Under the pieces are notes generated by a model. That model had not been told where the DNA came from, did no database searches, and worked only from the letters and a program-made list of their open reading frames with translations. Shown here in pieces: positions 1 to 64,000 of a DNA stretch of 64,000 nucleotides; within the stretch, counting starts at the first letter, position 1; each line of letters starts with the position of its first letter. The position numbers and the translations under genes were made by a program. Origin of the DNA: Candidatus Bathyarchaeota archaeon (lineage in GTDB: Archaea; Thermoproteota; Bathyarchaeia; Bathyarchaeales; Bathycorpusculaceae); the NCBI GenBank assembly GCA_963833575.1, contig CAWHXY010000005.1, positions 46,005 to 110,004 of the forward strand, in the 5' to 3' direction.

Positions 1-131
1 CCCTTTAATCTCCTCTTCTTTAATAGAAATTTAATTCATTAAGTTGAAATTCCATTTAAGAATAATAAAATGGTTTGCGTCAAATTAATAGACAATACTT
101 TTAAGTTATCTGCTCCTTAAAACCAGTTTGA

Positions 132-656
132 GTGCCCGTAATGAAAGTAAGAATAATAAAACTAACTCCAGAGCGCCTTATCGAATTATTGCAAGGAAAA
201 GCTATTTCCTTCGTTTCCAACCTTCCAAGTGACGCTGAACTTTTAGATTTAAAATTTGATTTATTTTCAAAACAAGTGCTTGCGGTAGTTAGAAGCAACA
301 GTTTTGATGATATTGCCGAATCATACCCCTTTCCAGAGTACAACCTAACAGGAAATATAGACTCTAAAATTGCACCTAAGCCAAATGTTACAGTCAAAGC
401 GGAACCCAAGCCCGAAGTTAAAATCGCAGTTGCAAGTACGGTTCAACAAAATAAAACAGCAATCAACATGGAAAATGAGTTTAGTCCAGATCAGCGCAAA
501 GTTCTCAGTTTCACAGTTAAGGGCGACTACGTAATAGTAAAGCCTATTCAGTTTTTGAAGGCTGAATGGGATGACATCAATGAGATTGTCCGAAGTTTAG
601 GCGGCAAATGGGTAAAAGGTGACATAATCAGCTATTGGGAAATCCCTCTTCAATAG
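132..656 (+). CDS. hypothetical protein
   Basis: 174-aa ORF with plausible composition and a P/K/V-rich linker; no family recognised. Confidence 0.6.
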   Translation: MPVMKVRIIKLTPERLIELLQGKAISFVSNLPSDAELLDLKFDLFSKQVLAVVRSNSFDDIAESYPFPEYNLTGNIDSKIAPKPNVTVKAEPKPEVKIAVASTVQQNKTAINMENEFSPDQRKVLSFTVKGDYVIVKPIQFLKAEWDDINEIVRSLGGKWVKGDIISYWEIPLQ

Positions 657-723
657 TTGGAGTTGATTTGGGGAAAATTCTTTAAAGAAGATAACGCTTA
701 AACACCATAAGGGATGTATCAGG

Positions 724-1083
724 ATGGAAAAAACCGATAAACCTCTAACTCGAGATGCACTAGTTTCGATGCAAGTCATAGATTCAAAAGGGCGATCTTT
801 GGGGAAAGTGAAAGACGTAGTCTTTGAAGTAGGGAAATTAGGCATTTCATTGTCAGTTGAAAACGAGGATGGGGAAATCCAAACAGTTCAATGGAACGAT
901 ATTCAGGCAGCTTCAGATTTTATAATCATGAAACCTCAGGGTCAAAGCGTCACTGAAGAGCCAGCACAACAGAGAGTTTCCAAGGAAAAAACTGTGCCCA
1001 TTTGTCCTTCATGCGGTAAACCTCTTACATGGATTCCGCAGTACAAAAGATGGTATTGCTACAACGACAAAAAATACGTTTAA
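724..1083 (+). CDS. PRC-barrel domain protein with C-terminal zinc ribbon
   Basis: VIDSKGRSLGKVKDVVF PRC-barrel motif; C-terminal CPSC...WYCYND. Confidence 0.75.
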   Translation: MEKTDKPLTRDALVSMQVIDSKGRSLGKVKDVVFEVGKLGISLSVENEDGEIQTVQWNDIQAASDFIIMKPQGQSVTEEPAQQRVSKEKTVPICPSCGKPLTWIPQYKRWYCYNDKKYV

Positions 1084-1111
1084 CTTACCATCAAACGTTT
1101 ATTTTTTTGAT

Positions 1112-1744
1112 TTATCCTGTTTCATTTGTCATGGATTTTTCTAATTTAGTGATTGTCCCATTTTTTCCAAGACGCAGCTGTTTCTCCCCTTTGAAACTGG
1201 CGACATGCGCATTCCTAACTTCAATATGATCACCCATTGAAACGGCATTTACCTGTTGATCCCAGAGGCAAAGCATGACTTTTCCAGTTTCATCACCTAT
1301 CCAAGCATTAGAAACAAGAGCATTATCTCTAAATTGCGTATGGACTTTAGACGGCTCAGACGTCTCCAACACTTCTGCAATTACATTTATCTTTTTCATT
1401 CCAACGTTTAAATTCTCTATTTTAATGTGCGATGGTGTTGGGGTTTGCTTTGCTATTTCTTTGCGGACTCTACTGGTGTCCATTGAATTATCGAATGAAA
1501 CATTTGTTTTTGACAATGTTTCCTCGGGAACTCGGAATTGTGATACAACGTTGTTCTCTTTCTTAATCAAAAAAATGGCTTGTTCGTTTACGCTTCCTCT
1601 ATATTCGACGGTTAAATCTTCGCATATCGATTTGCCATGTTCTTTAGCTTGAATTAAGGAGTTAAAGAGTTCAGTCGGGTAAATGTTATGCTGCGCTGAG
1701 ATAAAGGCAAGCTGGTCTTCAAGCGTCGGCTTTTTTGGTTTCAC
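1112..1744 (-). CDS. OB-fold ssDNA-binding (SSB/RPA-like) protein with N-terminal extension
   Basis: C-terminal KIENL...IGDETGKVMLCLWD...GDHIEVRNAHV..FKGEKQLRLG is typical of archaeal SSB; start moved to GTG 1744 downstream of GGAGG. Confidence 0.8.
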   Translation of the reverse strand: MKPKKPTLEDQLAFISAQHNIYPTELFNSLIQAKEHGKSICEDLTVEYRGSVNEQAIFLIKKENNVVSQFRVPEETLSKTNVSFDNSMDTSRVRKEIAKQTPTPSHIKIENLNVGMKKINVIAEVLETSEPSKVHTQFRDNALVSNAWIGDETGKVMLCLWDQQVNAVSMGDHIEVRNAHVASFKGEKQLRLGKNGTITKLEKSMTNETG

Positions 1745-1999
1745 AGTGTTTATGCTCCTCCAATAGCGAATTATCTTGAAAAAGGAAACGTTAGGTATCA
1801 AAATTTACTTTTTCTCGATTAATTCTGACATTTAAATATTACAATAATAAGTATATAGGTTTAGCTGCAAAAAGACAATTTATTTCTTGTGAAAGAACCA
1901 AAAATTTGACGAATCAAGAATTACTTCCAAAAAGGAAAAAAACTAGGCTTCACAATAAACTATTAGAAAAATTTTAAATCTGCTTTTTGGAGCACTTTT

Positions 2000-2893
2000 A
2001 TGGAAGAACTAAAAGAACTAACAAAAGTAAAACTTAAAAATTTGGACAAAATTTTCTACCCAAAAATTAGTGTTAACAAAGCACAAGTTATTGAGTATTA
2101 TATCAAGATGGCTCCTAAAATACTCCCTGTAATAGCAAACAGGCCATTAGTTTTAACTAGATACCCTGAAGGTGTAGCTGGGGGGGCAGTCAGCTTTTTT
2201 GAAAAAAATGCTCCAGAAGGAAAGCCTGATTGGGTTAAGACAAAAACCATTTACTCGCCAACGTCCAAACGAGATGTCCACTATATCGTTTGCAATGATC
2301 TGGATACTCTAATCTGGCTTGCAAACATAGCAGCCATAGAAATTCACATGCCCTTCTCCCAAATTGATTCTTTAGAAAAGCCGGACCTACTATTTTTTGA
2401 TGTTGACCCTGAACCTCCAGCCACATTGAGTGACGCTGCAGAAGTCTCATTGTTGCTAAAGGAAAAACTTCTCGATTTAGGGCTAACACCATTCATTAAA
2501 ACTTCAGGCAAAAAAGGGTTTCATGTGGTAATTCCAATTATTCCAGACCACTCGTTTGAAGAAATAAGAGATTTTGTACATAAAATAGGCATTGACTTAG
2601 CAAAAGAAAGCAACATTGTCGTTTCCGAATTCAGAGACACAAAGAAACCAGGCAAAGTTTTCGCTGATTACCTCCAGAATTCACCTTTACGAACAATGGT
2701 TGTTCCTTATAGTTTACGGCCAACGCCTCAAGCAACTGTTTCAACACCTTTGGACTGGGGTGAAGTAAAGAAAGGAATAAACCCTTCCGACTTCACTATT
2801 TTTAATGTAGCAGATCGGAAAAGTGATCCGTGGAAAAGTATTTTTGAAAAAAAATGTAAACTGGAGATTCAATTATGGAACAAGAAGATGTAG
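2000..2893 (+). CDS. ligD: NHEJ primase-polymerase (stand-alone LigD POL domain, AEP family)
   Basis: RPLVLTRYPEG, FFEKN, DVDP, KTSGKKGFHV, DYLQN, PYSLR, VSTPLDW motifs. Confidence 0.92.
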   Translation: MEELKELTKVKLKNLDKIFYPKISVNKAQVIEYYIKMAPKILPVIANRPLVLTRYPEGVAGGAVSFFEKNAPEGKPDWVKTKTIYSPTSKRDVHYIVCNDLDTLIWLANIAAIEIHMPFSQIDSLEKPDLLFFDVDPEPPATLSDAAEVSLLLKEKLLDLGLTPFIKTSGKKGFHVVIPIIPDHSFEEIRDFVHKIGIDLAKESNIVVSEFRDTKKPGKVFADYLQNSPLRTMVVPYSLRPTPQATVSTPLDWGEVKKGINPSDFTIFNVADRKSDPWKSIFEKKCKLEIQLWNKKM

Positions 2894-3708
2894 AAGAAAC
2901 TTCGGAACTGGATAATAATAAAGTCAGCGCTCCCGCCCCTAGACGGTCTATTTGGTCAGGAAGCGTAACAATCGGGTTAGTTAATGTTCCTGTCAAGCTG
3001 TATTCAATGATTTATGACCGAGGCGTAAGATTTCATTTTTTACACAGCATAGACGGCCAACCTCTTAAGTACGTCAAGATGTGCACAAAAGATGACAAAA
3101 TCGTACCTTGGAATGAAGTAGTTCGAGGCTATGAAGTTTCAAAAAATGAATTTGTAACTATAGAAAAAAAAGATTTGGATGCTGCAAAACCTGAATCAGA
3201 CAATAGAATTAGGATCAGAAAATTCGTTGATTATTTCTCAGTTGACCCCATATACTTTGACAAAACCTACGCTCTGATGCCTGACAAAAACAAAGAAGCT
3301 TACGGCTTGCTTTTAACGGCGCTTGAGAAAAAAAATAAAGCAGGCGCTGGACGCATAACCCTTCGAACAAAAGAATACCCCGCGCTACTTCACACATACA
3401 AAGGCGCATTGGTTTTAACAACACTTCGTTATGGCTATGATGTTGTTGATCCACGGGATTTTGAGGAAGTTCACAAGCTCAAAGAGCCAGAAAAATCCGA
3501 ATTAGACCTAGCCGTAAAAATAGTTACTGACCTTTCAGGAGACTTTGATATTTCAGAATTTGAAGACACATACATGAAAAGAGTTGAAGAACTTATAGCT
3601 CAAAAAGTGAAAGGCGAAAAAATTCACATTGAAAAGCCTCCAGAAGTAGAAGCTAAAGGTCTCATGGTTGCCCTACGCGAAACTCTCAAGCAGTTGGAAC
3701 AGAAATGA
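2875..3708 (+). CDS. ku: NHEJ DNA end-binding protein Ku
   Basis: RSIWSGSVTIGLVNVPVKLY, VDPIYFDKTY, D-x-Y...ELI..K motifs. Confidence 0.95.
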   Translation: MEQEDVEETSELDNNKVSAPAPRRSIWSGSVTIGLVNVPVKLYSMIYDRGVRFHFLHSIDGQPLKYVKMCTKDDKIVPWNEVVRGYEVSKNEFVTIEKKDLDAAKPESDNRIRIRKFVDYFSVDPIYFDKTYALMPDKNKEAYGLLLTALEKKNKAGAGRITLRTKEYPALLHTYKGALVLTTLRYGYDVVDPRDFEEVHKLKEPEKSELDLAVKIVTDLSGDFDISEFEDTYMKRVEELIAQKVKGEKIHIEKPPEVEAKGLMVALRETLKQLEQK

Positions 3709-5135
3709 GTCATCATATCTACAAGCCTATGCTTGCAAAAGTTGCCCCCGATGCTTTTACAGATAAAGATTGGATATTTGAAATTAAATGGGACGGTTTC
3801 CGAGCCATCTCTTATGTTGACCAAGGGTTTAGCGTAAAAAGCCGCAATGGAAAGGAATTAAAACATAACTTTCCTGAACTTTCAGAACTAAAAAAGTTAG
3901 CTGGGAACATAGTTGTGGATGGCGAAATTGTTGTTATGCGCGACGGCAAGCCTGATTTCCAAACTTTACTGGAACGTGGTCAAGTAGTTTCTACTGGAGA
4001 AATCCAAAAGCAAACCCAACTGGCGCCCGCAACATATATTGTGTTTGATATTTTAGAAAAAGATGGAAAATCGTTGACTAAGTTGCCGTTGCTTGAGCGG
4101 AAAGAAATTTTGAAAGATTCTTTGAAAGAGAGTTCACACGTACTTCTTTCTGATTTTATTGAGGAGAAAGGTGAAGCTTATTATCAACTTGTGCTGGAGA
4201 AGGGCTTGGAAGGTGTGATGGCGAAGAAAAAGGATAGTCTATATGAGGAAGGTTTACGAACTGGAAGTTGGTTGAAAATTAAGAAATTAAAAACTTGTGA
4301 CTGCGTAATTTTTGGGTACACGTTGGGAACACAATCGAGAGGAAAAACTTTTGGTGCATTACTTTTAGGTCTATACGATAAGGATAGCAAACCAGTTTAT
4401 GTGGGTAAGGTTGGAACTGGATTCACTGGAAAAATGTTGGGATTTCTAATGTATAAGTTTGACAAATTAAAAGCAGATGTCGCACCTTTTATGCCAGAAG
4501 CCGGCGATAAGGTAACTTGGCTAGTTCCAAGGCTGGTTTGTGAAGTTGCTTATCAAGTTGTGACAAAGCATTTGAGGTTAAGAATGCCTCGTTTTAAAGG
4601 TTTACGAGATGATAAGTCGCCACAAGAATGCACAGTTGACCAAATAGTAGAAAACAAAAAAATGGATAAATCCGTAGGCGACAACCTCTCAGAGTATGAG
4701 TCAAAACGTAATTTTCAGCAGACTCCTGAGCCAGCTGGCGGAGAGAAAAAAGGCGAAAATCTAATTTTTGTTGTGCAAGAACATCATGCTCGACGACTTC
4801 ATTACGACTTAAGGTTGGAAAAAGACGGTGTTTTGAAAAGTTGGGCCGTTCCAAAAGGAATCCCTGAAACGTCTGCGCAGCGATATCTGGCAGTGGAGAC
4901 AGAAGATCATCCGTATGAGTACGCTAGTTTTGAAGGTTCAATTCCGCAAGGACAATATGGCGCTGGGACAGTAAAAATCTGGGATAAAGGACATTACGAA
5001 ACCAAGTTTTGGGACGAAAACAAAATTGAAGTTACGCTTAACGGCCAGAAGCTTAAAGGACGATATATTTTGGTATGGCTAAAAAGAGCTAAAGGCAAAG
5101 GGAAAAATTGGCTACTGTTCAAGGGTAAGGAATAA
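3705..5135 (+). CDS. ligD: ATP-dependent DNA ligase fused to C-terminal LigD 3'-phosphoesterase domain
   Basis: EIKWDG adenylation motif, EGVMAK, WLKIK, VGKVGTG, LRMPRF; then YESKRNF..TPEP, VVQEHHARRLHYDLRLE, SWAVPKG, EDHP, GQYGAG. Confidence 0.93.
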   Translation: MSHHIYKPMLAKVAPDAFTDKDWIFEIKWDGFRAISYVDQGFSVKSRNGKELKHNFPELSELKKLAGNIVVDGEIVVMRDGKPDFQTLLERGQVVSTGEIQKQTQLAPATYIVFDILEKDGKSLTKLPLLERKEILKDSLKESSHVLLSDFIEEKGEAYYQLVLEKGLEGVMAKKKDSLYEEGLRTGSWLKIKKLKTCDCVIFGYTLGTQSRGKTFGALLLGLYDKDSKPVYVGKVGTGFTGKMLGFLMYKFDKLKADVAPFMPEAGDKVTWLVPRLVCEVAYQVVTKHLRLRMPRFKGLRDDKSPQECTVDQIVENKKMDKSVGDNLSEYESKRNFQQTPEPAGGEKKGENLIFVVQEHHARRLHYDLRLEKDGVLKSWAVPKGIPETSAQRYLAVETEDHPYEYASFEGSIPQGQYGAGTVKIWDKGHYETKFWDENKIEVTLNGQKLKGRYILVWLKRAKGKGKNWLLFKGKE

Positions 5136-5136
5136 T

Positions 5137-5880
5137 ATGCTTTCTTTTCATTTAGGAACGATAGGTTGGAGCTACACTTTCTGGAAAGGCAATTTTTACC
5201 CATACAAGACTGCTTCCAGGGATTTTTTGTCTTATTACGCGACCAAATTTGACACAGTTGAAGTTGACAGCACATTCTATAGAATCCCAACAGAGCAAGC
5301 CATAACCAACTGGAAAAATCAAACGCCAAAAAACTTCCTGTTTTCCCTCAAATTCCCCCGCATAATAACTCACATCAAAATGCTTAAAGATTGTGAGCGT
5401 GAAACTAACATTTTTCTTGAAAGAACAAAATTGCTTGAAGAAAAACTTGGGGCTTTGCTACTGCAGTTTCCCCCAACTTTTGGAATTAATCACTTAAATG
5501 ATTTGAACGATTTCTTGCGTAAACTTCCTATACAGAACCGTTATGTGGTTGAGGTCCGAGACGAAGCGTTCAACAAGGAAGAGTTTTATTCAGTTTTAAG
5601 AGCTAACAATGTTGCTTTAGCGTGGGTTGACAGCCCCAATATGCCTCAGCTTGAAGAAGTAACTTCTGATTTTTTATATGTTAGATGGGAAGGTGACCGA
5701 AGCAAAGTTAAAGGTACTTTGGGCAAAATAGAAGCTGATATCGAAGAGAGCTTGAAGATATGGGCAAACAAACTAAAGCCTTTCCTGAACCATCAAAGAC
5801 ATCTTTTCGGCTACTTCGGCAAATATTACTCAGGGTACCCTCCTTCAGACATATATTCGCTTTTAAAGCTCTTAGCTTAA
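5137..5880 (+). CDS. DUF72 family protein
   Basis: GTIGWSY..W.G.FYP, FDTVEVDSTFY, LLQFPP, YVRWEG; starts 1 nt after the ligase stop. Confidence 0.88.
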   Translation: MLSFHLGTIGWSYTFWKGNFYPYKTASRDFLSYYATKFDTVEVDSTFYRIPTEQAITNWKNQTPKNFLFSLKFPRIITHIKMLKDCERETNIFLERTKLLEEKLGALLLQFPPTFGINHLNDLNDFLRKLPIQNRYVVEVRDEAFNKEEFYSVLRANNVALAWVDSPNMPQLEEVTSDFLYVRWEGDRSKVKGTLGKIEADIEESLKIWANKLKPFLNHQRHLFGYFGKYYSGYPPSDIYSLLKLLA

Positions 5881-5917
5881 TACTATTTTACAATAAGAAA
5901 CCTTGGAGCAGAAAAAT

Positions 5918-6532
5918 ATGTTTTTTAAACAGATTCAACAGCACGGCGACAACTTTTCCTATGTAATAGCCGATGAAAAAGCAAAAGAAGCTGCAGTAGT
6001 AGATTCAAGCTTTAACTCAAGTGCAATAATTGAGCTTCTAAAAAATAATAAATTCAATTTGAAATACGTAATAAACACCCATGGACATTCAGACCATACC
6101 GCTGGTAACGATGAATTAACTTCTGCTTTTGGCGCGAAAATAGTTGCGTATAACGTGTCAAAGGTTAACTTTGATATTGCAGTGTCGGACGGAGACGTAT
6201 TGACTGTTGGCAAAATCTCGTTAAAAGTTATTTACACTCCTGGCCATACAATAGACAGTATTTGCTTGCTGGTCGACAACAAGAAACTGTTAACTGGTGA
6301 CACTTTATTTGTTGGCGAATGTGGAAGAACAGACTTTTCAGGGGGCAACACCAAAAGCATGTATGACAGCTTGTTTAATAAATTGTCAAAAATAAATGAT
6401 GATGTGGAAGTTTACCCAGGCCACGATTATGGCGTCAAGCCTTCTTCAACTATAGGTGAAGAAAAAAAATCAAATTATACATTGCAGCCCAGAAGCATCG
6501 AAGGTTTTATTGACTTTATGAATTCTCCTTAG
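5918..6532 (+). CDS. MBL-fold metallo-hydrolase (glyoxalase II/persulfide dioxygenase-like)
   Basis: THGHSDH, TPGHT, TGDTLF, PGHDY; ATG 5918 after GGAG (TTG 5903 is an alternative start). Confidence 0.88.
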   Translation: MFFKQIQQHGDNFSYVIADEKAKEAAVVDSSFNSSAIIELLKNNKFNLKYVINTHGHSDHTAGNDELTSAFGAKIVAYNVSKVNFDIAVSDGDVLTVGKISLKVIYTPGHTIDSICLLVDNKKLLTGDTLFVGECGRTDFSGGNTKSMYDSLFNKLSKINDDVEVYPGHDYGVKPSSTIGEEKKSNYTLQPRSIEGFIDFMNSP

Positions 6533-6901
6533 GTCATTTGTTTATGCTTCCAGTTGATAAGTTTCATGATTTCTTTTTCATGCCAATAACGCTCTAATTT
6601 GGTTGAATTTCATTTCCGTATTCACAAAATGAATCTGGTTTATTCAGATACTTTTTTATGGAGTCGTTCTAACCTATAGCTTAATAACTATCCGTTCAAT
6701 AGGTGAACAAAACTTAAAAGGTATAAATACGCATAAGTGAGCTGTAGTTGAAATGCTTTCGTCTCTGGTGGCAAAGCCCGTTTTGCTAAATTTAAAGGCT
6801 ATTCTCCGCTTCTGGGTAAATGCTTTATCAGAGATATTTTATGCAGTCCAATCCATCAAACCGATATTTTTAGTGCTTGGAAAATCAATTGAGGCTAGTA
6901 A

Positions 6902-8146
6902 ATGATAATTACAGATGTAATTTCGTTTATTTTGCTTTCAATTCTGCTGTTTTGGACTGTCTACAACGGCTCAATTATTTACGTTGGTGTAAGAAGCAGA
7001 CGTAAGCTTGCTGTTGCCTATGCTGAAAATACTGAAGTTCCAAAGTTTTCCATTATCGTGCCAACTAAGGATGAAGAACTAGTTATTAGTCGTTGCTTAA
7101 CAGGCCTTCTTGATTTGGATTATCCTAAAGAAAAAATGGAAATAATTGTCGTTGATGGAAATTCCACGGATGAAACACGCAATATATGTTCAAGATTCGC
7201 GCAGAAATATGGAGATATAATTAAGGTGGTTAATGAAGAAGAATCAAAAGGTAAACCTGCGGCTCTAAATCTTGCAATGCATTATGTGACAGGTGAGATC
7301 GTTGGAGTTTTTGACGCTGACAGCGTTCCTGAAAAAGATGTTCTAAAGAAGGTAGCATCACGCTTTATCGATAAACAGGTAATGGCCGTTCAAGGAAGAA
7401 CTACCTCGCTAAACGAAAAAAATAACATATTAACACGCGTTATCTCATCCGAAGAGAAAGCTTGGTTCCAAGCGCTGCTTAGCGGAAGAGAACACTTGCA
7501 ATTATTCATTCCATTAAATGGAAGTTGCCAATTTATTCGTCGCAACATCTTAGAAGAGATGGATGGGTGGGATGAAAATTCGCTTACAGAAGACGTAGAA
7601 CTAGCACTACGTCTCGTTGAGAAAAAGCACTTAATAAGATATGCAGCTGAAGTCTGTTCGAGACAAGAAACACCGAACGGTTTGAAGGACTTGGTCAAGC
7701 AGCGGGTCCGTTGGTATAGAGGCTACATGGAGACGGCACTAAAATATGGGCGACTTCTCGACAGTCTAAACAAAAGAACAGTAGATGCAGAAATTTCCAT
7801 GGCTGGACCCTTCATGATGGTTGTCTCATTGCTCAGCTACATAAATTGGTTCTTTATCATGTTATTCTTTTCATCAACCAATCCAATAATTGGGTTCACC
7901 GGAATAGTGATAGCCTTAACAGCAGTCTCACTATTTTCAATTGGAATTGGATTAACCGCATCTGAGAAACCTATTAAACTTAGAAATCTTTTCTGGATAC
8001 CATCAATTTACATTTATTGGCTGCTTCAAATGTGCATTGCAGGATGGGCTTTCCTAAAATTAATATTTAGAAGCAAAAGAGTCTGGAGTAAAACAATCAA
8101 AAAGGGCTTCGTTACATCAAGTTCAGGACAGACTTTGCCTCTGTAA
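6902..8146 (+). CDS. GT2 glycosyltransferase, processive/cellulose-synthase-like, membrane-bound
   Basis: DAD, TED and QRVRW motifs; N- and C-terminal TM segments. Confidence 0.88.
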   Translation: MIITDVISFILLSILLFWTVYNGSIIYVGVRSRRKLAVAYAENTEVPKFSIIVPTKDEELVISRCLTGLLDLDYPKEKMEIIVVDGNSTDETRNICSRFAQKYGDIIKVVNEEESKGKPAALNLAMHYVTGEIVGVFDADSVPEKDVLKKVASRFIDKQVMAVQGRTTSLNEKNNILTRVISSEEKAWFQALLSGREHLQLFIPLNGSCQFIRRNILEEMDGWDENSLTEDVELALRLVEKKHLIRYAAEVCSRQETPNGLKDLVKQRVRWYRGYMETALKYGRLLDSLNKRTVDAEISMAGPFMMVVSLLSYINWFFIMLFFSSTNPIIGFTGIVIALTAVSLFSIGIGLTASEKPIKLRNLFWIPSIYIYWLLQMCIAGWAFLKLIFRSKRVWSKTIKKGFVTSSSGQTLPL

Positions 8147-8336
8147 ATTAACGGCACTAAATTATTTATTCTAACAATCCTATTTCATAGTTCAACTCTA
8201 AAACAAATAACCGTAGACTTTTGATAATCTTCTTGCCGAAATATCCATCTTTTTACAGGCGCAAGGCATTTTAGGCATGCAACCAAAGTTTAATAATCTA
8301 AGTCTATAAATTGCATGAAGCTTTGGAGAATAAAAA

Positions 8337-9863
8337 TTGGTTGATGTTCTTAATCGTAATCCATTAAAGGATTTGATTAGTCAAAATCGGGATATTATTT
8401 TACTCGTTCTTGCATTTCTTATACCGCTATTTGTAAGGACGATACCCGAGATTTTAATGGGTCCTTACATCATCGGCTTCGATACCTTGGGCTTTTATGT
8501 TCCAAACGCTCTTCTTTGGCTACATGGCGGTTTAAGTTTATGGGGATTTCTTTCAGTCGCGCCTCTATTCTACGCGATCTTTATGTCATTAGTTGCTATT
8601 GGCGCATCGCCAGTCTTTGTGCTTAAGATAATTTCGCCATTGTTGCTCGGTTTCTTAGGATTGTCAATTTTTGTATATGCCAAGAAAGGTTTGTGTTGGT
8701 CGTCTCCAAAGAGTACATTTGTTGCTCTTTTAGGAACACTTTATTTTGTAGCTTTAAGAGCCTCTTGGGATCAACTTCGAGAAGAAACCGGTTTGGTTTT
8801 GTTTTTTGTTGTCCTTACATTATTGGTCATCAATCGGAAAGGTAATTCTTGGAAAAGCTATGTTCTCCTTTCTTTAGCGATGATGGCAGTGGTTTTATCT
8901 CATCAGCTTATCTCAGTTCTCATGTTTGGTGTAGTTATTTCTATAGTTGCTTATGGTTTGCATTGTAAGGATTTTGTTAGATCAATTGATCTGATTTTGT
9001 GTTCTTTGCCTGCCGAGATTTATTTTATCATAGTTTATTTAAGTGGTGTAGCACAGTCTGGTATTCTTGGTTACTCAACAAACGCATCACCTTTAGCCAC
9101 TTGGACCGGTTTTGCTTCCTATCAATCCATGTTGATAAGTGAAGGAGGGTTCTTTTTATATTGTTTTTTACCTTTGCTACCATTACTGGTGATTGGACTT
9201 TGGAGATTTGGGAATCTTCAGCTTAGGTCATGGTTACTTTTGAGTTTTATTTTGTTGCTTGTTCCACTTGGTTCTGTAAGTCCTTATCGTTGGGTCTTAT
9301 TGCTTACATTTCCATTTGCCTTCTTTACAACGGACTGTCTTAGCAAGCTTAAGTCAATTAAATGGAAGCGTTTCAAGTTAACCATTCATAAAATTGCAGT
9401 ATTGTACCTTGTCTTGTCAACGAGTATTCTTAGCTTTGGCTTCATTTTTATGACTTCTGAAAACCCTTTTTTTTACTTTAATCCAAACTATCTTAATAAA
9501 TTCGAATATCAAATTCCCACATCAATGTTGCAGAATACGATTTCGATAATCGATTGTCATGACACAGTCAAGACATTGGAGTGGTACAGAGATAACACAA
9601 ATGGCAATGCAATTTTGCTTACGCATACAGTATTTTATGGTTGGGCATTGCTAACACTGAATGAGACTCAGATTAAGAACTACGGATTTGACAATCCAGT
9701 TGATGCCATGACAGCAGCCGCTAAAGGAGGCAATGCGGAGCTATATCTTATATGGTGGACAAATGGTCAAGGCTGGTATGCACAGCCGACTTTGCCGCCT
9801 TCTTTTCATGAAGTTTTCCAAAGTGGAAGGATTGCAATTTATGACTATAACTCAAGTGCCTGA
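8337..9863 (+). CDS. polytopic membrane protein, possible GT-C glycosyltransferase
   Basis: Many TM helices, GFD motif in first loop, soluble C-terminal domain; glycan-locus context. Confidence 0.6.
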   Translation: MVDVLNRNPLKDLISQNRDIILLVLAFLIPLFVRTIPEILMGPYIIGFDTLGFYVPNALLWLHGGLSLWGFLSVAPLFYAIFMSLVAIGASPVFVLKIISPLLLGFLGLSIFVYAKKGLCWSSPKSTFVALLGTLYFVALRASWDQLREETGLVLFFVVLTLLVINRKGNSWKSYVLLSLAMMAVVLSHQLISVLMFGVVISIVAYGLHCKDFVRSIDLILCSLPAEIYFIIVYLSGVAQSGILGYSTNASPLATWTGFASYQSMLISEGGFFLYCFLPLLPLLVIGLWRFGNLQLRSWLLLSFILLLVPLGSVSPYRWVLLLTFPFAFFTTDCLSKLKSIKWKRFKLTIHKIAVLYLVLSTSILSFGFIFMTSENPFFYFNPNYLNKFEYQIPTSMLQNTISIIDCHDTVKTLEWYRDNTNGNAILLTHTVFYGWALLTLNETQIKNYGFDNPVDAMTAAAKGGNAELYLIWWTNGQGWYAQPTLPPSFHEVFQSGRIAIYDYNSSA

Positions 9864-10038
9864 AGCCTTCAGAATTGCTAATTTTAAGAAGGCGTAATTC
9901 ATGGGAAAAATTTGATCCATTTCTTTTCATTTTGCTCTAAATCTCAAGGAAGATAATTCCAATTTGTATGAATAATTCATAAATACTTACAAAACTGGCT
10001 ATACTAAATACAACGGCATGTAATAAGGAAACAAAATA

Positions 10039-10434
10039 ATGTCTAAAGCCAACTACAGTTGTGATGGTTTCAACTTCCTTAATAAAAAACAATTGATAAG
10101 ATTCAAATCTAAAGCTATGCGTTCTGGCGCGTGGTTCAAAGCTTTGCAAAGTATAGATAGAATACTCTTTGATTTAACGATAAGAGTTGTAGGCGGTATT
10201 CGAAGTGCCAAGTTAGCTAAAAGCATACTCTCGCTCATAAGGAAGTTAGGAAAATATTCTGGAAGTAGTTTTTCTAATCGTCTGAGGACTATGGGTTTGC
10301 CGCTATCTAAGAAAATAAGTTTAGTTGCGCAAAGCCTAGGTAACCCTTCAGCTAGCAGTTGGATGTTTGACCCTTCCTTTTCAGTTTTCTTGGCTATTTT
10401 GAAGTTTAATAGTAATGGAATACGGAAATCTTGA
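10039..10434 (+). CDS. hypothetical basic protein
   Basis: 131-aa ORF; no family recognised. Confidence 0.5.
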   Translation: MSKANYSCDGFNFLNKKQLIRFKSKAMRSGAWFKALQSIDRILFDLTIRVVGGIRSAKLAKSILSLIRKLGKYSGSSFSNRLRTMGLPLSKKISLVAQSLGNPSASSWMFDPSFSVFLAILKFNSNGIRKS

Positions 10435-10565
10435 ATTCACCCGTCGGCATGAATCGCAAAACGTTAAATTTCATCAGATTATGGCAAATGTTAAATTCTG
10501 TGATTTGCTTTTTAGCTATATAATGTTGCCTTTGAAACATGAATAAAATTGGACTTAATACGATT

Positions 10566-10790
10566 ATGTCTGAGATTAAAGTATACGTTAAGGAGAATTG
10601 GGGCTCTCCCTTCATATTTGTATTTATGGTACTGTTGATCAGCACTGCTTCTTTCTTATCGGCTGGCTTGTCTTCCTTAGCGGATGCTGTAGCAGTTTAT
10701 GCCTATTGCTTCTTGGTTGTTGGGGTCTTTCTTCAACTTGCTTGCTTTCTAAAGTATCGAAAGAGAAGCGATGATGAGGTAGTTTTTTGA
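10566..10790 (+). CDS. small membrane protein
   Basis: Two TM segments; stop overlaps next start; ORF is open from 10539. Confidence 0.6.
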   Translation: MSEIKVYVKENWGSPFIFVFMVLLISTASFLSAGLSSLADAVAVYAYCFLVVGVFLQLACFLKYRKRSDDEVVF

Positions 10791-11563
10791 TGGAACGAGT
10801 TGAATTGTCTTTTGTAATTCCTGCGTACAATGAGGAAAACTTTATTGAGGATACGCTTGAAACGATCGATTCAGTTATAAAAGATAAGAAAGTGCCATAT
10901 GAAATTGTGGTAGTAGATGATGGCAGCAGAGATGATACTTTAGCAAAAGCAAAGAAATACGCTGGGCTAAATGGTCATGTCAAAGTAGTAAGTTACAGGA
11001 AGAATGTGGGAAAAGGTCATGCAATAAAGACTGGTTTCATGCTAACTAAGGGTAACGTGGTGATTTTCACTGACGGAGATATGGAAATCGACTTGAGAAC
11101 TATTTCTAAATATCTTGAGGCTCTGAGACACGGTGATATTGTAATTGCTTCTAAACAACATGTGGATTCAAGAGTGGACGTACCTATATCTCGAAAGATT
11201 TTGAGCGAAAGCTTCAACGGTTTAGTTCGCTTTCTTACTGGTGTTCCTCTCAAAGATACCCAATCTGGGCTTAAAGCGATGAGGAAGAGCGCTTTTATCA
11301 ACGTTTTCCCACGATTGGCAGTTAAACGTTATGCTTTTGATGTTGAGCTGCTGGCTGTCGCAAACCTTTATGGTTTGAAAGTTGTGGAGATGCCGGTAAG
11401 CATTAAATTAGATGCTTCGTTTAAGCCAAGAGAGATGTGGCACATGTTTGTTGATTTGCTTGGGATAGCGTACAGGCTTAGAGTTATTCATTGGTATCAG
11501 CGTCCGCTTCCCGAGAAAAACAGTTTTCAAAGTATGGTTTCGCTTATTCTTCGTGAAAATTGA
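10787..11563 (+). CDS. GT2 dolichyl-phosphate glycosyltransferase-like protein
   Basis: VIPAYNEE, VVDDGS, GKG.A, DGD, DTQSGLK, FDVE. Confidence 0.88.
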   Translation: MMERVELSFVIPAYNEENFIEDTLETIDSVIKDKKVPYEIVVVDDGSRDDTLAKAKKYAGLNGHVKVVSYRKNVGKGHAIKTGFMLTKGNVVIFTDGDMEIDLRTISKYLEALRHGDIVIASKQHVDSRVDVPISRKILSESFNGLVRFLTGVPLKDTQSGLKAMRKSAFINVFPRLAVKRYAFDVELLAVANLYGLKVVEMPVSIKLDASFKPREMWHMFVDLLGIAYRLRVIHWYQRPLPEKNSFQSMVSLILREN

Positions 11564-12519
11564 TGTCTTCAGAGAGACTTGTTTCAATTATCATACCCTG
11601 TAAAGATGTGGATAGTTACACTATTGAGTGTATCAAATATTGTAAACTCTTGGACTATTCAAATTTTGAGATAATATTGTTACCTGATCATTCCGCCAAA
11701 TCTATTGAGGGAGTTAGAATAATAAGCACTGGACCAGAGTCGCCAGGCGTCAAACGTAATGTAGGCGTCAAGAACTCAAATGGCCAATTTTGTGCTTTTA
11801 TTGATAACGACGCTTTTCCTCGAAGTGACTGGTTGACTAATGCAATGAAATATTTTGAGAATCAAGAAGTTGGCGGCGTAGGAGGACCTGGATTAACACC
11901 TGAAACGGACAACTTTATGCAGAAAGCTGGCGGATACGTCTTATCCTCGTTTATGGTCGGTAACTTAACTAGTAGATATAGAACCGAGAGTTGTTTTGAG
12001 TCTGATGATATTCACTCATGTAATTTCATCGCTGAAAAATCAACAATTGAAGAGGCAGGTGGTTGGAACGAAAAATACTGGCCTGGCGAGGACACTCTAA
12101 TGTGTTTGGCAATTATGAAGCTTCACAAAAAACTCATTGAATCATCGGAAGTAATTGTTTATCATCATCGACGATCACTTTTTAAGCCACACCTGAAGCA
12201 AGTTTCAAGATTTGGGGAACATAGAGGGTTCTTTACCAAAAAGTTTCCAGAAAACTCTGCTAAACTGACATACTTCGTTCCAACCCTTCTTCTTTTTTCA
12301 CTCATTATTGGGATTACATTATCTGTGGTCTTTTCTTTCTTTATTTACATCTTACTTCTTGGAGTAGCACTATACCTTGTCTTAAGCTTAATTGCAGCCG
12401 CGTTGCAAGTTAGAAATATGAAAATGCTTCTCTCGGTATGGTTCGGCATAATAGTAACACATATCATCTACGGCTCTTTCTTCCTATCCGGTTTGATTAA
12501 GCGTGATCTGAAAAGATGA
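11560..12519 (+). CDS. GT2 glycosyltransferase
   Basis: RNVG, FIDND, GED motifs; C-terminal TMs. Confidence 0.85.
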   Translation: MMSSERLVSIIIPCKDVDSYTIECIKYCKLLDYSNFEIILLPDHSAKSIEGVRIISTGPESPGVKRNVGVKNSNGQFCAFIDNDAFPRSDWLTNAMKYFENQEVGGVGGPGLTPETDNFMQKAGGYVLSSFMVGNLTSRYRTESCFESDDIHSCNFIAEKSTIEEAGGWNEKYWPGEDTLMCLAIMKLHKKLIESSEVIVYHHRRSLFKPHLKQVSRFGEHRGFFTKKFPENSAKLTYFVPTLLLFSLIIGITLSVVFSFFIYILLLGVALYLVLSLIAAALQVRNMKMLLSVWFGIIVTHIIYGSFFLSGLIKRDLKR

Positions 12520-13988
12520 AAATCAGTATCTCTTACCCGCCGATACATTCAGAAAAAGGAATTCCGCTCTTGTCCCAGAACCGCCAGTTCCAATACTTTC
12601 AATCGCCAACTTACATATATCCAGTTGTTCCTGCCTTTGCAGCAACCTTGTTGAAGAATGCTGGTTACGATGTGGTTTGGGACGATGGCATTGCACAAGA
12701 GAAAACTTACAAACAGTGGCTAATCGATGTCGAACAAACCAATCCTGATATTATCATGATTGAGACTAAAACTCCAGTTGTTAAGAAGCACTGGTCCATA
12801 ATTCGCGAACTAAAAGAGATTCTTCCTAAATCAAGGGTTGTTTTGGTTGGGGATCATGTCACTGCTTTGCCATTGGAGTCTATGGAACAGAGTATTGTTG
12901 ACTTTATTCTGACTGGTGGAGACTACGATTTTCTAATACTAAATCTAGTTGATTTCCTAAATGGCAAATCCAAACAGTTAGAACCTGGGATTTGGTATAG
13001 AGAAATCAATACAATAAAAAGCACTGGGCAATTCAAGTTAAATCACAGTTTGGACGATTTACCACACATTAATCGTGACTTAACTCAGTGGCAGCTTTAC
13101 AACGAGCGAAACGGCAACTTCAAGGTTATCCCAGGCACTTACACAATGGCAGGTCGCGACTGTTGGTGGCGAAAAGACGGGGGTTGCACCTTTTGTTCTT
13201 GGCCTACTTTATATCCTACTTTCAGAGTGATGAAGCCTGAGCGTTTGGCAGATGAAATTGGGTTATTAATTGGGCATTATGGAGTAAAATCGGTTTTTGA
13301 TGACACTGGCTGTTTTCCTGCAGGAGAATGGCTCAGACACTTCGCCAACCTAATGATAGACCGTGGATATAACAGAAAAGTCCAGTTCAGTTGCAACATG
13401 CGATTTGGAGCCCTCTCACGCGAGGATTATCGTTTAATTAAGCGAGCAGGTTTCAGAATGCTTCTTTTCGGCGTGGAATCTGGAAGCCAAGCTACTCTTG
13501 ATCGCCTTAACAAAGGAACAAAAATAAATGATATCATTAATGATTGTAGAATACCTCGAGAAGAAGGATTAGAACCGCACATTACAATTATGGTGGGTTA
13601 TCCGTGGGAAACGCGCCAAGATGCGCTAAGAACTTTGAATGTTGCCAAAACCATGATGCTTAAAGGCTGGGCTGTTACCTTGCAATCTACCGTTGTTATT
13701 CCTTATCCGGGGAGTAAATTATATGCTGAAGCGTTAAAGAATGGTTGGTTCCGAGTTGACCCTAAAGATTATGAGCGTTTTGATATGAAAGAGCCAGTTA
13801 TGACTACACCCGACATGACGCCTGAAGAAGTAATGAAGCTATGTGACGAAATTTACAAGGTGTTTTTGACACCGCAATATATGCTTAAACAGCTTGTTCG
13901 AATACGATCGTTAAGAGATTTTAGATACTCAGTTAAGGGTGCGGCAAAAGTTTTGGGACACGTGAAGGATTTTGGAAAAAACAAGTAG
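12516..13988 (+). CDS. B12-binding radical SAM protein (class B methylase-like)
   Basis: N-terminal B12-binding-like domain (LVGDH), GRDCWWRKDGGCTFC, FDD, GVESGSQ..L, MVGYPWET, PYPGS. Confidence 0.85.
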   Translation: MKISISYPPIHSEKGIPLLSQNRQFQYFQSPTYIYPVVPAFAATLLKNAGYDVVWDDGIAQEKTYKQWLIDVEQTNPDIIMIETKTPVVKKHWSIIRELKEILPKSRVVLVGDHVTALPLESMEQSIVDFILTGGDYDFLILNLVDFLNGKSKQLEPGIWYREINTIKSTGQFKLNHSLDDLPHINRDLTQWQLYNERNGNFKVIPGTYTMAGRDCWWRKDGGCTFCSWPTLYPTFRVMKPERLADEIGLLIGHYGVKSVFDDTGCFPAGEWLRHFANLMIDRGYNRKVQFSCNMRFGALSREDYRLIKRAGFRMLLFGVESGSQATLDRLNKGTKINDIINDCRIPREEGLEPHITIMVGYPWETRQDALRTLNVAKTMMLKGWAVTLQSTVVIPYPGSKLYAEALKNGWFRVDPKDYERFDMKEPVMTTPDMTPEEVMKLCDEIYKVFLTPQYMLKQLVRIRSLRDFRYSVKGAAKVLGHVKDFGKNK

Positions 13989-14841
13989 TTCTCTGAAAAA
14001 TTACGTTAACCCTTTGGATAATAAGCCACTAGTTTCAGTGTTAATTCCGACTTATGACTCAGGCAGTACAATTAAGAAATGTATTGAATCAGTTAAAGCT
14101 CAAACTTACAAGAATATTGAGATAATAGTTATTGACAATCACAGTTCAGACGGTACAAAGCGGATAGCTGAAGGTCTCGGAGTTATAACTTTAACGAAAG
14201 GACCTGAAAGATCAGCCCAAATGAATCAAGGTGTTTTCACTGCAAATGGGAAATTCATACTTCGTGTAGACTCAGACATGATTTTGGACCCAAACCTCAT
14301 AGAAAAATGTCTCAAACTATGTGATGAAGGAGCTCAAGCAGTCGTAGTTCCAGTTCTTCCGCATCAAAATGGCCCACATAATTTTTGGATATCCTGTAGA
14401 ACATTGGAACAAAAAATGTTGTTAGATGATATGGTTAACGTTGCTCCACGATTTATTAATCGAGATGTTTTCTTGGAAGTAGGTGGCTACGATGAAACTA
14501 TTGTTGCTTGGGAAGATTACGATCTTCATAATAGATTGATCAAATCAGGGTGTCGAGTGTCTTCGCTTCAGGATTCTGCACTATGGCATCTTGGTGAGGC
14601 ATCTTCTCTAAGTGAAATGGTGGTCAGAATGGTAAGGTATGGAAAGACGGGGTCGCTGGGATTATTCACTAAGAAACATGGTTTGGGCGGATTAAAACAA
14701 ATATCAATAATTCGACCTTCATATTTTCGGCACCGCAATTACTTTGTGACGGACCCCCTGCATTTTGTTGGAATTTTCGTCATGAAAATTGTTCAAACGT
14801 TTTCTGTAGCACTAGGTGCTTTTGTAAGGCACTTTCCATGA
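13972..14841 (+). CDS. GT2 glycosyltransferase
   Basis: VSVLIP, IDNHSSDGT, DSD, GGYDE..WED. Confidence 0.85.
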   Translation: MEKTSSSLKNYVNPLDNKPLVSVLIPTYDSGSTIKKCIESVKAQTYKNIEIIVIDNHSSDGTKRIAEGLGVITLTKGPERSAQMNQGVFTANGKFILRVDSDMILDPNLIEKCLKLCDEGAQAVVVPVLPHQNGPHNFWISCRTLEQKMLLDDMVNVAPRFINRDVFLEVGGYDETIVAWEDYDLHNRLIKSGCRVSSLQDSALWHLGEASSLSEMVVRMVRYGKTGSLGLFTKKHGLGGLKQISIIRPSYFRHRNYFVTDPLHFVGIFVMKIVQTFSVALGAFVRHFP

Positions 14842-14965
14842 TTTGTAGAGTTTGGAAAATATCGCTGAGATTTTTTTCGGGGGAAGCCTATTTTTATATC
14901 CTCTTGAGGCAATAACTTATTAATTGATGGAACGGAAGTAGGATAGAAAATAGGACTGGTGCGAC

Positions 14966-16036
14966 GTGCAACAAGCCAAGAAAGAATGGCCAACTGTCTC
15001 CGTAGTAACTGTCAGTTTAAATGGCAAAAAATGGCTGAAGGATTTGTTCCTCTCCATTTTGGCTAGTGACTACCCTCAGAATAAATTAGAGATGATTTTT
15101 GTGGATAATGGCTCCATTGATGGAAGTGTTGAATTCGTCAAAGACATCTTTGCGAATGACACGCGCTTGAAGATAATTCAAAACACTGAGAATTTGGGGT
15201 GGTCGCCAGCTAACAATCAGGGTATGAGAATTTCAAATGGCGAAATAATTGTGTGTGTAAGCAATGACATGATTGTCGATACGAATTGGATCAAAGAAAT
15301 TGTAAAGGTCATGGAACTAAACGAAAACATTGGGATAGTTCAGTGCAACTCTATTTCCATGTGGGATCGAATAACTCCCGACTCTGGAATGAATTATCTT
15401 GACAGATTTGGCTACTCTTATAGTTATACTTCATCTAAAATGAATTATGAAGTGTTCTTTGCAGAAGGAATGGCTTTTGCTATTAAAAAAGAAGTTATTA
15501 AAAAAGTAGGTATGTTTGACGAATACTTCTTCATGGAATATGATGACATGGACCTTTCTTGGCGCGCCCGTTTGGGTGGTTATAAAGTGTTTTTTGTTCC
15601 AGCCGCTATAGTTTATCATGCAAGAGGCGGCACCGTCGGAGCTACTTATTTTCAAAGAATCAACAATGTTAAGTGGTATACTAGGAATCACCTTGTTACC
15701 CTGATAAAAAATTATGAAATAAAAACTCTGCTTAGATTATCTCCAATAATCTTAACGGTGGAGCTAATAAAAATCGTTTATTTGGCCATTTTTAAAAAGA
15801 ATTTGAAAATATCGTATGCAGCATTAAAGGGTATTTTACAGCTTGCAGCGGATCGAAGGATTATTTTGCAAAAAAGATTTGAAACGCAGAGTTTTAGAGC
15901 GGTTTCTGATAAGGAAATCCTTCAGATTATGCACCCCTTCAACCCTTGGCTTCTACGCTTATTTCTTACAAAACAATCTAGATCTGAGAGACTTGTATTA
16001 AGTAATAAACCCCCAATAAATTGGAGATCTGAATAG
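14966..16036 (+). CDS. GT2 glycosyltransferase (rhamnosyltransferase-like)
   Basis: VDNGSIDGS, N.G, SND, FDEYFFMEYDDMDLSWR. Confidence 0.85.
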   Translation: MQQAKKEWPTVSVVTVSLNGKKWLKDLFLSILASDYPQNKLEMIFVDNGSIDGSVEFVKDIFANDTRLKIIQNTENLGWSPANNQGMRISNGEIIVCVSNDMIVDTNWIKEIVKVMELNENIGIVQCNSISMWDRITPDSGMNYLDRFGYSYSYTSSKMNYEVFFAEGMAFAIKKEVIKKVGMFDEYFFMEYDDMDLSWRARLGGYKVFFVPAAIVYHARGGTVGATYFQRINNVKWYTRNHLVTLIKNYEIKTLLRLSPIILTVELIKIVYLAIFKKNLKISYAALKGILQLAADRRIILQKRFETQSFRAVSDKEILQIMHPFNPWLLRLFLTKQSRSERLVLSNKPPINWRSE

Positions 16037-16789
16037 ATGAAAAAAATTAAGATAGGTGTTATTCCCGCTGCAGGATATGGTCGTCGTTTGAGTAGTCTTC
16101 CTCTAACACGTGTGCTTCCAAAATGCTTGCTTCCCATACTGAATAAGCCAATCTTGGGGTATGTGATAGAAAACATGAGACAGATGGGTGTTGAGGACGT
16201 ATACATGATAGTTGGATTTAAGAAAGAATTGATTCAAGAGTACTTTGAAGATGGTTCAGATTTTGGAATTAATATTAAGTATATTCTGCAACCTAATCCG
16301 CTTGGAATAGCTCACGCCATTGGGTTGACGAGAGAGTACATACATGAACCTTTTGTTGTTACCTTAGGTGATGATCTTACAATATCAAAATCTTTCGAGA
16401 ATATAGTTGAAATGTTCTGGACTAAAAGAGCTATTGCAGTTGAATGCGTGGTTCGCGAAGCAGACATTGAAAAACTTAGACAAGCTTGTTGCATTCAACT
16501 AGATAATGATGGAAAAATTCAAAATGCCGAAGAGAAGCCATGCAACCCCACCTCAAATGTTCGTGGATGTGGCATTTACATTTTTAATCCGAAAGTTTAC
16601 GATTACATCGGAAATACACCTACCTCTATTCCACGTAACGAAAAAGAAATTACAAATACAATCAAGTTAATAGCAGACGACAATTCAGCTTATGGTGCAT
16701 TCATAAACGGGGTCAATATTAATGTTAACACAAGCACAGACCTTCTTGAAGCAACAAGACTTCTTCTTGAAAATCCTAAGACAAGTTAG
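16037..16789 (+). CDS. sugar-1-phosphate nucleotidyltransferase
   Basis: GVIPAAGYGRRL, PK.LLPI..KP, LGDD, EKP. Confidence 0.88.
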   Translation: MKKIKIGVIPAAGYGRRLSSLPLTRVLPKCLLPILNKPILGYVIENMRQMGVEDVYMIVGFKKELIQEYFEDGSDFGINIKYILQPNPLGIAHAIGLTREYIHEPFVVTLGDDLTISKSFENIVEMFWTKRAIAVECVVREADIEKLRQACCIQLDNDGKIQNAEEKPCNPTSNVRGCGIYIFNPKVYDYIGNTPTSIPRNEKEITNTIKLIADDNSAYGAFINGVNINVNTSTDLLEATRLLLENPKTS

Positions 16790-16933
16790 GTTGGAATTAA
16801 TGGCTTCTTCTTTGGGTTTATACAAATTAGTTAACTGGCGCTTGATTAGAATCCTTAAAAAACTCTTGTTAGTTGGTACGTTAAGTTATTTACTTTTTGT
16901 TATAACTAGAAATAGTTCAGTCAAAGGTGTGCC

Positions 16934-18151
16934 TTGATCTTGAAAGAGTCAGATTTATCTATGTATGTATTGGGTGGTTCGCCGACTAGAGCTGATAGCC
17001 TAGATGGTGGTTCTCGAATATTCATAGAATGTGCAAGACGATGGTTGGACAAAGGGGTAGACATATTTTTTTTTACATCAGAAGAAGGTTATGAACTGCT
17101 TCATAAGTACGGTTTAAACTCAATAAGGTATATAGTTGCCTATTCCTCAAAGTACCAACGGTTTGGTCTCTACGGACTATATGTAATTAGAATGATTAAG
17201 CAGTGTTTGAATGTTATCAGAATTAAGCCCGAATGTGAAGTTAATGTAATCTATTCAGGATCCGATTTTTGGCCTGATGCTGTTCCCGCATTTTTTCTAA
17301 AAATGCGATTCAAACAGGCAAAATGGGTTGCAGGCTTCTATCTTTTCGCACCTAATCCTTTCACAAGTGAAACACCTTACAAGGGAAAGGCAGTTCTGAA
17401 AGGGCTTGTTTACTATCTGTCTCAATTGCCTATTTATTATTTAGTTAGGAAATATGCTGACTCAGTTTGGGTTACAAGCGAACCTGATCGGTGGAAATTC
17501 ATCGGCGTAAGGCTTTCTAAGAGTAAGGTTGTTGCTGTTCGGGGTGGAGTTGATATCAAGACTCCTTTAACGATACCTGAACCACAGAATAAGAAATTTG
17601 AGGCAGTTTTCATTGGAAGATTTCATCCTCAAAAAGGTGTTTTGGAACTTGTAGATATTTGGAAAATAGTTTGTTCTAAGAACAATGGTGCGAAGTTGGC
17701 CATGATTGGTGTAGGTGAACTTGAAAGCGCTGTCATTAACAAGATAAAAATTTGTGGTTTGGAACAGAATATAGTTCTGTTCGGCTTTAAGGATGGTATT
17801 GAAAAGCTCAAGATTTTCAAGAATAGCCGAGTTGTTGTACATCCCGCTATTTATGATAGTGGTGGAATGGCTGCATGTGAGGCAATGGCTTGCGGTTTAC
17901 CCGGTGTGAGTTTTGATCTTGCTGCATTAAAAACTTATTATCCAAAAGGGATGATTAAAATACCCTGCTATGACTTAGCGGCGTTTGCAGCGAATATATT
18001 AAAATTGTTAACCGATGAAAAACTTTACAAAAGCACTGCTAAAGATGCGTTGGAGTGGGCAAAAGAGTGGGATTGGGATAAGAAGGCAGAAGATCTGCTG
18101 ATCTCATTGGAAGGAATAGGAGATAATATTAATGATAGTGTGCAAGTTTGA
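16934..18151 (+). CDS. GT4 (GT-B) glycosyltransferase
   Basis: FIGRFHPQKG, DSGGMAACEAMACGLP. Confidence 0.88.
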   Translation: MILKESDLSMYVLGGSPTRADSLDGGSRIFIECARRWLDKGVDIFFFTSEEGYELLHKYGLNSIRYIVAYSSKYQRFGLYGLYVIRMIKQCLNVIRIKPECEVNVIYSGSDFWPDAVPAFFLKMRFKQAKWVAGFYLFAPNPFTSETPYKGKAVLKGLVYYLSQLPIYYLVRKYADSVWVTSEPDRWKFIGVRLSKSKVVAVRGGVDIKTPLTIPEPQNKKFEAVFIGRFHPQKGVLELVDIWKIVCSKNNGAKLAMIGVGELESAVINKIKICGLEQNIVLFGFKDGIEKLKIFKNSRVVVHPAIYDSGGMAACEAMACGLPGVSFDLAALKTYYPKGMIKIPCYDLAAFAANILKLLTDEKLYKSTAKDALEWAKEWDWDKKAEDLLISLEGIGDNINDSVQV

Positions 18152-18749
18152 CCAAGCACGTGACAAACTCATCAATAATTTCTTCAATAATCATTTAAAA
18201 GGAAAAAGAATTTTGGAGCTAGGGTGTGGAAGCGGAGATAGAACAAAGTTATTCTATGATCAGAGTGAAGTAATTGGTATTGACATAAAGAATAAAATAG
18301 ATTACTTGGGACAACAGAAATTCGAGTTTCTTATGGCTGATGCTACAAAACTGCCATTTAAAGATGAAAGCTTTGATGCCGTTACATCTTTTGATGTAGT
18401 TGAGCATATATGGAATGATAAAGATTTTGTTTCTGAAGCTTATCGCGTGTGCAAAAGTGGCGGTTATGTGATTCTTGGTACACCTAATCGCGTAAGGTTA
18501 TCTAACAGGTTAATGCCTCTTTTAGGCAAGAAGATAACTTATCCATACTATTTAGGTCCCGATACAATCCATGTAAGAGAATACACCAAATCACAATTTA
18601 CATCTCTGTGCAAGGGTACCAGCTTAATTGGTGACTGTATTTCCGTCTGGATTGGGCTAGTAGGTCGATTCGATAGAGGTCTTCCAATATTTCCACGCTT
18701 TGTTTCTTCTTTGGCACAATATCTGCTTTTTATAGGCTATAAACCCTAA
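18132..18749 (+). CDS. class I SAM-dependent methyltransferase
   Basis: ILELGCGSG, DATKLPF, VVEH, TPN. Confidence 0.88.
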   Translation: MIVCKFDQARDKLINNFFNNHLKGKRILELGCGSGDRTKLFYDQSEVIGIDIKNKIDYLGQQKFEFLMADATKLPFKDESFDAVTSFDVVEHIWNDKDFVSEAYRVCKSGGYVILGTPNRVRLSNRLMPLLGKKITYPYYLGPDTIHVREYTKSQFTSLCKGTSLIGDCISVWIGLVGRFDRGLPIFPRFVSSLAQYLLFIGYKP

Positions 18750-18884
18750 TGGATCAGTGCTATACAGTATCTAACAGAATAAATCAATTGGAAAAAGAAA
18801 TGCATTATAATTAAGAGGGATTGCTTAAGCCGCTATGGACTAAGTCCAAGGAAAGCAAATATTTCTTAATAAACGATAGAATCG

Positions 18885-19583
18885 CTAATTTTTTTTGGCA
18901 ATACCCATCAAGAATATTGCATATCTCTCAGTTATGTTAATCTGCAGTTTTGCTTTTTGGTAAAGTGAAATAAAAAATCGTTTCGAAAAAGAATTAACGA
19001 CGACAGTTGAACCATATTCTAGCCTGTTTAATGGTTTACCAAAAAACTTATGGAAAATTACCCTCAGAGGGTACATAGCTTTGACATAGTACAAACTTTC
19101 GATAATTCTCTGGTAACGAGATACAACTATAGCATCCGCGACAACAAAACCGTTCTTTTGAGTAATACGTGCCAACTCGATCATTGACATCAAAGGGTTA
19201 GGTAAATGCGGGAAAATTTGCATGCAATAAACAACAGGAAAACAATTGTTTCTAAAAGGTAGATGTTCAGCATCACAATTAACCATGCTAATCTTATCAG
19301 CAACGCCAACATCTTTTGCGCGTTCCCTTGCTATGCTAATCATTTCTCTAGAAATATCTGCACCGACAACCATCTCAGCATTAGATTTGACTAGAGTAAT
19401 AGATAGCCGTCCCTTGCCCATTCCAATATCAACCACTAACTTGTTTTCTGGATGAGTGAAATGCACTATGTCCATTTTCTCTTTAATGTATGCTTCTCTG
19501 TATACTCCTTCGCCTTCGGGTTCCCACCAAGAAGCTACAGTTCCATCCTTGTTAAAATATTCCTTGAGTTTTTCTTTGCTCGT
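18885..19583 (-). CDS. class I SAM-dependent methyltransferase, apparent ACG start (first ATG at 19475)
   Basis: VDIGMGKG, DIS..M, DAEHLPF; frame is open 36 codons upstream of the ATG to an ACG preceded by TAA. Confidence 0.7.
   Translation of the reverse strand, partial: TSKEKLKEYFNKDGTVASWWEPEGEGVYREAYIKEKMDIVHFTHPENKLVVDIGMGKGRLSITLVKSNAEMVVGADISREMISIARERAKDVGVADKISMVNCDAEHLPFRNNCFPVVYCMQIFPHLPNPLMSMIELARITQKNGFVVADAIVVSRYQRIIESLYYVKAMYPLRVIFHKFFGKPLNRLEYGSTVVVNSFSKRFFISLYQKAKLQINITERYAIFLMGIAKKN
18961..19067 (+). repeat. 107-bp direct repeat A (other copy 20864-20970)
   Basis: Hand alignment: 8 mismatches, no gaps. Confidence 0.92.
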
Positions 19584-19646
19584 TTAAATCCCATCTAGTA
19601 CTTCAAGTTAAAGCTAATGGAACGTTACCATATTATAAAAGTTTGT

Positions 19647-19881
19647 TGAAGAAATTGTATCGCTTATGTTTAGGATTAACATTATAGAGCTTTGGCGTCG
19701 AATTGGGTCTTTATCTTAGATTTTTCTATTTTTTTCATAACTAATTTTTAGAAGCAAGTGTAATTAGCATTTAGTCATTGGTTTGATTATTTGTGAAATT
19801 GAATTTTGCAGCTGGTTTTTGTTATTGGCTGATAAATTGGGGGTTTCACGAAAGTTTATGAGCAAGTGAACAAAGTTAATG
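19647..19881 (+). repeat. 235-bp direct repeat B (orphan copy of 23136-23370)
   Basis: Hand alignment: about 4 mismatches; contains the 3' end of GT 22180-23208 and its downstream intergenic DNA. Confidence 0.95.
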
Positions 19882-19960
19882 AAAAATTTGGAAGTGTCAT
19901 CTTTTTAATTAATTATGAATCCAAGCAAATGCGGCGTTTAAATACGTCTCTTTCATTTAA

Positions 19961-20866
19961 ATGACACGAATGCAACAAATTAACTGCCCACTATGCGGTT
20001 CAATCAACGATGTCCCGTTGTTTCAAGTCAAAGATTATCGACTGCATACGACGGAAAAAGTATTTGCCCTTGTTCGTTGTCTCCGATGTGGCACCTTATA
20101 TTTAAATCCTAGACCTAACGAAGAAGAACTCGCTAAATTTTATCCCGAAGCCTTTTACGCTGGGTCTAATTTAACTTCCAAATTGGTATCCAATTTCTTG
20201 AATCGTTTGAAATTTCGGGAAATTGATAAGTTCAAAAAAGCTGGGCGAATATTAGATGTTGGATGTGGAGACGGAGGGTTACTTTCTACCTTTAAAGATA
20301 GAGGTTGGGAAACCTATGGGGTGGATACATCAGAAAAGGCGTGTAGACTAGCTGCAAAGACTTTAGGAATAAAGGTCTGCAATTCTACGTTAAAAGATTG
20401 TTTTTTTCCTGATAGTTATTTTGATGTCGTGCTTCTTAACCACGTTATTGAGCATATGTCACGTCCAAATGAAGAACTTGTTGAAATTTGCAGAATTTTG
20501 AGAGCTAGCGGAGTTGTTTTCATATACACACCCAATATCGCAAGTTACCAGTTTGAGGTAACTGGAGACAAGTGGTTGCATTTAGATATACCGAGGCACT
20601 TGATCTTTTACTCTCCAAATAATATCCTCGTTCTTCTCAAAAAAGCTGGCCTTGAAGTGATTAAGATAAGTTTTCCTCCATTTGATTTTCCTTTTGACTT
20701 TTACTTCAGTCTTAAGCTGAAACTTGGGTCAAACTATGGTTTACTGGGCTCTATAATCTCCCCCATCTTACGTATTATCTCAATTACTGTAAAATTGTTT
20801 CCTGCTTGGAGGGGAAGTATGATAGTGGCTGCTGTTAAGAAATCCTCGCTAATTCATGCACCATAA
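19961..20866 (+). CDS. class I SAM-dependent methyltransferase with N-terminal zinc ribbon
   Basis: CPLC...CLRC, LDVGCGDG, HVIEH, TPN, PRHL. Confidence 0.88.
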   Translation: MTRMQQINCPLCGSINDVPLFQVKDYRLHTTEKVFALVRCLRCGTLYLNPRPNEEELAKFYPEAFYAGSNLTSKLVSNFLNRLKFREIDKFKKAGRILDVGCGDGGLLSTFKDRGWETYGVDTSEKACRLAAKTLGIKVCNSTLKDCFFPDSYFDVVLLNHVIEHMSRPNEELVEICRILRASGVVFIYTPNIASYQFEVTGDKWLHLDIPRHLIFYSPNNILVLLKKAGLEVIKISFPPFDFPFDFYFSLKLKLGSNYGLLGSIISPILRIISITVKLFPAWRGSMIVAAVKKSSLIHAP

Positions 20867-20970
20867 AGTGAAATAAAAAATCGTTTCGGAAAAGAATTAA
20901 CGACGACGGTTAAACCATGTTCTAATCAGTTTAATGGTTTACCAAAAAACTTATGGGAAATTACCCTCAG
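20864..20970 (+). repeat. repeat A' (orphan fragment of methyltransferase 18885-19583)
   Basis: Matches 18961-19067; begins at the TAA stop of 19961-20866. Confidence 0.92.
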
Positions 20971-21028
20971 GAGATAGATCGAGTCAAAATCGTTTGGTTA
21001 AAATTTGGAAAACATTAATGTGATTTAG

Positions 21029-21826
21029 CTAAACATAAATCAGCCCAATACCATATATTCCCTGATTGTAATCGTTAACAAACTCCTTGAATTTATAGCT
21101 GTTTTTTATTTCATTCCAAAATCTGTTTACTTCACATTGACTATTTGAAGGGTGCTTTGCAATATCATGGAAAGCTATAGCACCACCTTTTCTAACAAGA
21201 GAGGAATACATTTCAAAGTCTTTTTTTACTCCCTCATAAGTATGGTCTCCATCAATGAAAAGAAAATCTAACGCTTTTCCAGCAAGGGCGATCTTAACCT
21301 CGTTTAATGTTGAGACTTCATGAGCATTTTTTCTAATCAAAATAATCTGTTGCTTTGGTTTTGCTAGGGATTTGTAAAATATTCTCTTTTCGTTGCTGTA
21401 GCCACCCCCGAATTTTCCACTTGGCAAATCAACACTTATTACCCGTGCCATTGGGTCAGCGGTTTGAGAGAATAGAAAAAGTGTCCCCCCTTTTGCAGTC
21501 CCAATTTCCATTATATTCTTAGGCTGAAGTTCTCTAACAATTTTCAGCAATTGGATTATTTCATTTCTAAACTGCCCCGGTCTGATAGACAGACCGAAAT
21601 AATTAAAAGTAAACGCAAGATCAACCGTTTCATCAAGCCGATTTATTTTTCTTATGTTTTCCTCAAGTTTTTTTATAGCTAACGGCAAAACAACTCTATG
21701 TCCTATTAATTCCCAAAAAAGGTATTGAGAAACTTCTTTGCAAAATGTAATAGTTCCCTGTGACTTGACTAAACCAATGCCTTCCTTAACCTTAGAATTA
21801 ACCTTCTGAATATTGTTAAGGACCAT
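21029..21826 (-). CDS. class I SAM-dependent methyltransferase (Methyltransf_24-like sugar O-methyltransferase)
   Basis: MEIGTAKGG, DFLFIDGDHTYEGV..D, GG.IAFHD. Confidence 0.85.
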   Translation of the reverse strand: MVLNNIQKVNSKVKEGIGLVKSQGTITFCKEVSQYLFWELIGHRVVLPLAIKKLEENIRKINRLDETVDLAFTFNYFGLSIRPGQFRNEIIQLLKIVRELQPKNIMEIGTAKGGTLFLFSQTADPMARVISVDLPSGKFGGGYSNEKRIFYKSLAKPKQQIILIRKNAHEVSTLNEVKIALAGKALDFLFIDGDHTYEGVKKDFEMYSSLVRKGGAIAFHDIAKHPSNSQCEVNRFWNEIKNSYKFKEFVNDYNQGIYGIGLIYV

Positions 21827-22179
21827 AACAATTATTATATAACATTTTTCTTAAATGTTTTGTTTAATGATATTCCGAGTTTCTGGCATACCCTCAAATG
21901 TTCGATTGATAGTTATTAATTTGGTATTTTACTTTTCTTAATAGGTGCATTTTATTCTGGTACTATTAAGCGAATTGTTAGCTAGAAGTAACTAAAAACA
22001 ATTTGCTCAATTCTTAAGATAAAACTGTAACTTAATTGTGTCTTATCACAACCTATCCCATGAAACTAGAAAAGCGTTAATCCATGAATTCTTGAAAAGA
22101 AATACAGAAAATTAATACGATTCAACTTCTTAGATTATATCCTTCATTCCAATAAAATCAATCAATTAAAGGAAAAAAT

Positions 22180-23208
22180 ATGGCTGATAAACAAAATCCA
22201 GTTGTTTCGATAGTGATTCTGAATTATAATGGTAAACAGTTTCTTGATAGATGTCTAACTTCCATTTTTAATCAAAGTTTTTCTAAATTTGAACTTATAT
22301 TTGTTGATAATGCCTCAAATGATGGGAGCGTTCACCATATTGAAAAATTCTTCGGAAATGATCCCCGCCTTAAAATTATAGAGAATAAATCAAACTATGG
22401 ACCTATAGAAGGAAATAACATTGGTATTCTACATTCAAATCGTCAAACAAAATATGTTCTTTTACTAAATAACGATACTGAACTTATCGAGAATTGGTTA
22501 TCTTGTATGATTAACACATTGGAAAGCGACCCAAAAATTGGTGCTGCTGCTTCAAAACAATTGTTGATGGATGACCATGAACGCCTTCAAGGATTTGGTT
22601 CATTTATTGACATATGTGGGTTTAATTATCAACTTGGAGAATTTGAGATTGATAACAATCAATACAATGGCAAAACAATTGAGATTTTTGCTGGGGGAAC
22701 AACAGCTCTGTTTCTCAGAACAAGTGTTCTTAGGCAAATAGGGCTCCTTGATTCAATGTACGTGCATGGATTTGATGATATTGATCTATGTTGGCGGGTT
22801 TGGCTCAGCGGCCATAAAGTAGTTTGTGTTTCCAGTTGCAAAATATATCACAAAGTCGCAGGCACTACACGAAAAGTAAATTTAGCGCGAGTTGTTTATC
22901 ACAGAGAAAAAAATAGAATAATGACTGCAATAAAGAATTACACTATTCGTTATATAATTCGGGTGATGCCGATTATTTTGACTTTCGATTTGCTTCAATT
23001 ATTATGGTTTGTTTTTACAAATAATTTTTCTATGTTTCAATCAATCGGGCAAGCACTAATTTGGGATATAAAACATTTCAAGTATATATGGACTCAGCAT
23101 CTTAGAGTTAAATATCAAGTAAGAAAAGTCTCTGATGAAGAAATTGTGAGGCTTATGTTTAGGATTAACATTATAGAGCTTTGGCGTCGAATTGGGTCTT
23201 TATCTTAG
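22180..23208 (+). CDS. GT2 glycosyltransferase
   Basis: VILNYNG, VDNASNDGS, LNND, DDIDLCWR. Confidence 0.88.
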   Translation: MADKQNPVVSIVILNYNGKQFLDRCLTSIFNQSFSKFELIFVDNASNDGSVHHIEKFFGNDPRLKIIENKSNYGPIEGNNIGILHSNRQTKYVLLLNNDTELIENWLSCMINTLESDPKIGAAASKQLLMDDHERLQGFGSFIDICGFNYQLGEFEIDNNQYNGKTIEIFAGGTTALFLRTSVLRQIGLLDSMYVHGFDDIDLCWRVWLSGHKVVCVSSCKIYHKVAGTTRKVNLARVVYHREKNRIMTAIKNYTIRYIIRVMPIILTFDLLQLLWFVFTNNFSMFQSIGQALIWDIKHFKYIWTQHLRVKYQVRKVSDEEIVRLMFRINIIELWRRIGSLS

Positions 23209-23370
23209 ATTTTTCTATTTTTTTCAAAACTAATTTTTAGAAGCAAGTGTAATTAGCATTTAGTCATTGGTTTGATTATTTGTGAAATTGAATTTTGCAG
23301 CTGGTTTTTGTTATTGGCTGATAAATTGGGGGTTTCACGAAAGTTTATGAGCAAGTGAACAAAGTTAATG
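23136..23370 (+). repeat. repeat B' (native copy)
   Basis: Matches 19647-19881. Confidence 0.95.
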
Positions 23371-23404
23371 TAAACTTGGTATTGAAATAGCGATGGATTA
23401 CTGA

Positions 23405-26400
23405 ATGGACGTAGCTCAATTTAAACTGTCATTATATTCCCATAAGATAGCGATCTTTAGTGTTTTGGTAATACTAATAGCTGGTCTCATTTCAATTAGT
23501 TGGTTTCAAGGATCTTTTTTGATCAATGGGATTGATAGATCTTTTCCTCCGAATCGGACAGTTTTTTTTGTAAGAAGCTTTTACATTTGGGATATATTCC
23601 AGCTTGGGGGTGAAAGTGCACGGACAACAGCCAGTTTTTTCCCCGCAAATCTTTATTTGTTAATTTCAGAAGTTGCAGGTCTTTCGATTGTCACCGCAGA
23701 GAAATTGTGGTTTTATCTTCTCTTCAGTTCGGCTGGTCTTTCAATGTATTTTCTGACAACTACGGCTATTGTTGGAAAATATCGTCATTTAGCTGGTCTC
23801 GTATCAGCTTTGTTTTACATGTTTAATCCATACACGATCATAGCTGTTGTTCCACAAATGTGGCTCTATATAATTTTTCTTCCATTAATATTGGGAATGT
23901 TCGTAAAAGGACTAAAGGAAAAGCGTGGGTTGAAATATATATTACTCATGAGCTTAATTTGGACATTAACGACATCATCTGACTACGTAAATCCTAAAAA
24001 TTTGTTATTTGATGTCTTACCACTTCTGCTTTTCTTAATATTTTATTTTATTCTTAACAGAAATATACCTGAAATGAAACGTTCGCTTCGTTTTGCAGGA
24101 TCACTGTTAATTGTATTTTGTGCTCTAAACGCTTTTTGGATTCTTCCCACCATATCTACCATTAAAAGCGTAATTGCGTCACCTTTGAACGCATATGCTG
24201 TTATTGGAACATCACGTTTGAGTAATTATGCTTTAGCCAGTGCACCACTGTCAGGCTCTTTTCGATTGCTTGGTTTTTGGTCACTTAACGCTGAATATAA
24301 GGGATTTCCATATGCTTACTGGGCTCCTGCGTATAATTCAGCTCTTTTCATCGCCATAGGATTCTTAATACCCATCATTACATTTGGTTTCCTTTTGAGA
24401 AAGCCAAAAAGCCAGAAAAGGCTCTTTTTTGCCATTCTAGCCGTACTAGGCTTGTTTGTGATGGTTGGAGCTACGCCGCCTTTGGGCTGGATCAATGAAT
24501 TTATAGTAACTCATGTTCCGCTTGCTGTTGATGTATTTTCCAACCCTTATCTGTTTGGAGGAATGTATGTGGCTTTGTCATTTGCTTTTCTTTTCGGATG
24601 TTTTGTATCTGATTTATGCTGTTCTAAGTGGGTGGTCAATAAAGTTTCTATTTTTCGGAATCAGTCATTCAAGTACATTTTGACTGCACTTATTATTTTC
24701 TTGATTATTGGATTGTACGCGTTTCCACTTTGGAATGCTAACGTTATATACCCTGGAAATGAGGTCATGGCTTCAAATCGTTACAGTATTCCGAACTATT
24801 ATTATGATGCAAAAAGTTGGCTTAGCACTGATTCAAGTGACTTTAGGATTTTTCCTCTACCATACTCCATATTAGGCTATGGAGCATACAACTGGCCACC
24901 TGAAGGGTTCAATGGACCTGATCCTACTGAATCTTTGCTCGGTAGACCGCTTTTAGCAGGTTTAACTGGTCAAGGATTAGGTTTAGCTGCAGCCCAATAT
25001 CTGATTAATGGCTCAGACTATAACATAGCTAAACTTTTGGCTTTAATGAATGTCAAATACATTTTAGTTCACAATGATGCTGACTTGACTTATCTTAGTG
25101 GTAGTAATTGGTACGTTTCGGCTACTCCAGAACAAATTCGATCTATTCTCAATAATCAAACAGGTTTTTCTTTTGAGAAGTCTTTCGGAGAACTTGATTT
25201 CTACAAGAACAATTATTGGCAACCTATGAAGGTGTATACTGCCTCTACAAGTGTTCTGTCAGATGGGAACTTGGATCAACTATTACAGATCGTGGGAAGA
25301 AACGATTTTATCTACAATGACTCAGTTGTCTCGCTTTCCAATCAGCTTGATGCTCAGCAAATCTCCACTCTTCCTATGAACACGGTGCTCGTTCAAAATC
25401 CCGATCTAAACTTGAACTACAGCCCAATCTCCGACGTTCAAAATAACAGTAGGCTTGTTTACATATTAAGTCCCCACCCAGTTACGGCAGCGCGATATTA
25501 TTCAAGTTGGAAGGAGGTAGTAAGCACTAACGGGACAGGTGATCCGGGCATGATTGTCTTTTCATCGCCTATGCAATGTCCTTATTTAAGCGCTTTTCCG
25601 ATGAGTTTTACAAATTGGAGTTCGTATGACTCTACACTAATTTACATAATAAACTCATCACCGTTAACGATTAACTCAGTAATTGCCGATGGTGCGTCGG
25701 TTACTGGGACTGCTTGGTGGCAAACCGGGACTTCGTGGATAACGGGTTGGCCAATAACTATACCCTCAAATCAAAATGCAGTCATTCAAGTGAGTCAGCG
25801 GGCAAGTAATATTACACTACAAACTGACATAGGTCCAATTACGATTTCAGTTTCAGATGGTTGGACAAGTCCTTTAACTATCAAAAACCCTGATGAAATC
25901 CCAACCACAATAGTCACACCTAATGCCTCTGACTATTTGCTTGCGATTAAAGTAGCAACGGGATACGGCTATGGCAATTTATCTGTAAGAATCGATGAGC
26001 AGTCCTTTAATGTCAATCTCAATTCAGAAGAGCAGGGACCAGTTTACACTTACAAATACATTGGACCCGTATTCTTGGCTGCTGGTTCCCACGAAATAGC
26101 GCCAAGTGAAGGAAATGTGTCCACTCCTCAATCAGATAGCATGTTACTCTATTCTTTAAAGAATGATGATTCATTCGTAAACGTTGACAGCCTACTTTCT
26201 TCTAACCAAAGGAACAGCGCTTCGGTTACTTACGAAGAAATCAATCCAACTCAGTACACTGTTCATGTTAACTCTTCGCAACCGTTCTACCTTGTCTTCA
26301 GCGATTCCTACGACAATGGTTGGGTTGCAAGTATCAACGGACAACGAATATCTAGTCTATACCATTTCACTGCTAACGGCTATGCAAATGGATGGTACAT

Positions 26401-26551
26401 TAACAAAACTGGAACATATACTGTAACTTTGGAATTCACGCCTCAAAACCTCTTTTATGCAGGAGCTGCAATATCGGTTGCTTCTCTAATAGTCTGTACT
26501 TTATTCATTAGCAAAAATAAAATAAAAGAAATCTACCAAAAATATTTTTAA
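23405..26551 (+). CDS. large membrane glycosyltransferase-like protein (AftD/DUF3367- or YfhO-like, GT-C)
   Basis: N-terminal TM array with FYMFNP, NVKYILVHND, C-terminal LVFSDSYDNGW...ANGYANGW and final TM. Confidence 0.7.
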   Translation: MDVAQFKLSLYSHKIAIFSVLVILIAGLISISWFQGSFLINGIDRSFPPNRTVFFVRSFYIWDIFQLGGESARTTASFFPANLYLLISEVAGLSIVTAEKLWFYLLFSSAGLSMYFLTTTAIVGKYRHLAGLVSALFYMFNPYTIIAVVPQMWLYIIFLPLILGMFVKGLKEKRGLKYILLMSLIWTLTTSSDYVNPKNLLFDVLPLLLFLIFYFILNRNIPEMKRSLRFAGSLLIVFCALNAFWILPTISTIKSVIASPLNAYAVIGTSRLSNYALASAPLSGSFRLLGFWSLNAEYKGFPYAYWAPAYNSALFIAIGFLIPIITFGFLLRKPKSQKRLFFAILAVLGLFVMVGATPPLGWINEFIVTHVPLAVDVFSNPYLFGGMYVALSFAFLFGCFVSDLCCSKWVVNKVSIFRNQSFKYILTALIIFLIIGLYAFPLWNANVIYPGNEVMASNRYSIPNYYYDAKSWLSTDSSDFRIFPLPYSILGYGAYNWPPEGFNGPDPTESLLGRPLLAGLTGQGLGLAAAQYLINGSDYNIAKLLALMNVKYILVHNDADLTYLSGSNWYVSATPEQIRSILNNQTGFSFEKSFGELDFYKNNYWQPMKVYTASTSVLSDGNLDQLLQIVGRNDFIYNDSVVSLSNQLDAQQISTLPMNTVLVQNPDLNLNYSPISDVQNNSRLVYILSPHPVTAARYYSSWKEVVSTNGTGDPGMIVFSSPMQCPYLSAFPMSFTNWSSYDSTLIYIINSSPLTINSVIADGASVTGTAWWQTGTSWITGWPITIPSNQNAVIQVSQRASNITLQTDIGPITISVSDGWTSPLTIKNPDEIPTTIVTPNASDYLLAIKVATGYGYGNLSVRIDEQSFNVNLNSEEQGPVYTYKYIGPVFLAAGSHEIAPSEGNVSTPQSDSMLLYSLKNDDSFVNVDSLLSSNQRNSASVTYEEINPTQYTVHVNSSQPFYLVFSDSYDNGWVASINGQRISSLYHFTANGYANGWYINKTGTYTVTLEFTPQNLFYAGAAISVASLIVCTLFISKNKIKEIYQKYF

Positions 26552-26568
26552 AAAATCAAAGTCAGCAA

Positions 26569-27582
26569 TTAATTGCTATTTATTGAAAACCATGCTATTG
26601 TTCTCTTTATTCCTTCTTCCAAGTTTACGTTCGGGGTCCAACAAACTAGTTTTTCTATCTTGCTTATGTTTGGGCTGCGCCTTTTAGGGTCGTCTTTTGG
26701 GAGTGGCTGAAATTCCAAGGGTGATTTGCATTTTGTGCTTTCCTTAATTTTCTTTGCTAACTCGAGTATTGTAACTTCTTGAGTGTTGCCTAAGTTTACA
26801 ACTTCTCCTCTGGCTTTCGAGCTCATCATCATCAACATTAATCCTATTACAGTGTCTGTTATGTAGCAGAATGATCGTGTTTGTTTTCCATCACCGTAGA
26901 CAGTTATTGGTTTATTATTTAATCCCTGTAAAATAAAGCGTGACATGGCTCTGCCATACAAGCCGTCTTCTCGTAGTCGTGGTCCATATGAATTGAAGAT
27001 TCTAGCTATTTTAACGTCCAATCCAAATTGTTTGTTGTAAGCCATTAGCAACGCTTCGGCAAAACGTTTTCCTTCATCATAACAAGATCTCGGTCCGATG
27101 GGGTTTACTTTGCCCCAATAACTCTCAGGCGTAGGAATAACTTCTGTATCACCATAAACTTCTGAAGTTGACGCAAACAATAATGAGGCATCATTTTTCC
27201 TTGCCAATTCAGCTATGCGAAAACTGCCTAAAGCACTAGTTTGCAAAGTCTCAATCGGATGAGCTTGATACTCGTCAGGAGACGCATGCCCAGCCATATG
27301 GAAAATGAAATCAAATTTTTCTTTGGTGTTAAAAGCGCAAACATCAGATTTCAAAAACTTAAAAGACGAGTTTTTTGTTAGGTGAGCAATGTTTTTCTTT
27401 CTCCCAGTGGATAAGTCATCTAAAGCTGTCACAAGAGCATCAAATCCGATTAATACATCGCAAACCCAGCTGCCAATAAACCCTGCGCCGCCAGTCACAA
27501 GCACTCTCTTCCCGGCAAAAGCATTTCCATTAACCGCATCTTTTATTTTTTCAAGATCTTCGTTGATTATCTTGTCAATCAT
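26569..27582 (-). CDS. UDP-glucuronate decarboxylase (UDP-xylose synthase-like)
   Basis: GGAGFIGS, ASP..Y, STSEVYG, YWGKVNPIGPRSCYDEGKR, DDPKRR. Confidence 0.9.
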   Translation of the reverse strand: MIDKIINEDLEKIKDAVNGNAFAGKRVLVTGGAGFIGSWVCDVLIGFDALVTALDDLSTGRKKNIAHLTKNSSFKFLKSDVCAFNTKEKFDFIFHMAGHASPDEYQAHPIETLQTSALGSFRIAELARKNDASLLFASTSEVYGDTEVIPTPESYWGKVNPIGPRSCYDEGKRFAEALLMAYNKQFGLDVKIARIFNSYGPRLREDGLYGRAMSRFILQGLNNKPITVYGDGKQTRSFCYITDTVIGLMLMMMSSKARGEVVNLGNTQEVTILELAKKIKESTKCKSPLEFQPLPKDDPKRRSPNISKIEKLVCWTPNVNLEEGIKRTIAWFSINSN

Positions 27583-28450
27583 GTTTTTTGTCTCTCTTGC
27601 AAAACTGTTTGTGTGATAATTCTAGGGCTTCCCAATATCGTTCAGGGCTGCCAATATCTAAATGCGTGTAGCTCTTATCCAATTTTATAGCATAAACCTT
27701 AAGTCCCTTCTCGACAAGCTTTTGGATTGCATCAGTTAACTGGATTTCCCCGTTTATTCCAATTTTTGTCTGATCTAAAGCTCTAAAGATATCATGACGA
27801 AAAACATACATAGCCATAATTGCTAAATGTGTCTTGGGCTTTTCAGGTTTCTCAACCAAGTTTCTAACTTTTATTATTCCAGGTTCTATCTCATTTCCTT
27901 CGACTATGCCATATTGTCTAGGGTTATCTATATCCAAAACAAGAAATGCAGCATCTGCTTTCAATCGACCAAAAGCTTTAAGCAACTTCTTTAAGTAATC
28001 CATGTCTTTTGATATTATTACGCTGTCTCCAGCATGTACTAGGCAGCTTTCATTTTGTATGAAAGGTTGAGCCATTAAAACAGCGTTTCCAAACCCTTTG
28101 GGTTCCGGTTGATTGACCCACATAATCGTCGAAGTTCCAAGTTTTTCGTAAAAATCCTCCAAATCTGATGCTTGACCATTTTTTCCCATTCCCTCAAGGG
28201 CTCTAATACAATTCACATCGGGGGTGAAATGGTCTTCTATACCTCGTTTCCCTCTGCCAACAACGTAACAGAACTCGCGAAGCCCAGCATCATATAATTG
28301 CTCAAAAACCACTTGAACAACAGGTTTCACCGCTATGTCACCGTCGACGGTTTTTGAAAAAATCGGAAGCATTTCTTTTGGTTGCTCTTTAGTGGCTGGA
28401 AATAAACGTGTTCCCAAACCTGCGGCTGGAATAATGACCTTGCGGATCAC
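27575..28450 (-). CDS. galU: UTP--glucose-1-phosphate uridylyltransferase
   Basis: IPAAGLGTRLFPATKEQPKEMLP, VEKP, GEIQLTDA. Confidence 0.88.
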   Translation of the reverse strand: MIRKVIIPAAGLGTRLFPATKEQPKEMLPIFSKTVDGDIAVKPVVQVVFEQLYDAGLREFCYVVGRGKRGIEDHFTPDVNCIRALEGMGKNGQASDLEDFYEKLGTSTIMWVNQPEPKGFGNAVLMAQPFIQNESCLVHAGDSVIISKDMDYLKKLLKAFGRLKADAAFLVLDIDNPRQYGIVEGNEIEPGIIKVRNLVEKPEKPKTHLAIMAMYVFRHDIFRALDQTKIGINGEIQLTDAIQKLVEKGLKVYAIKLDKSYTHLDIGSPERYWEALELSHKQFCKRDKKHD

Positions 28451-28566
28451 TTGATACCCTCTTTTTTATCCTATCCTTAGCGCAATTATACTAATGAAGC
28501 TTTACAGAAACGAAGATGTTATATGTAGCATTCGCTCGTAAAATGAGCTATTCCAATGTTTGGTGA

Positions 28567-29916
28567 ATGCTGATGGTAAAAAAGCCAAAAATCTCCGTTG
28601 TAGGCGTTGGCTACGTTGGTTTATGTACAGCTGTTGGATTTGCCAGCAAAGGATACGCTGTTATTTCTTCAGACATTGACGCCGAGAAAGTGGCGAAAAT
28701 TAAAGAAGGTATCCCTCCGTTTCATGAGCCATGTTTGCCAGAAATGCTAAGGCAAACCATTGAGAATGGCAACTTAAAATGTTTAACTAATCAGACGCAG
28801 AACGCGGTTCTTGAGACAGATATCACCTACATAGCAGTTGGAACCCCTAGTAAACCAGACGGCAGCATAGATCTCCAGTTCATCGAAACGGTGTCGAGCG
28901 ATATCGGAAAAGCTCTTAGCCAGAAAAGAAACTACCATGTGGTTGTAGTAAAAAGTACAGTAGTTCCCGGTACCACGCAGAATACTGTTAATCCAAATTT
29001 GGAAAAGCAATCCAAAAAAAAATGCGGCGAAGACTTCGGTTTATGTATGAACCCAGAGTTTCTCCGTCAAGGTAGCGCTTTCCAAGACACCTTCAATGCT
29101 GACCGTGTGGTCATAGGTTCCTTTGACCAAAAATCAGGCGACGCAATAGAAGCACTATACAAAGGATTCTACTACCCGAAATTGCCTCCGATCATCAGAA
29201 CCAGCCTGGCGACGGCCGAACTTATAAAATACGCCAGCAACGCTATGCTTGCAACAAAAATCAGCTTCATCAACACAATAGCCAATATATGTGAAAAAAT
29301 CCCTGGTGCAGACGTCAAAACCGTTGCTACAGCCATGGGGTTAGACAAACGTATCGGGCCGCTTTTCTTAGATGCTGGATTAGGATATGGTGGATCATGT
29401 TTTCCAAAAGATGTTAAAGCGCTGATTGCTTGCTCAAAAGCCTTTGGCTATGCTCCTGAGATTTTAGAATCCGTTGAAAACCTAAACCATACACAACCTC
29501 TCAAAGCTGTTGAGTTCTGTAGACAACAACTAGGTAAACTGTCAGGCAAAAACATAGCTATCTTGGGTTTAGCTTTTAAACCTGATACGGATGACATGCG
29601 AGAAGCACGTGTTATTCCAATAGTAAACCAGCTATTACTGGAAGGCGCTAACATAACGGCATATGATCCAGTCACAGTGAACATGGCAAAATCCATTTTC
29701 CAAAACAAAATCCAATATGCGCCCTCGGCAATTAGCTGTCTCAAAAATGCAGATGCCGCCATACTCGTGACACAATGGGAAGAATTCAAAAAGCTCAGTC
29801 CCGATGACTTCATAAAAAACATGAAACACCCTGTACTTATAGATGGTAGACGTATCTACAACCCTGAAATTTACAGCCAAAAACTCAACTTTACAGCAAT
29901 AGGATTGGGCAAATAA
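28567..29916 (+). CDS. ugd: UDP-glucose 6-dehydrogenase
   Basis: GVGYVG, KSTV.PGT, NPEFL, GYGGSCFPKD, FKPDTDDMRE. Confidence 0.93.
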   Translation: MLMVKKPKISVVGVGYVGLCTAVGFASKGYAVISSDIDAEKVAKIKEGIPPFHEPCLPEMLRQTIENGNLKCLTNQTQNAVLETDITYIAVGTPSKPDGSIDLQFIETVSSDIGKALSQKRNYHVVVVKSTVVPGTTQNTVNPNLEKQSKKKCGEDFGLCMNPEFLRQGSAFQDTFNADRVVIGSFDQKSGDAIEALYKGFYYPKLPPIIRTSLATAELIKYASNAMLATKISFINTIANICEKIPGADVKTVATAMGLDKRIGPLFLDAGLGYGGSCFPKDVKALIACSKAFGYAPEILESVENLNHTQPLKAVEFCRQQLGKLSGKNIAILGLAFKPDTDDMREARVIPIVNQLLLEGANITAYDPVTVNMAKSIFQNKIQYAPSAISCLKNADAAILVTQWEEFKKLSPDDFIKNMKHPVLIDGRRIYNPEIYSQKLNFTAIGLGK

Positions 29917-30005
29917 GCTTTATTAACCCATAGTACCAAAAGCGATAAACGCCACTATACAAACAACACTTAACTTGAAATCCAAAAGCAAACCAGGAAA
30001 CAACG

Positions 30006-31598
30006 ATGAGCAAAACTGCAGAGATGGCAAGAGTTTCAGCTAAAGGCGGTTTCCACCTCCTATGGGGATTAGTAGTCTCAACGCTCATTTCAGCTGTAGG
30101 AACAATAATTATCGCTCGACTTTTAGGTGCAGATAACTATGGTTTATATACAGTTGCACTTGCTGCTCCAAACTTAATTTCTACTTTTCGTGACTGGGGA
30201 ATAAACGTTGCGATGGTAAAATATTCCGCGCAACACAACAGCGAAAACAACATCACTAAGATAAGAAGTGTTTTTGTTTCTGGATTACTGTTCGAGATAA
30301 TTTTGGGCTTAGCGCTCTCCATCGTTTCTTTTGCCCTATCTGGATTTTTGGCTACGAACTTGAATCGTCCAGCTATTGCACCCCTAATTCAAATAGCTTC
30401 TTTTTTTATCTTGGCAAGTGCACTCGTTAACGCGGCAACTGCAGCTTTCACTGGCATGGAAACAATGCATCTAAACAGCATCTTGTTGATAGTTCAATCT
30501 ATAGCTAAAACTGCACTAATCCTCACTCTTGTACTGTTAGGTTTAGGCACGCTGGGAGCAGTTACGGGCTTCACAATTGCCGTTGTAGTAGCAGGATTAA
30601 CTGGAGTGTTTTTAATGTGGACCATATACAAATCCTTACCTAAACCTGACGAGAGCAAACTAGAAATCATAGCAACAATCAAAACCATGTTCAAATATGG
30701 TTTACCCATATCGATAGGCACAATTCTTATAGGGTTTTTAACTCAATTCTACAGTTACATTTTGGCATTTTTCGTATCAAACAACGCCGCTATTGGTAAT
30801 TATTCCGTAGCGATAAATTTCGTTGTTTTGATTACTTTTTTTGCTACCCCTGTAACAACAATGCTTTTTCCAGCATTCTCCAAGTTGGATGCTCAAAAAG
30901 ATAAAGCTCTTTTTGGAAATATCTTTCAATATTCTGTAAAATATGCTTCTTTTGTTGTTGTGCCAGTTGCAGCTATGGTTATGGCTCTTGCACAGCCGGC
31001 AATAAGTACCATATTCCAAGATAAGTACGCTCAAGCGCCATTGTTTTTAGCTTTGTTGTCAGTCACGTATCTTTATACCGCATTTGGCAGTTTAAGTGTG
31101 GGTAATTTGATAAATGGTCAGGGTTATACAACATTCAACTTGAAAGTCTCTATTCTCACAATCGCTGTTGGTTTTCCATTGAGTTTCATTCTAATATCTA
31201 ACTTTGGCGTCATTGGCCTAATCGTTACCTCATTGACAGTGAGTCTTCCAGGCTTATTTATCAGTCTACGGTTCATCAAACAACGTTTCGGAGTCACGGT
31301 AGATTGGGGTTCTTCAGGGAAAATTCTATTTTCTTCTGCAGTAGCTGCTCTTTCGACTTATATTTTGGTTTCTCGGCTTCCTTTTTCCAGTCTGATAAGT
31401 TTAATTATCGGTGCAATTGTTTTCATCATTATTCTTATCTTTGTTGCACTGGTTACTCGAACCGTTAACAGTGCTGACATTAATAATCTCCGAGACATAG
31501 CAAATGGACTTGGGTACCTGCGAGGACCGTTGAATTTCGTAATTAGTTTACTTGAGAAATTAATGAAAACGTTGCAGCTTAAGAAAAAGACTGATTGA
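30006..31598 (+). CDS. oligosaccharide flippase (Wzx/MOP family)
   Basis: ARLLG...YG.Y, about 14 TMs, LFPAFS. Confidence 0.85.
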   Translation: MSKTAEMARVSAKGGFHLLWGLVVSTLISAVGTIIIARLLGADNYGLYTVALAAPNLISTFRDWGINVAMVKYSAQHNSENNITKIRSVFVSGLLFEIILGLALSIVSFALSGFLATNLNRPAIAPLIQIASFFILASALVNAATAAFTGMETMHLNSILLIVQSIAKTALILTLVLLGLGTLGAVTGFTIAVVVAGLTGVFLMWTIYKSLPKPDESKLEIIATIKTMFKYGLPISIGTILIGFLTQFYSYILAFFVSNNAAIGNYSVAINFVVLITFFATPVTTMLFPAFSKLDAQKDKALFGNIFQYSVKYASFVVVPVAAMVMALAQPAISTIFQDKYAQAPLFLALLSVTYLYTAFGSLSVGNLINGQGYTTFNLKVSILTIAVGFPLSFILISNFGVIGLIVTSLTVSLPGLFISLRFIKQRFGVTVDWGSSGKILFSSAVAALSTYILVSRLPFSSLISLIIGAIVFIIILIFVALVTRTVNSADINNLRDIANGLGYLRGPLNFVISLLEKLMKTLQLKKKTD

Positions 31599-31622
31599 CT
31601 CTACCGACTAACAATCAATTTT

Positions 31623-31832
31623 TTATGAAAGAATCAAATTCTGTTCGGTATTATTCGAAAATGAATCATTTTTATTAGTTTGGAGTAATGCTCTGTACTT
31701 ACCGCAGTATTCTCCCCCGACGTGTGTGCATGTATAGCTTGCGTATGAGTAAAGGGCGCAGGAATGATTGAATTTGCATTGTTTTTCTCGAATAATGATA
31801 GATGGCAGGTCCTTAGGATTGAATATTTTCAT
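31623..31832 (-). CDS. small Cys-rich hypothetical protein
   Basis: MKIFNPK...CKFNHSC..Y....YTCTH.GG.YCGKYR; start chosen at ATG 31832. Confidence 0.5.
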   Translation of the reverse strand: MKIFNPKDLPSIIIREKQCKFNHSCALYSYASYTCTHVGGEYCGKYRALLQTNKNDSFSNNTEQNLILS

Positions 31833-31995
31833 CTCATATCTCAACTCAAAAACAATCAAGTAATTGTTATTCATGTTATTGTTAATAGAAATATGTGGTT
31901 GTATCAATACAGCAACTACAAAAATTTATCAGAAAAACTAAGTTCAAAATCGCAAATCATAATAAAAACTATGACCTACATAGTTAGGGATTGAC

Positions 31996-33054
31996 ATGAA
32001 AGCACTTGTTCTTAGCGGTGGTAAAGGCACTAGGCTTAGACCTTTAACTTTCACATGCGCCAAACAATTAATTCCAGTAGCTAACAAGCCTATTTTGGGG
32101 TATGTGCTTGATCAGGTAGCCTCGACAAATGTTAAAAAAGTCGGCATCATTACTGCACCTGAAACAGGACAATTTGTGAAAGATTACGTTAAAGATGGGT
32201 CAAACTGGAATTTTCAAGTTGATTATATTCCTCAAGAGCCTCTTGGACTAGCACATGCTGTAAAGACTGCAAAGCGATTCTTAGGACAAGATTCTTTTGT
32301 CATGTGCTTAGGCGACAACGTTACTGGTCAAGGTTTAAAGGGCTTTGTGAAGAAATTCAAAAATGAGCATCTTGATGCCCTGATTATTCTTAAAGAAGTG
32401 GAGAATCCGTCAAGTTTTGGTATAGCTCAACTAGATGAAAAAGGTAACATTATCCGGTTGGTCGAGAAGCCTAAGATCCATATGGGTAATCTTGCTATCA
32501 TTGGCACTTACCTTTTTTCAAACAAAGTTCATCAAGCCATTGAAAAGATAAAACCGTCTGGGCGAGGAGAACTGGAAATTACTGATGCTATTCAAGAAAT
32601 GATTGACATGGGCTTTTCAGTTAAAGCAGAAATTCTGAATTCTTGGTGGCTTGACACAGGAAAAAAAGATGATATTCTATCAGCTAACGCCAAAATATTG
32701 GACACCTATATCAAATATGAAGTAAAGGGGAAGGTTACAAATAGCGTTTTAGACGGTAGAGTTCATGTGGAGCCTGATGCAAAAATAGTTAATAGTACAA
32801 TTAGAGGACCATGTATTATTGGAAAAAATGTTTCTATTGAAAACTCTTTTATTGGTCCATTTACGAGCGTTGGCGATTGTTCAGCAATTGTTAATTCTAA
32901 TGTTGAATATTGTGTTATCCAAGAAAACGTTACTATCAAAGATGTGGAGCGTCTAGAAGAGAGTCTAATTGGTAAAAACGCTAAGGTTACAAGAAACCAA
33001 AGAAACAGAACCATCCGATTACATATAGGTGATTTCTCAGAAGTGGAAGTTTAA
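31996..33054 (+). CDS. rmlA: glucose-1-phosphate thymidylyltransferase (long form)
   Basis: GGKGTRLRPLT...KQLIPVANKP, RGELEITDA, WLDTG, C-terminal beta-helix. Confidence 0.92.
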   Translation: MKALVLSGGKGTRLRPLTFTCAKQLIPVANKPILGYVLDQVASTNVKKVGIITAPETGQFVKDYVKDGSNWNFQVDYIPQEPLGLAHAVKTAKRFLGQDSFVMCLGDNVTGQGLKGFVKKFKNEHLDALIILKEVENPSSFGIAQLDEKGNIIRLVEKPKIHMGNLAIIGTYLFSNKVHQAIEKIKPSGRGELEITDAIQEMIDMGFSVKAEILNSWWLDTGKKDDILSANAKILDTYIKYEVKGKVTNSVLDGRVHVEPDAKIVNSTIRGPCIIGKNVSIENSFIGPFTSVGDCSAIVNSNVEYCVIQENVTIKDVERLEESLIGKNAKVTRNQRNRTIRLHIGDFSEVEV

Positions 33055-33117
33055 CCTTAGTATAACAACTATTATAAATATTTTTAAAATATATATTAGC
33101 GAGAAAGCAAGGGGATA

Positions 33118-33624
33118 TTGATGTTACAAGGGATAAAAATTAGGTCAATTAATCGGTTACCTGACGAAAGAGGCTTTTTCTGCGAAGTAATGCGCAAAGA
33201 CTGGAAAGATCTTTTCGCAGAAGATACCGTGGCACAATCTAATTTCTCATTTACTTATCCAAACATTATTCGAGCGTGGCATAGGCATCTTAAAGGTCAA
33301 GTAGACTATTTTTTGGCTTTAAGAGGATCGATAAAAATCGGCGTATTTGACGATAAAACAGAGGAATTGGATGAAGTCATTTCAAGTGCATTAAACTTGC
33401 AGATTGTACGTGTTCCAGGTCATTATTGGCATGGCTTTAAATCTCTTGGAGATGAACCAGCAATGCTTCTTTACTTCACAACTAATTTATATGATCCTTC
33501 CCATCCTGATGAAGAACGCCGACCGTGGAATGATCAAACACTTATCCCTAAAATTGTAAACGGAAAGAAAGATGATGCACGTGTTGGTAAACCTTGGGAT
33601 TGGAATTATCCTCCTAATAAGTGA
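33118..33624 (+). CDS. rmlC: dTDP-4-dehydrorhamnose 3,5-epimerase
   Basis: DERGFF, RAWH.H, HGF. Confidence 0.88.
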   Translation: MMLQGIKIRSINRLPDERGFFCEVMRKDWKDLFAEDTVAQSNFSFTYPNIIRAWHRHLKGQVDYFLALRGSIKIGVFDDKTEELDEVISSALNLQIVRVPGHYWHGFKSLGDEPAMLLYFTTNLYDPSHPDEERRPWNDQTLIPKIVNGKKDDARVGKPWDWNYPPNK

Positions 33625-33630
33625 TGAATT

Positions 33631-34641
33631 ATGAAACTGTTAGTTACTGGTGGTTTAGGTTTTATCGGAAGCAACTTTTGTAGGTACATGCTTGCAAACA
33701 ATCCTGATTATGAATTGATAAATGTGGACAAAATAGGAATAGGTGCTAACCCGGCTAATCTTCATGACATTGAAAATGACAAAAGATACACTTTCATTAA
33801 AGGTGACATTTGTAATCCACAGCTTATGAATAGGCTAATTCACCAAGTGGATGCTGTTGTAAACATCGCGGCGGAAACTCATGTTGACAGGAGCATTGCA
33901 GATCCCTTTGTGTTTTTGCAGAATAATACTCTTGGTACTTTTACTATTTTAGAAGCTATTCGTAAGCATAACCATAAGGCGAGGCTTTTGCAGGTTTCTA
34001 CTGACGAGGTTTACGGAGAAGCTCTTGAAGGATCTTTCACTGAGACTACTCCGCCTAAACCCTCTAATCCTTATTCAGCCTCAAAAGCCGCAGCCGATAT
34101 GTTCGTTTTGTCTTACCATAAGACTTTTGGTTTGAACGTCTCAATCACTCGCTGCACCAATAATTTTGGTCCTTACCAGCTTCCAGAGAAACTTATCCCA
34201 AAAACTATTATCCGAGGGCTCCGCGATCTCCCAATACCTATCTATGGCTCTGGACAAAACATTCGCGATTGGATATATGTTCAAGATCATTGCGAAGCAA
34301 TCGCAACAGTTCTCAAGAACGGTAATGCTGGAGAAATATACAATGTTTCGGCTGGAAACGAAATTCCAAACATTGAAATCGCCAGAAAAATCATTGCATT
34401 ACTGCATAAACCTGAGAGCTTGATTACTTTTGTTGAAGATCGCCCAGGACACGATACTCGGTACAGTTTGGATTCTTCAAAAATAAAGTCTAATTTGGGT
34501 TGGCAAACAAAATTTAGTTTTGAAGAATCTTTGGAGTCAACGGTTCAATGGTATCTAAGTCATGAGCATTGGTGGACACCTTTTGCCACAGAAGTAATTC
34601 TTCATCCAACGCCTTGGAAATTGAGTGGTGCTCTTCATTGA
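33631..34641 (+). CDS. rmlB: dTDP-glucose 4,6-dehydratase
   Basis: GGLGFIGSNF, AAETHVDRSI, STDEVYG, PYSASKA, DRPGHD.RY. Confidence 0.95.
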   Translation: MKLLVTGGLGFIGSNFCRYMLANNPDYELINVDKIGIGANPANLHDIENDKRYTFIKGDICNPQLMNRLIHQVDAVVNIAAETHVDRSIADPFVFLQNNTLGTFTILEAIRKHNHKARLLQVSTDEVYGEALEGSFTETTPPKPSNPYSASKAAADMFVLSYHKTFGLNVSITRCTNNFGPYQLPEKLIPKTIIRGLRDLPIPIYGSGQNIRDWIYVQDHCEAIATVLKNGNAGEIYNVSAGNEIPNIEIARKIIALLHKPESLITFVEDRPGHDTRYSLDSSKIKSNLGWQTKFSFEESLESTVQWYLSHEHWWTPFATEVILHPTPWKLSGALH

Positions 34642-35528
34642 AGCTTTTAATCACCGGCGCTAGTGGCCTTTACGGATCAAAACTGGCTTCGCTTGCTGTT
34701 GAGAAAAATTTTGAGGTTTATTCTTGTGATGTTCAAGAACTACCAGTTTGTGGCAACTTTGTTAAATTTGACGTTTCAAATAAAGAGTTAGTAAATGAAG
34801 CGTTCAAGCGGGTTAAGCCTGACGTTGTAGTTCACGCAGCTACTTTAACAGATGTCGACAAATGTGAACTCAACAAAGAGCTTGCTTGGAAAATAAACGT
34901 TGAAGGCACAAAAAATATTGTGGATGCAGCTAAAAACGTGGGGTCATTTGTAATTTATATTTCAACAGATTACGTTTTCAACGGGGAGAAAGGCAACTAT
35001 GTGGAAAACGATGAGCCGAGCCCGATCAATTATTATGGATTAACTAAGCTTAAAGCCGAAGAACTGGTAAAAGTTCAATTGGAGTATTTTATAGCGCGGC
35101 CAAGCGTAATTTATGGTTCTACTCCGGCGGCTGGAAAGGTCAACTTTGCTCTCTGGCTTATTGAAACACTCCGAAAAGGTGAACATGTCAAGATTATTAC
35201 GGATCAGTGGAATACGCCGACGTTGAACACTAATTTAGCTGAAATGACCCTTGAAGTTATTGAACGAAAGTTAACTGGAACGTTTCATCTTTGCGGTGCC
35301 TCACGTGTTAGTCGATTTGAATTTGCACAATTAATTGCTGAAACCTTTGATTTAGATAAAACTTTGATCGATCCAGTCTTGTCTTCGAAGTTTACTTGGC
35401 CTGCTAAACGTCCTATGGACTCTTCGCTTGACACATCCAAAGCCCAACAAACACTGGCGTACAAGCCTCTGGCTATAGCTGAAGCATTGAAAAGGTTGAA
35501 GCTTGAGCTCGCCGAGAAAAAACATTAA
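34638..35528 (+). CDS. rmlD: dTDP-4-dehydrorhamnose reductase
   Basis: ITGASG..G, T.VD.CE, ISTDYVF.G, Y..TK, A.RP; TTG start overlaps the rmlB stop. Confidence 0.92.
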   Translation: MKLLITGASGLYGSKLASLAVEKNFEVYSCDVQELPVCGNFVKFDVSNKELVNEAFKRVKPDVVVHAATLTDVDKCELNKELAWKINVEGTKNIVDAAKNVGSFVIYISTDYVFNGEKGNYVENDEPSPINYYGLTKLKAEELVKVQLEYFIARPSVIYGSTPAAGKVNFALWLIETLRKGEHVKIITDQWNTPTLNTNLAEMTLEVIERKLTGTFHLCGASRVSRFEFAQLIAETFDLDKTLIDPVLSSKFTWPAKRPMDSSLDTSKAQQTLAYKPLAIAEALKRLKLELAEKKH

Positions 35529-35650
35529 ATGTCATTTTTGACACACAAGCTTGTTCTTTTTTAACTTAAAGCAAAGTGGAAAAATTTCCCTCGCAACATT
35601 CTTTCAAGGCCCAATCAAAAACAATTTTGAGACTATTTTCACTTTACATC

Positions 35651-35745
35651 TCCATTGTCTAATAATGTCTAATATTGTCTCTGCTTGCAATCAATTCAAG
35701 CACTAAACCAAAAAAGCAACCCAAAACAAGCCTTGAAAAAATTGC
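35651..35745 (+). repeat. decamer-array element E1 (3 x 10-bp TGTCT units plus conserved module)
   Basis: tccattgtct aataatgtct aatattgtct, then gcttgcaatcaattcaagcactaaaccaaaaaagcaacccaaaac. Confidence 0.8.
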
Positions 35746-35810
35746 GGCAAAACAGCTTAATATAGACACCTTATTCTTCAACGCCGAGGAACTCCACTAA
35801 GGAGGGTCTC

Positions 35811-35946
35811 AAAATAGGGTAATTCGGGACATTTTGGGACAAATGGGGACGGTTAGGGATAATTCAGGACAAATCTAGACGCAGTCTACAAACATTTCAA
35901 AACCTAAATCAAAAAAGCAATCTAAAATGCAAACAACAAAACTGGC
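35811..35946 (+). repeat. decamer-array element E2 (6-7 x 10-bp GGAC units plus conserved module)
   Basis: aattcgggac attttgggac aaatggggac ggttagggat aattcaggac aaatctagac, then gtctacaaacatttcaaaacctaaatcaaaaaagcaatc. Confidence 0.88.
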
Positions 35947-36061
35947 AACACAGATGTTGTTGTTCTTCTAATGATAATAGTCCAAAATTCATTTACATCA
36001 AGCTCACAAAAATCTCCGCTTAAACACAAGTATTATGTTCAAGCTCAGTTATCTTTTGACT

Positions 36062-36421
36062 GTGAAACACACCAATATTAAGCAGATAGCAAGACAACGC
36101 ATTCAAATCTTGTTTGAGCAGGCAAAGAAGGTTCCCAAAACTGATAACCACTTAGCTTCACAATATATCAAATCTGCAAGGCGCATTGCTATGGCAGCAA
36201 AAATCCGACTGCCCCTTGAATTTCGACGGCAAACCTGCAACAACTGCAACTCGTTGCTTGTGCAAGGATCTAACTGCCGTGTTAGGATAAAGCAGAAAAG
36301 GGAGTCCCATGTTGTAATAACATGTTTAAACTGCGGCAACCAAACCCGCGTATTATTAAGTAAAAAAAGAAGAGGCAAACAACTTGAGCAAAATAACCAC
36401 CCGAATGAAACGTCATGTTAG
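36062..36421 (+). CDS. rnp4: ribonuclease P protein component 4 (Rpp21)
   Basis: IARQRIQILF, CNNC...CRVR...ITCLNCG; start uncertain. Confidence 0.88.
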   Translation: MKHTNIKQIARQRIQILFEQAKKVPKTDNHLASQYIKSARRIAMAAKIRLPLEFRRQTCNNCNSLLVQGSNCRVRIKQKRESHVVITCLNCGNQTRVLLSKKRRGKQLEQNNHPNETSC

Positions 36422-36692
36422 GCATGTTTTGAAAGATGAGAACCCAACAATTTGGGTTGGCAAAGAAGGCTTAACAGATCAATTGATAAGTGAAATTGAG
36501 AAACAACTTCAGAAAAACAAAATGGTGAAAGTTAGAGTTTTACCAGCCGCGCTACAGGGGGACACTACGACCCAGACGATTGCAGTTAAGGCTGCAGAAA
36601 AAACAAATGCCGGTTTAGTGGAAGTTAGAGGTCACGTGTTTATTATTTTTAGAAAACGCAAAGCCGAAGAAAAAGAAGAACCAACATTGTAA
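36384..36692 (+). CDS. yhbY: YhbY/CRM-domain RNA-binding protein
   Basis: PTIWVGKEGL, MVKVR, VEVRG...IFR. Confidence 0.88.
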   Translation: MSKITTRMKRHVRHVLKDENPTIWVGKEGLTDQLISEIEKQLQKNKMVKVRVLPAALQGDTTTQTIAVKAAEKTNAGLVEVRGHVFIIFRKRKAEEKEEPTL

Positions 36693-36755
36693 AACTTCAA
36701 ACACCCAATTATCGTTTTTAATAAAAAAAGGAAAATTAATGGAATTTACGCGTTT

Positions 36756-37313
36756 CTAAAACGGAGTTATTTTATATTTCATTTTGGCTCGGCTGATGTA
36801 TGCCACTAAGGCTGTTGCAGCAACTGCGAAGAAAACGAAAACTAATGCTGTGGGAAATTCTGGAACAGCTGATTGAACAACTACGTTGCCCCACATTCCT
36901 AGTGCAACGTGTCCATCAACTTGGCAAATGTAATAGTAGTTTCCTGCATTACCAACTGTGAAAGTTACTGAGGCACTTGATCCAGCTGGGACTCCATTGC
37001 TAGCTGAGTCAACTTGTGCACTCCACAAGACAGTGGCCGTGGAGGATTTAGCATTTACAATTGCGAAGTTATGAGACATTGTTCCTGCATTATGTAGCGT
37101 GACGGTAACTGAGTCTCCCGATGTAAGCGTCAATGTTGGTCCAGGATTTGAGGTTATGCTGCTGGCGCTGTTTCCAAACCCATAGTGGCTCGAATCTATT
37201 TCTCCTGCATACAATGTTACTTGAGTGGCTGCATGTACCTGACTGATTCCTATTGGAACGGCAAGTAATCCTATAGAGAGTAAAAGTGTTAAAACTAATA
37301 TTGATTTTTTCAT
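36756..37313 (-). CDS. secreted cupredoxin (type 1 copper) with PEF-CTERM-like sorting tail
   Basis: Signal peptide, HNF, YICQVDGHVALGM copper ligands, VPEF + TM + basic tail. Confidence 0.85.
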   Translation of the reverse strand: MKKSILVLTLLLSIGLLAVPIGISQVHAATQVTLYAGEIDSSHYGFGNSASSITSNPGPTLTLTSGDSVTVTLHNAGTMSHNFAIVNAKSSTATVLWSAQVDSASNGVPAGSSASVTFTVGNAGNYYYICQVDGHVALGMWGNVVVQSAVPEFPTALVFVFFAVAATALVAYISRAKMKYKITPF

Positions 37314-37576
37314 AGAAGATTCTCATGTTTTTTAGAGGATATTTACTTTAAAATATTTGTTGTAGCGTCTAGCCTACAACAACCGCTTGCACGGCATTGA
37401 TCCGTAGGCAGTGAATTTCTCTCTTTAAGAGAAGTAAGTTTAGTCGTGATTTGTTCGATACGCATTAATTAAACAGCCATTGGCAGCAATGTTGTTTCAG
37501 CGGATGTTCCTATCAGATAATATTTATATTAGGCTTCATTGTTTAACTGCAAGGAAAAACAAGGGAAAAGATATCT

Positions 37577-38041
37577 TTGACCACTCCTCATGACGTTCCA
37601 GCTTCAAAATTTATCGATCGTTTAGCTAAATATCTTAGGGAAAACGTTGATGAAGTTCAGCCTCTTCCATGGGCAACTTTCGCTAAAACGGGTAACCACG
37701 TAGAAAAACAACCACAAAACCCTAATTGGTGGTACACTCGAAGCGCATCAATACTTCGTAAAGTTTACATTCATGGACCAATCGGTTTAGAGAAACTGCG
37801 TGCAGACTACGGCGGAAGAAAAAATAATGGTGTGAAGAAGAATCATGCTGTCAAAGCAGGCGGCAATAACATCCGCAAGATTCTGCAGCAACTTGAGACT
37901 GCTGGTTTAATTCAAACTACAAAACCTAAAGGTAGAGTTATGTCTCCCAAAGGTCGCAAGCTTCTTCAAGAAGTTGCTGGAGACCTGAATAAAGAAATAG
38001 TTAAAACTGTCCCTGAGCTCAAGAAATATCAAGGCGAATAG
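37577..38041 (+). CDS. rps19e: 30S ribosomal protein S19e
   Basis: KTG..E..P...WWY.R.ASILRK.Y, YGG, R.ILQQLE..G. Confidence 0.96.
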   Translation: MTTPHDVPASKFIDRLAKYLRENVDEVQPLPWATFAKTGNHVEKQPQNPNWWYTRSASILRKVYIHGPIGLEKLRADYGGRKNNGVKKNHAVKAGGNNIRKILQQLETAGLIQTTKPKGRVMSPKGRKLLQEVAGDLNKEIVKTVPELKKYQGE

Positions 38042-38376
38042 TGAAAATGTCGGATGATCAGCTTGACCAGATCCGCAGGCGAAAACTTTCCTCAATGCAG
38101 CAGAGAGTAAGTGATGAGCAAAGGCAAGCTCAAGCAGAACAGCAGGTTGAAGCTCAAAAAAATGCGTTGCTTGCTAAGATATTGGCGCCTGATGCTCGGG
38201 CAAGGTTGAATAATTTGAAGATGGTTAAACCTGAGTTCACTGAGCAGATAGAGATGCAGCTGATTGAAATGGCGCAAACAGGTAAATTGCCTATTCCACT
38301 TTCAGATGCTCAGCTTAAAGGAATATTAATGCAGCTTCAATCACGGAAGCGAGAACCAACTATTAGAAGGATATGA
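38041..38376 (+). CDS. PDCD5-like DNA-binding protein
   Basis: L.P.ARARLNN..MVKP, QLK..L; conserved position after rps19e. Confidence 0.9.
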
Positions 38377-38380
38377 AAAT

Positions 38381-38539
38381 ATGGCAAGAGTTAAACCTAC
38401 AGCAAAAAAGCTTAGGCTAGCTAAGGCTGGCAAAGAGGCAACGTCTGTTCCAACATGGGTAATTGCTCGTACAGACGGTAAAGTTAGAAATAACCCTAAG
38501 CAAAGACGAAATTGGCGAACTAGAAAAATAAAGGCATAG
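38381..38539 (+). CDS. rpl39e: 50S ribosomal protein L39e (not in ORF track)
   Basis: Hand translation [52 protein letters not shown]. Confidence 0.95.
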
Positions 38540-38551
38540 GAGTAATTTTAC

Positions 38552-39040
38552 ATGGTTAAAGAAGTCAAAGAAGAGCAGATTAATGCTGAAGACGAAGAAG
38601 AATTACCAGCTTTAACTGAAGAAGAAATGGCTGAGGAAAAAGAGCCTACGGTGGAAGAGGCACTTCCAGCTGAAGTTGAAGAAAAGCCGGTCGAAGAAGA
38701 GGCAAAGGAAGCTGGGCGCAAAAAGAAGAAAGCAGAAGAAGAGATTGTTGAAGAACGAACCTACACTGTTCCCCTCTCAAGAGCGCTGATTAGACCGCCA
38801 AAAAAACGTGCTCCACGCGCCGTACAACTGCTCAAGATCTTCATAACCAAACACATGAAACTTGAAATGAAGGTTTCCGAAGAAGAGGAAGAAGAAGAGT
38901 TACCTCAACTTATCATAAGCCAAGAAGTAAACCAGAAAATCTGGGACCGAGGCATCGAGAAACCTCCACGAAAGATTCGGGTTCGAGCAGCAAAAGATAA
39001 AGATGGCAACGTTACCGTCTACTTAGCTGAAGCCCAATAA
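38552..39040 (+). CDS. rpl31e: 50S ribosomal protein L31e with acidic N-terminal extension
   Basis: ERTYTVPL, KRAPRAV, N..IW.RGIEKPPRKIRV. Confidence 0.92.
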   Translation: MVKEVKEEQINAEDEEELPALTEEEMAEEKEPTVEEALPAEVEEKPVEEEAKEAGRKKKKAEEEIVEERTYTVPLSRALIRPPKKRAPRAVQLLKIFITKHMKLEMKVSEEEEEEELPQLIISQEVNQKIWDRGIEKPPRKIRVRAAKDKDGNVTVYLAEAQ

Positions 39041-39118
39041 CTATTTTTCTTTAGTTTCATTTATCTTTGTTTTGCGTCGCTACTGGAATAAGCCAAGTTT
39101 ATTCTCTGGTTTATTGTT

Positions 39119-39240
39119 GAAAATTTTTTCTTTGTTTTTAAGGTTGCTTTTTTGATTTAGGGTTTGTAGCGTTTGCAGGTCATGTGCTGGAATGTGCCAG
39201 AATGTGCTAGGATGTGCTGGGGTGTGGTGTTCTGTGCTGT
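39119..39240 (-). repeat. decamer-array element E3 (6 x 10-bp GCACA units plus conserved module)
   Basis: + strand catgtgctgg aatgtgccag aatgtgctag gatgtgctgg ggtgtggtgt tctgtgctgt; minus-strand module acctgcaaacgctacaaaccctaaatcaaaaaagcaacc. Confidence 0.88.
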
Positions 39241-39323
39241 TAGTGTTTTTGGCACAAGATCTATCATCAGTTTCCACTTCTTAAAAGCGCAAAGTTCAGT
39301 TTGCTGTTTTGTTGGCAGTTGAT

Positions 39324-39440
39324 GCAATTTTTTCGAGATTGCTTGAGTTGATTTTTTAGTTTAGGGCTTGTTTTGTTTGCAGGTTACGTATCCAATTGTT
39401 CCAAATTGTCCCGAAAAGTTTTGGAAAGTCCCAGAAAGGT
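39324..39440 (-). repeat. decamer-array element E4 (about 5 x 10-bp GGAC/GAAC units plus conserved module)
   Basis: Minus strand ctgggactttccaaaacttttcgggacaatttggaacaattggatacgta, then acctgcaaacaaaacaagccctaaactaaaaaatcaactc. Confidence 0.85.
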
Positions 39441-39490
39441 GATTAGGCGAACGGCGTCCATAAATGGTTTAAAAGGGGCAGAAGAAAGAG

Positions 39491-39579
39491 TTAGGCGGAT
39501 TTAGCCACGCTCTAACATCGATAAGGCGCAAAAACCGTCGGGAACGCCTTATTCCGATTTAGCCGCCAGACCCGCCCAA
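39491..39579 (-). ncRNA. candidate structured RNA (long irregular hairpin)
   Basis: Minus-strand nested pairings UUGGGCGGGUCUGGC/GCUAAAUCCGCCUAA, CUAA/UUAG, AUCG/CGAU, AUAAGGCG/CGCCUUAU, with G-U pairs. Confidence 0.4.
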
Positions 39580-39916
39580 CATCGTTGGCTCCTAGTGCTT
39601 CTCCGTTCTTGTTACCATCATAATAATTCAAAAGAATATAACATATTGTTGTCACAAAATGAAACAACAAGTGCTAACTCGAAATCATTATTTTATTCTC
39701 AGAATGTAACTTAATGTTTTGTTTCTATACTTTATTTGTTAAATCTTTAATTCTTTGCTCTTAGAACCTGAGAAATATTGCCATTCTGTAGTTTTCGAAC
39801 AGAAAAACAAAAAATGCGGACAAAAGCAGTTTTTAACGGCTAAACAGACCACAATCTAAAAAAAGGAGTATGTGTGAGACTTCGCCAATAACGTTTGTCA
39901 TCAGGAGACATCATTC

Positions 39917-40600
39917 TTGACTGTTTATTTATCCAGCATAGTTGGAAGCGCAAGCATAGGCGTATACGCTTTGGCAACTGAAAATATAGTTATGATTCCA
40001 AGAATGGTTCCTAAAGAGAAAGCACAGGAATATGCTGATTGGTTAAAAGTCAAATTAATCTACACATCTATCGGCGGCTCAGTTCTCGACGGTGCCTTAA
40101 CTTGTGCAAACTCTAGCGGAATGTTGCTTCCAAACTATATCCGAGAAGAAGAATTAACCCAAATCAAATCGGCTTTTGAAGGCAATATCACAATTATGGA
40201 AACAAAAAAGACAGCTTACGGCAACCTAGTCTTAGTCAGCGATAAAGGAGCAGTAGTTGATCCTCGCTTCAAAGGAAATGAGATAAAACGTATCTCCGAC
40301 GCCTTAGGCGTAGAAGTGGTGCCAACAGAAATTGCAGGATTACCCTACGTCGGGTCCTTAGCAACTGCAACAAACAAAGGCGTTTTGGCTCATCCATTGC
40401 TGAAAGATGAAGAGCGAAAAATCTTGGAAAGCGTTTTCAAAGTTCCAGTTGATGTGGGCACAATTAATTGCGGGGTTCCTTATGTCGGTACTGGATTACT
40501 TGCTAATTCACATGCGGCTGTAGCTGGTTCTATGACAACTGGACCCGAGATGTTTATTATTGGGAATGCGCTGGATGTGGTGCAGGAAGATGAAAAATGA
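39917..40600 (+). CDS. eif6: translation initiation factor 6
   Basis: IGVYA, GN.V..D.GA, VGS....NKG.L.HP, GTIN.G...VG.G..ANS, TTGPE. Confidence 0.93.
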   Translation: MTVYLSSIVGSASIGVYALATENIVMIPRMVPKEKAQEYADWLKVKLIYTSIGGSVLDGALTCANSSGMLLPNYIREEELTQIKSAFEGNITIMETKKTAYGNLVLVSDKGAVVDPRFKGNEIKRISDALGVEVVPTEIAGLPYVGSLATATNKGVLAHPLLKDEERKILESVFKVPVDVGTINCGVPYVGTGLLANSHAAVAGSMTTGPEMFIIGNALDVVQEDEK

Positions 40601-40824
40601 AGGCTTTCAAAGTAACCGGCGAGATCAATAAACCAAGGCTGAATACTTCTTTTGTAAGAGAATTATTAGCTGACAAAAGTGAGCATGCAGTTGAAAAGGT
40701 TTATGCTGAAATAGGTAGCAGGCACCGTGTAAAAAGATGCCACATAAGAATATCGTCTGTTAAAGAGATCTCTGCTGAAGAAATCGAAAATCCAATCTTA
40801 AAGAAAATTGTAGCAGGAGATTAA
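40597..40824 (+). CDS. rpl18a: 50S ribosomal protein L18Ae/LX
   Basis: A.EKVY..IGSRHRVKR..I.I. Confidence 0.9.
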   Translation: MKAFKVTGEINKPRLNTSFVRELLADKSEHAVEKVYAEIGSRHRVKRCHIRISSVKEISAEEIENPILKKIVAGD

Positions 40825-40827
40825 AAT

Positions 40828-41268
40828 TTGGCCCAAAGAGCTCAATCCGAAGAAGAACTTCGCAGACTCAGCATGGAAATGCGGTATCTAGAGCAAACTG
40901 CCGATGCCTTGCAACAACGCATAAGCATGGTAAACGCTGCAATTACTGACATAAGCTATGCCAACATGACATTGGATGGAATTGAGAAAGAAAAGGAAAA
41001 CTCTGAACTCTTAGTTCCAATCGGCGGAAGCTCTTACCTCAAAGTTAAACTTGCTGACCCAAACAAAGTTATTATTGGAATGGGCGCTGGCGTATCAATC
41101 GAAAAAACTCTGGCAGAAGCAAAATTAGCTCTGAAAGAACGGTTAGATGAACTGGAAAAAACCATGAACTCCGCTCAGCAACAATTTACTCAAGTCGCTG
41201 AAAGAATAAACTCGGGCAGAAACCGACTTGAAACCATGCTTGCCAGTGCAAGAGAAGGGAAACCTTGA
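40828..41268 (+). CDS. pfdA: prefoldin subunit alpha
   Basis: Coiled coils flanking ELLVPIGG...V.IGMGAG..IEK. Confidence 0.92.
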   Translation: MAQRAQSEEELRRLSMEMRYLEQTADALQQRISMVNAAITDISYANMTLDGIEKEKENSELLVPIGGSSYLKVKLADPNKVIIGMGAGVSIEKTLAEAKLALKERLDELEKTMNSAQQQFTQVAERINSGRNRLETMLASAREGKP

Positions 41269-41272
41269 AGCG

Positions 41273-42178
41273 ATGTTTGAGAAGCTCAAGTCAGGTTTCA
41301 AAGGCTTAGTAAACAAGGTAACAACAACAGAACTTAAATCTGAAAATTTAAAGCCTATTTTATCAGAATTTAAAATGAGCTTATGTGAAAACGATGTTGC
41401 TTTTCCAGTAGCAGAAAAAATCAGTGATGACCTTGAAAAGCGACTTGTCGGCGTTCAAGTAAAACGCTTAGATGATAGAAAAAAAATCGTCGACGAAAAC
41501 CTTAGACAAGTTCTCTTGGATGTTATGCTTACCGGCATAAGAATTGATTTACTCAAAATGGCTGAGGAAAAACGCAAGAAGAAAGAACCCTTTGTTTTAA
41601 TGTTTGTCGGTATTAACGGCACAGGAAAAACCACCACAATCGCAAAGGTCGCGCACTTCTTGCGAGATAAAAGCTACAGTGTGATCCTTGCTGGCGCTGA
41701 CACTTATCGAGCTGGCTCAATCGAACAGTTAGAAGAACACGGAAAACGTCTAGGCATCCGCGTCATCAAAAGCAATTACGGTGGCGATCCTGCAGCAGTA
41801 GCCTATGACGCAGTAAGTCATGCTAAAGCTCATGGAATTAACATAGTTTTGATCGATACTGCAGGAAGAATGCAAACTAACCAGAACTTAATGAATGAAC
41901 TTGTTAAAGTGAAGCGTGTTGTGGGTCCAGACTTAACAGTATTTACTGTTGACTCTCTAATTGGCAATGATGCAGTTCAACAAGCGGAAGAATTCAATAA
42001 GGCAGTCGGAATAGATGCAACAATCTTAACCAAAGTGGACGCTGACGTAAAGGGTGGTTCCGCTTTAAGCGTGACATACGTTACGCAGAAACCGATTCTC
42101 TTCATAGGGGTAGGACAAACATACAAAGACTTGGAACTGTTTAACCCTGAAAAATTCGTCAACATGATACTACGCTAA
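41273..42178 (+). CDS. ftsY: signal recognition particle receptor FtsY
   Basis: GINGTGKTTT, DTYRAG, DTAGR, TKVD, G.GQ.Y.DL; start at ATG 41273 (MFEKLK). Confidence 0.95.
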   Translation: MFEKLKSGFKGLVNKVTTTELKSENLKPILSEFKMSLCENDVAFPVAEKISDDLEKRLVGVQVKRLDDRKKIVDENLRQVLLDVMLTGIRIDLLKMAEEKRKKKEPFVLMFVGINGTGKTTTIAKVAHFLRDKSYSVILAGADTYRAGSIEQLEEHGKRLGIRVIKSNYGGDPAAVAYDAVSHAKAHGINIVLIDTAGRMQTNQNLMNELVKVKRVVGPDLTVFTVDSLIGNDAVQQAEEFNKAVGIDATILTKVDADVKGGSALSVTYVTQKPILFIGVGQTYKDLELFNPEKFVNMILR

Positions 42179-42210
42179 CTGATTCCATCATTTCCACTTT
42201 AGAGGTTGAG

Positions 42211-42723
42211 ATGTTGATAATTAGACAGGAACAACCATCCGACTTTCGGAGCGTTTATGAGTTAGTTAAAATTGCTTTTCAAACCGCCAAAGTTTCTGAT
42301 GGAAACGAACAAAATTTTGTTAATAAACTCCGTGCCAGCCTAAACTACATTCCTGAACTTGAATTAGTAGCAGAAGAGGACTCAAAACTTGTAGGACATA
42401 TTATGTTGACTAAAACCTATGTTACGATGGGTAACTCAAAATTTGATGCCCTTTTGTTAGCACCTCTTTCCGTGGCGTTAGAGTATCGTAGACGTGGAAT
42501 TGGCTCAAAACTGGTTAGCGAAAGTTTTAGATTAGCCAAAAACTTGGGGCACGGCATTGTTTTTGTAGTCGGTAACCCTGCATTTTACAGTAGGTGCGGT
42601 TTTACATCATCTGCACTTTTTGGCATTAAGCATGTTCCAGCGATTCCTGACCAATTTGTTATGGTTCATGAATTATTCGCCGGTGCATTAAGTGGAATTA
42701 CTGGAATTGTAACTCTTACATAA
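42211..42723 (+). CDS. GNAT N-acetyltransferase (YhbS-like)
   Basis: IRQE...D, LAPLSV...RRRGIGS.L, VVGNPAFYSR.GF. Confidence 0.88.
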   Translation: MLIIRQEQPSDFRSVYELVKIAFQTAKVSDGNEQNFVNKLRASLNYIPELELVAEEDSKLVGHIMLTKTYVTMGNSKFDALLLAPLSVALEYRRRGIGSKLVSESFRLAKNLGHGIVFVVGNPAFYSRCGFTSSALFGIKHVPAIPDQFVMVHELFAGALSGITGIVTLT

Positions 42724-42744
42724 CAAACCAATCGCCAAGTTACG

Positions 42745-43104
42745 CTAAGGCTCTTCCATTTCTGTTAGTTCAAAACGGATTTTGCTTGGGTAAATCCAGT
42801 ATGCTTTGATGAAGTCCTCAATACTTTGATCAATATCTAAGACTTCAAAGAAATCAGTAAAATCTTTGTCGACAGACCCCACGTTTTTTGTTGTGTACAC
42901 TTTCAAGTTAGCCAAGTATTCTTTGTCAACATTTAGTTCCTGAATCGAAATCGTGTCAGGCACCTCTACGGCAAAAACTAAATTTGTTGAAACATCCAAA
43001 ACAGCAACCTTACGCACGTTGTTATTTTTAGTTTTAACAACAACTAATCGTTTGTCAAAAACCCTGAAATTCCAATCGCCTTCTAAATTTGATGAAGCCG
43101 ACAT
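42745..43104 (-). CDS. hypothetical protein
   Basis: 119-aa ORF with upstream GGTGAG. Confidence 0.65.
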   Translation of the reverse strand: MSASSNLEGDWNFRVFDKRLVVVKTKNNNVRKVAVLDVSTNLVFAVEVPDTISIQELNVDKEYLANLKVYTTKNVGSVDKDFTDFFEVLDIDQSIEDFIKAYWIYPSKIRFELTEMEEP

Positions 43105-43398
43105 AAAAATCTCACCATTGGACTAAACGCTTCTTAGCTTTAAAAACTTAAAGAATGGCTTTGAGCCGTTTCAATAGTCTCTATAGATTATTTGCGAAGC
43201 TCTTAAGAACAATTGAATAATCTATATATTTCGCCGAGAAACGCAAAGCCAATAGTGAAATAAAAGCTTCGGCGAACCCACGTTTAATAGGCTAATATCT
43301 CCAAGATTTGATTCCCCAGATCTCTGTCCATCGCTTGTTAAATGTAGGTTCGCTGGGCAATTCGAATTAAGTTCTAAAAAAGAAAATAAAAAATTGTA

Positions 43399-43608
43399 TT
43401 ATTTGCTTTTTTTCCATTTTGAGGCGTCACGCAGGTTTTGAACTGGTGAATCGTCCAAATTACCAACTGGCGTCTGGGTTTTTTGCTTATAATTTTGCTC
43501 TTCTACTTTTGCTTTGCATTCTTTGGAACTGAATTCTACGCTGCCTTCAAGTTTACGTATTGTTCTGCCAATTCTGCGTTGACCCTTTGTGACTGTACAT
43601 CTACCCAT
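43399..43608 (-). CDS. small basic hypothetical protein
   Basis: 69-aa ORF with ATG start, followed by a T-rich tract. Confidence 0.5.
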   Translation of the reverse strand: MGRCTVTKGQRRIGRTIRKLEGSVEFSSKECKAKVEEQNYKQKTQTPVGNLDDSPVQNLRDASKWKKSK

Positions 43609-43678
43609 TTTTACTCAATATTGATTAAGCGTTAAAGTTAAAAAACCCTTCCAACAATTGTTAAATAGTGATATTTTT

Positions 43679-44089
43679 ATGAAAACACAAGTCAAAGCCA
43701 TAAAACAAAAAGTAGTAATTCCAGCCTCTCCCCAAGAAGTCTATGAGGCCTACGTCGACCCGAAAACACACAGTGCATTCACAGGAAGCAAAGCAACGGG
43801 AAAAGCAGTGGTCGGTGGCAAATTTACAGCCTGGGATGGTTACATTTTCGGAAAATACCTTGAACTTGATGATGGAAAACGTGTGGTTCAAGAGTGGACT
43901 TCAACCGATTTTCCAAAGGGTTATGGTCCTTCAAAGTTAGAGTTGTGTTTCAACAAAGTTGCAGGTGGAACAGAAATTATCATGGTACACTCGAACGTTC
44001 CAGAAGAGCAAGCAGACGACACAGCTGACGGCTGGACAGAATGGTATTGGGATCCGCTTAAAAAATACTTTAGCGAACAAAAAGCTTGA
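43679..44089 (+). CDS. SRPBCC/AHSA1 domain protein
   Basis: P.EVY.A, GG.F...DG.I.G, GW...YW..LK.YF. Confidence 0.85.
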   Translation: MKTQVKAIKQKVVIPASPQEVYEAYVDPKTHSAFTGSKATGKAVVGGKFTAWDGYIFGKYLELDDGKRVVQEWTSTDFPKGYGPSKLELCFNKVAGGTEIIMVHSNVPEEQADDTADGWTEWYWDPLKKYFSEQKA

Positions 44090-44187
44090 ATCTCAAGAAC
44101 TTAAAATTAAGAATCCCCGCTTTTCCTATCATCTTTTTTTATTATCAAAATTAAGAACTGACTTATTATTAAGAAATTGTTACAATT

Positions 44188-45414
44188 TCACTCAAGCTCA
44201 TTTTTTGCAATACCTGAAACATAAAAGACAATGGCTGAAGCTGCAAGTAGCACGGTTAGCGAAACGAATAGTCCACTGTACTGGAAAACGGAGGCTAAAA
44301 TTACCCCGCTGATTATTGGCCCAACTGCCTGCCCAACATCCATCATGGTGCTCAAGAAACCCATGGATGTTCCTACGGGGATGTCTGAGGCTAATTCGCA
44401 CATTAGCGGCGCTGTTGATGAGACTGCCATGGCAAAACCTAAACCGAATCCAATGGAAATTAGAAGCAGGAACACAAAAGAAGTTGTGAACGGAATCAAG
44501 AACAGTAAAGTAGCACTTATCAGACAGCCCAGAATAATTGGAATGCGTCTACTGGTTTTGTCCGAGAAACGCCCCATTATGGGTCTCGAAACTATCAACG
44601 ATATGAGCTGAACGCCCATAACGGTGCCGAACTCTAACGGGTTGAATCCTGCCACTTGCTGCATGTATTGGACTAAATAGAATTCGACGACGCCGTAAAC
44701 ATAATATTGGATTGCTTGTACGAAGCTAATAATTAAGGCACCCTTGTTTCGCGCGACTTCCATCCAACCGTGAAGCATCTGAGAAGTTGTTAGTTTTGTT
44801 TTAGGCGCCTGAGAAACGGCGTTTTTTGTTTCCTTAAGCAAAAGCAAAGTAATTATTAGCGATGTAACCCCTGCAACACCTACAGCAAGGTATAACACTC
44901 CAAAATTATGCAGCGTTACCGAACCAGCATTTGTCACTGTCAATATTGCGCCGCCTAAAAACGGGGCTGCACCTCGACCAATGTAAGTTGCTGAGTTGAA
45001 GGATGAAATTCGCTCACCTCTCTTTGCAGGATACCGCTCTGCAATTGCGGCTTCAGCCACAGGAACAAAGATGGCAGTGGCGAAGCCATGGTAAAAACGC
45101 ACAATAGCCAGTTGCCACCAAACTGTCACGAACAAGTAGAGAAAGGGCGCAGAAGCGAAAATAAATGCTGAGAATAACAGCATTTTTTTTCTGCCATAGT
45201 TTTCGGAAAGAGAACCTGCTGGCAGGCTGACAATGATGCCTGGAATGGTTGAGGCAGCTGCAATTATGCCAGTTAGGTCCGGAGGCGTTCCGATACTCAA
45301 TGCAAAAGGGTTAAGAACTGGGTTCTTTGACATGGTGGAACTTAGGATGGCGAAGGCGCCAATCACGCAGAGAGCCCAGAAGTATCGGTCGCTGACTATT
45401 TTCCTAAGTTGCAT
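44188..45414 (-). CDS. MFS transporter
   Basis: 12 TMs; GSLSENYGRK and GRFSDKTSRR loop motifs. Confidence 0.9.
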   Translation of the reverse strand: MQLRKIVSDRYFWALCVIGAFAILSSTMSKNPVLNPFALSIGTPPDLTGIIAAASTIPGIIVSLPAGSLSENYGRKKMLLFSAFIFASAPFLYLFVTVWWQLAIVRFYHGFATAIFVPVAEAAIAERYPAKRGERISSFNSATYIGRGAAPFLGGAILTVTNAGSVTLHNFGVLYLAVGVAGVTSLIITLLLLKETKNAVSQAPKTKLTTSQMLHGWMEVARNKGALIISFVQAIQYYVYGVVEFYLVQYMQQVAGFNPLEFGTVMGVQLISLIVSRPIMGRFSDKTSRRIPIILGCLISATLLFLIPFTTSFVFLLLISIGFGLGFAMAVSSTAPLMCELASDIPVGTSMGFLSTMMDVGQAVGPIISGVILASVFQYSGLFVSLTVLLAASAIVFYVSGIAKNELE

Positions 45415-45497
45415 GATTATCTACTGTTAACTTTTTGAGCTGGTATTATTTTGGCTTTTGCTAGGATAAATATATGCAAGAATTTGAAGTACTACTT

Positions 45498-46148
45498 CTA
45501 ATGTGAATTGTAAGTAGCAGTTACGTCTTTGTAAGTGCCGTCTTCAAACGCGAAGATTTTTACTTGCGATCCAATAGCGCTACCCCAAGGCCAACTTTGG
45601 TATCTAAGTGGGTTATTCCATGCTTTGTCTGAAGGGTCAACATGAACCCATTTTCCGTTGTAGTAGTCTTCGGCCCAGACATGAATGAAATTCCAACTTG
45701 TAGTGTCAACTGCTACAACAAGTCTGCTTTGGTATCCAAGTGCTAAACAAGCAGAGACATAGACAATGCTCCATTGTACACAGATGCCTTTTCCGGTGTC
45801 GAGAATTTGAAATGGGTCTTCATAGAATCCTGTTGGATCTTGGACAAATGTCATTTTGCTTTGTTGCCAAGCAAAAAGGTCCGTTTGATTGTAACTTGGA
45901 TTTAGTTGTAATGCCATTTGAGATCGTGTCTTACTTGAGTTCAAGTTATTCATAATTGATAGATAGTGGCTAGTGAAGGCGTTGAAAGCTGGATCTGTCT
46001 CTGCAATATTTGGCTTGGTACTTATTGGATAGACAAGATATGCAATTGTAAGAATTGTTATAATAACAATTAAGGCAGAAAGGGTCACTATCCATTTTCG
46101 AGTATGGTTACGCCTTCTTGATTTTTGCCCTTTTCTAGCAAGATTCAT
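45498..46148 (-). CDS. membrane-anchored transglutaminase-like (PNGase-core-like) protein
   Basis: G.C..., HVWAE, W.H.DP catalytic triad; N-terminal TM. Confidence 0.8.
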   Translation of the reverse strand: MNLARKGQKSRRRNHTRKWIVTLSALIVIITILTIAYLVYPISTKPNIAETDPAFNAFTSHYLSIMNNLNSSKTRSQMALQLNPSYNQTDLFAWQQSKMTFVQDPTGFYEDPFQILDTGKGICVQWSIVYVSACLALGYQSRLVVAVDTTSWNFIHVWAEDYYNGKWVHVDPSDKAWNNPLRYQSWPWGSAIGSQVKIFAFEDGTYKDVTATYNSH

Positions 46149-46258
46149 ATTGTCTTAAAAAGACGTTTCTAAGTAAAAGCTTATCCTTATTTCATGAATC
46201 TCTGCAGTTCGCGTGTGATACACTTATGCTCTTTGCAGCTTGTAGTTAACTTTGGATT

Positions 46259-47065
46259 TTAGCTGGACTGAAGAGTTATCGAGTGTTGGGTCGAGATCGA
46301 AATTTGTGATCCTGAATTTGAAGTTACAGTTATAGTCAAAGTATTTGATCCAAAAGATCCGCTGAGATTTAGATTGAACGTTGGACTTGTACTATCGGAG
46401 CCACCCGTGCCCGAAGCTTCTGCATTAATTTGTGAACCAGAAGTTGTGCCTGCAAAATTAAAAATCACAGAATTTGATGTCTGAATATCTTGAACTAAGC
46501 TCTGAGGAACACTTGTAGGCGTTATAGTTAGATCTAGTTGTACATTATTTCCACTTTGTTGAACAACGCAACTAACATCTGCTGTGATGGTTCCTGAATC
46601 TTTACCGCCATTTTGGTTTGGAACATTGACTGAGAATTGGTTGCCGGTTGAACTGTATTGATTTGTAGGATTAGTTATTGGCGGATTGTTATTATTCATT
46701 CCTTGGCTTGGATTGCTGTTTTGGCTGTTTGTTTGGTTTCCGGTGTTTACTTGGTTATTATTGTTATCCGGGCTATTTGTGGGTCCTTGATTATAGGTAT
46801 TTTGATTGTTGTTATTTGGGTTATTTGGGATGCTTGTTGGTCCTTGATTGTTGTTGCTATTTTGGTTGTTGCTGTTTTGGTTTCCAGTGTTTGCTTGATT
46901 ATCAGTACTTTGTTGATGAAGTTGCCCAATGTATGGTGCTATTACAAGTAAACTAACAGCTCCTCCGATTATCATACCTACTAAAAGAGCCAATAGTACA
47001 AAACCGATAACGCCAGAGATAGCAACTGAGCGTCCTTTCTTTGCTATTTTTTCTTCACCCATCAA
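46259..47065 (-). CDS. membrane-anchored Asn/Gln-rich surface protein
   Basis: N-terminal TM, N/Q low-complexity linker with repeated NQGPT and NTGNQ, S/T-rich C-terminal domain. Confidence 0.7.
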   Translation of the reverse strand: MMGEEKIAKKGRSVAISGVIGFVLLALLVGMIIGGAVSLLVIAPYIGQLHQQSTDNQANTGNQNSNNQNSNNNQGPTSIPNNPNNNNQNTYNQGPTNSPDNNNNQVNTGNQTNSQNSNPSQGMNNNNPPITNPTNQYSSTGNQFSVNVPNQNGGKDSGTITADVSCVVQQSGNNVQLDLTITPTSVPQSLVQDIQTSNSVIFNFAGTTSGSQINAEASGTGGSDSTSPTFNLNLSGSFGSNTLTITVTSNSGSQISISTQHSITLQSS

Positions 47066-47343
47066 TTAGCCTTCTATTATAGTTTCCAAGAGCAATGTAG
47101 AAGTTAAGTAATTTATGAATTCTAAATTGACTTTATTGAATCAAGCTTCGGCTCGATGATTGAATAGAATGCTATTAACAATACTTTATGAACAATCAAA
47201 CAATAAAAAAATGAAATGTTTGCATTGTTTTTATGTGTTTTATTGGTTAGCGAAGTGGCTCCTCTGCGTTTCTTTAGTTATGTTTTGTCTTTTTGTAATC
47301 AAAATAGCGTCAAATTTTTTAGATGCGCTAACTAGATTGTTAA

Positions 47344-47631
47344 TTGGTGCTTTGTTTGCCAAATCAAAAATATTTAGCTATGATAAGAATTAGTCCAAAT
47401 ATGGCTGCGAAACTATATGGGCCTCTAATGGAGTTCACTGAGAACCCGATTGAAGGTGTCAAACTTGAGGAAGCGTATCAAGTGTTTGGTAAATGGGATT
47501 TTGCTGTACTTTTTGAGGCTGATAATAACGAGAATGCTTTGCATTTTGTCGGTGACAAAATCCGCTTGATAGAAGGAGTGATGGAGACCATCACCATTCC
47601 GTTAACGCCGATAAAAGATTATCGCAAATAA
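47344..47631 (+). CDS. Lrp/AsnC ligand-binding or GYD-like domain protein
   Basis: Y.VFG.WDF...E, IR.IEGV.ET.T. Confidence 0.7.
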   Translation: MVLCLPNQKYLAMIRISPNMAAKLYGPLMEFTENPIEGVKLEEAYQVFGKWDFAVLFEADNNENALHFVGDKIRLIEGVMETITIPLTPIKDYRK

Positions 47632-47804
47632 TGACTTTATTAAAAGTCTTTTTTTATTTGGCAAATTGTTGGAGCGCACTTAATGCTTCGAGCATCTTAA
47701 TGGTCGGATAATAAGGATAAAATTGTTTTGCCCTCCTACTATTTGGATCTCTGCAAAAATCTTATAAGATAATTAACTAAATAGCAGAAACTCACAGTGA
47801 AAGT

Positions 47805-48176
47805 ATGATCCCTTGTGCTAAATGCGGGAAAGCGATAAGTGTTTTTACTTCCTATTATATAGGTTCGCAATCCTTTTATGGCCAAATTTTTCCCGAGTAC
47901 AGTCGCAAATATTTGTGTGAAACGTGTTACAAACAGGTTGGATTGGACTCTAAATTAAGTAACAAAACCCAAATCCAGAATACAAAACACACTTTTGTAC
48001 TATGCAAATACTTGAAGAATGGAAGTTGTCAAGCCATATCTGATGTCGAAAAAGGGCGAGATACACTAGAACAATCCTGCCTAAATGCAAACAAAAAAGC
48101 GTGCTGTTATGAGTGCCCTCAACAACAAAACTGCCGAATTAGTTGCGTGTATTTAGGCAAACCAGACCTGTCTTAA
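47805..48176 (+). CDS. Cys-rich hypothetical protein
   Basis: CAKC...CETC zinc finger plus 8-Cys C-terminal domain. Confidence 0.65.
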   Translation: MIPCAKCGKAISVFTSYYIGSQSFYGQIFPEYSRKYLCETCYKQVGLDSKLSNKTQIQNTKHTFVLCKYLKNGSCQAISDVEKGRDTLEQSCLNANKKACCYECPQQQNCRISCVYLGKPDLS

Positions 48177-48385
48177 GTAATTATCTTAGGAAGGGTATGT
48201 AGGATTTGAACCGATTTTTTCTAAGATCATTTTTGAAATTGTTTTCTTTCCAAATTTGCTGAAGTTTGACTAAAATCAAAGGATTTTTAGCTTTTGACAA
48301 AATCACAAGTTGCAGTATTACTGATTTAGATGATAGTAACACTGCCTAGCAAGTTTTATATAGTAACTTAAACAGAAGTCGATGT

Positions 48386-48415
48386 TAAGCAAGGGCATTT
48401 TAGGACTCTTGCTTA
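48386..48415 (+). promoter_or_regulatory. inverted repeat between a TATA-like box and the 48444 start
   Basis: TAAGCAAGGG...CTCTTGCTTA, downstream of TTTATATA at about 48355. Confidence 0.35.
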
Positions 48416-48443
48416 GATAAAAACAAAGGAGAAAAACAAACAA

Positions 48444-51119
48444 ATGCAAAATTTTGAAAACAAAATCTTAGCTATAGTAATCTCGATGTTTATGATAATC
48501 GCAATCGGAGCATTACTACCCCTGCATGCACAAACTGCAAACAACATTCAAACTTATCCATACATTAATGTCGCCCCAAACCCTACCGGCGTTGGACAAC
48601 CAGTGACAGTTAACTTTTGGCTTGCCGTACCAAACGCAGATCAAGAACTCGTAACAAACATGACAGTACACGTAACACATCCAGATGGAACAACCGAAAC
48701 ACTCGGACCATTTACCTCAGATCTTACTGGAGGCACAACTACTCGATACACTCCAACGGCGGTTGGCAACTATACATTCCAATTCTTCTACGGCGGACAA
48801 ACACTTGCTGGAGCCCCTAATGCTTTCGGAGGCCCAACATTCGCAGGATATGTTAACCTACCTAGTCAAAGCGCTGTGGCAACTCTTATAGTGCAACAAA
48901 ACCCAGTGACCGGTATTCCATTTACTCCGCTTCCAACAAGTTGGTGGCAGACTCCAATTAACGCAGAAAACGTTCAAAATTGGGCTTCCATCAGTGGATC
49001 ATGGATGGGATACGCTGCAAATACATTCGCCAACACTGGAGCATTTAATGACACAGGCAACTATAACCCATATACAACAACACCTCTCACTGCTCACATA
49101 CTCTGGACAAAGCCCTGGTGTATTGGCGGCGTCGCAGGAGGAGCACTCGGTAACGACGAGCAAAACAGCAACTACTGGACAACCTCACAATATGACCCGA
49201 AATTTGCGCCAGTAATAATGGACGGAATAATGTACTCAACTTGGTATACAACCAACACCGGTGGCCAGCAAGGAATCATGGCAACAAACCTATACAATGG
49301 ACAAACCATATGGGTGATAAACACCACTGACCCCTTAAGATGCGGCATGATAGTCAACTTCGAAAACATCAATCAATACGGCGAAGTCGGTCCATACATC
49401 GTCACACAAGGTGGCGGCGGACTTTTCGCACCTCCTGGCAATTGGAAATTATATGACGGTTTAACTGGTCAATATCAATGCGAAATCGATAACACTCCCT
49501 CGTTCTCTTTCCTCGGACAAGACGCAAATGGCAACATAATTGGCTACGCTTTCAGTAGCGTTACTGGTAATATTACTGCATATCCCAACGGAAGATTTGG
49601 AGCATTTGGCAATGCCATTCAAGGAGTAACTTATACCATTAAGAACACGACTGTCTACGGACCTGCATTGATAATGTACAACTTGACAGCAGCCATGCAA
49701 GAAACCGGTTTGAACTGGGCCATAACGCTAGGCACGAAGTATTCATGGACTGACGGAATAGAATGGGTAACTCAATCGCTACCTCCAGTTGTTAACGGCA
49801 TATCTACAGCAGGCTTAGGCGGTTCAGCTTTTGGCTATTCAGCATGGTCAGGCAATACACTAGTGATGAGCGCAGGAGCCACCTCTGTCGAAGAAACATT
49901 AGGCTGGCTAGTCGAAGCAGGCTTTAGCGCAACCGACGGCTCATTACTGTGGATACAAAATCGAACAGGAGGCGCATACGTACCTTTCACAAGGACAAGC
50001 AATACCCCCTCAGCCGCAGCTGGAGTCTACGTTGAAATAAACCAAGCTACCTATGACATGGAAGCCTTCTCTCTAACTACAGGCCAAAAAGTATGGGAAA
50101 ACTCTCTCAATGTGCTAATGTCTGACGGTCACATGCCAAACACTTATGACGAATTTGACTTCGAAACTGTTCCAGACACAACAACTGGCGTATTGTACGT
50201 TTGGGCTTTAGGAGGAGACGTTTGGGCTGTCAACATGACAAACGGTGCTATTATCTGGTCGTTTAGTTCTGCACAGGCCAACGGAGACGCAGGAACTGAA
50301 ACACCCTACGGTATTTACCCAATATGGGTCTTCTCTGACGAAGCTCTAGCAGGCAGTACCAGCCCAGTACTATATCTCTCTGAAGGTCACGAATACAGTC
50401 CACCACTATTCCACAATGCACAAGTATTAGCAATAAACGGCACTACAGGACAATTAATATGGAGCAACCTAGCTTTCGATGACACAGCAACAGCAGTAGC
50501 ATATGGAGTAATGACGACATTTAACTCCTACGACGGCCAGATTTACGCTTACGCACAAGGACCAAGCAAAACAACCATCAGCGCACCACAAATCGGCGTA
50601 TCAACAGCCACACCAGTGACAATTACAGGTACAGTAACTGATGTTTCTGCCGGCGCATCCCAACAAGCAGTTGCAGCAAACTTCCCCAATGGATTACCAT
50701 GCGTTTCTGACGCCAGCATGACACCGTTTATGGAAGCAGTTTATGAGCAGCAAGCAATGCCACACAACATCACCGGAGTTCCAGTGACAATATCTGTTAC
50801 AGACTCTAACGGCAACTACAGAGACATCGGAACAACAACAAGCAATGCCTACGGCACCTACAGCCTAGTATGGACACCAGATATTACAGGCAATTACACA
50901 GTCACCGCAACCTTCGCAGGCTCAGGAGCATACTATCCATCGTCAGCAGCAACAGCATTCTACGCAAGTAGCCCACCAGCAACTCAAGCGCCAACAGCCG
51001 CACCCGCGTCAAACTTAGCAACATCAGTCGAACTAATGACATACATAGTCATAGCAGTAATCGCAATAATTATTGCAATAGCTATAGTCGGCATACTTGT
51101 ACTAAGAAAGCATGCATAA
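48444..51119 (+). CDS. large secreted surface protein with PQQ-like beta-propeller and C-terminal TM anchor
   Basis: Signal peptide, repeated A...TG...W blades, Ig-like segments, P/T/A linker, TM and KKH tail. Confidence 0.8.
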   Translation: MQNFENKILAIVISMFMIIAIGALLPLHAQTANNIQTYPYINVAPNPTGVGQPVTVNFWLAVPNADQELVTNMTVHVTHPDGTTETLGPFTSDLTGGTTTRYTPTAVGNYTFQFFYGGQTLAGAPNAFGGPTFAGYVNLPSQSAVATLIVQQNPVTGIPFTPLPTSWWQTPINAENVQNWASISGSWMGYAANTFANTGAFNDTGNYNPYTTTPLTAHILWTKPWCIGGVAGGALGNDEQNSNYWTTSQYDPKFAPVIMDGIMYSTWYTTNTGGQQGIMATNLYNGQTIWVINTTDPLRCGMIVNFENINQYGEVGPYIVTQGGGGLFAPPGNWKLYDGLTGQYQCEIDNTPSFSFLGQDANGNIIGYAFSSVTGNITAYPNGRFGAFGNAIQGVTYTIKNTTVYGPALIMYNLTAAMQETGLNWAITLGTKYSWTDGIEWVTQSLPPVVNGISTAGLGGSAFGYSAWSGNTLVMSAGATSVEETLGWLVEAGFSATDGSLLWIQNRTGGAYVPFTRTSNTPSAAAGVYVEINQATYDMEAFSLTTGQKVWENSLNVLMSDGHMPNTYDEFDFETVPDTTTGVLYVWALGGDVWAVNMTNGAIIWSFSSAQANGDAGTETPYGIYPIWVFSDEALAGSTSPVLYLSEGHEYSPPLFHNAQVLAINGTTGQLIWSNLAFDDTATAVAYGVMTTFNSYDGQIYAYAQGPSKTTISAPQIGVSTATPVTITGTVTDVSAGASQQAVAANFPNGLPCVSDASMTPFMEAVYEQQAMPHNITGVPVTISVTDSNGNYRDIGTTTSNAYGTYSLVWTPDITGNYTVTATFAGSGAYYPSSAATAFYASSPPATQAPTAAPASNLATSVELMTYIVIAVIAIIIAIAIVGILVLRKHA

Positions 51120-51325
51120 AAACAGCATAAACCAAAATCCTTTCCTTTTTTTCGATTCACTTCTTCTAATGTTTTTGATAACGAGTCAAAATAGTGCAAA
51201 GATAAGTAGATTTTGTCGCCGGACTTAGATGAATTTCTATAACAAGCCAGCGGTAAGTCTATTCTAATCCAACCAAGAATAATCCTAAATACCACTTATT
51301 CTCTAATAGAAAGTGGTAATTCATT

Positions 51326-51836
51326 TTGGGAAGCTATTCTGAAATTGCAACTGATGCATATATTCTGAGGGAAGTTGGTGATTCAAAATCTATCACAATA
51401 TTTGGATGCCCCTACTGTGCTAACCAAAGCGTTGGGTATGCGAAAGACATTTCGGAAATTGGGAAAGTATCGCTTTTTGGTTTCCATTTTGATCCTTACC
51501 CGATGGGTCAAGAAGCTAACCGCATTAAGCAATTGTTAGAAAGCAAAGGAAAAACCGCAAACATCAAGTTCTTCAATCTTCCTCTTCCGCCATTTTGCCA
51601 GCTAAATCAGAAAGCCCGAAGCGCTGTAGCTAAGTCTTTCAAAAATTCTGATGCAGCAATCGCTTTGAGTTGCATGGGGAGGAATAAAAAGTGCACTGCC
51701 AAACGCAAAGGTGGTTCATGGAATGGCTACTTTGGGCACACTTGCAGCTTATCTGAGCGTTGAGAAGGGAAAAATGTTTTTGGACAAATCTAAGAGCAAA
51801 GTTGTTCGTTTCAGAGAAATGGGGCAGACCACATAG
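51326..51836 (+). pseudogene. frameshifted Cys-containing protein (weak resemblance to MTHFR-associated MetV-type proteins)
   Basis: GCPYCAN...C...DAAIALSC; frame changes at about 51673 and continues WGGIKSALPNAKVVHGMATLG... to TAG at 51836. Confidence 0.55.
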
Positions 51837-52041
51837 AGACTAAGACCAATAGTCAATTCAAAAGTAGATTCGGATGAACATAGTCAATGTATTAGTGTAT
51901 TCTCATCCCTGACAGTGAAATCTCGTTAGGCTCTCTCGCAGTATTGAATTGCATGGTCATTAAGTAGGTGGCGGTATGGCTCTCGAAAGACATGGTAAAC
52001 TTGGTTTGCCAGCTAATTTTCCAAAAGCTTACATACACAGC

Positions 52042-52243
52042 GAGAAGTAAGAACAACAACAGTTGCCAGTAGTACCGGGTTGTTGTTCTTCTCTTGAAAG
52101 AAGGAGGAGGACAATCGCAGGGAGCACCGTCCTCCTTCTTCTAACTGGTTAAAAAAGAAGAAACCTGCGGTGGGCACTTCTTCTGCTGATTCGGTTTGTC
52201 TGTTGAGCTTTCAAGTATTGAAGAGATATTTGTCTAAAGGTTA
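52042..52243 (+). repeat. triple-hairpin direct repeat, copy 1
   Basis: Aligns with 56832-57038; three inverted-repeat units and terminal AGCTTTCAAGTATTGAAGA. Confidence 0.92.
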
Positions 52244-53173
52244 TGTCAAGAATTCCTCAAGATATTGTATGATTAAAGCGTAAGCTTGAATTTCGTTGGG
52301 GCCAACTCTGTTGTTTTCTTGGTCACGCGTAATCAGTGTAGTGCCTTCATGTTCTCCGACTGGATTATTATTTTTAATTCGATAGACACATCGAATGACC
52401 TTATCAGCCTGAATCTGGAAGGTAAGCAGAGGAAATTTTATGTCCGATAAATGTAAATCGAATTTTCCTCCTGTTTTTGGTTCAATGATGAAATTTTCTG
52501 TTTCTTCAAATTTTAGAAGACTTTGCAATAGTGAACCGTTATATTGTGGAAACCGAGGTTGCTTTCGTAGGGTGGCTTTTCTTCTGACTTCATTAATCTT
52601 GCTTTCAATAATTTCTCTATCCCAAAGTTCTACATTTGACTTTTGAACATCTGCAATTGCTTGTTGAGTAAAATACCCGGTGACTAATACAATCGACTTT
52701 TGGCACCCGTAGATACGTTTCGCTTCATATGATATTAGAACAAAAGCCTCCGACACCACGCAAGTTTTAGGAATCCTTCGGGCCTGAACCGCGAATGTTT
52801 CGCCATCCTTGATAGCGACTAAATCAACCCCTAAACGAGTTGGATTTTTTTCTAGGTGGATTTCGTATCCTAGTTCTTCAAATAGCCATTTTATGAAAAA
52901 TTCAAATTCCTTTTCCGAGAGGCAGTCAACTGAATAAGCGCTTGTTTTAGCTGGAGCTTCTGGATTATCGGTTTTTTGTAAGATTGCTCTAACGGTTTTT
53001 TGCTCGATTTTTTTTGTTGTTTTTTGGAAGTATTCTTTTTTTATTCTGGTTGCCAGCTCTTCTGCCTTGTAATCAGGAAGTTGAAGTTTCTCTTGCAGAA
53101 ATTGTGCGATGTCGATGTTTGGGTGTTGGTTTCTGATTTCTTCCAAGACACCGTTGAACTTCAAATTGTCCAT
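52241..53173 (-). CDS. Mrr-like restriction endonuclease domain protein
   Basis: LS..EFE.....LF...GY, GVDL, AVQAR, VTGYFTQQA, VELWDR. Confidence 0.8.
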   Translation of the reverse strand: MDNLKFNGVLEEIRNQHPNIDIAQFLQEKLQLPDYKAEELATRIKKEYFQKTTKKIEQKTVRAILQKTDNPEAPAKTSAYSVDCLSEKEFEFFIKWLFEELGYEIHLEKNPTRLGVDLVAIKDGETFAVQARRIPKTCVVSEAFVLISYEAKRIYGCQKSIVLVTGYFTQQAIADVQKSNVELWDREIIESKINEVRRKATLRKQPRFPQYNGSLLQSLLKFEETENFIIEPKTGGKFDLHLSDIKFPLLTFQIQADKVIRCVYRIKNNNPVGEHEGTTLITRDQENNRVGPNEIQAYALIIQYLEEFLT

Positions 53174-53174
53174 C

Positions 53175-54638
53175 TTAGTGCTCCTTCAATTTATCCATAC
53201 AGCTAGTGCATAATCTTTCCCCTGTGGTTTTGCTAACCTTTACTTCATCAATTCCAAAAATTGATTGGCAATAATCACATCTAGCAGCATGTTTTGGGCA
53301 TAATTTTCTCTTGAACTCGTGTGTAGAAGTTAGGTTCAATTTTGAGAAAATTTCGCCGCAAAAATCGCAATGGTCATAGTGAAAAATGCATATACTTGAT
53401 TCGTCGTGGCTGCATTTGAATTCTAGTAAGCGACTGTGCTTCTTGCCGCAGACAGAGCAGACAAAACCTGAGTCTTGTTCAAAATATTCATTTAATGTTT
53501 CATCCAATTTTAGTGATGCTTTTTTTGAGTAAATTTTTGCTGTGTCGATGGATTGTTTAATGCAATTTTTGCAGACATAGAGTGAATCTTGAGTTGCGTA
53601 ACCTTCTGAGAAAGTGTTTCGGCATATGGGGCAAGTAGCTTCTGGAACATGATTAATGCCTAGTGTGATTGCTGACTGTATGATTGAGTTATTGTCGAGA
53701 TTTAATTCAAAATGAACCTTAGTTGTGTTGATTACAAGTAGGTTGATGAATTTTACTGCTATGTTGGTTGTTAGTGTTTCTTCTTCTCTTTTTAGGAGTG
53801 CTTCGTGAGTGGCTTGCCATTTCTGCGAGTCTAAATCGTATTTGTTATGAATGGCCTGTTCCAAATTTTGCCTTCGAATTCTTTTGTCGAACCTTCTTAG
53901 TTTAGTCTCCTTTTCCTTGCTGAGCGGTAAATCAAAGAGAATCAACTTTTCTTTAAGCATAGATTCCAATTTTTTGTCTGCAGTCCCTTTTAATTCATCA
54001 AAAATCTTTGGCTTAAGCTTCGCCTTGAAATCTTGAATTTCTATTGTTTCATTAATCAAAATGCTTTTTGCGTTGAAATCTTCTTCGCTGGCAATATTTC
54101 CTTCCTCATCTATCAATAGTACAATCAATTCTTCATTTCTTGGTCTCAATTTGTTTCGAAATGTTGCAGAGAAATAGAATTGAAAATACCTAATGGGCTC
54201 TTTTTTCAGAATTTTTATTGAAGCAATTTTTCCATTTCGTATTTGGTGGTAACATGATTGGATATTTTCGCAGACACTAATCATTTCTTCGCCACTATCT
54301 ACCTTCTTGCAGTCCTGACAAACAAAGGGCGAATCTTTAAAGATACTTTTGAGTAAAGTTTCAAACTCATTTTTTACGTTAACTTTGATTTGGCATAGTA
54401 CACCGTCATCTAAACATTCGTTTAGTATTTGCTGGAATGTTGGACTTCCGAGAGTTACTAAAATTGATTTTTTTTCTCGCGCTACTTCTGGTTCATAAGT
54501 GTACTCTGTAGCGTTTGTTTGGTTTTGGTATTTAATAGTGAAAACTTCGTTTGATTGCTCAATTAACTCGCCCTTTTTGGAATTGACAAATGATCTGATA
54601 AAGTTATGAACTTTTGTGACCGAGTATTTTTTGCTCAA
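53175..54638 (-). CDS. hypothetical protein with multiple zinc fingers (possibly YqhG-like)
   Basis: Many CxxC/CxxH pairs in the C-terminal third; coupled downstream of SNF2 gene. Confidence 0.7.
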   Translation of the reverse strand: MSKKYSVTKVHNFIRSFVNSKKGELIEQSNEVFTIKYQNQTNATEYTYEPEVAREKKSILVTLGSPTFQQILNECLDDGVLCQIKVNVKNEFETLLKSIFKDSPFVCQDCKKVDSGEEMISVCENIQSCYHQIRNGKIASIKILKKEPIRYFQFYFSATFRNKLRPRNEELIVLLIDEEGNIASEEDFNAKSILINETIEIQDFKAKLKPKIFDELKGTADKKLESMLKEKLILFDLPLSKEKETKLRRFDKRIRRQNLEQAIHNKYDLDSQKWQATHEALLKREEETLTTNIAVKFINLLVINTTKVHFELNLDNNSIIQSAITLGINHVPEATCPICRNTFSEGYATQDSLYVCKNCIKQSIDTAKIYSKKASLKLDETLNEYFEQDSGFVCSVCGKKHSRLLEFKCSHDESSICIFHYDHCDFCGEIFSKLNLTSTHEFKRKLCPKHAARCDYCQSIFGIDEVKVSKTTGERLCTSCMDKLKEH

Positions 54639-56659
54639 TCAATTACCCCTTGCATGAACTTTTCAGACAACTCTTGATTTTTCCTTGAAACGCTCAAGTC
54701 CTCAGCAAGTTTTTCCAGATCTTTCTTTATGTCGAAGCGTGAATTGCTTCTTAACAGAATATCCATGATTGTTTTTTGGATGTCTTGTGACCCTTCTTTC
54801 AATTCTGCCAAAACGGTTTCCATTTTACCGATTGTCATTGTAAACAAATCGATTTTTTGGTATAAAATGTGAAGCACATAGTCGTCAATGGTGTCTTTTA
54901 TACTTAAGTTGAAAACGGTGACATCGCGATCCTGCTTATACCTATGGATTCGGCCAATTCTTTGCTCAATTTTCATTGGGTTCCAATGTAAATCATAATT
55001 GAACATTACAGAGCAATTTTGAAGGTTTAGTCCTTCAGCGGCAGAATCGGTTGCAACCAAATATTTGATTTCACCTTTCTTGAACGCTGAAATAACGCTG
55101 TCTCTTTCGTTTTGACTCATATTACCTAAGTGGACAGCAGACTTTCCAAATTCTTGATCCAATATTTCCTTAAGCTTGTGAGCTGTGATTCTTCTCAGGC
55201 AAAATATTAGTGCTTGCTCATTTGGGATTTCGTTCAGAACTTGTTTTAGAAGTTTAATTTTTGAGCTCTCTACTTCTTTTGCCATTTCAATTAGTTTATT
55301 TGTTGCTTGAGTTTCAGATGGGAAACGTTCCTGTCTTTTTTGCAAGGATTCAATTGAGGCTTCAGGGGAACTTGAAAAAGACTGCTGAAGAGCAATAGCT
55401 TGGAAGATCAGAATCGCTTTGCTTTGAGATTCGCTCATTTTTCTGATTGGGTTCTCCCGCATCAAGGTTTCAATTGTTTTAAAATTATTTTTGTAAATAT
55501 CCTGCAGATATTCGATTGCTTTATCAATAAACGCACGCTCGTTTTCATCAGCCTCAAGTGTTCTAGAGTCAACGTGTCGCTTCGTAAACGGTATGCCGGT
55601 TTGTTCTCTTCGAGTACGGCACATTACCTCTCGAAGGATTTGCCTTAATTGATATGCACTTTCAGGTTTTACAACACGGTTTTTAGTGTCTTCTGCAAAT
55701 CGAGAAACGAATAAGCGTTCACTGTCAAATATGCCGGGTTGGATTAAATCTAAAATGCTATACAAATCGGTTAGTTTATTACACAAGGGCGTCGCGGTAA
55801 GAAGCAAGAAATGGTTTTTTCTGAGGTTTGCTAAGAAACCTCTCCCCTTGCTGTGGGTGTTTCTAAAAGCGTGAGCTTCATCTACTACAATTAAATCCCA
55901 GGTTCGACTTGCTAAATCATCATATTTTCTTGCCATCAGATTATGTGAGCAAATTATTCTGTTGTTTGTTCTCAAATCAACTCTATGATTATTTGCTACA
56001 GTGAAGTCTTCTCCAAATTTTTCTGCCATTTCAGTTTTCCATTGAGACAGCAGACTTTTTGGAGCAATAACAAGAATTGAATTTATTTCATCTCTTAACA
56101 GTAACTCCTTCATGATGAGGCCGGCTTCGATTGTTTTGCCAAGTCCCACTTCATCGGCAAGTATTGCGTTTCCATTCATTTCATTTATTACTTGAAGTGC
56201 AATCTGCATTTGAAAATTGTATGGTACTATTTTTGCTCGTAAAGCATCTGCAGAGATTAACTTGTCAATTTGGCATGAACGCTTGATTTCAAGCGCTTCT
56301 AAGTTAAGCCTGAAAGTCTCAAAACTTGAAAATGTTTTACGTTCCAAGAGTCTTTTTATGTTGTGCTGATCAGAAAAACTGCAAAAATACCTATGCCTAA
56401 CTTTACCACTTGCTGTTTCCTCTTCCACCTCCAAACTCTGAATTGGACCGCTGTTGGATAAATCTGCTAAGGGTCTGCTTTGCAGTTTTTTCCTAATTTT
56501 TTTTGCGGGGGGCGGCTGTGTCTCGATGCTGTCCATTTTTTTTGCAGATGATTCGAGGCTTTGAAGGGGAGTGCATTTTTCACAAGTATTATCACAAGAA
56601 TTAGAAATTACTGAATCGGGTTGCTGGCCTTCGAGGTTGTTTTTGAGCTTAACAGGCAA
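54635..56659 (-). CDS. SNF2-family helicase/ATPase (YqhH/RapA-like)
   Basis: LADEVGLGKT, DEAH, LLTATP, EGLNLQ, YDLHWNP..IEQRIGRIHR. Confidence 0.93.
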   Translation of the reverse strand: MPVKLKNNLEGQQPDSVISNSCDNTCEKCTPLQSLESSAKKMDSIETQPPPAKKIRKKLQSRPLADLSNSGPIQSLEVEEETASGKVRHRYFCSFSDQHNIKRLLERKTFSSFETFRLNLEALEIKRSCQIDKLISADALRAKIVPYNFQMQIALQVINEMNGNAILADEVGLGKTIEAGLIMKELLLRDEINSILVIAPKSLLSQWKTEMAEKFGEDFTVANNHRVDLRTNNRIICSHNLMARKYDDLASRTWDLIVVDEAHAFRNTHSKGRGFLANLRKNHFLLLTATPLCNKLTDLYSILDLIQPGIFDSERLFVSRFAEDTKNRVVKPESAYQLRQILREVMCRTRREQTGIPFTKRHVDSRTLEADENERAFIDKAIEYLQDIYKNNFKTIETLMRENPIRKMSESQSKAILIFQAIALQQSFSSSPEASIESLQKRQERFPSETQATNKLIEMAKEVESSKIKLLKQVLNEIPNEQALIFCLRRITAHKLKEILDQEFGKSAVHLGNMSQNERDSVISAFKKGEIKYLVATDSAAEGLNLQNCSVMFNYDLHWNPMKIEQRIGRIHRYKQDRDVTVFNLSIKDTIDDYVLHILYQKIDLFTMTIGKMETVLAELKEGSQDIQKTIMDILLRSNSRFDIKKDLEKLAEDLSVSRKNQELSEKFMQGVID

Positions 56660-56831
56660 GAGTATCGCGTTCTACTCGATAACACACTATAAAAAGATGG
56701 ATGGTTAAAAAACAATTTATCAAAATTAACTGTGATTAAAGAAAAAGCAAGTGTTGCAAACCTAACGAAGGCTCAGGTTTCATAACTGACGCGTTGTTGT
56801 TAGGATTTGAACTCTCTTTGTGCAGGATGTT

Positions 56832-57038
56832 CAGAGAAGAAGAACAACAACAGTTGTTGGGTGCACCGGGTTGTTGTTCTTCTCTTGAAAGAAGGAGGAG
56901 GACAATTGCAGGGAGCACCGTCCTCCTTCTTCTGACTTTGAAAGAAGAAGAAACTCGCAGGAAACACTCATCTTCTTCTACCTGTTTGGAGTTAACTGAT
57001 TAGCTTTCAAGTATTGAAGATATGTTTGTGGAAAATTA
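56832..57038 (+). repeat. triple-hairpin direct repeat, copy 2
   Basis: Aligns with 52042-52243. Confidence 0.92.
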
Positions 57039-57130
57039 ACAAGTTACCCATTCTGGGCATTGCGTTTTTTAACTGACTAAGTGGCAAGACCGGGCGTTTT
57101 CAGCTAATTTCCCATTACATTTACACACTT

Positions 57131-57156
57131 AAACACATATACTTATAAGTGTGTTT
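57131..57156. promoter_or_regulatory. imperfect palindrome over a TATA-like box upstream of the RHH gene
   Basis: AAACAC-ATAT-ACTTATAAGT-GTGTTT. Confidence 0.4.
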
Positions 57157-57264
57157 GTATGTATGTGCTAATGTAAATAAGCGAGTTCAAAGGGACAAAA
57201 AAGATAAGAACACATGCAAACATGGCAACCCGTTTATTTCAAAAATAAAAACAAGTGAATAAAA

Positions 57265-57405
57265 TTGGGCCGCATAAACGTTGATATCTCAGACGATCTG
57301 GAAAAACAGCTAAGACTAAAAACAGTGGAAACATTCGGCGGCAAAAAAGGCGACTTATCCAAAGCTGTCCAAGAAGCAGTCAAAACATGGATCGGCAACA
57401 AATAA
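57265..57405 (+). CDS. ribbon-helix-helix protein (not in ORF track)
   Basis: Hand translation MGRINVDISDDLEKQLRLKTVETFGGKKGDLSKAVQEAVKTWIGNK (TTG start). Confidence 0.8.
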   Translation: MGRINVDISDDLEKQLRLKTVETFGGKKGDLSKAVQEAVKTWIGNK

Positions 57406-57636
57406 AGAGTCGCCTCTTCCTCAATGACGATAACTATATTATAAGAAGCCTGTGTAAAAGGCCAGGGCAAGCCAGCTAGCCTGGAACATCCTCGCATGAG
57501 GGTTATGGGCGATCTAGCTGGAAAGATCCCTTGGAAAAATAGTCCCAAACAAGCCACGGCGTTATTATTTGCCCGCTTAAAAAAAAATTCGAGAATGTTC
57601 TCGCAAATAAACAGTAAGTGTATGGAGTAAGAAATT

Positions 57637-58611
57637 ATGAGTATAACCCAAATTATTAATCCTAATGAAGTCCAAAAAACTAATCATCCTATAGTTGATA
57701 AGTGCCCAGAATGTACAAGCAAAAATCTGGTTCACGATAATGACACAGGCGAAACCATCTGCGGTGATTGTGGCCTTGTTGTTTATGAACAAATGATGGA
57801 TAAAGGTCCGGAATGGCGGGCTTTTACACAAGAAGAGAAAACATCGAGAAGCCGCGTTGGCATGCCGACATCATATTCAATTCATGATAAAGGATTATCT
57901 ACAGCTATCAGCCAAGTAGACAGAGACGCCTTCGGAAGAAAACTACCAATATCCACAAGGCTACAGATGTGGCGGCTTAGGAAATGGCAAATACGCAGCC
58001 GAGTACACTCATCTACCGATCGAAACCTTGCCCAAGCAATGGCTGAACTTGAGCGTTTATCCAGCAAAATTTCCATCTCACCGCCTATAAAAGAAAAAGC
58101 CGCCGTTGCTTACAGAAAAGCACTCGACAAAGGCTTAGTCCGAGGCAGATCAATCAACGCCATCGCCGCAGCTTCGCTTTATGCTGCTTGCCGCAAAAGC
58201 GGATCACCTAGAACCCTCAGTGAAATCGCTGAAGCAAGTCTAGTTAACAAGAAAGATGTTGCAAGATGTTACAGACTTCTGCTGCAAGAGCTCGACTTTC
58301 ACATGCCCATTTCTGACCCAATGACATACGTCTCAAAAATTGCAGGAAAAACTGGAATATCAGGTAAAACACAGGGCACCGCCATAGCAATACTCAGAGA
58401 GGCTAGACAAAAACGATTTTCAGCAGGAAAAGACCCTATGGGCTTAGCTGCCGCTGCTCTCTATATCGCATGTTTGCAGAACACCGAAAAAAATACACAA
58501 AAAGACATCGCGGAAGCAGCTGGAGTCACCGAAGTCACAGTTAGAAACAGATACAAAGCATTGAAGAGACAGCTAAACCTCGAAGTACCTGATTCAAAAA
58601 TTTGTTCTTAG
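57637..58611 (+). CDS. tfb: transcription initiation factor IIB
   Basis: CPEC..CGDCG zinc ribbon, GPEWRAF, RSRVG, RNL..A, GKDP.G.AAA.LY, VTEVTVRNRYK. Confidence 0.96.
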   Translation: MSITQIINPNEVQKTNHPIVDKCPECTSKNLVHDNDTGETICGDCGLVVYEQMMDKGPEWRAFTQEEKTSRSRVGMPTSYSIHDKGLSTAISQVDRDAFGRKLPISTRLQMWRLRKWQIRSRVHSSTDRNLAQAMAELERLSSKISISPPIKEKAAVAYRKALDKGLVRGRSINAIAAASLYAACRKSGSPRTLSEIAEASLVNKKDVARCYRLLLQELDFHMPISDPMTYVSKIAGKTGISGKTQGTAIAILREARQKRFSAGKDPMGLAAAALYIACLQNTEKNTQKDIAEAAGVTEVTVRNRYKALKRQLNLEVPDSKICS

Positions 58612-58775
58612 CCTATTGCGCTAATTCACGCCTACTCTTTTAGTATGCTCAAACGTCGTATCCCGCCAATTTCTTGACAAGCTTTAGCCCGCTGTGCTTC
58701 TCAAATCAGCAAATTTTGGTTCGCAAGAAAGCTCAAAAGCCTCCTGACCCGTTTAGCTGTTTCTAATGATTCAAC

Positions 58776-59063
58776 ATGGAGTCCATCGATAGTCACGGTC
58801 GGTTCGAAGCCTCAGTCAACATTTTTGTCGATCCCGCTCAGAAGGCCCAAGTTATAGATGCTCTCGAAAAGGTCGAAAACATCGAAGAAATTTATGATGT
58901 AAAAGGCGAATTTGATATTGTTTCGATAGTTTCAGCTTCGAGTGTGGAAGAATTCCGCAATGTCTTGCACAAAAAAATTATGAAGATCAAAGGCGTCAAA
59001 AGCACCTTAGTCTCCGTCGTTCTCAAATCTCACAAATCCTTAAACCATATTCAAGTACGCTAA
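58776..59063 (+). CDS. Lrp/AsnC ligand-binding domain protein
   Basis: IYDVKGEFDI, I.KIKGVKST...VVL. Confidence 0.82.
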   Translation: MESIDSHGRFEASVNIFVDPAQKAQVIDALEKVENIEEIYDVKGEFDIVSIVSASSVEEFRNVLHKKIMKIKGVKSTLVSVVLKSHKSLNHIQVR

Positions 59064-59202
59064 CCTTCACAAAAGCCTTCCAAAATATAGAGTAATGTGT
59101 ACTTTACAATAAGCTAACTTTAACACAAACAGATTAACTTAAGAACGCACCTAATTGAGATTGTTTGACAGTTTTCTTTGTTATTTTTCTTCTGTTCTTC
59201 AG

Positions 59203-59691
59203 TTAGTTCGTGTTTAGTTTTTCATCAACCTTTAAGTCAATTTTGCCACATTTAGGACAAAAATAAACTATCACAGGCAACACTTCTTCCACGAATTTTC
59301 CTAAATCACCATCATTTGGTTTTCGATGTGATTCTTCCCCTCCATCAATTCTAAACTTGGTTCGAGTTTGTGACATCTCGACGTTACATGTTGAACAACA
59401 AGGAACTACGTTATTTTCCGTTTGGGGTTCTTCGGTTTTGTTGTCATTGAGAACTGTGTTTTCGGTCTCGGTTTTTTCGGCCTCAATTGGTGAGGAAACA
59501 TTTTCATTATTCCCTAAAAATCGGCAGGGTGTCGCGCAATCCAGTACAAGCATGCAAAGGTAACAACAGGTCAACTTCTCATCGTTTTTGCATCGAACCT
59601 GCCTAGCAGCCTTTGCTTTCTCGCTTTCAGAGACAGCTAGACATAATTTCTCACTTGTTAAATATTCACAGCTATTGGCTAAGTCTGACAC
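59203..59691 (-). CDS. Cys-rich hypothetical protein with C-terminal zinc ribbon
   Basis: 8-Cys N-terminal domain; CSTC...CPKCGK; start GTG 59691 (ORF open from 59718). Confidence 0.65.
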   Translation of the reverse strand: MSDLANSCEYLTSEKLCLAVSESEKAKAARQVRCKNDEKLTCCYLCMLVLDCATPCRFLGNNENVSSPIEAEKTETENTVLNDNKTEEPQTENNVVPCCSTCNVEMSQTRTKFRIDGGEESHRKPNDGDLGKFVEEVLPVIVYFCPKCGKIDLKVDEKLNTN

Positions 59692-60080
59692 TCGTTTCCT
59701 TCCTACTTCACAATTCAAGTTACAGGTTTTGCCTATGAGTTTTTTGGTCAGAATACACCTTTCATAGACATTAATCGAAAAATGAACTCAGACACCCGCA
59801 TTTCTCTTTCTTGTTCTAGCATACAAAACTAGTTGCAATGAGGACGAAAATACTGCATGAGTATCATTCTCCCTTGACGTTATCTAATCATTTTATGGTG
59901 CAACGTGTGTGCGATTATTTTTATTTAACAGCCTGCATTAGAGGTGTTGCCTGTGAAGATAAACACGTCAGTCGGAGAAAGGATTGGTAGTCCTATTTGA
60001 TGATGTCAGTTAACGAATTCTGAGGCACATAAAAACAATAAACAAAACACGTTGACTTGATTTTGAAGCGGTTTTTTGGA

Positions 60081-60220
60081 GCAAATTTTTTTGTTTGTGT
60101 TTTGAGTTGCTTTTCTGTTTTGGGGTTTGAATTGTTTGCAGGTTGAGTCAGGAAAAGTTAAAATTAGTTAAAAAAAGTCACAATAAGTCAGGAAAAGTTG
60201 AAATAAGTCAAAATAAATTA
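60081..60220 (-). repeat. decamer-array element E5 (8 x 10-bp TGACT/TAACT units plus conserved module)
   Basis: + strand ggttgagtca ggaaaagtta aaattagtta aaaaaagtca caataagtca ggaaaagttg aaataagtca aaataaatta; minus-strand module acctgcaaacaattcaaaccccaaaacagaaaagcaactc. Confidence 0.9.
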
Positions 60221-60237
60221 GAAAACGAGATGAGCCT

Positions 60238-60510
60238 ATGCCTTTAACACACAGAGTAACGTTTAAGAGACCTATAGAAGGCTGCAACAAAATACAAGTT
60301 CCAAAGCTCATTCGATGGCAATTTAAGTTAGAACCCAACCAAGTCCTGTACATCGGAATAACCGGATTTGGAAGAGGCTGGGAACATTTCTACTCAAAAA
60401 TGGGTAAAGACGGACGCATATATATTCCAAAAGCCACCATGTTCGCAGCCAGTAGCAAGACCGAAAGCGCCGCAGGCTGCCTAATAGAAGTAACACTTGA
60501 ACCGACCTAA
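60238..60510 (+). CDS. tandem AbrB/SpoVT (MraZ-like swapped-hairpin) DNA-binding protein
   Basis: Two repeats of the AbrB-type motif: IEGCNKIQVPKLIR and MGKDGRIYIPK. Confidence 0.65.
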   Translation: MPLTHRVTFKRPIEGCNKIQVPKLIRWQFKLEPNQVLYIGITGFGRGWEHFYSKMGKDGRIYIPKATMFAASSKTESAAGCLIEVTLEPT

Positions 60511-60767
60511 ATCACGCAAACAATCGCAGATCATTGGGTGGGAAAAAAAGAAATAATGTTTGCTTAGAAAGAAAATAAGTCTCTAAGGTTTTTTCTAGAT
60601 TAAAAAGAGAAAAGAAAGGTTAGCTTCTTCTTGGGGCAATCCGATCTTTCGCATGTAATCTTTCGCATATTTAGGGTTATACGCCAATAATTCTGGTGCC
60701 TGCGCAGCCCTCTGTCCTTTTTTCTTCTGCAGGGGCAAGTTAGAAGGAGCTAAGCATGAGTGGGGTT

Positions 60768-61187
60768 TCATTTGAGGCTGTCGAAAAACTCTCTTGCTGA
60801 TAGTATTTTGGTTTTCTTGAACTTGCCAAGCTCAAGGAGGTGTGTGTCTCCAGATACGATGACGTCCGCTCTGGCGGCTAATGCGCATTCCAGTATTTTG
60901 TTATCTTGCGCGTCTTCAATGACAATTCGCACTTCCGCCTTAGTCTCAATCATCTTAGAATCTGCTGAGATGACTCGGAGAACATCTTTTTGACGTATGC
61001 CGTTCTTATCTAAAACTGTCGCGATTTTTGGGTAGAGCAAAACTCTTGATAATTCAAGCATAATGTCTTTGCTGACATAAAGGGTTAACTTTTGCTTTAT
61101 CTGCGAAAACTCATAATAAAGAACCTCTTCCATAAAGATTGAAACCCAGATGTTCGTGTCGAAGACTACTTTGACTTTCTTGCCCAC
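60768..61187 (-). CDS. vapC: PIN-domain toxin
   Basis: VVFDTNIWVS, EL..VL, DN.ILECA, IVSGD.HLL. Confidence 0.9.
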   Translation of the reverse strand: MGKKVKVVFDTNIWVSIFMEEVLYYEFSQIKQKLTLYVSKDIMLELSRVLLYPKIATVLDKNGIRQKDVLRVISADSKMIETKAEVRIVIEDAQDNKILECALAARADVIVSGDTHLLELGKFKKTKILSAREFFDSLK

Positions 61188-61429
61188 TCGACTGCCTCAG
61201 CCACAAGCTTGTCAACGTCTATATGTTCTTCGCGCACTGTCTTTCCGATTTTCCTGGCTATGTCATCCATGGAGAGTTCTTGGATTTTTCTAAGCAGAAT
61301 ATCTCCATCTCGGGTCAGAACTAAAAGTTTCTCGCCGCCTTTCACTCCCAATTTCTTGCGAACTTCTCTTGGAATTACAATTTGACCCTTAGACGAAACC
61401 TTAATGATGTCTTCAATTTGCTCCGTCAT
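61166..61429 (-). CDS. vapB: AbrB/MazE-type antitoxin
   Basis: VSSKGQIVIPREVRKKLG; overlaps the PIN gene. Confidence 0.88.
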   Translation of the reverse strand: MTEQIEDIIKVSSKGQIVIPREVRKKLGVKGGEKLLVLTRDGDILLRKIQELSMDDIARKIGKTVREEHIDVDKLVAEAVEWARKSK

Positions 61430-61473
61430 AAACTTTCTATAAGTTCATACAAGTAAATAAGTTTTTACAATTA

Positions 61474-61702
61474 CATCGGAAAGCAACAATGGAATACCAT
61501 AAAAGGGCTTTCTTATAGTCATGCCTCCTCAGCCACAAAACACCAAAAATAACTCTCATCTATATGCAGCTCGTAATCTTAGAAGATGACAAATAGATTG
61601 CAAGAGGGAGGAAAACGACAAACAAGCCAACGAACTCATTGAATCAGGTTATGAATACCTCTGCGAAATGGAGGGTTCAAGCTTTCCAGAAAACGCAAAT
61701 AG
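61474..61702 (+). pseudogene. degenerate C-terminal fragment of a tyrosine recombinase/integrase
   Basis: Pieces separated by stops and frameshifts: HRKATMEYHK, LLSHKTPKITLIYMQLV (LGH...T..Y box), KQANELIESGYEYLCEMEG, KLSRKRK*. Confidence 0.7.
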
Positions 61703-61727
61703 CCACAGACGTCGCCAGAGTATATGG

Positions 61728-61742
61728 ATGGGAATTGAACCC
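61728..61742 (-). other. tRNA T-arm-like fragment (possible att relic)
   Basis: Minus strand GGGTTCAATTCCCAT, 25 nt after the integrase remnant stop. Confidence 0.45.
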
Positions 61743-61842
61743 TATATAACAGGGGTTACCTCCTAAACCTTGTTTTCTTTCTTAATATTGTGAAATAAAA
61801 CTGTGTGAGTCTGACAAAACGAGTGTTTGGCTGGGAAGACTC

Positions 61843-62262
61843 TTATTCGGATCTACCTACCCAAAGTGTTTCGGGCAAGTTCTTGAAGTGCTTGTCTCCA
61901 GTGACAATTTTCGACTTTAGTAATCTGCCTGTTGCCAATACTACAGCGTCAAACAAGCTTGGAGAATTCAGCTTGGACTTCTTGGCGCAGGTAGCCAGTT
62001 CCAAATAGCATCTTGCAGCCTCCAAAGCTATTCCAACATCAATATGGATTATGTTTGAAGCCGAGGCAATAACCTCAAGTCTCGCGCCAACTGTCTTTTC
62101 ATCGGCTCCTTCTCGGATGTACTTGCGAGCAATCTCTGCCAAGACGGTTCCAGGCGTATAGATTTCGTCTGCGTTTTCCAAGATCTGCTTTACCTCAACC
62201 CCTTTTTCACTACCTACGAAAAGTTCAATCCATGCGTAGGCATCAATCACGATCTTCGCCAC
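61843..62262 (-). CDS. vapC: PIN-domain toxin
   Basis: IVIDAYAWIE, LAE, SLFDAVVLAT, VTGD.HF. Confidence 0.9.
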   Translation of the reverse strand: MAKIVIDAYAWIELFVGSEKGVEVKQILENADEIYTPGTVLAEIARKYIREGADEKTVGARLEVIASASNIIHIDVGIALEAARCYLELATCAKKSKLNSPSLFDAVVLATGRLLKSKIVTGDKHFKNLPETLWVGRSE

Positions 62263-62452
62263 GGTCTCCCTCCGAAAAAGGCTTGATTCTTCCCTGATCT
62301 GCGCTAAATGCTTTTTCTAAAACAGATTTTCTTTGTTTTTTGACAAGAGATTGTATTGCCTCGTCAAGACTTTCTGCGTTCAGTTTCTCTCTAAGACGTT
62401 CGAGTGTTTCAGCCGTCTTCTTCGAGACCCTTATAGTTGTTGTTTCATTCAA
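62243..62452 (-). CDS. vapB: VapB-type (RHH-like) antitoxin
   Basis: TTIRVS..T...L..L.......S.DE.I; overlaps the PIN gene. Confidence 0.8.
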   Translation of the reverse strand: MNETTTIRVSKKTAETLERLREKLNAESLDEAIQSLVKKQRKSVLEKAFSADQGRIKPFSEGDRGEDRD

Positions 62453-62476
62453 AACAGCTTCACCATTTATGTAGAG

Positions 62477-62486
62477 TTGTATACAA
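62477..62486. promoter_or_regulatory. palindrome, likely TA operator
   Basis: Perfect TTGTATACAA 25 nt upstream of the antitoxin start. Confidence 0.45.
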
Positions 62487-62617
62487 GTTAATAAGCATAC
62501 ATGTGTAGAACTAAATTTCTGGATCTCGAGTTTTTCCGATTCTTAGTCAAGAAAAAATAGCTAACATTATTTACATCATACACGAGGCAAAATATCAAAT
62601 AAGGCTTGTGTCCAAAA

Positions 62618-62642
62618 GAGCTGGGGTGGGAATTGAACCCAT
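62618..62642 (-). other. tRNA 3'-half-like fragment (T-arm plus acceptor 3' strand; possible att relic)
   Basis: Minus strand ATGGGTTCAATTCCCACCCCAGCTC; no intact 5' half visible. Confidence 0.55.
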
Positions 62643-62854
62643 AAACCGTTTCGATGTGTCCCCCGCAAACCTCCTTTTCTTTATCTTACTAATCCCAGAT
62701 TCTCAGTCATTTTGGGCTTGCATGCCGGGTAGTGGATTTTCGTAGGTGCGTTAGTAGTACCTTCGCTTCTATCGTCTAGGATAATCTGTTGTGTTTTCTC
62801 TTTTCATGCAATACAAAATAACTCGGGGTGGGAAAAAATTTTTAGGATTTCGTG

Positions 62855-63907
62855 TCATTTACGGCGAAGCTCAAGGGAGTGGTTGAGAATTCTTTCGTTT
62901 ATCATTTCCCAAAGTTCAATTTCTTCTATTGGCTTAAATCCAGAACAGAAGCGTTCTTTAGCAATCTCATAAATAGCCTGATTAATTGGCATCGGGACTC
63001 CTGATCTATGCGCCAAGCCTAGCATATAGCCGTTCAACGACTCTAGTTCCGTGTTTGTCTTCCCGCAAAAGACGTCCTGAGTCATGCTGGTTGGTCCAAC
63101 TCTGTTAACAATAAAGTCATGGAGTGGATTTGTCGGTGATTCTGGATTGTTAACAGCAGATCTTATTTCGGTCCAGGAAGGCAGGACTCCAAGATAATGC
63201 TCCTTAAAGCCTGCGGCTTGGAGGACGTTAACACCCTCCTCCAGTAACCTAGTTGTGATGTGCACGAGGATCTTTTCAGATTCAATTGACCGTTTTCGAA
63301 ATCCCACTAGCGCCATTTCCGCGTTTATGAGGTTGATAGCCAGTTTGCAGTGAACTGCATCTTGCAGACGGTCAGTCACGAAGCAGGTTAATCCGGGATT
63401 TAGGACGTTTGCAACACTTTGAAGTTCAGGTTGCATCTCCGTCTTCCGAGCTCCAATAACTACGTGTCCACGTTTTACATAAGAGACTTTTGACGCACCC
63501 TCGCGCCATGCATTATAGCATATCACACCAAATACGGGTTTAGAAAAATATTTTGGCATTATCCTCTGGTTTTCGACTCCATTTTGGAGGCTCGTAATAA
63601 TAGGCTGACGGTTCCCAAGCTGGCGCCTGAGTGTCTGTGCTGTTTGGTCCAAGTCATAGTTTTTCACTGTGATTATTATAATGTCTGGAGAAGGTATTTC
63701 CTCCAACGATTCAATTACGTTCACCCGTATTGAAGGGAAAGTATTTTGGTCTGTTTGGTGAAGCTGTATGCCGTGACTTCTAATTTCTGGAACACTATTG
63801 CCTCTGGCGAGCAAGAACAAGTCTCTATTTTGAGAGGAAATCCAGCCTGTCAAGCTTAAACCTATTGCGCCTGCTCCAACGACAACGATGATAGGTTTGT
63901 TTTCCAA
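62855..63907 (-). CDS. panE: ketopantoate reductase (PanE/ApbA) family protein
   Basis: VGAGAIG, ITVK.Y, LQNG, K..IN..N, SM.QD, TE...LNG. Confidence 0.85.
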   Translation of the reverse strand: MENKPIIVVVGAGAIGLSLTGWISSQNRDLFLLARGNSVPEIRSHGIQLHQTDQNTFPSIRVNVIESLEEIPSPDIIIITVKNYDLDQTAQTLRRQLGNRQPIITSLQNGVENQRIMPKYFSKPVFGVICYNAWREGASKVSYVKRGHVVIGARKTEMQPELQSVANVLNPGLTCFVTDRLQDAVHCKLAINLINAEMALVGFRKRSIESEKILVHITTRLLEEGVNVLQAAGFKEHYLGVLPSWTEIRSAVNNPESPTNPLHDFIVNRVGPTSMTQDVFCGKTNTELESLNGYMLGLAHRSGVPMPINQAIYEIAKERFCSGFKPIEEIELWEMINERILNHSLELRRK

Positions 63908-64000
63908 AGTATCCGCACCTTGCCATTCTCAAGCTCTTGGCAACGTAAGTCCATAGGAGAACGCATCAAATATAACTTACCGAGAATCAAGGCATCATTG

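Follow-up and report, generated by a model that had tools for sequence, protein, structure and literature searches.

A dispersed element with phase-locked 10-bp box arrays in a Bathyarchaeia genome and its probable reading by a family of small AbrB-superfamily proteins

Introduction

The window analysed here, a stretch of 64,000 nucleotides from a Candidatus Bathyarchaeota archaeon (contig CAWHXY010000005.1), contains five copies of an intergenic element in which a conserved module is joined to an array of 10-bp units whose core differs from copy to copy. The question raised by this locus is why the constant part should be coupled to a variable one, and what might read the variable part. A preliminary description had proposed two answers, namely that a constant platform and a code of one unit per helical turn are read by an oligomeric DNA-binding protein in the manner of an operator, an iteron or a centromere, or that the element is the end of a small mobile element. 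Since the genes of the window, such as those of Rpr2, S19e, L31e and eIF-6, show the genome to be archaeal, a sigma-54-like or Bacteroidota promoter was rejected as an explanation. Here we describe the anatomy and distribution of the element, a gene family that adjoins its arrays, and the readings that the two together allow.

Results

Anatomy of the element

All five copies (E1 to E5) were found by direct reading of the sequence where the preliminary description had placed them, and a search with a profile of the five revealed no further module match within the window. The features of the five copies are as follows.

35653..35682, + strand: E1 array, 3 TGTCT(A) boxes with a 10-bp period; gene-less copy
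35683..35750, + strand: E1 module, GCTTGCAATC...GAAAAAATTGC; nhmmer E 1e-12, alignment
35804..35883, + strand: E2 array, ~7 GGGAC units; gene-less copy
35884..35951, + strand: E2 module, a 3' variant ending in ...TGGCAAC...TGTTGTTGTTCTTC; profile match and alignment
39113..39180, - strand: E3 module; profile match and alignment; gene-less copy
39181..39240, - strand: E3 array, 6 GCACA units
39317..39384, - strand: E4 module; profile match and alignment; gene-less copy
39385..39434, - strand: E4 array, ~5 decayed GGGAC/GGAAC units
60076..60143, - strand: E5 module; profile match and alignment
60144..60223, - strand: E5 array, 7-8 TGACT/TAACT units, occupying the gap between the E5 module and the fam23 gene
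60205..60237, + strand: spacer of ~33 nt from the last E5 box to the fam23 start codon, with the TATA-like AAATAAAT; read from the sequence
60238..60510, + strand: fam23 gene, encoding a 90-aa predicted DNA-binding protein and transcribed away from the E5 array

The module is 62-68 bp long and A/C-rich, and the array of contiguous 10-bp units is found on one side of it only. An alignment of 45 modules gave the consensus ACCTGCAAACAATTCAAACCCTAAATCAAAAAAGCAACCCAAAACA.A.AGAAAAAAATTTGC (mean column identity 75%), in agreement with the one derived earlier from the window. Each helical turn carries one box of about 4-5 bp, as a rule G-A/T-C with flanks. In all five copies the core C of the last unit stands 5 nt before (C)CTGC, as had been claimed, and one helical turn separates the last box from the most conserved edge of the module, CCTGCA. 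The contiguous units, which have no unique spacers between them, likewise bear out the earlier statement that the element is not a CRISPR array. A coding function of the module was rejected because its ATG triplets fall in different frames in different classes. The spacer between the E5 array and the fam23 start codon, which overlaps the edge of the array, would be the fam23 promoter, judging from its sequence.

Several other features of the window were recorded in passing. A 98-nt repeat (52049-52146 and 56840-56937; 92% identical), both copies of which lie in intergenic gaps of the ORF listing, consists of two hairpins, AAGAACAACAAC...GTTGTTGTTCTT and GAAGGAGGAGGAC...GTCCTCCTTCTTC; its half-motif TGTTGTTGTTCT also ends one module variant (that of E2 and others) and has 26 occurrences in the genome, spread over both strands. 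Two pairs of direct repeats are unrelated to the element, one of 245 nt (19644-19888 and 23133-23377; 97% identity) and one of 116 nt (18961-19076 and 20864-20979; 90% identity), and in both the copies are a few kb apart. An 891-aa protein with PQQ/BamB-like, Filamin and Ig-like domains (48444-51119) probably belongs to the second-largest paralog group of the genome (30 members; median length 891 aa). The stretch 39475-39679, upstream of the eIF-6 gene, holds no listed ORF of at least 60 aa and no Rfam match at the gathering score; it is kept at 72-78% in several relatives, in which the neighbouring intergenic DNA is not.

Copies, periodicity and box classes in the genome

It had been proposed to scan the genome and shuffled DNA with a profile of the five modules, to measure the 10-bp autocorrelation of the flanks and to catalogue the cores together with the adjacent genes. 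The profile gave 69 matches at E<0.01 in the 2.75-Mb genome, a Bathyarchaeia MAG, and after one iteration 80 matches at E<1e-3, as against none in a shuffled, third-order-Markov genome, the sole match of which had E=1.2. In the 70-bp stretches immediately 5' of the 80 modules, the autocorrelation at lag 10 amounted to 0.59, compared with 0.25-0.30 at lags 5-9 and 11-15 and 0.28 in background intergenic DNA. The 10-bp period is phase-locked to the module, and 66 of the 80 elements exceed the 99th percentile of the background. When the 10-bp register is counted from the module, position 7 is a C in 76% of the units and position 5 a G in 70%. The number of units per array ranges from 0 to 10, with a median of 6.

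The units are more alike within than between copies, as the preliminary description had noted, and the arrays fall into about 14 box classes, the largest being TGTCA/GTCAA (13 copies), AGCTT/AGATT (11), TAC(G/T) (9) and TGACT (7), followed by TGACG (6), GGGAC (5), AACGC (5) and TGTCT/GTCTA (4). Within a class, the box cores are kept while the spacers vary, and classes such as GCACA, AACGC, TGACG and TGACT recur in other species.

The elements are intergenic, with only 3 of the 80 touching gene calls, which outside the window came from a crude ORF caller. They group into 62 clusters, of which 47 hold one copy, 12 two and 3 three, with one orientation within each cluster and tandem copies spaced 150-210 bp apart. 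When the element is read from array to module, the flanking genes are arranged as <,< in 24 clusters, >,< in 17, >,> in 13 and <,> in 8. The bias among these intergenic settings looks mild, both between the two orientations in co-directional gene pairs (24 vs 13) and between convergent and divergent settings (17 vs 8).

The gene family that adjoins the arrays

Clustering of the ORF calls revealed a family of proteins of 90-93 aa, here called fam23, every member of which is encoded on the array side of an element and read away from it. A six-frame profile search found exactly 10 copies in the genome (E <= 9e-8; next match E 0.22), nine intact and one with a stop codon, and each of these has a module no more than 400 bp away, lies on its array side and is divergent from it. 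The association extends to other genomes. In the rest of the genus, a divergent module lies within 400 bp at 22 of 30 fam23 loci, including one (L170) at which the module is present and no array is visible, and among further loci elsewhere it lies within 330 bp at 26 of 35. Most of the remaining loci show 2-5 phased boxes, identified by eye, followed by a diverged A/C-rich stretch, and the same arrangement is seen at loci from two other families of the order. In locus alignments of several genomes, homology runs from the far end of the module to the fam23 stop codon, and we therefore regard module, array, short promoter and gene as one unit, which when complete measures about 450-500 bp.

No conserved partner gene accompanies this unit, the neighbours of the 10 fam23 units, those on the module side included, being mutually unrelated, and no toxin partner was found beside fam23 in this genome. 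One relative carries three fam23 genes 1,539 bp apart (L154, G012:C1:6126-9398), which alternate with pairs of small ORFs that by eye are ribbon-helix-helix-like and PIN-like, an arrangement that resembles VapBC, is absent here, and suggests a tandemly repeated unit of a regulator and a toxin-antitoxin-like pair. As to translation, G is enriched at -12 to -8 before ATG starts throughout the genome and before most fam23 genes, which suggests Shine-Dalgarno-led translation, and in the AACGC/AGTCGC clade of fam23 a TATA box about 30 nt before the ATG suggests leaderless mRNAs.

Family and predicted fold of the fam23 proteins

Four fam23 proteins gave no Pfam family at E<=1, and the PADLOC defence models gave no match. 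Among the NCBIfam models, AbrB (TIGR01439) scored below threshold (14.6 bits against a cut-off of 28.3; E 0.02). A large protein collection contained 682 relatives at E<=1e-3, and the 120 of these that were listed have no Pfam domain and are mostly unnamed or "hypothetical". An AlphaFold2 model built from 116 sequences (pLDDT 88, pTM 0.77) found its best PDB match in PhS018 of Pyrococcus horikoshii (2glw; E 3e-6, TM 0.73, 23% identity), followed at ranks 2-10 by chains of MraZ (E 2e-3 to 9e-3, TM ~0.5). The sequence profile of fam23 also picks 2glw, weakly (E 0.12), as the only meaningful profile-to-sequence match. The fam23 protein is thus predicted to be a single-chain swapped-hairpin barrel of the AbrB/PhS018/MraZ type. 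A viral origin received little support, with one partial match, at a contig end, among viral contigs.

Co-variation of proteins and boxes

A Mantel comparison of protein identity with box-profile similarity gave r 0.396 for 28 gene-array pairs (reached by 0 of 2000 permutations) and r 0.388 for an enlarged set of 53 pairs from the genus (0 of 5000), in both cases from related sequences and hence not from independent samples. The signal appears to reside mainly in residues ~10-20, which form the first hairpin and precede the conserved VQ(I/V)PK. Among 76 protein pairs that are at least 70% identical outside this segment, the segment is 79% identical in the 41 pairs with like arrays and only 58% identical in the 35 pairs with unlike arrays, and mutual information with the box peaks at residue 16. 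T(G/A)ACTT boxes are faced by all five proteins, drawn from four genomes, that carry ...EGCNK(V/I)QVPK...; ...KKRDLLY(I/V)PK... proteins face CACACA, ...LQKQNRLQ... proteins GTACTT and ...QNQSRFQ... proteins TAC(G/T). L146, L145 and L165 share one genomic position, where the first has AACGG boxes and the other two AGTCGC boxes, with proteins that differ mainly in residues 10-20, so that the protein and all of its boxes seem to have switched together in place. As such, the co-variation strongly hints that fam23 binds the boxes, with specificity for the box apparently set in the first hairpin.

The arrays as probable operators

Given these observations, we consider it probable that each array is a multi-box, paralog-specific operator to which fam23, a small and so far undescribed protein of the AbrB superfamily, would bind. 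Different fam23 paralogs would recognise different boxes, and the fam23 copies are presumed to be lined up on one face of the DNA, as is the MraZ octamer on its 3-4 boxes. As the gene is read away from the array, box-bound fam23 would sit on or beside its own promoter, and this position suggests autoregulation as in MraZ, AbrB and antitoxins. The module would be the class-independent part, set at a constant distance from the last box, and its CCTGCA edge could serve as a docking or nucleation site common to all classes. Of the readings in the preliminary description, a platform with a one-turn code for an oligomeric reader is thus favoured by the adjacency of fam23, the co-variation and the predicted fold, while its iteron and centromere forms are left without support because the copies number about 80 and Rep and Par genes are absent.

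Possible functions of the module

The module might itself be a portable regulated promoter that fires away from the array, with the boxes as upstream activating sites and with gene-less copies driving non-coding or antisense transcripts, or neighbouring genes, under fam23 supplied in trans. Its centre, CAAACC-CTAAATCA on the strand running from array to module, resembles the BRE/TATA motif of the genome. With a matrix built from 37 tRNA upstream regions of the same genome, the best match on this strand falls at module position 14 in 37 of the 80 copies, and module scores are higher in the forward than in the reverse direction (median 3.66 vs 1.25). The motif is also similar to the promoter of fam23 genes in the AACGC clade (TTCTAAACGCTTAAGTA), and in distant relatives the corresponding place holds a strong TATA (ATATTTAAAC at L158, CTTTTAAAAG at L161). 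Transcription would then start near module position 51, about 55 bp downstream of the last box, which would put that box at a place usual for archaeal activators. However, the matrix match is weak in absolute terms, as its median best score of 3.66 compares with a background mean of 2.64 and is reached by 29% of background windows, and conservation ends about 12 nt past the predicted start. Moreover, the next gene on that side is convergent in 41 of the 62 clusters, often at a distance of 11-100 bp, and where it is co-directional it may have a TATA of its own, as at C4:35752. Array-distal flanks, whether of gene-linked or of gene-less copies, could not be separated from background with the same matrix. 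We therefore regard a portable promoter as possible but rather doubtful.

Alternatively, the module might act as an insulator. On the strand towards the gene, 69 of the 80 modules contain a run of at least six T (T6-T9), and T runs stop archaeal transcription, so these runs would stop transcription arriving from an upstream gene. A T5 tract of their own is nevertheless about equally frequent in genes that end by a module and in others (11 of 30, vs 31-43% genome-wide), which amounts to no deficit. Owing to the weak matrix match and this usual frequency of T5 tracts, neither function of the module stands out.

Gene-less copies and turnover among relatives

About 70 of the 80 elements, E1-E4 included, consist of array and module with no adjoining fam23 gene, and their classes and placement, as well as their differences between species, speak against the operator reading. 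Beside them, traces of a lost gene were limited to one pseudogene (GTCAA class) and one weak remnant at the DNA level, the other 68 showing none. The commonest classes, namely TGTCA/GTCAA, AGCTT/AGATT, TGACG, GGGAC and TGTCT/GTCTA, have no intact cognate fam23 gene in this genome. Other genomes supply cognate genes for GGGAC (L205), TGACG (L168 and L159) and the ACCTT type (L200), and none for TGTCA/GTCAA, AGCTT/AGATT or TGTCT/GTCTA among 65 loci. On the array side, the distance from a gene-less copy to the neighbouring gene is mostly 160-800 bp, and these copies are not placed like operators of the neighbouring genes. They would be either further binding sites for fam23 proteins acting in trans or remnants.

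A sequence-only covariance model was run against 36 sampled genomes of the genus and 24 from the other families of the order; it matched the module in 24 of the former, at between 1 and at least 77 places per genome, and in none of the latter. The gene follows the module closely, fam23 being present in 20 of the 36 genomes, all of which have module matches, and absent from all 12 genomes without them, while four genomes have 1-6 module matches and no fam23; these counts come from related genomes and hence not from independent samples. Turnover between species is quick. Where the window has 400-550 bp with elements, some relatives have empty intergenic regions of 75-140 bp, and at the same sites in other species the presence, class, number and even orientation of the elements differ. 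Homology to the E3 module and its flank is kept in the closest relative found (88% identity), whose array there belongs to another class.

This turnover is also what would be expected if the gene-less copies were selfish or decaying DNA, with cassettes of module, array and fam23 that spread, or recombine through the module, and that have mostly lost the gene and become functionless. A copy number that ranges within the genus from 0 to at least 77, the empty regions of the relatives, the differences at shared sites, the pseudogene and the gene remnant, and the occupation of all four intergenic settings with a mild bias (24/17/13/8 of 62 clusters) are in line with it. On the other hand, 68 of the roughly 70 gene-less copies bear no trace of a gene, conservation is confined to array and module, and neither terminal inverted repeats nor target duplications were seen. 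The modules are 70% identical within a class and 67% between classes, with unrelated flanks, which indicates that the copies are old and not recent transpositions. The box cores and their phase are kept in 66 of the 80 copies, which argues for selection and against selfish DNA, and we hold this explanation to be unlikely. For the same reasons (no inverted ends, no duplications, no recent copies), the idea of a mobile-element end is not upheld in the form in which it was proposed, and the element differs from a MITE also in that its modules are 67-70% and not nearly identical. Comparison with empty sites, which had been put forward as a check, yielded short empty regions in some relatives and no target duplications, with intergenic DNA too diverged, or synteny too broken, for the borders to be placed exactly.

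A reading in which the arrays act by DNA shape would have the phased A/T-rich spacers form curved DNA that positions archaeal chromatin or stimulates a promoter, with the cores as a by-product of array homogenisation. The strict 10-bp period and the A/T-rich spacers are consistent with this, and arrays are slippage-prone, as about 14 CCCGTT hexamers lie between the array and the fam23 gene at one locus of this genome (L141, C6 ~214,750-214,860) and seem to have arisen by expansion of the box sequence. However, cores that are kept while spacers vary are the opposite of what selection on shape alone would leave, the same classes recur across species, and the classes co-vary with the neighbouring protein, which together make the shape reading very unlikely.

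RNA data were searched as well. The run search returned 12 RNA runs, each with 5-8% of the words, and Logan contigs from four of the RNA runs, which are mostly 90-95% alike and thus derive from relatives, fall mainly on coding genes and give no strand, start or end. One of these RNA-library contigs carries a different element, with an AGAGTCG-type array. A small-RNA gene, for instance a repeat-bearing protein sponge, is scarcely credible, as tandem copies in one orientation 150-210 bp apart and one contig from a relative's RNA library that spans a whole element (with neither strand nor ends, such that read-through or DNA may account for it) stand against a window with no Rfam 15 family at the gathering score, a module strand that is A/C-rich with almost no pairing potential, and nothing conserved outside array and module.

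Discussion

The present study links a dispersed repeat of a Bathyarchaeia genome to a family of small proteins, and the operator reading gains from comparison with known systems. In PMC12957436, MraZ is described as an octamer that cooperatively binds GTG(G/T) boxes with 6-nt spacers, 3-4 of them in a row before its own gene. MraZ and, according to its model, fam23 both belong to the AbrB superfamily and have both halves of the barrel in one chain, and both face direct-repeat boxes of about 4 bp with a 10-bp period immediately before their own gene. The differences are nevertheless considerable. MraZ has about 150 aa and two PF02381 domains, whereas fam23 has 90-93 aa and no Pfam match to MraZ or AbrB; MraZ is the first gene of the bacterial dcw division and cell-wall cluster, whereas fam23 is archaeal and has no dcw context; MraZ is one gene, whereas fam23 reaches up to 15 matches per genome, paralogs with different boxes; and in place of 3-4 boxes there are arrays with a median of 6, attached to a 62-bp module and for about 70 of 80 without a gene. 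By analogy, fam23 and its arrays may thus work like MraZ and its boxes, without fam23 being a member of the MraZ family, from which it differs in sequence, size and context.

PhS018 is close to fam23 in size (92 vs 90 aa) and shares the single-chain swapped-hairpin barrel predicted for it, at 23% identity. To our knowledge, no DNA target or function has been assigned to PhS018. The AbrB, MazE and VapB proteins (PF04014) are of the same fold class and control their own genes through operators in front of them, but unlike fam23 they build the barrel from two chains, and they usually recognise palindromic or loosely defined sites; two classical MazE-type genes happen to lie near arrays in this genome. 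Tandem repeats of about one helical turn that are bound cooperatively by small proteins, with repeats and protein co-varying between replicons, are found in iteron/Rep, ParR-parC and omega-heptad systems. These serve one replicon at one or two sites, in contrast to the approximately 80 chromosomal sites described here. A full-text search of one literature library found no description of the element or of the fam23 system.

Here we also speculate, tentatively, that the system goes further than a set of operators and constitutes a natural, rapidly diversifying recognition code. One barrel would sit on each helical turn, residues ~10-20 would set the 4-5-bp box, and protein and boxes would switch in place. 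The module would turn each array into a portable control cassette, acting as promoter or insulator, about 80 such cassettes would serve some 10 orthogonal regulators, and transcription would be rewired between species by the switching of class. We would give this extended version less than even chances.

Should the binding prove true, fam23 and its arrays would represent the first archaeal counterpart of DNA recognition by MraZ, with many paralogs that each have their own operator. The dozens of natural protein-box pairs would form a data set on how the swapped-hairpin barrel reads DNA, and might also supply small orthogonal regulator/operator pairs. The gene-less copies raise the further question of whether cassettes of operator and module spread and switch class as units. 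For the Bathyarchaeia, of which we know no cultured members and almost no regulation, the fam23 system would explain a genus-wide repeat family of soil and peat lineages.
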